Origin: Macrostomum lignano
Lineage: Eukaryota
Length of the DNA: 64,000 bases
Assembly: GCA_002269645.1 (NCBI GenBank)
Contig: NIVC01001522.1
Coordinates: 1 to 64,000, forward strand
Direction of reading: 5' to 3'
Position numbers and translations under genes: made by a program. The notes below the pieces were generated by a model that did not search any database, was not told where the DNA came from, and saw only the letters and a list, made by a program, of their open reading frames with translations. Each line of letters opens with the position of its first letter. Positions within the stretch are counted from its first letter, which is position 1. This document shows, piece by piece, positions 1-64,000 of the stretch.

Positions 1-435
1 TATTTTCAGATCAAAGCTTTAACATGATCAATTATTTTTTCACGACTGACTGAATCCATTGAGCATTTTATAATTTCCTCTTTTGCTATTCACGCAGTCC
101 TGGGCGTGGCACTTCTCAGTGACTGCAGATATCGTACGAGCTATAATTAATGATCTCCAATCTAATTGGCACGAGTGTAGCTGGCTATAAATATGCAATA
201 GGAAATCCTCCCACTAAAAATTTCGACGAGTATCTTGTCTTCTAACCTAACTGCTCAACTGACGAGGTATCGACGATGGTGAATGATTGTTGAAGTCGTA
301 AGAACAAAATCCAAGTTTGATTTTTGATTTTTAAGGTAAGTTTGGATGGATAGTCTGTTAAGAACATTTTCTGCGAACAGGTGTAACAACCAAATCAATT
401 AGTTTCAGAGGCACCTCTGATTCTGGCAAATTAGA

Positions 436-2023
436 ATGAACGATTCGTCTAGCGGTCGCCTGAGCTACAATTTTGACACATTTTCGTACCTGCTGGTCGA
501 CTGCAGAAGCGGCTTAGAGCCTTGAGGGCTGGCTGCATCACCGCCACAATTAGCGGCATTTTCTGTGCGTTTATCTCGCCATTTCTTGCCTGCCTCAGTT
601 TCTTTGGCAACGGCCTGACTGGCTACTTGGCCCTGTTTAAGTGGCGCCATTGACCAGACAGAATGCTTTCTACGGTTGCGTTGCTCTTGTCGACTGCGTT
701 ACGGTGCCGCTGTTGGGCATGCTTCACGGCTTCTTGAACCGCGGCCTGCCCTGGATCTCGGGTGGTCGCTGGGTTTTCTGTTGAGCAATCGCGGAGAAAT
801 TGGTTGTAAAGCTCATTGGATAATTGGCAGTCTGTGTCAGCTACTGCCCGCTATGCTGCTGTTGGTGATGGTGACAGACAGGCTGCTGGCCTTTCTGATG
901 CCCATGAGGCTTCAACAGGTGGGGTCTGGCATTGCTTTCAGGTAAGATCCAGAATTTACTTGCTTATCAGACTTGAGGCGCTCCTATGCAGTTACGGAGC
1001 TGTCATTTAATGACCCTTTTGTGACAGTGTGTCTTACTTGTACTCTCGTGCAAGTATGACCTGATGGTTGCAAATTTGTCATGCAGTAAGTAGTTCATAG
1101 CTTTAGTGATGAATTGCTTGGTTGACTAGTTTTCTTGATTGTCAAGTTGCTTGGTTGTCGAGCTGTTTGGTTGTGGAGTTGCTTGGTTGTCGATTTGTTT
1201 GGTTGTGGAGTTGCTTGTTGTCGATTTGTTTGGTTGTGGAGTTGCTTGGTTGTCGATTTGTTTGGTTGTGGAGTTGATTGGTTGTCGATTTGTTTTTTGT
1301 CGAGTTGCTAGTTTACTTTGTTTTCGACATGCTTTATTGCTAACGAGTTTCTTGATCGATCAGTTTCTTGGGTTGCGACTCGATTAAAGATTAACGATCA
1401 AACACTACTTCGTGCACTTTGTACAGAATATTTATTCACTGTGCAATCGGTCTGTACACAGGTCAGTACTAGCCGCCACACTGGTCACCCTGGGCCTCAC
1501 CGTTCCTCGACTTCTCCTGGTAACACGTTACGCCATTTTTGACGGCGTCGGCTTTTTCAGCATTGTGTGTTACTTCGCTCCCAGTCAGCACAACTTTGCG
1601 CTCACGTACGACACTTTGTTTATCTCTCCACCAACCATCCCTCTGCTGTTGGTGCTGTTGTGCAACGTGGCTCTATTGATCAGGATTGCTAGACTAGCCG
1701 CTAAAAGGCGTCATTTATCGAATAATACTGCTACCGAATCTGGCGTCGACCGGCAGAGTCTAAGCAGTGCGACTATTGTCATGGCGATGTCGTGTGTCAC
1801 GCTGGGGTTCAACTTGCCGCTGTTAGCCGTCGAGTGGGCAGTGCAGTTGGTGACGAAGTATACGGCAGACCGTCAGGCTGGCATTCGGACTGCCCGAATG
1901 CTGAGCAACTTTATTTTCAGCCTGAAGCAGCTGGCCATGACAGGTCAGGCTGTCAATTGGATCATTCTGATGGCCAGGTGTAAGAAATATCGTCAGGCTG
2001 TCCGAGAGATGATGCCGTGGTGA
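436..2023 (+). pseudogene. Class A (rhodopsin-like) GPCR, 2 exons (436-941, 1462-2023), with three apparent -1 frameshifts in exon 1 (pseudogene or assembly error)
   Basis: ATG 436 gives MNDSS (N-glycosylation sequon). TM1 ISPFLACLSFFGNGL, TM2 ALVDCVTVPLL..RGLPW, and TM3 GCK...VTDRLLA (DRY-like) lie in successive frames. Intron 942-1461 is GT..AG with phase-2 join AG|G. Exon 2 encodes TM4-7 and ends CKKYRQAVREMMPW*. Confidence 0.75.
1140..1300. repeat. Degenerate GT-rich repeat in GPCR intron
   Basis: Repeated gttgcttggttgtcgatttgtttggttgtgga-like units. Confidence 0.7.
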
Positions 2024-2652
2024 CTGATTCAGAGAGAGGTGGAAATACCATTTGGTTACAGAAAAATTGGATGAAAACTTAAAAACACGATTATTACTAA
2101 CTATTTTCCAACTCAAATCCGAGTTGTACTTTTCGATTCCCAATGCCCACCTACAAAATAAGGGCATGCATGCCCAACTTTTAAGATGTCCACCTTCTTC
2201 AAGAAATAGACAAAATACCCAAAACTCTTAACAAAAAAGAACTTGGCTTTGTTTTATTGTCTCATTGGTATCGATGAGAATTCTAGCCTCCTTGACTCAA
2301 TTATGATGATGAATGAGTCTAAAAAAATATATATATATATATAATCGGAATTGACTGCATTCTTCAAAACAGCGGTAGTTCTGCCTAAATGTTTTCTGCA
2401 TTTTAGAGCAATACTTAGCCATGAGAGTCCTAGAGCGCCTACCTAACTGATTTGCACTTTTAATTTGACAAAAGGCACCGCGGACACTGCAAGACATGTA
2501 GCTCGTAAATGTCTGCAGGAACTCCAAGTTTTGAGACAGAAAGTTTGCCATGCCAGATCGAACTGGAGTTTCAGAGCTCTCCTGCGCAGAGCGCACCAGG
2601 GGATCCAATTATCTGCGGTGCAGTTTTCACGCCGAAATTGCGCTATAAAAGC

Positions 2653-4593
2653 ATGCAGTTCGGCCTTGGAAGAACAGTTTGTCTGTATTGGTTCAACTAT
2701 TCAAGAAACTTTAAATGGCAGTCAACAAGCAATTCTTTTTGTGTGCTTTTGTTGTTGCTTTCGGCATCGACCTCGTTAAGCGGTGGAGGCGGCGGTTCCA
2801 GTACAGGTAGTACCGGTGCCAATAGTAGCACTGGCGGCGACCACGGAGGCGGTCACAGTACCGGTATCAAGGTGGCTGACTGGCACTGGGACAGCGTCAA
2901 GGTGTACATAGTGATCTCCCTGTTCATCGTGGTGGTTTCCATTCTGAAGGCGCTGTTCCACCACATCCACTGGCTGTCCGAACTCGTGCCCGAGTCAATT
3001 GTGCTCATCTTCTTGGGCGTAGGCATCGGGATCATTGTGTTCTTCACCGTATACTCGGATACCGAGCGCTACTACTGGGACCTAACGCCCAGCCTCTTCT
3101 TCTACATCCTCCTACCGCCAATCATGCTCGAAGCTGCCTATTCGCTCTACGATCGAAACTTCGGCGAGAACCTCGGCTCGATTTTGTACTTCGCCGTGGT
3201 TGGCACAGTTTTCGCATTTTTCATCATCGGCTTCGCTCTGTACGGCCTGAGTGCCGCCGGGGCGATGGGCGCCCTGCGAGTGTCGCTCAAGACCTGCCTG
3301 CTGTTCGGCTCGTACATCGTGGCCGTCGATCCAGTCGCTGTGCTGGCCATCTTCCAGGACGTCGGAGTTGAGCAGGGTCTCTACTATCTGGTGTTCGGCG
3401 AGTCGCTACTGAACGACGCTGTGACAGTGGTTCTCTACAAGACCATGAACGCTTTCATGCCCCTGGAAACTGCTAGCGGCTCAGATATCTTGTTGGGCAT
3501 TGTCAGCTTCTTCACCATCAGTCTGGGCGGTCTGCTTATTGGCGTGATCTGCGGCATCATCTGCTGTTTCATCACTCGATTTACCTTCAGCGAGCGGGTT
3601 GTGGAGCCCCTAGTCATGCTGTCGGTGGCTTACCTGAGCTACATGATCGCGGACATGGTTGGCTGGTCCGGCCTCATCGCCATCATCAGCTGCGGCATCG
3701 TGCAAGCCGCCTACGCGTTTCACAATGTGTCGAGAAAGTCTCTGATTACAATTAAGTACTTCACTAAAATGGTTGCCAGCGTTAGCGAGTCCATCATCTT
3801 TGTCTACCTGGGCATCGAGCTGGTGAAGAAGACTCACGTCTGGCACTGGGGCTTCGCTCTGTGGTCTCTGGCGCTCTGCCTCGCTGCTCGATTCATCATC
3901 ACTTTCGTGTCCAGCGCCGCTCTGAACCGGCTCGGCAGGAAGACGCCCATCAGCCTCACTGAGCAGCTCATCATCTCGTTCGGCGGCCTCCGAGGTGCCG
4001 TCGCATTTGCATTGGCCACCCTAGTCGAGAATAAGGACCTGTTGAAGGCTGATGGCGATCCGTTGATGCGCGAACGGCTCCTGACCACAACTCTGTTCAT
4101 CATCATGTTCACCTGCATTATCGTCGGAGTGATCATCAAGCCGCTGGTCAAGTGTCTCCACATCCGGCTGCGCAAGCGTCCTCTGACCAGCGTCTTCCAC
4201 GAGGTGGTGACGCACACCGTCGACCATCTGAATGCCGGCATCGAGGGAATCTGCGGCAGACGCGGCGACTACCGGATGCGCGAGTGCTTCGACCGACTCG
4301 ATAGTCGGATCTTCCGCCGGATTCTGCAGCGCGATCCGCGCACCCAGACAGAGAAGATTGTCGATGTGTACCGCAAAGTAGCTCTGAAGATGCACTACGC
4401 CAGCCTGGAGACCGACCAGAAGAAGTCCACGCACCACTTGTCCGCCCTGGCTCCCGGCCTCGCCCGACGTGTCGCCTCCGTGGCCTCGATGCAGGACCTC
4501 GGCGGAGCCGGTCCGTCGTTCCCTGACCTGACTGCGCTTGGCGCATCAACTGGCAATATTTCCTCGATGGTCCGAGCGAGGTTCGCCGCGTGA
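2653..4593 (+). CDS. SLC9A: Na+/H+ exchanger (CPA1/SLC9A, plasma-membrane NHE type), intronless
   Basis: Contains FFYILLPPIMLEAAY, AVDPVAVLAIF, FGESLLNDAVTVVLY and FGGLRGAVAFAL motifs, plus a CHP-binding-like DHLNAGIEGICG. First in-frame ATG is 2653, followed by a hydrophobic leader. The C-tail may continue past the stop via a frameshift. Confidence 0.93.
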   Translation: MQFGLGRTVCLYWFNYSRNFKWQSTSNSFCVLLLLLSASTSLSGGGGGSSTGSTGANSSTGGDHGGGHSTGIKVADWHWDSVKVYIVISLFIVVVSILKALFHHIHWLSELVPESIVLIFLGVGIGIIVFFTVYSDTERYYWDLTPSLFFYILLPPIMLEAAYSLYDRNFGENLGSILYFAVVGTVFAFFIIGFALYGLSAAGAMGALRVSLKTCLLFGSYIVAVDPVAVLAIFQDVGVEQGLYYLVFGESLLNDAVTVVLYKTMNAFMPLETASGSDILLGIVSFFTISLGGLLIGVICGIICCFITRFTFSERVVEPLVMLSVAYLSYMIADMVGWSGLIAIISCGIVQAAYAFHNVSRKSLITIKYFTKMVASVSESIIFVYLGIELVKKTHVWHWGFALWSLALCLAARFIITFVSSAALNRLGRKTPISLTEQLIISFGGLRGAVAFALATLVENKDLLKADGDPLMRERLLTTTLFIIMFTCIIVGVIIKPLVKCLHIRLRKRPLTSVFHEVVTHTVDHLNAGIEGICGRRGDYRMRECFDRLDSRIFRRILQRDPRTQTEKIVDVYRKVALKMHYASLETDQKKSTHHLSALAPGLARRVASVASMQDLGGAGPSFPDLTALGASTGNISSMVRARFAA

Positions 4594-5954
4594 TCGATCA
4601 TCAGGCGCGCCGCGCCTCCGCCCAGGTGCACGCCGGCCTGACGAAGTCGTTGAACTCGGACGCGGACATGACGCGAAGGCTGCACGACATGCAATCCAGG
4701 CTGGCCAGGGGCATCCGGCTGCTGCACCGCGGCGCGTCCAGGGCCACCGGCTGGACCGGCTGGGCGACGGGCCGACGGAAGCGGCGGCAGTTCGGCGAAC
4801 GTTCGCGAGTCGCCCGGCGTCTTCCAGCGTCGAACCTCGGAGTCGCCGGCGCAGCACGAGTTGAGCCTCCAGCAGCATCAGCATCGACAGCAGCCAGCCA
4901 TCGGCCTGGGAGCCGTTCAGTTTGCCATCGGCGAAGGCCCCAGCAGCGACGCCCAATCGGACGGCACAGCTCGACGGAGTCACGTGAACAGCGGCTTCAG
5001 CTCGAAGGAGAACACCGCCATCTAGCCTTGCTGGTCGCTGAGTTGCGTCGCCCACCAAGAATGAATGTGTCCACAAGACTAAAATTTCTTTTCCTAGCGG
5101 AGTGTGACGCGGACACAAAAAGTTATATCACGTCATCTAATCGCATCGAAAAAATTGATAAAAACATGTGGTCAGCCGATTCGAATTCCCTGTATTATCT
5201 ACATATGTAGTACGATATTCTGCTCGTGTAGCTTAGATTTTGTAACGTAGTGGTTCCATCCCTTACAGCAATGGCACCTTTATGGCAATATTGTTAACCA
5301 TATTGCTGAAGTTTTTCCAAATAATATGATTGTATAAAGAAATATTCCCAATTACAACCGAGTAGCTCATAGAATCCTTGCTTTCTAGAAATTATTTTGA
5401 TATTGCGCGTTAATTATTACGATTTTAATACCTCACTGAAGTTCGCTGATGAGCTGACTCTTACGAGCTGTTTTACCAGTAAAAGCCCTCGCTTTAAAAA
5501 AATTACAAGTTCATGAGAATTCCGTCAAATCAAAAGACGCACTGGAACGCGTTGGACATGGACTTCCTTAAGCCAACTTTCTCATTATAACAAATTCATA
5601 GAACGGAAGCATTGAGGTCACGCATCCACTCACTTTACCTGTCCAAAACTGTGTGTTCTTCGTTAATTAAATTAGCTTTTTATGCCCTGCTATGTTTTAT
5701 TCCATAGCCCTAGCCTGGGCTTAGCTATCTGATTTATTAATTAGTTTGCAGCGATGTGCCTCGCTAAACGACGGAGTTGTCTCTAGGTGGAAATGAAAAA
5801 CTGTGAGTGAGGCATCGGCAGTGGGCTGAGAAAATTAGCAGAAAAATGAGTAATACAAAATATTGTAGAAGGGAGACTAGAAGTAAGAGTAAAAGAAAGA
5901 GTTTTCAGAAATCTTCAGAAGTTTTCAGAAGTTTTCAAAAATCTAATTTTCAGA

Positions 5955-6195
5955 AGGAGAGTAGAATTTAGAGTAGAATTGAGAGTTGGAGTGAGAGTTG
6001 GAGTAAGAGTAGATGTGAGAGTAGAGGTGAGAGTAGAAGTGAGAGTTGGAGTGAGATTAGAAGTGAGAGTAGAAGTGAGAGTAGATGTGAGAGTAGAAGT
6101 GAGAGTAGAAGTGAGAGTAGAAGGGAGAGTAGAAGGGAGAGTATAAGTGAGAGAAGAAGATAGAGTAGAAGTGGAAGTAGAATATAGAGTAGAAC
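5955..6195. repeat. 12-bp minisatellite (gagagtagaagt)
   Basis: Direct inspection. Confidence 0.85.
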
Positions 6196-6737
6196 TAAGA
6201 CAGCACCAGATGAAAATTTTATTCAAAACTTTTCACACGGCTTCTGAATAAAAAATTTTTAACTAAAGCACAATTCACAGCTCGAGAGAAGGAAGCACAG
6301 TTTATTCTGCATAACGAATTATTTTTTCTATTACGAATAGTGCAAATTTGCCTTAAAAAATATCTAATGGCAGTGACAATGAGGATAAAAAATAAAATTT
6401 GCTTAAAAATGACCTACCATACATCGGGTTACAAAATCAAGTATCAAGGCAATTTCTCAAATAAATACTCAACAGCTTAACGATCCACCGAGACTACTAT
6501 TGTAAGTAGGATCATTTTTACACTGCTTATTGAATAATTTTTTAAAAGATAGTTTTTTTTCTTCGCGCTCAAAGATTACGATTCTAAGGTGAACATTAGG
6601 ACACTAGTGTTCACCTGTGACACTGTGCTCTAGGACACAGTTTCCTGGGAACAGTGACAAAAATTAATTATTATTGGCAGGCATTCATACTGAAATAAAC
6701 ATTTAGAGATGATTTAAAGCGTACACAGTTAAATTAG

Positions 6738-7485
6738 CAGTGACATTTGACTGACAGTGGCACTTGACAGTCAGTGAAGTCTGACGGTCAGTGACATTTG
6801 ACCGTCAGTGACATTTGACCGTCAGTGATATTTGGCTGTCAGTGAAGTCTGACATTCAGTGACATTGGACTGTCAGTGACATTTGACCGTCAGTGACATT
6901 TGGCTGTCAGTGACATTTGACCGTCAGTGACATTTGGCAGTCAGTGACATTTGACCGTCAGTGACACTTGACAGTCAGTGACATTTGACAGTCAGTGACA
7001 TTTGGCTGTCAGTGAAGTCTGACATTCAGTGACATTGGACTGTCAGTGACATTTGACCGTCAGTGATATTTGGCTGTCAGTGACATTTGACCGTCAGTGA
7101 TATTTGGCTGTCAGTGAAGTCTGACATTCAGTGACATTGGACTGTCAGTGACATTTGACCGTCAGTGACATTTTGCTATCAGTGACATTTGACGTCAGTG
7201 AAGTCTGACAGTCAGTGACATTCGAAAGTTAGTGAAATTTGACCGTCAGTGACATTTGACGTCAGTGAAGTCTGACATTCAGTGACATTTGACGTCAGTG
7301 AAGTCTGACATTCAGTGACATTTGACTGCCAGTGACATTGGACTGCCAGTGACATTGGACTGCCAGTGACATTGGACTGCCAGTGACATTTGACTGCCAG
7401 TGACATTGGACTGCCAGTGACATTTGACTGCCAGTGACATTTGACTGCCAGTGACATTGGACTGTCAGTGACATTGGACTGTCAC
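6738..7485. repeat. 18-bp minisatellite (cagtgacatttgacngt) with internal tgacNgtca palindromes
   Basis: Direct inspection. Confidence 0.9.
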
Positions 7486-7835
7486 CTTTTTCACTATCAC
7501 AACTTAACTGTTAACCATAGCCTAACTCTATTTATCGTCCGAAGATAAAATGTCCCTTGCACTCGAATTTCTGGCAGTGAAATGGCGATATCCCGTCAAA
7601 AATTAATTATATCTATAATCTCATTGCGCATTAAGACACAATTCATGAATAAATACAAGAGTTAAATAAACAACAGATTCGATTAATAAAAAGTATTGAC
7701 AGAGAGAAGTTTTCGTTATTAAAAAAATTCTCGCATTCCTACTGAACAGTAGTATGTTGAAGAAGCAACATCTCGTGATTTTTGTTAATATAGATTAGCA
7801 AAACTATAGTCACTTTCCTTGAGAATGATAGATCC

Positions 7836-8947
7836 TTAATCTGAGTCGCCTCCATCGTCTGAGTCGCTATAGGTCACCTCGGTGGCTGAGGTAGTTCTCC
7901 CCAGCAGCCTGGCCGCCCTCAGCAGTGCCGCTTTAACCTCGGCGTCTTTGGCCATGGCTAAAGGCGTCTCACCCTGCCGATTCTTCACCGACAAGCTGGC
8001 ATTGGCTACGCCAGTGCGGACCTGGGCTCCGTCGCCGAACAGCAGGAGTTCGACTACGGCGGAGTGACTCTTCCAGGCGGTCAGGTGCAGGGCTGTGTCC
8101 CCAGATTTGTTCTGACAGCGGTGTTTTGTTGGCATTTGTAAGTAAATTTCTAATATCGACACACGCTCAGTGTTCTCACACCCTCCTCAGTGTCCCACAC
8201 CCCCTCAGTGTCCCCACACCCTCTTCAGTGTCTCCATACCCTCCTCAGTGTCTCCACACCCCCCCTCAGTGTCCCCACACCCTCTTCAGTGTCTCCATAC
8301 CCTCCTCGGTGTCCCACACCCCCCTCAGTGTCCCCACACCCTCTTCAGTGTCTCCACACCCTCCTCAGTGTCTCCACACCCCCCTCAGTGTCCCCACACC
8401 CTCCTCAGTGTCTCCACACCCTCCTCAGTGTCTCCACACCCCCCTCAGTGTCCCCACACCCTCTTCAGTGTCTCCACACCCTCCTCAGTGTCCCCACACC
8501 CTCCTCAGTGTCCCTACACCCTCCTCAGTGCTCCCACTCCCTCTTCAGTGTCCCCACACCCTCTTCCGTGTTCCCACACCCTCCTCAGTGTTCCCACACC
8601 CTCCTCAGTGTTCCCACACCCTCCTCAGTGTTCCCACACCCTCCTCAGTGTTCCCACACCCTCCTCAGTGTTCCCACACCCTCCTCAGTGTTCCCACACC
8701 CTCCTCAGTGTTCCCACACCCTCCTCAGTGTTCCCACACCCTCCTCAGTGTTCCCACACCCTCCTCAGTGTTCCCACACCCTCCTCAGTGTTCCCACACC
8801 CTCCTCAGTGTTCCCACACCTTCTCACCTGAGCGTTGGCATCGCATTTAGCCATCAGCAGCAGCCTGACGCATTCGGCGTGACCGCCCCTGCTAGCCCAG
8901 TGCAGCGCCGTGTTGCCAGCAGCGTCCAGTCCGTTGACAGACACCTA

Positions 8948-9000
<53 letters not shown>

Positions 9001-10013
9001 CATGCGATAGATAAAAGACAATTTTACAAAGTAAAATACAATTAATTTATAATTATTACCTTGTTATCGATTAGTTCGGCAAGGAAAGTCAGGTTTCCAT
9101 ATTGGCAAGCAGAGTGCATCGGCTGCGGCACTGCCTCTGTCTGCTCTTCAACTGAAGATCATGAATTTTTTTTACAATATTTATTAGCCACTTATTGACT
9201 ACCCTACAGTTACAAAATTACTTTTAATTTTTATTTTTTAAACTTTACTTTTACTCTACTTTTAGTTACTTTTATCCTATTCTTGTATTTCCATTCCATT
9301 CACTGGCATACTATGATGCATCTTCCAATGGCAAAAGTACATACTTGATGCTGAGATCTATATTCTTTACTCAAAATTGCAATTAAAGAAATGTCAAAAC
9401 TTACCATAGTTGCTAGGAATGAGGCCTACAGAGGAGCCACACCTAGCTGTGTACCAGTCCTTGTTAGTGCTATCTACTAGGTACAAAATATCTCCTGCAT
9501 CAAATGACAGTTCATCTTTCTGAAATGGGCCACAAAATCAAGGTAACATTTTTTTAATTAATTGTTTTATTATCACTATGACATTAAGCTATCATTTTAT
9601 AAAATGAAATGTTGAAAGTATTAGAAATACATACAGCTTGAGCAGCATAATTGTATAGGGCTTTGATGACACGAACTTGGCCTAAAATTAAAATGGAATT
9701 TTACGCTGCCTTTAGATATAAATAGATCAGCCGATAACACAAATGGAAAATGTTGAAATATAATATGTTAAACATTAGAATAAGGGCACTTAACTAAAAA
9801 TATTTCTCACCTAATAACAATTTTTAAATATTACACACCCGACAGAATCGTACGAAATACTTTTTTTAAATATGCACGACTCTGACTCAGTTTATTGGAA
9901 TTCGTAAATGATTTTTTGTTCATTGTTTGCTTCGATTAAATTGCAATGAACTTAACGCAAAATATTGAAAACTCACCTGGTTTTGGAGGCAAAATTGGCT
10001 TCTGGTCAGACAT
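7836..10013 (-). CDS. OSTF1: Osteoclast-stimulating factor 1 (Pro-rich + SH3 + ankyrin repeats + acidic tail), 6 exons
   Basis: Exons 10013-9977, 9681-9635, 9519-9405, 9151-9060, 8944-8828, 8111-7836, all GT-AG and phase-compatible. Protein: MSDQKPILPPKPGQVRVIKALYNY..DELSFDAGD..GLIPSNY..NGLDAAGNTALHWA..NKSGDTALHLTAWK..SDSDDGGDSD*. Confidence 0.93.
8165..8822. repeat. 20-bp minisatellite in OSTF1 intron 5
   Basis: (cacaccctcctcagtgttcc)n. Confidence 0.95.
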
Positions 10014-11121
10014 TTCAAAAACCCCTTTAAGTAGAATAATTAGAAATATTATATAATAATTTAGACGATTCACTGGCAGAAAAAATCCTATAAGAGGGAA
10101 GTTGTGTCTTGGAAAAATGTAATTTCTAAATAAACGTTAAAAAATATCGCCAGCTTTGACTGAGAAAAACAAATTCAAACTTTTGAACAGTTTTTTAACT
10201 TTTGTTTTTGTTAGTTATGCCAGTTTAAACATTTTATTTATAGCTCGTAAATTAAAGAAGTATAATAAATATATTAGTTTTGTCTAAGAATTGTATCAGT
10301 ATTCATTTTCAATCCTCTTGCGAATTCCTATATATTTATGATAATTTTTTTACCAGTCAAAGTATATTTTAGTATGCAGTTCTAGGCTAGTTTTAAGTGC
10401 TGTGTTCGTCATATTAAATAAAAAGTATGTGTGTAGAGTAAAGAATTGTGCCTTTTTACGATTGCTTGTAATTAGCTATTTAGCTAAGTTTGAATAGACA
10501 CTTTTTAGAGAAATCTCTGAAAATGTATTTTCATACAAAATAAATTACAGTCTGAAGTATTTTGTTTGCTAATCCAAATCTAGTAGTGTCTTCAGTTGTA
10601 AAGAAGCGCATAATAAATATAGATTTATTGTCTAAACAACAAATTCTCACAATGTATATAATTAAGTGCTCTGATAAACTATTAAAATATATTTTTTGGC
10701 TATGACGCATAAGCCATAGTAGTAGAAATGTTCTATTTACTGTAATACGATGGTATTATATCATTATATGCAGAAATTTTAATATGCATTTTAATTCAAA
10801 GATATACATTAAAATTATCTGAAATTATTTAAGACTAAGAAAATATTGAAGCAATATTTACAGAATCAAGTTAAAAAAAGTATATTATAAAGTTGATGAG
10901 CATATTTTGGACTGACTCAATTTTTTTTTATTAAGAGCCTAATCTTAATATTTATACCTTTATCGAATTTAAACTTTAAAAAATCTATTAGGTAAATATC
11001 AAAATGTAACAAATAACCTAAGCATATTCATTTAGCAAAACAAACTTATTTATTTTCAATATGATTTGCATCCAAAATTGTTGTGCCCATTACTGTACAT
11101 CCCCAACAGCCCCAGTTCCCA

Positions 11122-14100
11122 ATGGTAATCCAGTCTGTAGTCCGACGCCAGCAGGCAGCTGTAGATTTCTCTGGTTACTATGACAACCTCTGCGCTCTGC
11201 AGAGCAGCGCCCCGCTACCCTCGGTGAAAGCTCACCTAGCCGAAGGCGTCATCGACATCAACGCCGACAGAATTCGCCACGCCGATTGGGCGCCAGTTCT
11301 GTCGGCTCTGCGACTCAATCGCAGCCTTGAATTCGTTGCTTTTCGTAGTCAATATCACCATCAGCAGCAGCAGCAGCAGCAGAGAGCATCGCGAAAGCAA
11401 CCGGCAGTCTGCAGCAAGGAGATCAGCTACCGACTCTGCTTAAGCCTGCGCGACTGCCTGTCGGGCACGCAGGCTCTCGGCTGTCTGGAACTCGAAGGCA
11501 TCCGACTTCGAGAACGCGACGCGGCAGCTCTGGGTCGCGGCATTGCCGCAAATTCCACGCTAAAAAGTCTGTCCTTGGAGTCAGCTAAGATCGGCGATGT
11601 TGGTGTTGAACACCTGTGCAGGGCGTTGCGTCACGCGGGCAATGTGGCTTTCTTGAATCTGTCCGGCAATGGTCTTACCTGGCGCGCTGTGGACGAACTG
11701 GGCAGACTTATTGGCTTTCAGGTAGTTTTTTGTAGTTTTTGTCGTGTTTATCATAATGAATTGCTGACATTTCATTTGAGGAATGGAGCCTAGAGGTCAG
11801 AGCGTCGGACTCACGACTGGAAGGTCGGAGGTTCGATTCTTGAACCACTCGGAAAAATTTGTGTCCTCGAGCAAGACACTTAAATCTTGCGTCGCTTCAG
11901 TTCACCCAGCTGTAAAATGGGTGCCAGCATTAGCTGGGGTAATTGAGGGTGTGTGTGGTGACTCCCCCCCCGAGTCCTTGGACTGAACAGCCGTACGCAG
12001 CCTTCAGATGCGCCGCGCAATGGCTGCGGCTGAGCTGTCGGTTGCACATCTGCGCATTATAGCTGCCTGTAATAATCATTTTTATGCACATGTACATGTA
12101 CAGATAACACGCCCACTTCGCGCTTCTCAACCGCAGGCCACCAGTCGGCACAACGAGGCCTGGCGCGACAGCCTTCGCTACCGACGACCGAATTTCGACA
12201 GCATGCACGGCCTGAGACGAATCGCGTTGAACAATAATCCGTTAATTGACGACCAGGGCGCTCAGGTGTTGGCCGACGCACTTAAAGACGACCTGTGGGT
12301 CAAAGCGATCGACTTGCAGGGCTGCGGCATTGGAAATGCGGGAGCCAAGAGTCTGCTGGCTGTGCTCAAATTGAATACGACTCTGGTGGTGCTGGACTTG
12401 CGACGGAATCACCTTATTGATAAGGATCTGCTGCACGCTCTCACTGAGCAGGTGAGGGTGAAGCCGAAACACTTGATTTGTTTATTAGCTGCCTGAGGTT
12501 ATCGTTCTCTGTGTTTGTGTTTATCAATCGGTTTAGTTTGTGTTTCTCAATCTGTTTGAAGTTTGTGTTTATCAATCTGTTTGAAGTTTGTGTTTATCAA
12601 TCTGGTTGAAGTTTGTGTTTATCAATCGGTTTGAAGTTTGTGTTTAGCAATCTGTTTGAAGTTTGTGTTTATCAATCTGGTTGAAGTTTGTGTTTATCAA
12701 TCTGGTTGAAGTTTGTGTTTATCAATCGGTTTGAAGTTTGTGTTTAGCAATCTGTTTGAAGTTTGTGTTTATCAATCTGTTTGAAGTTTGTGTTTATCAA
12801 TTGGTTTGAAGTTTGTGTTTCTCAATCTGTTTGAAGTTTGTGTTTATCAATTGGTTTGAAGTTTGTGTTTATCAATCTGGTTGAAGTTTGTGTTTATCAA
12901 TCTGTTTGAAGTTTGTGTTTATCAATCTGTTTGAAGTTTGTGTTTATCAATCTGTTTGAAGTTTGTGTTTATCAATTGGTTTGAAGTTTGTGTTTCTCAA
13001 TTGGTTTGAAGTTTGTGTTTATCAATTGGTTTGAAGTTTGTGTTTCTCAATCTGTTTGAAGTTTGTGTTTATCAATTGGTTTGAAGTTTGTGTTTATCAA
13101 TCTGTTTGAAGTTTGTGTTTATCAATTGGTTTGAAGTTTGTGTTTATCAATCTGTTTGAAGTTTGTGTTTATCAATCTGTTTGAAGTTTGTGTTTATCAA
13201 TCTGTTTGAAGTTTGTGTTTATCAATCTGTTTGAAGTTTGTGTTTATCAATCTGTTTGAAGTTTGTGTTTATCAATCTGTTTGAAGTTTGTGTTTATCAA
13301 TCTGTTTGAAGTTTGTGTTTATCAATTTAGTTGAAAGTTTGTGTTTATCAATCGGTTTAGGTTGGTTTATTAAGTGTTCAAGTTTGTGTCTATAAATTGG
13401 ATAAGGTTTGTGAAATTAAGTATTTTAATTGACTCTCAAACTTTGTTCCTGTTATCTTTACAACCGTTTGATTATTAGCTCGTAATTAATTACTTTTTTA
13501 CAACCTCCAATTAGCACCTGTAATGACACGTAATTGTTCCCCAACACCTGCCGCGCTCAGGTAATTGTTAACGGCGACGGAAAAGACTCCGAATTCAAAT
13601 GGCAGAAATTGGAGCCTGTGGAATCGTCGGCTCAGAATGGCGCATCGGCGGCGTCCTTTGATCTTCAAGGCAGGCGGCGGCGACATCAAATGCCGCAGAC
13701 GAGTCGCTCTGTCCGGCCCGGCCGGCCAGCTTTCCGTCCGGCGGGCGTCAGCAGACTGCGAAGTCGCAGCGCTGAGCCGCGCGGAGGCGAAGGCTACTAT
13801 GGCGGCTCGGAGGCCTTTTGGCCTACCGCTGACGGGCACAGAGGCGGGGGCGCCTCTAGCGGCAGGCGTGTCGGTATTCCGTGGCGCACGGCGCAGCGTG
13901 CCTCGCGCTACAAGGGTGAGCTCTCTTTTACTTCTGGTTCTCGTCTGCTGGTTCTCATTTTTCCTGTTCTTCGCGCGTTAATTAGGAAGCCGGTTCCTAC
14001 CTCCTGTCGCTTAGATTGGTTCCTACTTCCGGTTGCTTAGTTTAGTTCCTACTTCCGGTTGCTTAGATTGGTTCCTACTTCCGATTGCTTATATTGGTTC

Positions 14101-17100
14101 CTACTTCCGGTTGCTTTGTTTTGTTCCTACTTCTGATTGCTTAGTTTATTTCCTACTTCCGGCTGCTTAGTTTAGTTCTACTTCCGGTTTCTTAAATTTG
14201 TTCCTACTTCCGGTTGCTTAGTTTAGTTCTACTTCCGGTTGCTTGAATTTTTTCCTACTTCCGGTTGCTTAGTTTTGTTCCTACTTCCGATTGCTTAGAT
14301 TGGTTCCTACTTCCGATTGCTAAGATTGGTTCCTACTTCCGATTGTTTAGATTGGTTCCTACTTCCGATTGCTTAGATTGGTTCTTAATTCCGGTTGCTT
14401 AGATTGGTTCCTACTTCCGGTTGCTTAGATTGGTTCCTACTTCCGATTGCTTAAATTTGTTCCTACTTCCGGTTGCTTAGATTGGTTCCTACTTCCGGTT
14501 GCTTAGATTGGTTCCTACTTTCGGTTGCTTAAATTTGTTCCTACTTCCGGCTGCTTAGTTTAGTTCTACTTCCGGTTGCTTAAATTTGTTCCTACTTCCG
14601 GTTGCTTAGTTTTGTTCCTACTTCCGGTTGCTTAGTTTTGTTCCTACTTCCGATTGCTTAGATTGGTTCCTACTTCCGATTGCTTAGATTGGTTCCTACT
14701 TTCGGTTGCTTAGATACTACTTCCGATTGCTTAGATTGGTTCCTACTTCCGGTTGCTTAGATTGGTTTCTACTTCCGATTGCTTAGATTGTTTCCTACTT
14801 CCGATTGCTTAGTTTATTTCCTACTTCCGGTTGCTTATTTTAATTCGATTTCACATGGGTTCACACATTTCAATTGTAGCTACGTGGGCCGTACGATCGA
14901 CTATGTGCCTCCATACAGTATCAGTGCCCTAAAAATCTGATAATCATGAGTTCTTCATCATCATCTTTCCCATCCCAGGCTACCCCAGCAACCACACGCC
15001 GGGCAAGAGCCACCTGGAGGAGAAGACCAGCCCCATGGCCACGCCCAGAACTGCAGCCGATTTGGACGAGCCTCTCCGACCTCGCCAGCAGATTGTCGAC
15101 GAGGACGACAATTTTGTAGACATCGACGATGAGCAGTCAGGCGACGAGGAGGACGCCACGGTGGTGTCCCCGCTGGTCAAGGAGATGGAGGAGGCGCCGC
15201 CGGCGCCTAGCGCCATCAAGGCGCTGAAAATCGAGCTGGCTAATCAGCGCCGACGGCTCCGTCGCGAGTCGGCCTGTCGACAGCGTGCCGACGAAGAGGC
15301 TCGCCGACTTCGGGCGGAGAATTCGGCGTTGAAACGTCAGCTTGAGCAGCGGATCCGGGAGGCTGGCAGGGGCGGCGGAGCCAGCCTCCTGCAGGATGAG
15401 GAACTGTTGGAGAGCATTGAGACTTCTTTTAGGAGGTTTCATAAATTTCTGGATATATTAAGGGATGCGGGTGAGTGCAGGCGGTGGGAATAGATGGATG
15501 AGATGTGCTGACGTCATTTGGAGGACTGTCATTAAGCGGATGTCAAAGGGATAGGGTTAGATATCAGACAGATAGAGTTAGATATCAGACAGATAGGGTT
15601 AGATGTCAGACAGATAGGGCTAGATATCAGACAGATAGAGTTAGATATCAGACAGATAGGGTTAAATATCAGACAGATAGGGCTAGATATCAGACAGATA
15701 GGGTTAGATATCAGACAGATATGGTTAGATATCAGACAGATAGGGTTAGATATCAGACAGATAGGGTTAGATGTCAGACAGATAGGGCTAGATATCAGAC
15801 AGATAGAGTTAGATATCAGACAGATAGGGTTAGATATCAGACAGATAGGGCTAGATATCAGACAGATAGGGTTAGATATCAGACAGATAGGGTTAGATAT
15901 CAGACAGATAGGGTTAGATATCAGACAGATAGGGCTAGATATCAGACAGATAGGGTTAGATATCAGTCAGATAGGGCTAGATATCAGACAGATAGGGTTA
16001 GATATCAGACAGAAAGGGTTAGATATCAGGGTTAGATATCAGACAGATAGGGTTAGATATCAGGGTTAGATATCAGACAGATAGGGTTAGATATCAGACA
16101 GATAGGGTTATATCAGACAAATAGGGTTAGATATCAGACAGATAGGGTTAGATATCAGACAGAAAGGGTTAGATATCAGACAGATAGGGTTAGATATCAG
16201 ACAGATAGGGTTAGATATCAGACAGATAGGGTTAGATATCAGACAGATAGGGATAGATATCAGGGTTAGATGTCAGACAGATAGGGTTAGATATCAGACA
16301 GATAGGGTTAGATATCAGACAGATAGAGTTAGATATCAGACAGATAGGGATAGATATCAGGGTTAGATGTCAGACAGATAGGGTTAGATATCAGACAGAT
16401 AGGGTTAGATATCAGACAGATAGAGTTAGATATCAGACAGATAGGGATAGATATCAGGGTTAGATGTCAGACAGATAGGGTTAGATATCAGACAGATAGG
16501 GTTAGATATCAGACAGATAGGGTTAGATATCAGACAGATAGGGATAGATATCAGGGTTAGATATCAGACAGATAGGGTTAGATATCAGACAGATAGGGTT
16601 AGATATCAGACAAATAGGGTTAGATATCAGACAGAAAGGGTTAGATATCAGACAGAAAGGGTTAGATATCAGACAGATAGGGTTAGATATCAGACAGATA
16701 GGGTTAGATATCAGACAGATAGAGTTAGATATCAGACAGATAGGGTTAGATATCAGACAGATAGGGCTAGATATCAGACAGATAGGGTTAGATATCAGAC
16801 AAATAGGGTTAGATATCAGACAGAAAGGGTTAGATATCAGACAGAAAGGGTTAGATATCAGACAGATAGGGTTAGATATCAGACAGATAGGGATAGATAT
16901 CAGGGTTAGATGTCAGACAGATAGGGTTAGATGTCAGACAGATAGGGTTAGATATCAGACAGATAGGGTTAGATATCAGACAGATAGGGTTAGATATCAG
17001 ACAGATAGGGTTAGATATCAGACAGAATTCCGCCAGCTCAACAAAGCCAATCCCTGTCTCCGCAGGCCTAGGCAGAGTGGTCACAGCCGCAGGCATGGAC

Positions 17101-19080
17101 AATTTACCAAGCGGACTCAATTTGGCTGACAGAGCTGTTTCGACTGGCGCCGGTCCAAGTGCCGCTGCCGTGGAGTCCCCTGGACAGAGACAGCAGCAGC
17201 AGCAGCAGCAACGCCAGCCTCCTCGTGGCAGACCAGCGGCCAAGAACCCTTCACCCGCTGCTCGTAGCAAGAAGCCTCAGCAACAGCAGAAGCGACAACA
17301 GTCGAGAAATGCTGACAATCTCGTCGATACGAATTCCGCAGCTGTTGGTGCCGACTCCTTGCAGTTCGACGACGCTAACGGGGACGAGATGTACAGCAGG
17401 GCTACCAGGGTTAAGCGGGATGCCGATCAGACATATGACCGGCTGAGGAGGCACCTGCAGCTGGCTAGGGATCAGGAGCTGCTGACTGGTGAGCTGCTTG
17501 GGTTGTCTCTGGGTTGGGACTGGATGTCTCTGGATTGGGACTGGGTGTCTGGGTTGGGACTGGGTGTCTCAGGGTTGGGACTGGGTGTCTCTGGGTTGGG
17601 ACTGGGTGTGTCTCTGGGTTGGGACTGGATGTCTCTGGGTTGGGACTGGGTGTCTCAGGGTTGGGACTGGGTGTCTCTGGGTTGGGACTGGGTGTCTCTG
17701 GGTTGGGACTGGGTGTGTCTCTGGGTTGGGACTGGATGTCTCTGGGTTGGGACTGGGTGTGTCTCTGGGTTGGGACTGGGTGTGTCTGGGTTGGGACTGG
17801 GTGTGTCTCTGGGTTGGGACTGGGTGTGTCTCTGGGTTGGGACTGGGTGTCTCTGGGTTGGGACTGGGTGTGTCTCTGGGTTGGGACTGGATGTCTCTGG
17901 GTTGGGACTGGGTGTGTCTCTGGGTTGGGACTGGGTGTGTCTGGGTTGGGACTGGGTGTGTCTCTGGGTTGGGACTGGGTGTGTCTCTGGGTTGGGACTG
18001 GGTGTCTCTGGGTTGGGACTGGGTGTGTCTCTGGGTTGGGACTGGGTGTCTCTGGGTTGGGACTGGGTGTGTCTCTGGGTTGGGACTGGATGTCTCTGGG
18101 TTGGGACTGGATGTCTCTGGGTTGGGACTGGGTGTGTCTGGGTTGGGACTGGGTGTGTCTCTGGGTTGGGACTGGGTGTGTCAGGGTTGGGACTGGGTGT
18201 GTCTCTGGGGTGGGACTGGGTGTGTCTGGGTTGGGACTGGGTGTGTCTCTGGGGTGGGACTGGGTGTGTCTGGGTTGGGACTGGGTGTGTCTCTGGGGTG
18301 AGACTGGGGGCGTCTGGGTTGGGACTGGGTGTGTCTCTGGGTGGGACTGAGTGTGTCTGGGTTGGGACTGGGTGTGTCTGGGTTGGGACTGGGTGTGTCT
18401 CTGGGGTGGGACTGGGGGTGTCTGGGTTGGGACTGGGTGTGTCTGGGTTGGGACTGGGTGTGTCTCTGGGGTGGGACTGGGGGTGTCTGGGTTGGGACGG
18501 GGTGTCTCTGGGGTGGGACTGGGTGTCTCTGGGGTGGGACTGGGTGTCTCTGGGTTGGGACGGGGTGTCTCTGGGTTGGAACCAGTTGCCTTTCTGGTGC
18601 TGGTTGGCACCAGGTGTCCCAGAGCTCAGCTTTTCTGTCCCGCCCGCCAACCCAGGTGACCAGGTGCTGCAGGACCTGGGGCCATCCGGTCAGCAGCCGC
18701 TGCTCCAGCCTGCTGCACCATCGTCGGCAGCGGCAGCTGATTCCGCGGTTGTCGCCGAGCGGCAGCAACATCAACCAACTGCAGACTCCGGCGACGCCTT
18801 TCAACAGCGGCACCAGCTGCAGTTCAACGATTTCCCAGACTCCGACGCTGAGGATGAAGGCGCCGCCTCCAGGGGCCCGTCGGCAGCGGCGGCGGCGGCC
18901 GCGCAGTCGATAACTCCGCCGCCGCCTCCTGTGCTGTCGCCGCCATCGCAACAGCTGGAGGCTGAGGACGCTGCTCAGGAATTTGAGGAGGAAATCGAAG
19001 AGGAGGACGTCGGCGACACGGGGCGCAGCGGCGGAGGGGCGTACAGCTACGCTGATAGCTTTGACGCCTCTAGCGCCTGA
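11122..19080 (+). CDS. CEP78: Centrosomal protein 78 (LRR + coiled coil), 6 exons
   Basis: Exons 11122-11721, 12137-12451, 13561-13915, 14979-15470, 17066-17488, 18656-19080 (alternative in-frame acceptor 18614). Motifs LCALQSSAPLP, WRDSLRYRRPNFDSMHGLRRIALN, IPWRTAQRA and FHKFLDILRDAGLG match CEP78 as I recall it. Confidence 0.92.
11785..12075 (+). mobile_element. tRNA-derived SINE with CORE(MIR)-like domain, in CEP78 intron 1
   Basis: A-box-like tagaggtcagagcg and B-box ggttcgattc (11830). These are followed by gtgtcctcgagcaagacacttaa...cagctgtaaaatggg, resembling the MIR CORE. A second partial copy lies at 19249. Confidence 0.7.
12510..13345. repeat. 25-bp minisatellite in CEP78 intron 2
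   Basis: (gaagtttgtgtttatcaatctgttt)n. Confidence 0.95.
13985..14840. repeat. 26-bp minisatellite in CEP78 intron 3
   Basis: (ggttcctacttccggttgcttagatt)n. Confidence 0.95.
15545..17025. repeat. 21-bp minisatellite in CEP78 intron 4
   Basis: (gatatcagacagatagggtta)n. Confidence 0.95.
17495..18580. repeat. 21/23-bp G-rich minisatellite in CEP78 intron 5
   Basis: (gggttgggactgggtgtctct)n. Confidence 0.95.
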
Positions 19081-19248
19081 TTGTTAGCATCGTAAACTTA
19101 GCTGGTTTTAGTTTTAATAAACTATTTAGCTGTAAAAGTACGTTGTGTCTTTTCATTGGTTTATCATCAAACAAAATTGGTTGTAGCTTTAGTAGTTAGA
19201 AAAATCGATTTTCGACCTACTTGATAAGATTTGTAACTCTGCATTGAT

Positions 19249-19362
19249 TCAGTTCACCCAGCTGTAAAATGTGTGCCAGCATTAGCTAATTGAGGGTGTG
19301 TGGCGACCCCTCCCAGTCCTTGGACAATAGCTGCGGCTGAGCTGTCGGTTGCACACATCTTA
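19249..19362 (+). mobile_element. 5'-truncated copy of the same SINE
   Basis: cagttcacccagctgtaaaatg..gccagcattagct..aattgagggtgtgtgg..gctgcggctgagctgtcggttgcaca matches 11898-12048 with internal deletions. Confidence 0.75.
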
Positions 19363-19844
19363 GCCGACTCTTGTGACTTTTTTAACGACCTTTTTAACGA
19401 CTTACTGTGGATTGGGGATTGGCCCTCATGGATGTAAGACAAACCCCCAAATCGAAATTTTCAATCAATCTTCATTCTTTACATTGTATCAATTTAAATC
19501 TAAGTAAACTACTAAATCTTGCTACTAACAGTAGGTTTAATGTAAATTGTTTCCGTAAATTTTTCAGGCTAGCACTTTTTGTCGTACATTCCATTTGCTC
19601 CCTGCTGTGCAGTCTTTTTTTGAGTTCCCGTTCGATTTCTGAGCTGGGACTCTCTTTTAAAACGTTTTGTTGCACGTCAGTTTCATTTTTTTCAAAACTT
19701 AAAAAATAACTAAAATATTATAAGACTACGTCCGTCCAAATAAAATTTATTAATTTTTATAGTTACAGCAAAATTCTGGTTTGTTTGTTTTACTTTTTGA
19801 AACTTGAAGATTTTTAAAATCTAGTATAGGGGTCAGCAAACTTT

Positions 19845-20815
19845 GAGAGAGGAGAGAAGGGGAGAGAGTAGGGAAGGGGAGAGAGTAGGGAAGGGGGAGA
19901 GTAGGGAAGGGGAGAGAGTAGAGAAGGGGAGAGAGTAGAGAAGGGGAGAGAGTAGGGAAGGGGAGAGAGTAGGGAAGGGGAGAGAGTAGGGAAGGGAAGA
20001 GAGTAGGGAAGGGGAGAGAGTAGGGAAGGGTAGAGAGTAGGGAAGGGGAGAGAGTAGAGAAGGGGAGAGAGTAGGGAAGGGGAGAGAGTAGAGAAGGGGA
20101 GAGAGTAGGGAAGGGGAGAGAGTAGAGAAGGGGAGAGAGTAGGGAAGGGGAGAGAGTAGGGAAGGGGAGAGAGTAGGGAAGGGGAGAGAGTAGGGAAGGG
20201 TAGAGAGTAGAGAAGGGGAGAGAGTAGGGAAGGGGAGAGAGTAGGGAAGGGGAGAGAGTAGGGAAGGGTAGAGAGTAGGGAAGGGGAGAGAGTAGAGAAG
20301 GGGAGAGAGTAGGGAAGGGGAGAGAGTAGGGAAGGGGAGAGAGTAGGGAAGGGGAGAGAGTAGGGAAGGGTAGAGAGTAGGGAAGGGGAGAGAGTAGAGA
20401 AGGGGAGAGAGTAGGGAAGGGGAGAGAGTAGGGAAGGGGAGAGAGTAGAGAAGGGGAGAGAGTAGGGAAGGGGAGAGAGTAGGGAAGGGGAGAGAGTAGG
20501 GAAGGGGAGAGAGTAGGGAAGGGGAGAGAGTAGGGAAGGGGAGAGAGTAGAGAAGGGGAGAGAGTAGGGAAGGGGAGAGAGTAGGGAAGGGTAGAGAGTA
20601 GGGAAGGGGAGAGAGTAGGGAAGGGGAGAGAGTAGGGAAGGGGAGAGAGTAGGGAAGGGGAGAGAGTAGGGAAGGGTAGAGAGTAGGGAAGGGGAGAGAG
20701 TAGAGAAGGGGAGAGAGTAGGGAAAGGGAGAGAGTAGAGAAGGGGAGAGAGTAGGGAAGGGGAGAGAGTAGGGAAGGGGAGAGAGTAGGGAAGGGGAGAG
20801 TAGGGAAGTGGGGAG
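19845..20815. repeat. 17-bp polypurine minisatellite
   Basis: (gggaaggggagagagta)n. Confidence 0.95.
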
Positions 20816-21029
20816 TGAAGAGCGCTGAGAAGAGACACGAATCTTGAGCTGTCGGATTAATATTGTGAAGTTTCCAAGGACCCGAGGGCCGGATAGTGAG
20901 ACTGCGAGCCGGAGTTGTCTGAGTCCTGATCTAAGCACTTAGGTAGCTTTAATTCAAGATGTCTTAGCAGCCAATGTGCAGTGTAAGTAAGGATCTGTAC
21001 CTGCATTTTCATCTGCATGCACGACCTTC

Positions 21030-24144
<3,115 letters not shown>

Positions 24145-24339
24145 ACCAACCCGAATAACTTTTGCTGTGCTCTTAGTTTTCATGGTTTTAATGGTGGCTG
24201 AATTGTTTTAAAGCTTTTTGTGCTAAGCATTGCATTGCCCTGACGTGCATTGAGCCGTCATCATTTTTGCCTGTCTAATAATTTTAACAATACTGCATCC
24301 AATCCGCTCTTTCCCTCCTCATCCACTCTTCTACTCATC

Positions 24340-24940
24340 CGCTGTCTCCTTTCTTATCCGCCCCCCTACTCATCCGCTCCCCCCTACTCATCCGCCCCCC
24401 CCCTACTCATCCGCTCCCCCCTACTCATCCGCCCCCTACTCATCCGCTCCCCCCTACTCATCCGCTCTCCCCTACTCATCCGCTCCCCCCTACTCATCCG
24501 CTCCCCCCTACTCATCCGCTCCCCCCCTACTCATCCGCATCCCTACTCATCCGCTCCCCCCTACTCATCCGCTCCCCCTACTCATCCGCTCCCCCCTACT
24601 CATCCGCTCCCCCTACTCATCTGCTCCCCCTACTCATCCGCTCCCCCCCTACTCATCTGCTCCCCCTACTCATCCGCTCCCCCCTACTCATCCGCCCCTA
24701 CTCATCCGCCCCCTACTCATCCGCCCCCCTACTCATCCACCCCCTACTCATCCGCTCCCCCCTACTCATCCGCTCCCCCCTACTCATTCACTCTCTCCCC
24801 TACTCATCCACTCTCTCCCCTACTCATTCACTCTCTCCCCTACTCATCCGCTGTCTTCCTACTCATCCGCTCCCCCCTACTCATCCACTCTCTCCCCTAC
24901 TCATCCACTCTCTCCCCTACTCATTCACTGTCTCCCTACT
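24340..24940. repeat. 18-19-bp C-rich minisatellite
   Basis: (ccccctactcatccgctc)n. Confidence 0.9.
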
Positions 24941-27900
24941 CGTCCTTTCCCACTTTCATAAATGCTTTCATCTCACTCCGGAGAGTATCCATTTTTTGAG
25001 TTGTTTTTCCCAATTAAATGCATTGCTATTGCTGCTGACTTGCTGCCTATCAGCTGTGAGCTCAGTGACTCTTTGCTATCGAATTTTTAGTCATTTTGCA
25101 ACAAGCTGATGTTTAGTCTACGCTGTTGTTAGCAAATTATGGGATTTTTCAATTTTGGAGCCGTGATTCTTTTGAGCAAGGTGTGTCATTACTAGTCATT
25201 CGTAATAACTATAGCTAATTTTTTATCACTTACGAACTTTGGAATACTTTTTGCATTGATTGGTGAAAGTCAGTATTGTGCTTTTAACATAACTAACTGA
25301 TTAATAATAATTTAATTAGACTCAAAGAAATTCTTGATTCAGCCTATCAACTTCTACTCGTAGTGGTTTATTCTGTTTGAGTTTATGCAATAATCTTAAA
25401 CCGGTCATGTACATTCAGAGTGTACATGCAGCGATCCGGACTTTCTCATAGTCAGACAGTCAGGCGCAACCGAAAAACAATCCAGCTATGACTTAATTCT
25501 GCGTATTTATCAGTACAAAGTAAGTTTAAACCAGAAGACTTAAAATAAAACTGAAAAAATTTCATTTTCTGTTAGATCGTGTCTATAACATGCTACAGTG
25601 GACCAGTTGTAAAGTGTTGGGGTTGGTGCCACAGCAACTCTTGAATGTGGCTCTGCAGCAACTGCTTGAGGAAACTTGTGGTTTCGGTCGATACTCCTGG
25701 CTGACTGAAAATTAAAATGGTGTAGAAAGTCGTCTATCAGCTACTGTATAGGAAGCGAAGCAACTCCCAAGAAAGCTACTGCTAAGTTGCGTGTATTAGG
25801 AACTCAATTTTCGCAGGTATGCTTAGTATCAGTACATAAACTTTCTCAAGAAAAAAGACTGCAAGATGTTTTTTGGATTAGCGAAACTAAAGAATGTCAA
25901 ACCATATAATACTTCGATACAATCATCATTCTTGAAATGCATTCCTACTGATAGTCTTACTGATTCAGTAGTGCACATACACCTGTATGATGGGTTTCGA
26001 CCTTCCGGCCCCCTTGTGGGGAAGCTTTCGGGCCTCAGGTCTCAGAAATAAATCAATTAGAGTCCTGGCCCCCACTCCTGTCAGATGGTCAGCCCCATGG
26101 TAGCTTGATCGTGTGGTGAGCAGTCTAGGTCCTATAGCTGAGAGAGGGACAGCGAGAGACGAGCAGGGAGAATTTTGAAAGTAGAAATCAGCTAATCCGC
26201 AGATCAACTAACTTGCTGCCACCAGCCCGTGCGCCCTGGCTCACCACACCGGGACTCTCGAAATCGGGCTTCCGACTAGAAGGGGCTTTGCACTTACCTG
26301 CCAACTAGTGTATTTTTGCTGTCAATCTCGAAGTCATAGCCGATGATAAGGGACACTGCTGGGACTAGATCGCATTGGCCATGCAGGTACAGAGGGGACT
26401 TGTGCAGGGGATTCTTGCAGTGGCGAGTCTATGGGGTAGCTACATGTACTATTACATTGCTAAATACGAAGAATTGTACTTTTGGCCTTCAACGCGCCAA
26501 CTAGCCTCTCATAGCGCTGATGATAGACTAACTCGAACTTCAGAGACCGCATGATTCATTACCCGAGCCGCTTGGCGAACCTAGAGTGCACAGAGTACAT
26601 CTCTGGCGCCGATTTCGCACTATTGGCAATTTTGCTCATTGATTTGATAGGTTGATCGACTGAGAACTGCCTTGCCATTGGTCCACTGTGACCGGCGCCT
26701 ACTAGCTTAGCTACTCATCTGAGCCATCGGCGAACAAAGAAATAAAACCGATAAAAATAACTGTTAGATTTAACCTCCTCCTTAGATCAATCACTTCACA
26801 CTTCAGATTGAATTGGAGTTTTAGACTACTAGCAGTATTATTGAATGACTTCTGCCTCAGCAACAGCACTACTGAACAAAGTGAGCAAAAGTGTGCGCCT
26901 AATTCAGCTACTGAAACAGGGGACAGATAAGGAATCACCCAATCAAGCAAGTCCAGGTAGCCTCTCACCCAACCAATCAGAAACTCAACAGCCGGAGACC
27001 AGGAAATCCACAGTGACCGAATCGGCTTGATGCTTCGCAGCTGTAGACTCAGAATGATGCGCGCTGACACAATCTTCGCTGATAGCTAGCAGGTGATGAT
27101 CTTAACTTTGATGTTCGCTGCTGGTGACCGGGGGACTCGTCCTTGATGATGAGGGGGGAAGTCGCAATCCGGGGATCAAGAAACGACGGTCGGGCTCCGG
27201 GAACCAGAAATGTCGGGAAGGTTCCTCCGCGGGAGAGCCGGTTGAGCCGGTTGAGGTCCGAGCGGGCCAAAAACACCGGTTTAAATAGCCGCCAACTGGA
27301 CCACAGTTTGTTATAATGTAACACGTCGATTCTGATTGGCTGAGCCGTTTTGTTAAATTGAGCGCCGAATTTTCTGATTGGCTAAGCTGGTTGCTACCCA
27401 GAATCACGTGACCGGGAGATCCTATCAGTTCCCACAGGATCGTAAAAAGATGACAGGTGCGGCCATAAATCAATCAAAATCGCAACAAAATGATTTATGA
27501 CTTTTCGCGTAGGATTAACAGAAATTAATGAAAAAATATACATTAGAAAGCTCTTATTAAATAGAAAGTGAAGATAATGAAGAGAAACCGCTAATCGCTA
27601 ATCCCAAAGTACTTTTAGAGGTAAAACGCATAGCTGTCAAAGCTGTCACACGCTTGAGTGAACACGAACAATAGGCTCTGACCTCATAAATCTTGATGGC
27701 CTGTCAAAATGATGAGAAAAAAGCTACCGCCCGCATCCTCTCAGACCATCTGGCGCCCGCCTCAACACTGAGTGAGGCGCAGGTGGCTGTCAGACCAGCT
27801 TCGAAAGCGATGATTTATGACCCAAAAAGCTGCACCTATGTTATTATGACTACTAGTATGACCAGACATTATATCTAGTATAGATTCTATGACAATTCGC

Positions 27901-28136
27901 AGAAAAAGAATAAAAATGCCCATTGCCCACTGTTAGTAGGCTAGTAAGTTTAGAGCCCATGTGCTAGCGCGTGGTTTGGAAAGTCTGGAAGCACTTGTTG
28001 AAGCTGAGCTTTTCTGTGGATTCAATTCAAATGGTGAATGATAATGTTTAGCAGCAAGAGACCTATTTCTAGTTTTGAAACATCAAGTGAAGATTGTGTT
28101 GTCGGCGCTAAACGTCACGCGAGCCATGCCGGTAGA

Positions 28137-28143
28137 TTATATA
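28137..28143 (-). promoter_or_regulatory. Paralogous TATA box within a duplicate of the micro-exon gene promoter
   Basis: ggtagattatatagcctaga and ttaccagcagcttttt are shared between 28130-28250 and 36005-36120. Confidence 0.5.
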
Positions 28144-28338
28144 GCCTAGACCGAGAGGGCGGGATCACACCAAGCCGAAATAACCTAAAATAATTTCCAG
28201 CACCAGCGTTACCAGCAGCTTTTTTCTGGACTTAATTCTTGTTCGAATGATAATGGCCACTCAAAAAGGGAAGTGAAGCATTCATGTCCGCAAAAGATGC
28301 TGCTAGCTACATTGGGAAGAGCTTTGACTGGATAGAGC

Positions 28339-30534
<2,196 letters not shown>

Positions 30535-30538
30535 CCAC

Positions 30539-31340
30539 TTATTTAGACGGTCTTGGAAAGCTTTCCGAGCATTTTACGCAAATTTCGTGTCCGTCACAGG
30601 CCTCGAGCTTGCGATGACATGCAGCAATTGAACGGGACAATCTAGGGCCTTTCAGATTTTGCTTGAAAGCAAGCACCAGTGTCAAGCTGCATGGGCATGA
30701 GACTTGAGGATGAGGATGAGACTTGCAACAAAACTCACAGTTCCTCGCAATTGAGTTGCCTCCAGAGATGATCGACAAATCGACACGATCTTTGGCAAAA
30801 TGAACCGAATCATTGTCTACCTGACGATACCTGTTCAATGTTCCTGACGAGGTCGACAATATCCGACATTGGCAGTTCCTTCTTTTGCCTTTGTTCTTCT
30901 GGGCCAGACACGCCAGACGAGGTCTGAATCGCACCCAGCACCCGCCTCTGAACTTCTGGGTTGCTGATTCCTGCGGTGACCTCAGGCGGGATAGAACATC
31001 CGTGATGGACTCCTCACCAGCTGCTTGGCGAAGGATCAAAAAATCTCGTGCTCTCTTGAAGACTTCTTGGGCTTCATATAATTGACGATAGCAGATTCCT
31101 TTTCTTAGAATGGCAGCGTCTCAAAACAATGATGCGAGTTAGCTTCTTAAGTGTATTCAGTCCACACAAGGCCGTGAAGTTGTCGGCAATCGTTTTAGAG
31201 ATTGCAAGAGCTTTGAATGCTTTCAGCCACGGTGAGGCGTGGTGTGCATCTGCGAGGCCAAAAAATTCAAACCGGAGAAAGCCGCTAGTGCTCACCATGG
31301 CGTGGCCAACCATAATAACGACGAATCCACCACGCGATGC
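30539..31340 (-). mobile_element. Decayed Ty3/Gypsy-like gag remnant
   Basis: Frameshifted segments NYMKPKKSSREHEIF and RQAAGEESITDVLSRLR resemble the Gypsy gag pattern (PK..ERF.F..R.Q..GES..D...RLR). A Cys/His region CEFCCKSHPHPQVSCPC follows. No pol is visible; the sequence abuts the TTAG array. Confidence 0.5.
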
Positions 31341-31769
31341 TGGAAGTGGACCGGTGGATGCTTATCGGCATCGACGATCGTGCACAGCGTCCAGGCGGCC
31401 TGCAATGCCAGGTTAAGCAGGGCTGGCCACGGTTAGTACACGGTTACATGTACATGTGGTACGCTACAGAGTACAAGGCAGCCTACAAATTACACTCAAA
31501 GCAGATTTGAAGCCAATTTTAGCATCTCAGGTGAGATTTTATTGATATGTTGGCACAGAACTTTCATTTTTCCTGGGTGGTCAAGATTGACCATCTTGAC
31601 TCGACCCCCTAGATGGGTTCCCATTGCAGTTCTTAGTTTTTTATAACCAAAATCTAAAGGTAACTTTTTTGTCATCAGGGGCACTGCCCCTGAACTTAAT
31701 AAATTTAGAAATAATCTTCAAATTCATCTACCAATTGCCACCCAAAAGTTGCGCAGGAGATTCTTCGCA

Positions 31770-32010
31770 CCCCCTTTACCCTCCACGCCCGCTTTACCCT
31801 CTACACCCGCTTCACCCTCCGATCCCGTTATACCCTCCACACCCGCTTTACCCTCCACACCCGCTTTACCCTCCGCACCCGCTCTACCCTCCACACCCGC
31901 TTTACCCTCCACACTCGCTTTACCCTCCACACCCGCTTTACGCTCCACACCCGCTTTACCCTCCGCACCCGCTTTACCCTCCACACCCGCTTCACCCTCC
32001 GCATCCGTTA
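31770..32010. repeat. 18-bp minisatellite
   Basis: (ccgctttaccctccacac)n. Confidence 0.9.
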
Positions 32011-32785
32011 TACCCTCCAGCTTTTCCCTCCGCAGACGCACACGAAGCACATCCGCGATCTGAAAGATGCGATCAGACGCGGCTTCTCCCAGCCGTTCTG
32101 CCTGTTCCGCGGCTAGCAGAAATACTTTAAAAAAAACTTAAAAACCGACACCTTCATCCTCGCCACGGCCTGCCCGGCAGTCCATGACGCTATCCATGAC
32201 GCTATCCATGACGCTATCGCAGCGGCCCATGCAGCTCGCCGACGTCTGCGACAACTCCTTTCTGCTGTTGTCCCCACCCTGCACAGCCGCAGATATCGCA
32301 GAATAAAAAGGTATGCGTGTACTTTGATTGGCTGCCAATCGGCCGTCACGTGACCGTGGCCGGCGAGAATTCCATGATCATGGACCGTCACGTAATCAAC
32401 AGCTACTTCCATGCAGAAGATGTTCACATCAGACCTGATGTGCTACAGAGCAAGGTGATCGACTCAGAGTCAGTGAATTTATGTGGTTTGTGAGCAGGAT
32501 TCGTGTAGCACACTTTTTTAGTTTGGATGACAGGTCAATGCTAGCCTTAAGTCAGCTACGAATGAGTCATAAGAAATGTACGATTGTACGTAGGCCAGAA
32601 TAAAAAATTAACGTAGAATTCGATTTTCTTTGAATATCAATTGGCTATAAAAAGGCAAGACGTATCAAAAGATGGTCCTCAACATGTCGACTCAAATGGC
32701 AGGTCGTATTTGAAAAAGACATTGACCTTAGAGCGAGACATTATAATGGAGAAGCGAGACAGCTAAGCAAAACCGGCCGTGGCCC

Positions 32786-32823
<38 letters not shown>

Positions 32824-34370
32824 GTGTGTGTGTGCGTGTATGGATCAATACGAAGTGAGTTTAAGCTACCAGCAGGAGTTGTCATTGTTAGAGTTGGAAG
32901 TGTTGGGGTGGTGCGACTCTTGAATGTGGCTCTTACAGTACCTGCATGAGGAAGCCTCGTGCTGGCGAAGACAAGACAGCATATCGAATCATGCATGGCG
33001 TGCATGCGCAGAAGCTCCTGGTTCGATACTCCTAGCTGGCTGCACATTAAAATGGTGTAGAGAACTTACGGAGGCTATAGGCAGCAGAGCAACTCCCCAA
33101 AAATGATATTGATCATTTTTATTGAGAGCAGCGAGCAGTAAAGTAGCAAATAATCGACTTTTAAGTTAGAGCAGTCCTTATTGAATAGTCCTATTTTGAA
33201 TATCGTCCAAGCGATTGCATTGCCTCTTTGCTCTAATACGATCATCGCATGCCTCTCAATGTATGTAATACCGAGCTCAAATTTTGACTAATTACATCTG
33301 GCATGTAAATGCGAAGCCTGTATCTAAACTTTCTCAAGAGAAACTAAAGGAGATGATTTTTGGAATAGCAAGACTAGAGAATGTCAAACTATCACCTCGA
33401 TACAAATCAACATTCTTGAAATGCATTTTTAAAGGTATTTTTATTGATTCAGTAGTGCACATACACCTGTATTCCAATGCACCGTCATCCGCAGTTCCAG
33501 CCATCAATTGTCTTTCTGATTCCTGTGATATTTTGGTGACGACCTGGAGCTCTAGAAAGGTGTTTTACAATATAAACTATATAAACTAAGGCTGGTAGAT
33601 AAGCTAAAAAGCCTTAAATAGACATGGCATGGAGACTTGAAGTTCACTGATAGATCAGTAAATCAACCAATGCGTCAATGCTCAATGGCCAGTATCTATT
33701 GAAAATCCACATTGCTGTCAGTCGATTTTGCCTTTGTTTTATCGTAGCAAATTTGTAAAACGAGACAATACTGTTTGTTCATAACAGTATTTGTGTACAA
33801 CTGTTGTTGAAGTTTGATTGTGTATTCACAAGCGTTTTTAATGAAGTAAACTCCATTGTTAAGCCACGCAAAACGGTTTCAACTCCATTTTGAGCTTTAG
33901 TGGTACTGCAGTACTGCATGTACGTTTGACCTCTGCGACGGACGGTGCTACGTCCCATTCAATGCATCTACCGCAGTTTTAAATGAAGTTTCCGAACAAA
34001 AATCAAAAGGCTAGCTGTCATTTTATTAACTTTGCTCAGATGAAACAACCAAGATAAATGAGAATAAAGATAAAGAGCATGGACAACTTCAGTAGAGGGA
34101 TGGCTACTTTTGAATTAGTGAACTCACCCCACAATTCTTTTGCTAGATAACTTCTAGCATCCTTGAATATGATACTTCAGTTGTCCATGATAAACAGTCT
34201 TGGGTTTCAAGAATTTTTTATTGTCTTCTCAACCGATAAATGTCACTTTTATATTATTCAACTTTCCACCGCTTCTCAAAAGGAACTGACAAGAGGTGTG
34301 TGGATAAACATGCACTTAGGCAAAAGGAAAATGAAAAAAAACTTCCAAAATGGTTAGGTAGTTAAATGTC

Positions 34371-34376
34371 TTTATT
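34371..34376 (-). terminator. Polyadenylation signal of the micro-exon gene
   Basis: AATAAA ~100 nt after the TGA. Confidence 0.5.
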
Positions 34377-34474
34377 TTGAGAGTTGCTTAATTCTCGTCT
34401 TAGAAATTGTTGTCTTCATTCGGTGTCGCGTCAAGCTTCACAATCGCTGCGACAGGTTCTGCCAGGTCAGGCCT

Positions 34475-35919
34475 TCAGCCGCGGACTACCGGCAGTGGAG
34501 CTGCGGATAACGGAGTGTCATGCACAAAGTCTGTTGCTGTCTATCATATATAAAATTAACTGCTTTAGCACTTACTTCCAAATCCAGCACCTGGCGGAGA
34601 AGTCGGCTCTTCGTTCATGGCTGCGGATTATTTGGCAATGTGAATTCGGTGGAAACGGATTATCTACGCTTGATAGGCCTCGAAGTTCGGATTCAATTCA
34701 GCATGAATGTCAGAAACCTTTCATACTCGTGGTTTGCTCTTAGAAACTCACCATTTCCTCCGTACGGCACAACAGGGATAGAAGTTGGCGGCTCTTCGCT
34801 TGCTGTAAGAATGTAGTCAATAAATCCAATTGTCAAAAACTAACGTGTTGAAAACATGTGCTAAACACTTTATTGTTCAGTAACAACTTAAAAAATCAGC
34901 TTCGAGAAACTCACGACTTCCGAATCCTGGGAAAGAAGTTGGCGGCTCTTCGCTGGCTGTAAGCAAGTTAATCAATGCAATTGTCAAAAACTAACGTGTT
35001 AAAAACATGTTAGAACACTTTATTGTTCAGTAACAACTTCAAAAATCAGTTCCGATAAACTTACGACTTCCGAAGCCTGGGAAAGAAGTTGGCGGCTCTT
35101 CGCTGGCTGTAAGCAAGTCAATCAATGCAATTGTCAAAAACATATTACAGTTAGCAAACTTCACAACTAGTAAGATACTTTCATAACGTTTTAGAACACT
35201 TGATTGTTCAGGAAAAAACTGTGAACCTCAGCTCTAAAGAAACTCACGGATTCCGACGCCTGGGATGAACGGTGGCGGCGCATTGCTAGCTGTAATTAAG
35301 TAGTGATTAGGTCCAATCGTCAAAACAGCTTTGCATGTTAAAAACGCATGATTGTTAAGGAACAGCTAAGAATATCAGCTTCGAAAGACTTACCGATTCC
35401 GATGTCTGGGGAATAAGTTGGCGGCTCGTCGCTGGCTGCAAGTATAATAAGTCAATAAATATAATTGTCAAAATAACTTTATAACGTTTTAGAACACTTG
35501 ATTGTTTAGGAGCAACTATAAAACTTAGCTCCAAAGAAACTCACGGATTCCGACGCCTGGGATGAACGGTGGTGGGGCTTCGCTGGCTGTAAAGAAGGCG
35601 TCAATTAATTGTCAAATCACTTATATGCATCTTTATAGCTAGGAAGAATACTGTCAAATTTCTGAGCCACTCACCCGGAGCCTCACCAGTTGGCATCGGA
35701 GGAGGCATTGGAGGCTCGGAGCTTCCGGAACCGGAACTGCCGGAGTCAGCAACTGCGGGTTATAAAAATTCATTTATTCCAAAGGTCAGTTTCAGTCAAC
35801 AATAAGTCGAGGCGTGTTAACTTACATCTGGGTTTGTATACTGGGATGGCGCTAACGCTGCAGCACAGCACCAGACCCAACAAGACGGCTCCGAGAGTAG
35901 CTTTGCTCAGGATAGACAT
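34475..35919 (-). CDS. Micro-exon gene: secreted 167-aa Pro/Gly-rich repeat protein, 10 exons
   Basis: Exons 35919-35826 (94 nt), 35752-35675 (78), 35586-35545, 35435-35394, 35289-35248, 35106-35065, 34956-34915 (42 each), 34802-34752 (51), 34620-34576 (45), 34500-34475. All nine introns are GT-AG and phase 1. The spliced ORF is 504 nt and stop-free, beginning with signal peptide MSILSKATLGAVLLGLVLCCSVSA. Confidence 0.9.
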
Positions 35920-36012
35920 CGCCTCGTGTGTAGAAAGCTTAACTCAAGTTCAAAATTCAGTCTTCAATTTTTGACAAGTGAGCGAGGAAGCGGAGGGAGC
36001 TATGCTGGTAGA

Positions 36013-36019
36013 TTATATA
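36013..36019 (-). promoter_or_regulatory. TATA box of the micro-exon gene
   Basis: TATATAA on the minus strand ~95 nt upstream of the ATG. An Inr-like TCACTT lies ~30 nt downstream of it. Confidence 0.6.
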
Positions 36020-36479
36020 GCCTAGATCGACACGGCGTTGACCACCCCACGCGGAAACAGGTTTCTCCCAGCCATAATTACCAGCAGCTTTTTCCCTGGG
36101 CTCAACTCCTTGTTCGAATGGGCAAGGCGACTCAAGGGGGAAGGGAGGCATTGGTATTCGCAGAAGATACTGTATACCTAAAGCTATTAGTTGGAGCTGC
36201 AGCAGCAACCATTTAGGAAGAGCAGTGGCGCAGTGGGGTCTCAAAGGCTTTGGCGCCACACAATAGCGATTCGGACTGAAGAAGGCACAATAGGCAGATC
36301 TGCCTCTGCAGCTGCTTTGAAGAGTCGTCAGTGGGGGAGGGTTGGGGTTTGGTGTAGGTAGGGTTGAAGTATGCAAAATGGGCTGATCAAGAGTGAACCA
36401 CCAGTAAAAAGGATCGATTCTTTTGCCTATATTCTAATACGCTGAAATGACTAGTAATCATGAATCGTCTCAGAGCTTC

Positions 36480-36934
<455 letters not shown>

Positions 36935-37745
36935 GCATCGGGTGCATGGCGACTAAGTAATGTCTGCGGCAGCCACGTGGTATGCATAATTGATCTATCT
37001 TAGTCACGAAAGACATGCAAGTGCCTTCCTTTCTCTACCATGCGACAAATTGGGTACTTCCCGCCGGTTTTCCTGCGAGAGCTGCAAAGTGCGAACATCA
37101 TAGGGCGACAGCAAATAGTAGAATTGAAGCATTGTTCATCGTCTTGACATGCGTCATACGCTATTGTTCTCAAATGGCTATGCAAACGCATATTTTATAC
37201 TCTAGTTGTTAGCCCGTATAGCCGGTATGGGTGGCTCTCATTAAAAGCAGAAAACCAAAAGAAGCAATAATTTGCTTCTACATGCATCCAGCTCTGCAGT
37301 TTTCTTCAACCCGCTAACCCGTCAGTTACTAACTACTGAAGTAAAATGAGAATCACTACTCAGCAGGCGGTGGCATGTGATGAAGACTAGATGTGGCAGC
37401 CGAAATTTTTTTTAGGGGGCGGTTTGAGATGGAGCTAGCTTCTTTGTTAGACTTACAGGGTGGCGACAGCTGAGACTGAGAGCTCCTATCTCCCAGCTTC
37501 CGTCCTTCATCACGGATTGGCTGCAGCTTGCGCTCCAAACGGTATAAATTGTATAAAGCAGATCTATATACCTGCTTCCCATTTCCCCGCACACCATCAA
37601 TCTGAATAGCATTAACAGGCTAAAAGCTTACAATCTTGTCGTAGACTATGAAATTCTGGGTAATTTTCGCCATTGTGCTTATTCAAGTAAGCGGTGAGTA
37701 CGGTCTAGTTGCTTCGTGCCTCCCCTGCTACTCCTACGAGAGTGC

Positions 37746-39579
37746 ATGCGGATGTGCATGTGTGAACTGCTTTTTATACTCGCTCGAATTTCAGTGAAAA
37801 ACGTTCTGAGCGTCAAACGCTTCAATCGATTCGTCACCAGCAGCTCCGTTGAGCTGATTGATTCTGTGATCAGCTTGTTCGTCAATAACGATGTCGCTCA
37901 GGAAAGTCATTGCCTGCTGCTGTGCCAGCTCAGAGGCTGCGCTGTCGTCGAGCTGAACAAGACCGCCAGAGTCTGTCGGACAGTCAGCATCAACAATGAG
38001 TCATTGGGGCAGCCCGCCGGTCCAAACGGAAGTCACGTGACGATACAGCTCGGCTCGCCCGACGATAGCGCTGTGACTTTGTGGAAAGCGGAAGAGTTTG
38101 ACCAAAACCTTATGAGTTTGACGTCAGCTGAAGTGCTGCTGAGAAGTGAGTCACGAGATATGGAATTGTTTGAAAATGTCTGTGCGACAATTGTTGCAGT
38201 CAAAGCTTCATCATAAACTCCCACAGACAGCAGCTCGGGCAGAAACGGATCGATCGAAACCTTCACGGCTCCCGCTAGCGGCTGCTACCTCATTGAGGCA
38301 GCCGGTGCCAGAGGAGGCAACAACGCCCTGATGAACTTCGGAGGCCCCGGAGCCCAGGTGAGCGCCAGAGTCAACCTGACGGCCGGCACCCAGCTGAGCA
38401 TCGTTGTGGGCCAGACAGGCGGCTCGACCTCCCTGAGCAGCGAAGGAGGCGGCGGAGGCGGCGGCAGCTTCGTGTACCGGACGAACGACCAGCTGCTGCT
38501 GCTGGCTGCCGGCGGGGGCGGTGGCGCCGGTATAGGACACGATGGTGAGCAAGAATGTTTCTCGAACTTTTAAGGAGGCAGGTTTTTTTGATAAATTAGT
38601 CCAATAAGCCATATTTATTTAAAAGCCTGTCCCATTTGTTTGAATGCTTAATAACTGCAGCTTAAAAAAAATTCATTTCGTTACTGTCAATGAGCAAAGC
38701 ATGATAAAAAAGATTCATAAAATTAATGAATCAAGTTGTGCCATTTTTTATGATGTTTAGGCACAGGACGTAAACAAAAGGCTCTAAGAATATCAATAGA
38801 GCTATACAAAAGGAAGGCAAGACATATCAATAATAAGATGAACATTGGATCTGCCTGCCATTCAAAGCATTAATAAATTTTGTGCTGATAGCATGAAAAC
38901 ATGCAGCTCTTATCTCCGTAATGTATATATTTTCGGTAAAAACTGGACTGTCTGATAAAAACTTTCCAAAACCGTATTATAGTTTGATATTGATATGTCG
39001 GTATAACTAATTGTGGTTTCTACAGGGCATTAAGTTTCCGTAACTATTGTGCATCGTGCTATAATAGTTCTCTGTACGATAGTAATACAAAAAACTGCAG
39101 GAAGGCCAGGACAAGTGGGAACTAACGGCTCGGACAGCATCGGAGCTGAGAACAACAAAGGCTTCGGCGGCATCAACGGCCAGCCGGGCTCCAACAATCC
39201 GAGTGGCACCCCATCAAACTCTGACCACGGAGGCTGCGGCGCCGGCTGGCTTGGCAGGGCAGTCAACCCTAGGCGGAGCTCCTGGGATGGCGAACGAGGC
39301 GGCAGTCGGGCCCAAGGCTGGGTCGGCGGCAGCGCCGGTGGTGGCAGCGCCTGCCACGGCGGCTTCGGCGGCGGCGGCGGCTGCGGCTGCATGCGCGGCT
39401 CGATCAAAGGCGCTGCTGGCGGAGGCAGAGGCTTCAGTGGCGGCGGCGCGGGTGTCGGCCGCAGTCACATCGGCGGCGGCGGTGGCTCCTTCTGCCTGGA
39501 CGGCTGCGTCTCCAGCAGCAGCTGCACTGGCGATCAGGGCTTCGTGTCCGTCAGGTTCGCATCAACCAGCTGCGGCTGA
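37746..39579 (+). CDS. Secreted protein with PAN/apple-like N-terminus and ALK/LTK-type glycine-rich domain, 3 exons
   Basis: Exons 37746-38145, 38227-38544, 39101-39579, with phase-1 joins. Motifs ETFTAPASGCYLIEAAGARGG, SIVVGQTG, GGGGGGSFVY, LLLAAGGGGG and GGGGSF are typical of the ALK/LTK glycine-rich domain. C-x3-C-x4-C (HCLLLCQLRGC) is PAN-like. No TM or kinase domain. Confidence 0.8.
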
Positions 39580-40349
39580 TCGACGAGTCAACTCTAGCGG
39601 CGCTGTTTGAATTTCAATGAAACTGGAAGAATGAACTTCACAACCTGAGAAACAGATGTTTGTACTTTACAAACATCTTCTCCACTTAAATGCGTCTCCA
39701 GCTTGTGCCCATCCATATTTAAGTTATAAAAGAATATAATATTGAACATCCCGAAAACAAACTAAATGTCAAAGATTTACTGCCGAATACATGTACATTA
39801 ATGTACAAGTGCATGCAATTATTGCCTCGTAAAATTTGCATTTGTACACGTAACAGTAATTGTTCTTTAGCGTTCGAATAACGCTTGTTAATTGTCGATT
39901 AGGACCTGCTGGTCGAACTATAAGCCTGAAGCACTTTCAAACGATCTGTTTTGCCGTTCAGACTTTTAAGTCAACGAATCGGCGTAGAGTTCCACCGCAC
40001 CGATTACAGTGTACAAGCAGGATCGAGGCCGGGCACGATCGACAGGCGGAATTGGATCTGAATTAAAAACATGAAAGCCTATACCTTTATTATTGATAGC
40101 ATTCTAAAGTGCAATTAAAAATTGCCCCTTGAAAATGTGAAAATTGCCCATTTAGATCCAGTCATCCGCCGATTAAAATGACATGTATTGACATGATTTT
40201 TGGCTTTAATTGGCTCCATTCACACTTGTTCAATCAAATCGCACGACCGAAAGGAATATTTGATGTTATAAGTTAGGTGATAACATGAAATTTGGCCTTA
40301 TTTGTCGTCGGTGGATCGAGCCACTGATTAGCATAAGACGTAGTTTGCC

Positions 40350-40534
40350 CAGTGGCGCAACTAGGGGGGGTGGAGGGTGGTCACCCCCCTCTTAGGCGGA
40401 GACCAGAAAAAAATCAAAGGGAGGAAGGACCAAGCGAATTTTCGCCAAAATACAGAGCCGCACCCTCTCCGCCCCCCGGTTTTAACCCTTCAGAATCCGC
40501 TCCCTCAACAAATTTCTTGGCCCTTGGCCTAGTT
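40350..40534. mobile_element. Possible hAT-type MITE fragment
   Basis: Starts cagtggcgcaactagggggg, typical of CAG-terminal MITE ends. Only ctagtt of the right terminal repeat remains. Confidence 0.3.
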
Positions 40535-41006
40535 AGTCGAAACAATTGGTCAGGAAAATCGCGTGATCACTGCGACAAATGAAATATAGTTAAAATGTAA
40601 ACTGACCCAGTTGTAGTATAAATATTTACTTTGTTTGTCTTTGAACTGACTTATCTACAATCTGCTTTATTTTAAAGATTCTTCTAATCATAAGTTTGTT
40701 TTAATGTTATAAAAGTGGTGTGACTTTTGTTTAGCGCTAATTTAACAGATTTGAACGAAAGCTTTTTAACTCATGGTCTCATGTTTCGTTCGTTTGTTTG
40801 TATTGTACGCATTAGCTATATAACTAAACTTAATCTGTACTAAAGTTTTTCTATAGTCCGACAAAATAGTCATATAGAGACTCCGGTATTCATTGTTCGA
40901 CGCCTTCAGTGCTGCTAGAGTTCCAAAAGTACACTTACTTTTGGCTGATCTAGAGCACAATGTCGTGTAAGTACAAACATTTTTTCTTTTCAATGGTGCA
41001 CCCTAC

Positions 41007-41631
41007 GGCAGTAGTAGGCTAGCCTGGAAAAAAAGATCAAAATATCTCCAGGCTAGCCTGGGAAAAGATATTCTGTTGATCTTGCTTATATACATTCATT
41101 CAAATTATATAATTCAATTTATAAATAAATTATAATATATATAATATTATATATATAATATGATATAATAAAAAACAAGAAGTTTATAAATTTATAATTC
41201 ATGTAATTTAAATTGGGAGAAAAAATTCAATTTAAACTTCTTGTCATTTTTAAGTGAATACCAAACATAAGCAAATATGTGTTTTGCTTATTTTCTACAT
41301 TGACACTTTGATATTTAATTCATTTAGTCAAAGATGATCTTTTTCCAGGCAACATAGGGTCTATATAAGAAAGATAAATAGAAGATCCTTGGCTATCCTG
41401 CAGAATCATTTGTTAAACCAGACAAAAAACCCACAAATGGAATTTTAATGCCAAAACACTTCCAAAATATTGGCATAATGAAAATACTCATTTTTGGCAA
41501 GTTTTATATCAATGGCTAAAAAATATATATACAGTGAGTTTAACAAAATCAATGATTCTGCAGGATAGCCAGATCTTTTCCTAGGCTAGCCTAGAAATAT
41601 TTTGATCTTTTTTCCAAGCTAGCCTACTGCC
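41007..41631. mobile_element. Non-autonomous TIR element (MITE), ~625 bp
   Basis: ~55-bp imperfect terminal inverted repeats: ggcagtag(tag)gctagcctggaaaaaaagatcaaaatat.. versus ..atattttgatcttttttccaagctagcctactgcc. There is an internal inverted pair (tggctatcctgcagaatcatt at ~41390 and ~41550). No TSD is evident. Confidence 0.7.
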
Positions 41632-44006
41632 AGCCATTATGTCTTTCAATATAAGCCAAAGCTTTGAAAAGCTTGTTCAAAAATAGAATAATTTTGTACT
41701 TCAATTTTAATACTTTGTGTTATATCTTGCTCAAGTTTAAACTTATGCAATTTGATACTTAAATATTAAATTATAGTTGAAAAATGTAACTAAAAATAAT
41801 TTTTTATCTAAAGTTCTAAATAAAAGTATACTAAAAAACTATCATATTTATAAAAATTGACCTTTTTGCCATTTTTACAATATATTGCTTTACTATTTAT
41901 ACTTTTTTCATTGAAAATTCAAATGAAATATTGCAGGTTTATAGGTAACTTTTAAATGCAATGGTATATTACATGGGGTACATTATATACATTTATAATA
42001 TTATTACATAGAATAACTTATATATACATAGAATAAAAAGCAAATATATATTAGATAAAAGAAAAAATACAAGTTATCTTTGAAAAAAAAACTTAAAAAA
42101 TGTTTATTATCTAAAACATTCTTCTTATATTTTGTTAGGATGATAGGGTATAGAGTAATAGCAAACTATGTTATCTTTTGCATAGAAGTGGCTTTTAAAA
42201 AAAACTATAATGTACAAGATACAAAGAGGCCTCTATTTTTGTATTTTTTTAAAATGGAAATTTCTAGCATGAAAAGTCATTTCTAGAATAAAATATAAAG
42301 CTAATATAATAAACTATTTTTTAAATTAGATATGCTAGAGAATTAACAAAATTCTCATTGATATTGTTTTTATTTTTTCAAAAGGTTAGCTTTGCCTTTG
42401 TTGTCCCTAGAAAAAAATAACTTAAAATGTTAAATTATATTTGCAACAAAGCATTTGTTGTAGCCAAATTGTAAAAAAATGTTTTTTTATAATCCTATTT
42501 ATATTTTAAATCTAGGTCTAATTTTTAAACATTGTTGCAAAGGTTTTTGGTTATTCTAGTTATATTAGTGGATTATTTTAGATGTTTGTTGTTTTCTATC
42601 TTGAGTATCATTAGTCTTTTAGTTTCTTACTACTTTGGCTCTATATATAACTTTGATAATCACTGAGAGCTAAATAACTGAGGTAGCAGATTCAACTGAC
42701 TTCTTGATGATGCAAATCACTTGATAGTAACTTACAGATTGTTGTGTTTGATAGTCACAATCTCTAGATATTGTCTTAAAACATATTAATAACATAAAAA
42801 GATAGTATTCCAAATAAGAAGCTCAATTGGCTCAATTTACAATGGGTTCAAAATATTCAGGAGAACCAAAGGTTTAGTCTATTATGGGAAAGGGTTGGTT
42901 GTCAATTTGTATTCAGTGGGTCAATTTATTAGCTTTGGTAATAAGGTTGAGACTAGAGGTTGGACGGGATTGAAATCTTTGGGTGGGATCGGAATCGGGA
43001 ATAATTTTTTTCTTGGGATCGGGATTGGGATTGGGATTCAGGAATCAGGATCAGGTCTTTTAGTGTATTGTCCATGTAAAGTTAAACAAAATTGAGAAAA
43101 GATTGTCAAGATGAAGAAGTAAAACACAACAAAATTGATATGAAGTTTTGTAACCAACAAAGTAAATAATGTAACGAGTACAAGTTAAAGCAAAATACCT
43201 TCAAGTAATCACTAATTCTATAAATTATTAATCGAAAGACCTAATCGAAAAATACTAAAAAGTAACTTTCAAAATTTCACTTGAGTCCCTATCAATTGAC
43301 CTAGTATAAAGAGTTTTTGTATGGGTATAGTGATAGAACTTTTTGAAGCAATACAAATACTTTGATAGATGGCAATCAAATTTAATGTTCAAATAACACT
43401 TGAGTCAAATTGGCAATATTCATGACAATTGATAGAGGCTAACTTTTGTTTAAATTTGCATTTATTTACTAGGCTGGCATGGCAATAGGTGGTACATAAA
43501 AAATTACAGAATAAAGCTAATGATAGCTCCAGCCTAGCTAGAAGCAGAAGATATACATAGGGAAGGTAGCAAACCAATATATTAGCCAAAGGTGATAAAT
43601 GCATAAGGAGTGATTTTAAGAATGCTAAGAAACATTATTTGCACTTACATTTTCATAAGTATTGTTACTAATATTTATTTCTAAGTATACCCTTCATTCA
43701 TCTACATTGTATCACAGCAAGAGTAATACTAACTTAAAATATGCAGTAATATAAATCTGTAGCTAAGAACTAAGTATACAAATTTGCTATCAAGTGTCTG
43801 TAAGAAGCCCATCAAGGGACTGTCAATAGACTGCCAGGGGATACTTATTGTTGAAGAGATATCAGAAAATATAAGAAATCCTTTATCAAATCTATTTATT
43901 TGACCTATATTCTAAGTCCTGAAAATATTTGAGATCTTGAACTAGTTTTTCTTGTCATTAATTTTTTCCCATCATTTCTTATTCCCAACAACCTCTTCTC
44001 CTCTAG

Positions 44007-47000
44007 ATCCTCTAGATGACATCCTGAGCGACCTGCGCACAGATGAGCTTGGCACCGACTTTGACCTAATGTCAGGCGTGATACCAGATCACGATCCACT
44101 GCTCGATGATACATTTGTCCAGCAGATCATGGGCGAGTTTGACCAATTCAATGGCGTGCTGGACCAGCCTCTGGAGCAGCAACAACAGCAGCAGCAGCCA
44201 GCATTGCTAAAAGCTGAACCTGTCCATCAACAAAAGTTCAACGTTCTCGAGTCTTTGTTGCGCAATCCAACCTCCGGACCCGTGGTGACACCCGCTCCGC
44301 CTGCCGTGACAACCACGCCGTGTGCTGTCAGTTCAACCACTTCCACAGCAGTTGCCTCTCAGTCCGCTGCTAACCAGTCTGTCACGGCCACTGATAAACT
44401 CATCGCCTTGCTGTTGCAACAGCGCGAGGACACAGCCAAGCGCGAAGATCTCATTGCTAAATTAGTACGCCAAGTCTGCCAGGAGCAGCAACAGTTGAAG
44501 CAGCACAGGCCCGGACCACAAGCAGAGCAGCTAGCCGCTGCTTTTAGAGAACTTTCCACCGCTCAGTTGGAACAATTGGCTAGTGGTAGTTTGCAACTTG
44601 TATTGCCAAATGCTAATAATACTACTGTTACTACTACTGCCGCTAATCATCCTGCGGTTTCTTTGGCGCCAATTCAAAATCCCGGTCATGTGTCAACTGT
44701 GCATCAGCAGCAGCAGCAGCAGCCGACTGTGACTGCAGCTAATTTTAAAGTGAGTTTTTCTTTTATTGTAAAGTTATAGTTGAGAATTTTTAGTATATAA
44801 GACTGGCATCGCAGCAGTTCAGATTTGCTGTGTCTTCGGGGGTGTCTCAGCTGAGATCTGCTGTGTCTTCAGGGGTGTCTCAGATGAGATCTGCTGTGTC
44901 TTCAGGTGTCTCAGATGAGATTTGCTGTGTCTTCAGGGGTGTCTCAGATGAGATCTGCTTTGTCTTCAGGGGTGTCTCAGCTGAGATCTGCTGTGTCTTC
45001 AGGGGTGTCTCAGCTGAAATCTGCTGTGTCTTCAGGGGTGTCTCAGCTGAGATCTGCTGTGTCTTCAGGGGTGTCTCAGATGAGATCTGCTGTGTCTTCA
45101 GTAGTGTCTCAGATGAGATCTACTGTGTCTTCGGTGGTGTCTCAGATGAGATCTGCTTTGTCTTCAGGGGTGTCTCAGATGAGATCTGCTGTGTCTTCAG
45201 GGGTGTCTCAGCTGAGATCTGCTGTGTCTTCAGGGGTGTCTCAGCTGAAATCTGCTGTGTCTTCAGGGGTGTCTCAGCTGGAATCTGCTGTGTCTTCAGG
45301 GGTGTCTCAAGTCGTCATTCGCAATTCTCATGCGCCCGAAATTCTCACCCGCAGCTGGAGCGGCTGACCCCGCCTCTGTCAGTCTCCCCACCGAAGGCGT
45401 CGCCACCGTCGCTGCCGCTTCAGCAGCACATTGTTCAGCAGCAGCAGCAGCAGCAAAAGCAGCACACTCGAGTTGCTGAACCTCCAGCCCCGACCTTTGA
45501 GGACAACGAGGATGATGATGAGGAAGACGAGGAGATGCTGGTCGATCAGGATGTCGGCGGCGGCGTCAGCGGCTCGACCAACCGACGCTCTGGCGGCGGC
45601 AGCGGCGGTCGAAAATCTTCGCACACCGTCATCGAGAAGAAGTACAGGCAGAGCATTAATAACAAGATTGACGAGCTGCGCAGGATGCTGGTTGGGCGTG
45701 ATGGCAAGGTGCGTTTTGTAAAATTAGTCATTTGCTGCTATTTACACCTCTTCATTACTCTCATTGATTGCCCTTCTGATTACCCTCTCTGATTACTCTT
45801 TCCCCTTATTCATTACCTTCTCTGATTACCCTCTCCCCTTATTCATTACCCTCTCCCCTTATTCATTACCCTCTCCTCTTATTCATTACCCTCTCCCCTT
45901 ATTCATTACCCTTTCCCCTTATTCATTACCCTCTCCCCTTATTCATTACCCTTTCCCCTTATTCATTACCCTCTCCCCTTATTCATTACCCTTTCCCCTT
46001 ATTCAGTACCCTCTCCCCTTATTCATTACCCTCTCCCCTTATTCATTACCCTTTCCCCTTATTCAGTACCCTCTCCCCTTATTCATTACCCTTTCCCCTT
46101 ATTCATTACCCTTTCCCCTTATTCATTACCCTCTCCTCTTATTCATTACCCTTTCCCCTTATTCATTACCCTCTCCCCTTATTCAGTACCCTCTCCCCCT
46201 ATTCATTACCCTCTCCCCTTATTCATTACCCTCTCCCCTTATTCAGTACCCTCTTCCCTAATTCATTATCCACTCCGAGAGTGCAATAGCAGGCGAATCC
46301 ACAAACTACAATTGTGTTTTAGTAAACAATTTAAATAAACTTTTTTTGGTTTAACCAGTGTTTCATAAGCAACAGGGTTGGGTTTAATTACAAAAGAAAT
46401 GATTATATTAGTTAATCTATATACATAGGCTATGCCACTGAGTGTGATAGGGAAATGTTACTGCAATAAATTAACCATCGCAGTGTATAACATTACAGGT
46501 AAGCAAAGGGCAGGATTAGGTACCCATCCGCCTGTCAGAGAGGAAAGGAAATCGGGAGTAAAATGATTTATGACCCTTCTTCTTTCCTGCACTGGATGCA
46601 AGGTTCTGAGACAAGGAGTGCTAAAATTTGCTGGTGTCCAACTGCTTTATTAATATTTGGTAAACGGCAGGAGTAACTATCACTGTATTATTAGGTCTAT
46701 ATGCCTCGTCATCTAATTACTCATAGTACTACGTCCGTATTTTTTGGGTGGTTGTTTCTGCGACTTACCTTGGCTGGGCCCCCTTTTGCCAAGATATTGC
46801 GCATGTAATGGGCATGTACACACTCTCAGTGACTTGGGGGTTGGCCCTCCAATCCAGACTACGTCCTAGAACTCCATGAGTCGGGCAAGATAGCGGCTTG
46901 CTGATCAAAGCAGATCCTCTTCGGAATCCGCGCCAGGCGCACATGAAGAAGTGTTTCGCCTGTCAGAAATGACAGAGTGCTTCAAGCTTGTCAGGGACGT

Positions 47001-50000
47001 CTGGATTGTCTGGATTAGAAACCCAAGCCCAAGCAATAACCGAAAAAAGGTTCATGAGGTGGAAGTTCCGATTGGTTGTTAAAGTCAAGGCCGATGCGAA
47101 CTGAGGCTTATATATGCGATATGCAAGCAAGTTGTAACATTTTTCTACCTCTGCATTTCCCAACCCTCGCATTGCAGCTAAGCAAGAGTCTGGTGCTGAA
47201 GCGCACTATCGATCGTATTCACCTGTTGGAGCGCGAGAATGAAAGCTTGCGACGACAATTGGGCCAGCAACAGCATAGTAACGGGTCTGGTTACTACATC
47301 CATGAGCGAGGTAAATGTTATTGGCTTTATTTAATCATTATTACCCAAGTCTCCAATGCCATCACATTACCCAAGTCTCCAATGCGATCACATTACCCAA
47401 GTCTCCAATGCCATCACATTACCCAAGTCTCCAATGCGATCACATTACCCAAGTCTCCAATGCCATCACATTACCCAAGTCTCCAATGCGATCACATTAC
47501 CCAAGTCTCCAATGCCATCACATTACCCAAGTCTCCAATGCCATCACATTACCCAAGTCTCCAATGCCATCACATTACCCAAGTCTCCAATGCAATCACC
47601 CACACCCGCAGACTCCTCTCTCTCAGCCGGCGGCCTGTCACCCGGCGCATTCGAAGACGTGGTCAGCAGCGGCAGCAGCAATCACAACAGTAGCGCTGGC
47701 AATGGCACAGACTCGCCAACCAGTTTGCCTAGCCCATCTTCTTCCGGCGGTAACCATGGCAACAATGCTATCGGAGTTGGTTCCACTCTGGTACAATTGT
47801 TGCAGCAGTCGGGAGTGACTACTGCTACAGTTACTAGCGGCAGTAGTATGCAACAGCCATCTACAGCAGTTCGCTGCACTATGATGCTTGCCGCTTGCTG
47901 TTTTCTGTTTCTGCTTAATCCGCTGCAGCTGGGCGCCGTCTGGCTCAGCGGCGGTGTCGGCGCCGGTGTCGGCTTATCTGGCTCCGCGTCTGGTCGAGCA
48001 TTGAAAAGTGTGGATTTAGTAAAAGAAGAAGACAACGGCTGGAGCAGCTCTGTGTGGTGGTGGCTGACCACTCTGGTGAACTGTTTGATTCTGTTGTGCT
48101 TGGGCTGCCGCTATAGCCCGTTGCCAAGCACTGTGAGTCGGTCGGAGGATCCGAAGCGACACGCCGCACGCCTGCTGGCATTCGAACGGTGCTGCAGCCT
48201 TGCAGACTCGGATATTCGAGCTGGCAGCTGGGATCGAGCTTGGTCCAGGCTGCGCACCTGTCTCGTGCTGCTTCATCGGCCTCTGCCCGTGGCTGGCAGT
48301 TTTGATTGGATGGCCCAGATGGGCTGGCATCTGGTGCTGGCCGCCTGCCTGCAGATCTGCTCTCTGGTGAGTCTGGGTTAGTGCAGCATTACCTACCGCT
48401 TTGTTGGTATTACCTACCGCTTTGTTAGCATTACCTACCGCTTTGTTGGCATTACCTACCGCTTTGTTAGCATTACCTACCGCTTTGTTGGCATTACCTA
48501 CCGCTTTGTTAGCATTACCTACCGCTTTGTTAGCATTACCTACCGCTTTGTTGGTATTACCTACCGCTTTGTTGGTATTACCTACCGCTTTGTTGGTATT
48601 ACCTACCGCTTTGTTGGTATTACCTACCGCTTTGTTAGTATTACCTACCGCTTTGTTGGTATTACCTACCGCTTTGTTAGCATTACCTACCGCTTTGTTA
48701 GTATTACCAATATACACCATTTTACCAACAGATTACCAATCTAAGCTACACCATTCTACCAACAGATTAGCAATCTAAGCTACACCATTCTACCAACAGA
48801 TTAGCAATCTAAGCTACACCATTCTACCAACAGATTAGCAATCTCTTATTGCCTCATCCCCTCCTCGCCTTAATCCAGTTCCGGCTAGCCCTGCCAGTGT
48901 CAGAGCAGCAGCGCCATCTGGCAGCCCTGGCCTCTCTAACATACGGCCGCCTGCTCCAACTGACCATCGGCATTGGCGATACCGACAGACACAGAAGCGA
49001 TTGCACGGTGAGCCGGTGGCAACTCCGAGTCCTACTACTCAACTGTAATAACTTTCTAAACCTAGCTGGTAGCAGTGCCGATACTGTCCTACCGATTGGC
49101 GAACGAATCCGTCTGCTAGCGTCAATGGGACTGGCCGCCAGGCGGGTAGGCCTGCCCGCTTGCATAGCTAAACAGTTCTATGATGGAGCTGCTATGCTGG
49201 CCTCTGCTACTGCTGCTAATAATACTAATAGTAGTAGCGGCAGTCTGAGCTGGATGGCCACACCGCAGGGCGCCGCCTTCCTGGCCGAGTACCGTCCGGG
49301 AGGTCCGCTGCCGATGTCTCACAGGCTTGACGATACCGTCTATTCGTCAAGCGGTTGTCCAGCCAAACCGTTGGACCGGGCTCGGTCTGTGTTTGTGGAA
49401 AGCCTGCTAGAAGCTTCGGTTGAGGATTTGGTTTTGTCAGCTTCGTTGGCTACTTCAAACTGCTGCATCGCTGATACCACTAGACTGTGCCAGGTGGGCT
49501 AATTAATTACCACTGCAAATTTTGATAGCTCTGTGGTGCCTTTAATGCCTCCCAGGTCCTCAGTTGCTGGGCCAGCCTTCCAGATCCTCAGTTGCTGGGC
49601 CACCAGCCTCCCAGATCCTCAGTTGCTGGGCCACCAGCCTCCCAGATCCACAGTTGCTGGGCCACCAGCCTCCCAGATTCTGCGATTCACAGTTGCATAT
49701 AAAGACCTGTTAAAAAAACCTAAGCAAATTGCTTTAAAATCTATTTTTAGATTCGAAAAATATAATACATTGAGGTCCCGAGTTTGAATCCAATTTTCCC
49801 ATTCAATCCATCCCATATCGCAGGATCTTTTCGCCGGCCGCGACCCGGAGTCCTGCTGGTGGGCCGCCACCGCCCGCCTAGCCGCCGCCTGGCGCAACGG
49901 GGACAACGCCGAAGCCGCCTCGATGACGCCGGCGCCGCTGCCGGCCGGTTTGAAGGCCGACAGACTGGCCGCCTCGCTGACGCTGGCGGCGCGCGCCTAC

Positions 50001-53000
50001 CGAACTGCTGTTTTCGGCCTGACCGGGACTTCTAGCGCCGCTTCGGCGTTAGCTGCCGCTGAACAAGCAGCCGATTTAGCGTCAGCCGGTCTGCGCGAAC
50101 TCTTGTCGTCGTCGTCTGTTCCTGACGATGGTCAGCCGCAGCAGCGGCTTCGCTGGATGACGCAGGTATGCATATTTTATTTCATTTATCAACAAAACTC
50201 GCTACTTGACTACTTTTAGTAGAGTAGTTAGGAAAAATGTTTAAATAACGACACTGATATATGCTACTTGCCTACTTACAGTAGGATAAATAAGCCAAAA
50301 TTATTTTTGCGTTAATTACACACAGTTTGTACCTACTTTAAGTAGGTGAAAAGTACTAGACTCGTAATATAAATTTAGTTGTTATTTACATGCAGTTGTA
50401 TTTTGTTATAGTAGTAAATCTCAGTTACTTATTTTAGTTGAAAAGAATGAAAACCAGCACCAATATTCTTTAGTCGCCTACTCTAAGTAGTGCGTTTGAG
50501 ACGCAAAATACTTCTTTTATTTTTAATGTACGTTTTGGTCACAAAATATGGCATTGATATTCTCTACTTGCCTACTTTAAGTAGGGTGTTAAGTGTGTGT
50601 ATCTGCATGAATCGCAAATTAGTTTTTTTACTTGGCAGCTTGCAATTGAATGGCTTCTATAACGGTTTTTTATATCGAAGCAATAATTAGCGGCTTGCAG
50701 TTTAATATGCGCTTTTTGAAATCTGCCTGCGGCTTACTGTTTGATCTGTGAATCATTTAATTAAGCTTCGTGATACTAATTATTCATTAAATCTGGAAGA
50801 ATCATAATAATGTCAGCACCACTTGGTGATGCATTGTAGTTGCATTGCGCTGTGTTTTAGCGACAAGTTGCTAATAATAAAAAATTACTCAATATGACTT
50901 GTAACGGCGCGGTGTCACTACAGTGCTCATCGAGGTGCTTCAATCGCCGCTATAAAAGCTGTAATTTTTATCAGAGCGATTTTTGCTCGACGAAACAAAA
51001 GCCGTTCGATTGCCAAGCATGCCCTAAATTAATGCTGTTATATTCTCTCGCACATAACTATATACTACTTACTTATCTTTCTGCTTAGTAGTAGTGTGGT
51101 ATTTAGTTTGTGCTTTCTAAAATAACTTTGCATCGTAAAAGTTTATTATTCCTTGGATTTAAACATGCCGAATCCCAGATCCTTCAAAAATCCCTACAAA
51201 TCCCAGATCCCTGAAAAATCCAAATCCCACATTCACAAGAAATCCCCAAATCCCATATTCTCCAAAAGTCCCTAAAATCTAGATCCTTCAGATGTCTCCA
51301 AATCCCAGATCCACAAGAAATCTCCAAATCCCAGATCCACAGGAAATCTCCAAATCCCAGATCCACAAGAAATCTCCAAATCCCAGATCCACAAGAAATC
51401 TCCAAATCCCAGATCCACAAGAAATCCCCAAATCCCAGATCCACAAAAAATCTCCAAATCCCAGATCCACAAGAAATCTCCAAATCCCAGATCCACAAGA
51501 AATCTCCAAATCCCAGATCCACAAAAAATCCCCAAATCCCAGATCTACAAGAAATCTCCAAATCCCAGATCCACAAGAAATCTCCAAATCCCAGATCCAC
51601 AAAAAATCCCCAAATCCCAGATCCACAAGAAATCTCCAAATCCCAGATCCACAAGAAATCTCCAAATCCCAGATCCACAAGAAATCTCCAAATCCCAGAT
51701 CCACAAGAAATCTCCAAATCCCAGATCCACAAGAAATCTCCAAATCCCAGATCCACAAGACATCCCCAAATCCCAGATCCACAAGAAATCCCCAAATCCC
51801 AGATCCACAAGATAATCTACAAGAAATCCCAGATCCACAAGAAATCCCCAAATCCCAGATCCACAAGAAATCCCCAAATCCCAGATCCACAAGAAATCTC
51901 CAAATCCCAGATCCACAAGAAATCCCCAAATCCCAGATCCACAAGAAATCTCCAAATCCCAGATCCACAAGAAATCTCCAAATCCCAGATCCACAAGAAA
52001 TCTCCAAATCCCAGATCCACAAGAAATCTCCAAATCCCAGATCCACAAGACATCCCCAAATCCCAGATCCACAAGAAATCCCCAAATCCCAGATCCACAA
52101 GATAATCTACAAGAAATCCCAGATCCACAAGAAATCCCCAAATCCTAGATCCACAAGATAATCTACAAGAAATCCCATATCCACAAGAAATCCCCAAATC
52201 CTAGATCCACAAGATAATCTACAAGAAATCCCATATCCACAAGAAATCCCCAAATCCCAGATCCACAAGAAATCTCCAAATCCCAGATCCACAAGACATC
52301 CCCAAATCCCAGATCCACAAGAAATCCCCAAATCCCAGATCCACAAGATAATCTACAAGAAATCCCAGATCCACAAGAAATCCCCAAATCCCAGATCCAC
52401 AAGAAATCTCCAAATCCCAGATCCACAAGAAATCCCCAAATCCCAGATCCACAAGAAATCTCCAAATCCCAGATCCACAAGAAATCTCCAAATCCCAGAT
52501 CCACAAGAAATCTCCAAATCCCAGATCCACAAGAAATCTCCAAATCCCAGATCCACAAGACATCCCCAAATCCCAGATCCACAAGAAATCCCCAAATCCC
52601 AGATCCACAAGATAATCTACAAGAAATCCCAGATCCACAAGAAATCCCCAAATCCTAGATCCACAAGATAATCTACAAGAAATCCCATATCCACAAGAAA
52701 TCCCCAAATCCCAGATCCACAAGATAATCTACAAGAAATCCCAGATCCACAAGAAATCCCCAAATCCCAGATCCTTCACAGAAATCCCCAAATCCCAGAT
52801 CCACAAGATAATCTACAAGAAATCCCAGATCCACAAGAAATCCCCAAATCCCAGATCCTTCACAGAAATCCCCAAATCCCTGATCCACAAGATAATCTAC
52901 AAGAAATCCCATATCCACAAGAAATCCCCAAATCCCAGATCCACAAGATAATCTACAAGAAATCCCAGATCCACAAGAAATCCCCAAATCCCAGATCCTT

Positions 53001-53515
53001 CACAGAAATCCCCAAACCCCAGATCCACAAGAAATCCCAAATCCCAGATCCACAAGAAATCCCCAAATCCCAGATCGGCAAGAAATCCCCAAACCCCAGA
53101 TTCCTTCATTCTCCTTACTTTCTTCCCAATCTCCCGCGCTCAGGCTTGGTGTCTAATCGGCCTGGACTGGCTGCTCTCTGCTCGTACGGCCATCGCCCAG
53201 CAACAGCCCGGCAACCGGGCCTGCCGCCGGCTGCTCACCGCTTATCAGTCGGATTTGCGCTCGGCTCGGGATGTGTCTCTCAGAATCGGCGCCGATCCCC
53301 GACGTTGGCTGGCGGCGCACGAGGCGGCGCTGCGCCTGCTGAGCGGCGCCAACCCGCTGGCCGCCAGCTTCTGCCTGCGCCAGGCCGAGTCGGCATTTGG
53401 CGCCTTCGCCAATTCTGCAACTGCTGAGGACGCCGATCGAAAATTGCGCTTGGTTAAACAGCTGTTCGCTGCGCAACAGCAGCAGCAGCAGAAGCAGGCT
53501 GGATTGGATCGTTGA
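44007..53515 (+). CDS. SREBP: Sterol regulatory element-binding protein (bHLH-Zip, 2 TM, C-terminal regulatory domain); first exon not located
   Basis: Exons 44007-44749, 45355-45708, 47178-47310, 47612-48366, 48879-49493, 49824-50165, 53144-53515. The basic region HTVIEKKYRQSINNKI has the diagnostic Tyr. TM1 ends in NPL, the lumenal loop has RALK, and the C-terminus has DPESCWWA and HEAALRLLSGANP. Confidence 0.92.
44808..45310. repeat. 33-bp minisatellite in SREBP intron
   Basis: (gtgtctcagctgagatctgctgtgtcttcaggg)n. Confidence 0.95.
45740..46270. repeat. 20-bp minisatellite in SREBP intron splitting the bHLH
   Basis: (ccctctccccttattcatta)n. Confidence 0.95.
47340..47595. repeat. 26-bp minisatellite in SREBP intron
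   Basis: (cccaagtctccaatgccatcacatta)n. Confidence 0.95.
48385..48845. repeat. 21-bp then ~33-bp minisatellites in SREBP intron
   Basis: (ttacctaccgctttgttggca)n, followed by aatctaagctacaccattctaccaacagattagc units. Confidence 0.9.
49530..49682. repeat. 31-bp minisatellite in SREBP intron
   Basis: cctcccagatcctcagttgctgggccaccag units. Confidence 0.85.
51170..53100. repeat. 26-bp minisatellite with higher-order variants, SREBP last intron
   Basis: (aaatcccagatccacaagaaatctcc)n. Confidence 0.95.
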
Positions 53516-53644
53516 TTGACCTATTCTGCGACTTTCTGTGGGTTGCGAACCGCTTGGACTGATTTTTTAGTTGCTTTTGTTGGTTGATTGATTGATTTTT
53601 ATCTGCTTGTCACTTGATCGGTTGATTGATTGGTTGATCAATTC

Positions 53645-53679
<35 letters not shown>

Positions 53680-54170
53680 GGTTGATTGGTTGATCAGTTG
53701 ATTAATTGGTTGATTGATTGATTGGTTGATCAATTTATTGATTGATTGATAGGCTGATTGATTGGTTGATAGATTGATTGGTTGGTTGATTAATTAATTG
53801 ATTGATTGATAGGTTGATTGATTGGATTGTTGATTGGTTGATTGATTGATTGATTGGTTGATCAATTAATTGATTGATTGATTGGTTGATAGATTGATTG
53901 GTTGGTTGATTGGTTGATTAATTAATTGATTGATTGATAGGTTGATTGATTGGATTGTTGATTGGTTGATTGATTGATTGATTGATTGATCAATTAATTG
54001 ATTGATTGATTGGTTGATAGATTGATTGGTTGGTTGATCAATTCATTGATTGATTGATTGATAGGTCGATAATTAACTGATTGATAGGTTGATTGGTTGT
54101 TTGGTTGACTTATTGGTTGATCAATCCACTGATTGATTTGATCGATTCATCAGTAAGTTTTATCAATCGA
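53512..54170. repeat. Degenerate (GATT)n
   Basis: Direct inspection. Confidence 0.9.
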
Positions 54171-55959
54171 TTTACACTGGGCTAAGTTAGCGATTAAATA
54201 TTTGTTATAATATTAGTTGCTCTTTGAACAGTTTTTTTTAAATTGATTGACAAGTTGATCTTTTTGACTTATCGACGTGGCGTTCGTTCGTTTTCTTGTT
54301 TAATAAAAAGTACAAACTGTGTTTATAACTTTTTTGCCGTTTTTTCTAAAATAATTTTTATTGTTGTTTATTTATTGTTCCCTTCCTTTTTTTGCTGCTA
54401 CGTTATCTTACTGTGAGTAGTGTTATTTGCGTTTTTATAGTATAGCTAATCACAATGTTTCGTATGACATTAAATTTGAAAAGTGAATCAAAGTTTAAAT
54501 TTTGTTTAACCGGCTTGCTGTGCGTCTTTGATTGTCGCTATATCTATACAATGCTACTAATAACTATAGTGTCCTATTTATTGATTGGTTTTGTGTTGGC
54601 AGCAGCTGAAACTTGAATCATTAAATATTTAATTACTATTGATTTTACGAGTACTTAGTTGTCCTCAGTTTCAATATTTGTTTAATCGATCTGCTTATTC
54701 AGCTCCATCAGATTTGAATTGTTTCGCTTCTGATAGCAACTGAATGATTTATTATCTGGTTGCTTGGTTTATTCTCGAGTTCGCTATGCTATTTTTCTGT
54801 TGAATGAAAAAAATCAATTCATGCTTATGGCTCTCTATTTTATCATATATTTTGCGTTCCTTTGTCCAGTTTTTTAATCAAATTTTCTTCTATCTCTACT
54901 GCTATGTTGTAACAATAGTAGTATGTAGCGAGCACAGTGTGTTATATTTGTTTTAAACCATAAAAAATATATATTGAATTTATTAAAGCAACCCAGCAAA
55001 TTTCCCAACTGCCTACTTGATGCAGCAAAATAATGAAAGAGACTGGAGTTCCTCATCTTATCAATGAGAGAATGATTGCACTGTATTACAGATTGTATAT
55101 ATATTTTTTTATATTTGTTCTTAGACAACTTTTCCGACTATGCTCTACTTGCAATTTGGCGCAAAAAACATGCACTCCAACTTGTCCAGTCAGTAGAGTA
55201 TATAAAAAGTACATTTTAGCTTAAAATAGGCCTTGCTGTAGCTATTAGTTGCTTGGATTATAAAGCCGAAAAGCTGATTCAATTTGTGTCTCAGCCAATC
55301 TACTGTTAATAGTAAGGAGTCAAAGATATGCATTTCGCAGGAAATACTAATTTTAAGATGATGTAAAACTGAACACGACAATGAAATGGCGGTGTAATAT
55401 CAGGGATGATTGGTTAAAATTACTGAGTTTGTTCTGCCACCCATAGTATGGCTGCGCATCTCAGTTCTCTAATCTCACCCTAGATCTCACACTCAGAATA
55501 CCCAGCTCTCGAATCTCACCCTAGATCTCACACTCAGAATACCCAGCTCTCAAATCTCACCCTAGATCTCAACACTCAATACCAGCTCCCAAAACTCACC
55601 CTAGATCTTACACTCCCAGAATCCCCAGTCCTCAAATCTTACCTTACATCTCACACCCTTAAAAACACTGCGCTGATATTTTAGCAACGGAGAAAAACAA
55701 AAGGTCAAATTTTGCATTGCTTTTTGCACGATTAAAACAGAACTAAAAAAGATATTATGTTACGCAAGTATGTAAAAGCAACGCGCAAACTGCAAAACAA
55801 CAAATATTGATCGGTACACGTCATATCAATTTAAGTCGCAAAAAAAAACCTTTCGTTCAAAAAAATATTACGATTTCAGCTCGTAAATACACTTGAATTA
55901 TGTCATCTCCTGCATTGATTGGCTCAATGTTGTCAAAAAAGTTGGTCAAAAAAAGATTT

Positions 55960-57245
55960 TTTGATGGCTGAGGGGCGATTCTTATTGATGGCTGAGGGGC
56001 GATTCTTATTGATGGCTGAGGGGCGATTCTTATTGATGGCTGAGGGGCGATTCTTATTGATGGCTGAGGGGCGATTCTTATTGATGGCTGAGGGGCGATT
56101 CTTATTGATGGCTGAGGGGCGATTCTTATTGATGGCTGAGGGGCGATTCTTATTGATGGCTGAGGGGCGATTCTTATTGATGGCTGAGGGGCGATTCTTA
56201 TTGATGGCTGAGGGGCGATTCTTATTGATGGCTGAGGGGCGATTCTTATTGATGGCTAAGGGGCGATTCTCATTGATGGCTGAGGGGCGACTCTTATTGA
56301 TGGCTGAGGGGCGATTCTTATTGATGGCTGAGTGGCGATTCTTATTGATGGCTGAGGGGCGATTCTTATTGATGGCTAAGGGGCGATTCTCATTGATGGC
56401 TAAGGGGCGATTCTTATTGATGGCTGAGGGGCGATTCTTATTGATGGCTAAGGGGCGATTCTCATTGATGGCTGAGGGGCGATTCTTATTGATGGCTAAG
56501 GGGCGATTCCTATTGATGGCTGAGGGGCGATTCTTATTGATGGCTGAGGGGCGATTCTTATTGATGGCTAAGGGGCGATTCTTTTTGATGGCTGAGGGGC
56601 GATTATCATTGATGGCTGAGGGGCGATTCTTATTGATGGCTGAGGGGCGATTCTTACTAATGGCTGAGGGGCGATTCTTATTGATGGCTGAGGGGCGATT
56701 CTTATTGATGGCTGAGGGGCGATTCTTATTGATGGCTGAGGGGCGATTCTTATGGCTGGCTGAGGGGCGATTCTTTTTTATGGCTGAGGGGCGATTATCA
56801 TTAATGGCTTAGGGGCGATTCTTATTGATGACTGAGGGGCGATTCTTATTGATGGCTGAGGGGCGATTCTTATTGATGGCTGAGGGGCGATTCTTATTGA
56901 TGGCTGAGGGGCGATTCTTATTGATGGCTGAGGGGCGATTCTCATTGATGGCTAAGGGGCGATTCTTATTGATGGCTGAGGGGCGATTCTTATTGATGGC
57001 TGAGGGGCGATTCTTATGAATGGCTGAGAGGCGATTCTTTTTGATGGCTCAGGGGCGATTATCATTAATGGCTGAGGGGCGATTCTTATTGATGGCTGAG
57101 GGGCGATTCTTATTGATGGCTGAGGGGCGATTCTTTTTTATGGCTGAGGGGCGATTATCATTAATGGCTGAGGGGCGATTCTTATTGATGGCTGAGGGGC
57201 GATTCTTATTGATGGCTGAGGGGCGATTCTTAATGGCTAAGGGGT
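55960..57245. repeat. 24-bp minisatellite between SREBP and Post2 3' ends
   Basis: (gatggctgaggggcgattcttatt)n. Confidence 0.95.
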
Positions 57246-57452
57246 GATTCTCAAAAAAAAGATTCTAATTCTAACCAATAAAACAATTTAGAACCTAACC
57301 TAAAGGAATGGCTTGATGATGCCGAGGTGATTTTAATCAGAAGACCGCTAAGCTGCGTGAAAACCAACGACAAAACTGTCTTTGCTAGCAGCTGTGCGTG
57401 GGTCAAATATTAAAAGCAGATGCGCACGAAAGCAAATTAGAGGTATAGGATG

Positions 57453-60400
57453 CTACAGGCGAGTTCCGCAGATAGCAGCAGATCCTCCGGTGAGGTCCAG
57501 TGCTGGTGCCAGTGACCCCTGCTGCTGCTGCTGCAGCTGTTCCTGCTTAACATTGACGCCGAATGCCTGGGGCGCGGTGGTGACGGCCGCGGCGTGGCAC
57601 TGCATCGACAGACGATGCAGCAGGTGCTGATGCTGCTGGTGCATCATCGTCGGAGCCGAGCTCTCCGAGGCGGCGGCGGCGGCGGCAGCTGCAGCGACTG
57701 CCGCTACAGCCGAAGAAGCTCCGGCAGCGGAGGAGCTGTCCTCGTTGTAGTCCGGATATTCGTTGCTGTTGCTGCCCGCGGCCGCGGCGGCAGACCGAGT
57801 GCCAGTCGATCTGCTTTGCAGCTTCTTGCGCTTCATTCGACGGTTTTGGAACCAAACTTTCACCTGCCCGGGAATTGCGATTGGGAAACTCGGATGGGGA
57901 TAATTTGTTAAAACTATTCATAGATGCCACTGGAATCATCTGGAAATCCCCATGAAATCTCCCTGAAATCCTTGTGAAATCTCTCTGAAATCCTTCTGAA
58001 ATCTCCCTGAAATCCTTCTGAAATCTCCCTGAAATCCTTCTGAAATCTCCCTGAAATCTCCCTGAAATCCTTCTGAAATCTCCCTGAAATCCTTCTGAAA
58101 TCCTTCTGAAATCTCTCTGAAATCCTTCTGAAATCTCCCTGAAATTCTTCTGAAATCTCCCTGAAATCCTTCTGAAATCTCCCTGAAATCCTTCTGAAAT
58201 CTCCCTGAAATCCTTCTGAAATCCTTCTGAAATCTCTCTGAAATCCTTCTGAAATCTCCCTGAAATTCTTCTGAAATCTCCCTGAAATCCTTCTGAAATC
58301 TCTCTGAAATCCTTCTGAAATCTCCCTGAAATCCTTCTGAAATCTCCCTGAAATCCTTCTGAAATCTCCCTGAAATCCTTCTGAAATCTCCCTGAAATCT
58401 CCCTGAAATCCTTCCGAAATCTCCCTGAAATCTCCCTGAAATCCTTCTGAAATCTCCCTGAAATCCTTCTGAAATCTCCCTGAAATTCTTCTGAAATCTC
58501 CCTGAAATCCTTCTGAAATCTCCCTGAAATCCTTCTGAAATCTCCCTGAAATCCTTCTGAAATCTCCCTGAAATCCTTCTGAAATCTCCCTAAAATCCTT
58601 CTGAAATCTCCCTGAAATCCTTCTGAAATCTCCCTGAAATCCTTCTGAAATCTCCCTGAAATCTCCCTGAAATCTCTCTGAAATCTCCCTGAAATCCTTC
58701 TGAAATCTCCCTGAAATCCTCCTGAAATCTCCCTGAAATCCTCCTGAAATCTCCCTGAAATCCTTCTGAAATCTCCCTGAAATTCATCTGAAATCTCCCT
58801 GAAATCCTCCTGAAATCTCCCTGAAATTCATCTGAAATCTCCCTGAAATCCTTCTGAAATCTCCCTGAAATTCATCTGAAATCTCCCTGAAATCTTCCTG
58901 AAATCTCCCTGAAATCCTCCTAAAATCTCCCTGAAATATTCCTAAGATCTCACTGAAGTCTCCCTGAAATATTCCTAAGATCTCACTGAAATATCCCTGA
59001 AGTCTCCCTGAAATATTCATAAGATCTCATTGAAATCTCCCTGACGTCTCTCTGGAATCTCTCTAAAATCTTCCCGTTATCTCTTTTAATTAAATCCCAC
59101 CGAAATCCCGATCAATCATCCGATGTGATATTAAAATCGCAAGAAATCTAAACCAACCTGTCTCTCAGTGAGATGCAGCTGGCAGGAAATCTCCCAACGT
59201 TTCTGTCGAGTAATGTAAGCATTGCTGACGAATTCCCGTTCCAGCATGGCCGTCTGGTACCTTGTGTACGGCTTGCGCTTCTTTCGGCTGCGAACTGAAC
59301 GAGGGCGAATTGAGTTTTTTTGCTTAGTGATCATACTACTGACAAGCATTGAACGATAAGTAGTATAATAGTGATATAGTAATAAATGTTTATTAGAATG
59401 AAATTCTTCAAAAGATAAGCATTCTTCCCACAGGATGGGATCTTCAATTTGAGGGGTTCTACCCACGGGATGGGATCTTCAATTTAAGGGGTTCTACCCA
59501 TAGGATGGGATCTTCAATTTGAGGGGTTCTACCCACAGGATGGGATCTTCAATTTAAGGGGTTCTACCCATAGGATGGGATCTTCAATTTAAGGGGTTCT
59601 ACCCATAGGATGGGATCTTCACTTTGAGGGGTTCTACTCATAGGATGGGATCTTCACTTTGAGGGGTTCTACCCATAAGATGGGATCTTCAATTTGAGGA
59701 TTATTCCCACAGGATGGGATTTACAATTTGAGGATTCTTTCCACAAGATGGGATCTTCAGTTTGAGGATTCTTTCCCACAGGATGGGATCTTCAATTCGA
59801 GGATTCTTCCCACAGGATGGGATCTTCAATTTGAGGATTCTTCCCACAGGATGGGATCTTCAATTTGAGGATTCTTCCCACAGGACGGATGTTCAATTTG
59901 AGGATTCTTCCCACAGGACGGATGTTCAATTTGAGGATTCTTCCCACAGGATGGGATCTTGAAATTGAATTTGAGGATTATTCAATAGTCTAATTCTAAA
60001 CTCAATCTCACTCACCTGAACTAATGCACTCGGAATCGTCTGAAGCCAGCAATTGCTGCTGCTGCTGTTGCACTGTCTCATCTTCATGCTGATGCTGGTG
60101 ATGATGGGCCGCCGCTGCCGCCGCCGCCGCTGCCGCTGCAGCAGCCGCCGCGGCAGCCGCCGCTGACGACCTGGGTGGCAGCATGATATCATGGGCCGCG
60201 GGTCCGAACATGCTGGCATAGGGATTCGATTGGTGGCTGGCTCGGCTCATGTAGAGCTCCGAGTGTCTGCTCAAATGGGAGTAACAGAATGAAGAGTAAA
60301 GTCAGGTGGAGAGTCAGAAAACAAAGAGTCGGACAGAGTGAATAGAGTTAAGCGAGATAAAAATCCCTACCTTTGCTGCTGCGAATTTGGCGAAAATCCT

Positions 60401-61077
60401 TGCAGATGTTGGTGCTGAGCCTGCTGGCTATTGTTGCTATTGCTACTGTTGTTATTGGAGAAGCCGGTCACGTGACTGAACGCAAAGTCCGCGCATTGCA
60501 TCTGGGCCATGCTGACACTGACAGACGATGGACTGGCGAATGCGGCATAGCAGCCGTGCGACGGAGGCGGCGGACTGACGGACTTAACTGGGCCTCCAAA
60601 ACCGTAATGCTGAGGATGAAGCTGGTGGTGGCCCTGGTGCAGATGCTGCTGCTGCTGCTGTTGGTGATGCATAGGAGTGTCCGTGATGCCGTAGCCATGA
60701 TGCGGCGCCGGCGGTGGTGGCCAAGTGTAGGCAGCCCGAGTGTCCTGCTGCGTTGGATAGCCGGCAAACAGGCCAGTTGGTGTAGCGTGCGACTCCATCA
60801 CGGCCATTGTTTTCCAATAATTATTGTTTTTCCAGCTATTAATTGTATAATCGTAGTAATATCTATTGTTATTCGTGTCTGCTGAATGCTCTTCTTTGTC
60901 GCTTGAAGTTGTTGATACTGCAGAATTGGTGTTATCGGTTTCGCTATTCCGAACCTGTGAATAGTCATAGTCATGATCATAATAGTACTCATAGTTGCAC
61001 CTGTCCGCGGCGTACTGTCGTCGATTGAAACTGTCCTGTTGTTGTACTTCCGATAAGGCTTGGCTAGCTTTCTGCAT
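57453..61077 (-). CDS. Post2: Posterior Hox protein Post2, 4 exons
   Basis: Exons 61077-60371, 60266-60016, 59294-59158, 57863-57453, phase-compatible. Homeodomain RKKRKPYTRYQTAMLEREFVSNAYITRQKRWEISCQLHLTERQ|VKVWFQNRRMKRKKL carries the spiralian Post2 signature. Confidence 0.93.
57950..59070. repeat. 22-bp minisatellite in the Post2 homeobox intron
   Basis: (ctgaaatctccctgaaatcctt)n. Confidence 0.95.
59420..59960. repeat. 34-35-bp minisatellite in Post2 intron 2
   Basis: cccacaggatgggatcttcaatttgaggattctt units. Confidence 0.9.
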
Positions 61078-62619
61078 TCTCAATATTTATCTTATCTTGG
61101 CTTAAATGAATATTAAATATTATCAAACTGATCCTTCGTAGATAACGATCACGATAGAAAGCTAATATAGATTTCCAGTGAAATGATTAAAATTTACAGC
61201 TTAATAGGTTTGCAATTGACTTTATCTTTTTTAAACTTCTTGCAATAACAAGGCCCTACTATTTTAGAACTGTGGTTCTATTTTAGATTCTCCCCCCCCC
61301 CGGCTGTACTAATATAAGGCTCGGTTTTGGGTGGGTGTAGATGTGGGGCTGGATTGTCTGGGCTTTGATTGGGGTTGGAGGTTACGCGTCTGGGAGGGGT
61401 CTGGCTGGCTGGAGAGGGAAGGAAATTCGACCGCGTTTGGCCTTTCCTTAGTCGTAAACAACGCAACCACCCTTTTAAGCGGGCAATCGATCGACCTTGA
61501 ACTTTCCTCAAAACCTTCCTCTAATCTTATTTAATTTAAGACTTATTTAAGTCTCAGTTAATTACAAACCCAATTAAGCCAAAGCAAGGCCCGTTACAAT
61601 TCAAGTAAGCTAAATAGAATGAATTAAGTTATACTCTTATTAGCTGAATAGTTTTTGAAGCCGTTTAATTGTTTTGAAAGTATATGTTTTTTAAATTAAA
61701 ACTACGAAATAAATAGCTACTGAATATTTATTTTTAAAGTCCAAAGTGCAAAAATATAACGCTTCATTTAACACTATGCGACAAACTTTGGCAAATTTTC
61801 CTGTGGTCGTAACATGCTACTTTATTGCAGTAGAGTAGTACGATTTATACAACAGTTTCACCTTGAAAGTCTCGGCGGAAAATCCAAGGCTTTTGGGATT
61901 TCTTTTCTTGGGGGATGAGACCGGGGAGGGCAGAAAAGGGAATAGATAGGATGGGATGGAGAGAACGCTGCGCAGCTGGCATAGGGTAATAAATGCGGCA
62001 TTAAAAATACTGGCTGCGCAGCGCAGGGCTCCGTATGCCGGGCCATTTCAGCCTTCCCAACCCCCCAAGCCGGAGGTTCGTCCCACCGAACGACATTTTG
62101 CGCGCGAGGCGGTCGTAAAAACATTTCTGCCTTTTCTGCTTTCGCAGCTTTTCTTAGAGCAGGGCCATGCAGGGGCCTCTCTGCTTCTAGGGGAGATATG
62201 GAGAGCTAGCGAGTCGCGATGAAGTCAGGGAAGAGTTGCGGAACGGAAGAGATAGGGGAGGAAGTGAGGGAGACTTCCTCTTTCCGCAGTTTGGGATTAA
62301 TTCCCCCTCTCTCAAGAAGAAGCGAAGGAATTGGGTCTTTCTGACATTTTTGCAGCGCCGATTATTCATGATTTTCAAACTTCCATACGGTTCAATCTTT
62401 TTCATCGGTTGCTTGAAGTTGAAGATTTCTCCGTTTGTCAATTCGATTAAACCTATTTTTATGCAATAAGCTATTTGACAGATTAGATAGAGTGAAATTG
62501 TATTTATAACAGTGATTAGGTTGCAATAGCAAGTCAAAATTAGGAGACGACCAAGCCTTAAGTTCAGTTGAACCCATGAACTCTTTACAAGCGGACTCAC
62601 AGTGTGAGCTGACCAGCTG

Positions 62620-64000
62620 CGGTCTCCCTTTTGACTTGACCCCCCCCCTGGGTCCTAACTTTGAGTTGACCCTCCGGTCTCCCTTTTGACTTGACCCCCC
62701 CCCTGGGTCCTAACTTTGAGTTGACCCCGGTCTCCCTTTTGACTTAACCCCCCCCCCTGGGTCCTAACTTTGAGTTGACCCTCCGGTCTCCCTTTTGACT
62801 TGACCCCCCCCTGGGTCCTAACTTTGAGTTGACCCCGGTCTCCCTTTTGACTTAACCCCCCCCTGGGTCCTAACTTTGAGTTGACCCCGGTCTCCCTTTT
62901 GACTTAACCCCCCCCCTGGGTCCTAACTTTGAGTTGACCCTCCGGTCTCCCTTTTGACTTGACCCCCCCTGGGTCCTAACTTTGAGTTGACCCCGGTCTC
63001 CCTTTTGACTTAACCCCCCCCCCCCCTGGGTCCTAACTTTGAGTTGACCCTCCGGTCTCCCTTTTGACTTAACCCCCCCCCCCTGGGTCCTAACTTTGAG
63101 TTGACCCTCCGGTCTCCCTTTTGACTTAACCCCCCCCCCCTGTGTCCTAACTTTGAGTTGACCCTCCGGTCTCCCTTTTGACTTGACCCCCCCTCTGCGT
63201 CCTAACTTTGAGTTGACCCTCCGGTCTCCCTTTTGACTTGACCCCCCCTCTGCGTCCTAACTTTGAGTTGACCCTCCGGTCTCCCTTTTGACTTGACCCC
63301 CTCCCTGTGTCCTAATTTTGAGTTGACCCTCCGGTCTCCCTTTTGACTTGACCCCCCCCTCTGCGTCCTAACTTTGAGTTGACCCTCCGGTCTCCCTTTT
63401 GACTTGACCCCCCCCCTCTGCGTCCTAACTTTGAGTTGACCCTCCGGTCTCCCTTTTGACTTGACCCCCCCCTCTGCGTCCTAACTTTGAGTTGACCCTC
63501 CGGTCTCCCTTTTGACTTGACCCCCCTCTGCGTCCTAACTTTGAGTTGACCCTCCGGTCTCCCTTTTGACTTGACCCCCTCCCTGTGTCCTAATTTTGAG
63601 TTGACCCTCCGGTCTCCCTTTTGACTTGACCCCCCCTCTGCGTCCTAACTTTGAGTTGACCCTCCGGTCTCCCTTTTGACTTGACCCCCTCCCTGTGTCC
63701 TAATTTTGAGTTGACCCTCCGGTCTCCCTTTTGACTTGACCCCCCCCTCTGCGTCCTAACTTTGAGTTGACCCTCCGGTCTCCCTTTTGACTTGACCCCC
63801 TCCCTGTGTCCTAATTTTGAGTTGACCCTCCGGTCTCCCTTTTGACTTGACCACCCCCTCTGCGTCCTAACTTTGAGTTGACCCTCCGGTCTCCCTTTTG
63901 ACTTGACCCCCCCCTCTTCGTCCTAACTTTGAGTTGACCCTCCGGTCTCCCTTTTGACTTGACCCCCATCTGTCCTAACTTTTCTTTTAGTTGACCCTCT
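62620..64000. repeat. ~47-50-bp satellite running off the window end
   Basis: ccctccggtctcccttttgacttgaccccccctctgcgtcctaactttgagttga units, with variable C-run length. Confidence 0.95.

Follow-up and report, generated by a model that had tools for sequence, protein, structure and literature searches.

The minus strand of the analyzed Macrostomum lignano DNA carries, between positions 35919 and 34475, what is probably a real gene for a secreted protein. It is divided into 10 exons (94, 78, five times 42, 51, 45, and 26 nt), is apparently unannotated, and fits the structural class of the micro-exon genes (MEGs). We conclude that it is best filed as a gene of a known structural kind in a lineage where this kind was previously undescribed. 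An earlier, sequence-only reading of the same DNA had proposed the exon-intron model, and we recovered every element of that model where it had been placed.

The window, by which we mean the whole 64,000-nucleotide stretch that was analyzed, comes from M. lignano, a free-living marine macrostomorph, or from a near-identical strain, and the lineage is therefore free-living, as the earlier reading had supposed. Three exons of a sideroflexin gene in the window (21027 to 21125, 23094 to 23213, and 24061 to 24141) match UniRef100_A0A1I8HZJ3, a Macrostomum lignano entry, at 95 to 100%, and the large sideroflexin exon contains a stretch of ~70 aa that is identical to this entry. A Na+/H+ exchanger open reading frame (ORF) at 2509 to 4593 has matches mainly in flatworms, and also in other spiralians and in arthropods, at 41 to 51%, together with one 100% match, the UniParc entry UPI0007A2E7ED, the number of which is close to that of the sideroflexin match (UPI0007A1C903). 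A glycine-rich ORF at 39049 to 39579 was considered as an ALK-like domain and was rejected, Pfam and PDB support being absent. Rfam and tRNA scans of the whole window were empty.

Gene model and predicted product

All of the features described here are on the minus strand and are given in the direction of transcription. A TATA box (TATATAA, 36019 to 36013) lies 94 to 100 nt 5' of the start codon, with no other ATG in between. The coding part of exon 1 (E1; 94 nt, 35919 to 35826) begins with this ATG and encodes the signal-peptide-like segment MSILSKATLGAVLLGLVLCCSVSA followed by IPVYKPR, and it ends at a GTAAGT donor. E2 (78 nt, 35752 to 35675) encodes FADSGSSGSGSSEPPMPPPMPTGEAP. It is followed by five exons of 42 nt each, which are E3 (35586 to 35545), encoding (A)SEAPPPFIPGVGI; E4 (35435 to 35394), encoding (P)SDEPPTYSPDIGI; E5 (35289 to 35248), encoding (A)SNAPPPFIPGVGI; E6 (35106 to 35065), encoding (P)SEEPPTSFPGFGS; and E7 (34956 to 34915), encoding the same (P)SEEPPTSFPGFGS. 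E8 (51 nt, 34802 to 34752) encodes (P)SEEPPTSIPVVPYGGN, E9 (45 nt, 34620 to 34576) encodes (A)MNEEPTSPPGAGFG, and the coding part of E10 (26 nt, 34500 to 34475) encodes (T)PLPVVRG and ends with a TGA stop codon at 34477 to 34475. A polyadenylation signal (AATAAA, 34376 to 34371) is found 99 nt 3' of the stop codon. Both the TATA box upstream and the AATAAA downstream had been predicted, as had the seven consecutive micro-exons and the 78-nt exon, which we relocated one by one.

The nine introns are 73, 88, 109, 104, 141, 108, 112, 131, and 75 nt long (5' to 3'), and each of them has a GT[AG]AGT donor and a [CT]AG acceptor. All nine are in phase 1, which here means that the codon is cut after its first base at every intron. 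Consequently, each of the eight internal exons (E2 to E9) is symmetric (phase 1-1), with a length that is a multiple of 3. A conserved motif, TTTTTGACAATTG with ATTGACT (a YTNAY branch-point-like element), occurs between 34827 and 35325, 12 to 35 nt 5' of the E5 to E8 acceptors, and variants of it are found 5' of E3 and E4. These motifs probably mark the branch-point region. After splicing, the coding sequence (CDS) is 504 nt long, ends with TGA, and encodes 167 aa, and its translation is identical to the peptide given in the earlier reading.

Residues 1 to 24 have the layout of a signal peptide, with K6 in the n-region, a hydrophobic core of 14 residues (mean Kyte-Doolittle value of 2.65 for residues 11 to 21), and V-S-A at positions -3 to -1 before I25. 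The prediction that the first exon encodes a signal peptide is thus borne out as judged by hand rules rather than by a trained predictor. Cleavage of the 167-aa precursor after VSA(24) would release a secreted protein of 143 aa and 14.3 kDa. The predicted mature chain contains 27% Pro, 13% Ser, and 13% Gly, with 12 Glu, 3 Asp, one Lys, two Arg, and no Cys, which corresponds to a pI of about 4.05 and a net charge of -12. It has five S-x-E motifs and lacks an N-glycosylation sequon. The product consists of approximately eight units of 14 to 17 aa of the type S-E-E-P-P-T-S-F-P-G-F-G-S-P, one per exon.

No homologue of the spliced product was found at an E value of ≤0.01 among 5.8 billion protein clusters, a set that takes in the proteomes of schistosomes, of other trematodes, and of cestodes, and there were zero matches to the product in Pfam (E ≤ 10) or among PDB sequences (E ≤ 10). 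The exact product sequence is absent from a collection of 15 billion proteins that holds some, perhaps not all, of the M. lignano ML2 predictions. The consensus of exons 6 to 8 had 0 matches in JGI metagenome contigs, and a full-text literature search for peptide strings of the product found none. Because homologue, Pfam, and PDB matches are absent, our reading of function is based on composition. By this measure, the chain is predicted to be intrinsically disordered, its PTS-like stretches suggest O-glycosylation, and a secretory-pathway kinase may phosphorylate it at its five S-x-E motifs. The protein may be a small mucin-like or phosphoprotein-like part of a gland or epithelial secretion.

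Likeness to micro-exon genes and mode of splicing

Olson et al. (2020, PMC7653826) define a MEG operationally as a gene with at least 7 exons, at least half of which are micro-exons (<70 nt and divisible by 3), with a run of at least 4. The M. lignano gene has 10 exons, 7 of which are micro-exons by this definition (42, 42, 42, 42, 42, 51, and 45 nt), and these form a single run of 7 (E3 to E9). The original description of schistosome MEGs (Berriman 2009 and DeMarco 2010, as summarized in PMC5825161 and PMC4350168) is narrower, with ~80% of the CDS in symmetric exons of 6 to 36 bp. The M. lignano gene has no exon of ≤36 bp, and its symmetric exons of 42 to 51 nt make up 306 of the 504 nt of the CDS (61%), a share that rises to 76% on inclusion of the 78-nt exon. 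Nedvedova et al. give a wider range of 3 to 81 bp for MEG exons, and the exons of the M. lignano gene lie inside it. A signal peptide, which in schistosome MEGs accompanies a secreted or membrane-anchored product, is present by the hand rules described above. Schistosome MEGs are further characterized by protein variants that arise through the skipping of micro-exons, for which the M. lignano gene has the potential (see below), and by expression in glands or in epithelia that face the outside. No homology to described MEG families was detected (5.8 billion clusters, E ≤ 0.01; Pfam). The proposal that this is a MEG-like system stands as far as the operational filter is concerned, and it does not hold for the original 6- to 36-bp range, for intron length, or for similarity to MEG proteins. 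Diversification of the schistosome kind is no more than an analogy.

Comparison with the MEG-1 to MEG-35 families of Schistosoma mansoni and its relatives gives the same picture. The likenesses are a signal-peptide exon, short symmetric exons, and a short stop exon, which encode a small, low-complexity, probably disordered product that is secreted (in M. lignano, by prediction). Some MEG products are described as mucin-like and O-glycosylated. Schistosome MEGs and the M. lignano gene are likewise lineage restricted, with homologues undetected and fast non-synonymous divergence, and both are difficult for gene finders. In contrast, the M. lignano exons are 42 to 51 nt long (plus one of 78 nt) rather than 6 to 36 bp, and the introns are 73 to 141 nt long, whereas those of S. 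mansoni MEGs are 0.2 to 5 kb long. The M. lignano micro-exons are also recent tandem copies that include their introns, which yields a plain repeat protein, and the gene belongs to a free-living host and has no sequence similarity to schistosome MEGs.

The MEGs of the cestodes Hymenolepis microstoma and Echinococcus multilocularis (PMC7653826) agree with the M. lignano gene in three of three structural criteria, and repeats are likewise found in many of the cestode MEGs (Olson et al. 2020, PMC7653826). The M. lignano gene differs from them in that it shares no common motif or homology with them, is not accompanied by a tandem gene family in the window, and is non-neodermatan. According to Stern and Han, it is rare for a gene to have many exons that are similar in size and all in one phase. 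Outside the flatworms, the aphid bicycle genes (Korgaonkar 2021; Stern and Han 2022) resemble the M. lignano gene in that they encode secreted proteins from many small internal exons of the same phase, evolve fast, and are recognizable by gene structure rather than by sequence. However, bicycle gene exons are in phase 2, average ~17 per gene, encode CYC motifs, and occur in insects, where the genes are linked to plant parasitism, and homology to the M. lignano gene is absent.

Vertebrate secreted proteins offer a further parallel. Tropoelastin and the SCPP/casein proteins are disordered, with Pro/Gly-rich or S-x-E-rich repeats, and are encoded by small, duplicated cassette exons of the same phase that can be skipped in frame. 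The PGVG/PGFG motifs are reminiscent of elastin, and S-E-E resembles the sites in caseins at which the Golgi kinase acts. However, the lineages are unrelated, no sequence homology is known, elastin is large and Lys-crosslinked, and SCPP introns are in phase 0. The likeness to the M. lignano gene is one of composition and architecture only.

The earlier reading had further claimed that any subset of the eight internal exons can be skipped in frame. We found that this is correct, as the codons formed at the possible junctions are all sense codons (for T, P, A, S, or F). This property invites the interpretation that the gene is a MEG-type generator of diversity, in which combinatorial skipping of eight symmetric exons would supply a variant secreted pool of up to 2^8 = 256 in-frame isoforms, a role that has been proposed for schistosome MEGs. 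Such a generator would be consistent with the uniform 1-1 phase of the internal exons, with passage through the operational filter of Olson et al. 2020, with the fact that 42-nt exons are short for exon definition, and with the fast, mainly non-synonymous divergence of the units, which recalls the accelerated evolution of MEGs. We nevertheless regard combinatorial skipping as unlikely on the present analysis. Where introns are as short as these (73 to 141 nt), have perfect GTRAGT donors, and conserve branch-point-like motifs, they tend to be removed one by one, and the introns of schistosome MEGs are far longer. Moreover, even for schistosome meg-8.2, an exon is missing in just 1 of 10 cDNA clones.

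All donors of the M. lignano gene match U1 perfectly at positions +1 to +6, and YTNAY branch-point-like motifs are kept in each intron. Short introns with perfect donors are the usual setting for intron definition, in which all exons are normally included and skipping is rare. Because of the intron lengths, the perfect GTRAGT donors, and the YTNAY motifs, and because skipping is minor even in meg-8.2, we rank constitutive splicing above combinatorial skipping. The likeliest mode would be one in which intron definition leads to the constitutive inclusion of every exon. Variation among products would then arise mainly through unit number and substitutions, with in-frame skipping possible but optional.

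The exon-intron cassette array and the case for a gene

Tandem Repeats Finder (TRF) detects a repeat of period 150 at 34775 to 35141, with 2.4 copies and 90% matches, and blastn widens the array to 34775 to 35616, which is ~5.5 units at 68 to 75% identity. The ~150-bp "satellite" of the earlier reading is thus readily detected, and on the minus strand it is an array of exon-plus-intron cassettes that starts within intron 2, 30 nt 5' of E3, and ends at nucleotide 28 of E8. E3 to E7 and the start of E8 are tandem copies of this cassette, while the 3' end of E8 is unique. Among the exons, E3 and E5 are 88% identical, E4 is 79 to 81% identical to E6 and E7, and E6 and E7 agree at 41 of 42 nt. Two further copies are older looking and recognizable at the protein level as read from the sequence. 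These are E9 (NEEPTSPPGAGFG), which is a diverged unit copy, and the second half of E2 (SEPPMPPPMPTGEAP), which resembles an old, diverged repeat unit.

Because homology spans the introns as well as the exons, the proposed origin by tandem duplication of exon and intron together is well founded, and the array has been built up through successive tandem duplications of a ~150-bp cassette of one exon and one intron. The most diverged and oldest copies lie at the edges (E2 and E9) and the youngest in the middle (E6 and E7). Duplication of the cassette is the same type of event as the one that produced the minisatellites filling a third of the window. Tandem repeats occupy 33% of the window, and simple and tandem repeats together account for 15% of the M. 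lignano genome; the repeat load of the window is in keeping with its assignment to this species. When the window was searched for paralogues by tblastn and blastn, only the gene's own locus and low-complexity noise were returned.

The units are similar to one another in both of their parts, with pairwise identities of 69 to 98% for exons and 66 to 88% for introns. In an alignment of 5 units, 24 of 42 exon columns are invariant, compared with 32 of 64 ungapped intron columns, and none of the 42 exon columns is gapped, compared with 56 of 120 intron columns. Approximately half of all columns are invariant, and the GT-AGT of the donor and the CAG of the acceptor are invariant in all copies. The youngest pair, E6 and E7, differs at 1 of 42 exon positions and at 13 of 108 intron positions, with 2 indels in the intron. 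Exon length has changed by only +9 and +3 nt in the whole gene, and the majority of exon differences between units are non-synonymous. This pattern is suggestive of an array in which the reading frame, the length of the exons, and the splice signals are retained and the peptide may drift or diversify freely, although it reflects few independent events and falls short of proof. The same pattern is known for fast-evolving secreted repeat proteins, MEGs included.

Several observations that do not depend on the comparison of units argue for a gene. The minus strand of the 64-kb window contains 33 GTRAGT sites, which is near the expectation from base composition, but 9 of these 33 sites fall inside the 1.45 kb of the gene, where ~0.75 would be expected; this is a 12-fold local excess. 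When both strands of the window were scanned for chains of AG-[3n]-GTRAGT, only the gene and one other chain, a 46-bp minisatellite, were found. The GC content of the exons is 53 to 69%, compared with 28 to 43% for the introns. Retention of any intron brings an in-frame stop within 4 to 25 codons, while the exons are free of stops. Synonymous codons in the proposed frame fit those of the neighboring genes better (+0.11) than do the other frames (-0.06 and 0.00), which is weak evidence given the skewed composition, and the repeat exons are open in two of the three frames. There is no credible competing ORF on the plus strand at the locus. The sideroflexin gene in the same window has a matching splice consensus (e.g., CAG/GTGAGT and ...TTCCAG/, in which the slash is the splice junction).

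These observations bear on the interpretation that the locus is non-functional, either because a 150-bp repeat has merely copied the splice-like and coding-like features of one chance unit or because the array is young or decaying and is neither expressed nor selected. Copies of a repeat are indeed non-independent observations. Exon identity that is close to intron identity, with exon changes that are mostly non-synonymous, is also expected of an unconstrained young array; the product has no homologue that we could find, and tandem arrays form readily in this genome, as the share of the window that they occupy illustrates. However, the parts that are not repeated (E1, intron 1, E2, the 3' end of E8, intron 8, E9, intron 9, and E10) independently carry the features of a gene and, with the flanks, provide an ATG, a signal peptide, four further consensus introns of the same phase, a stop codon, a TATA box, and an AATAAA signal. 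In addition, indels among the copies are confined to introns, with exon lengths altered just by the +9 and +3 nt noted above, the GC contrast between exons and introns is sharp, and an in-frame stop closes each of the introns, whereas every exon is open. Based on this, we consider a non-functional locus quite improbable. A Dscam-type mutually exclusive cluster, in which each transcript would take one 14-aa unit from E3 to E8 through pairing of a docking site in the 5' untranslated region (35980 to 35968) with TTTTTGACAATTG as the selector, is hardly credible, since although the duplicated exons are tandem and equal in length and phase and the docking site is complementary at 12 of 13 positions to the intronic motif 5' of E5 to E8, 19 of 200 dinucleotide shuffles also produce a match of 12 of 13 (so that the complementarity beyond chance that marks docking-selector pairs is lacking), the duplex would be short and dominated by A-U pairs, the motif also suits a branch-point region, and introns long enough for splicing between exons of 3n length leave exclusivity unenforced.

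A probable micro-exon architecture in a free-living flatworm

The earlier reading had warned that a gene of this kind would likely be missed by ORF-based annotation or by repeat masking. This is consistent with the absence of the product from the protein collection that holds some ML2 predictions and with the fact that TRF masking would cover E6 to E8. TRF masking was used for the Mlig_3_7 assembly. Masking of tandem repeats before annotation can hide such genes, and catalogues of the M. lignano secretome may therefore be incomplete.

MEG organization has been counted among the genomic gains of the Neodermata, with the caveat that it may be older (Laumer et al.), and MEGs have been described as restricted to platyhelminths (Philippsen et al. 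2015). In the library that we searched, no paper describes a MEG from Macrostomum. As a single, predicted locus that lacks homology to parasite MEGs, the M. lignano gene fits convergence no less well than shared ancestry, and for this reason we regard its significance as moderate. A stronger interpretation is that this is a bona fide MEG-type gene, born of cassette duplication and giving rise to multiple in-frame isoforms of a gland secretion, and that it implies a family of such genes lying under TRF-masked "satellites" in M. lignano. We consider this interpretation improbable, somewhat more so than combinatorial skipping at this locus. If it were true, however, the origin of MEGs would move to before the Neodermata, and an early-branching rhabditophoran that is tractable to transgenesis would become a laboratory model for the birth and splicing of micro-exon arrays.

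Short of this, the gene illustrates a simple route to the MEG layout, by which a phase-1 exon and its adjoining intron are duplicated in tandem as one piece in a genome prone to minisatellites. That a gene in a free-living macrostomorph passes the structural filter for MEGs suggests that this architecture can arise without immune pressure from a host.

Sequence motifs within and upstream of the micro-exon array

Introns 3 to 7 of the predicted micro-exon gene each carry, on the minus strand, a 20-nt block, CTGAACAATMAAGTGTTCTA (positions 35509-35490, 35360-35341, 35211-35192, 35030-35011, and 34880-34861), which lies ~35 nt 3' of the donor and is as well conserved as the exons themselves. The block contains an imperfect palindrome (GAACA-N6-TGTTC); it might enhance splicing, fold into a small hairpin, or bind a protein. 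A second conserved intronic motif, TTTTTGACAATTG, precedes each acceptor of exons 5 to 8 by ~30 nt (35325-35314, 35140-35128, 34990-34978, and 34839-34827) and is complementary at 12 of 13 positions to a site in the 5' UTR, CACTTGTCAAAAA (35980-35968). This arrangement has the look of the docking/selector pairing of Dscam-type mutually exclusive splicing, but the match is not significant: an equal pairing score was obtained in 19 of 200 shuffles.

Tandem repeats and the genes that contain them

Tandem repeats make up 33% of the window (33 arrays, 21.4 kb in total), and the majority of the arrays are minisatellites with a period of 16 to 63 bp, located in or between the exons of ordinary genes. 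Among the microsatellites, (TAGT)~550 (28339-30534) and (GTTA)~114 (36480-36934) are the largest, the latter 460 nt upstream of the TATA box of the micro-exon gene. In a sideroflexin-5-like gene with at least four exons (21027-24141, plus strand), a (TAC)158 microsatellite occupies the whole of intron 1 (21136-21611), and a 46-bp minisatellite (22069-22469) begins exactly where exon 2 ends. In UniProt, the M. lignano model of this gene, A0A1I8HZJ3, is frameshifted and is wrongly named "SET domain-containing protein."

The bHLH gene at 43952-49502 (plus strand; Pfam HLH, E = 3.8e-6) appears SREBP-like, as judged by eye from HTVIEKKYRQSINNKIDELRRML. At this gene, a 33-bp (3n) minisatellite (44821-45309) has no stop in the frame of an ORF that runs on to include the bHLH exon; the array may be either intronic or coding. 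Minisatellites of 22 to 35 bp (57943-59968) separate a putative homeobox gene fragment (57453-57863) from an upstream Gln/His-rich ORF (60367-61083), both on the minus strand. The fragment, recognised by eye from KVWFQNRRMKRKK, has no Pfam match at E ≤ 0.01.

Other coding loci in the window

A 176-aa glycine-rich ORF (39049-39579, plus strand), with GGGGSF and GGFGGGGGCGC runs, has no match in Pfam or among PDB sequences. Also on the plus strand are an Srw-like GPCR fragment (1412-2023) and a Na+/H+ exchanger gene with nearly intronless coding sequence (2509-5022; Pfam PF00999, E = 3.5e-74), whose best named matches are flatworm proteins (41 to 51%). Because the UniParc entry that matches the exchanger at 100%, P0001, differs from the window at one residue and in its C terminus, the comparison suggests that this entry derives from another assembly or gene copy.
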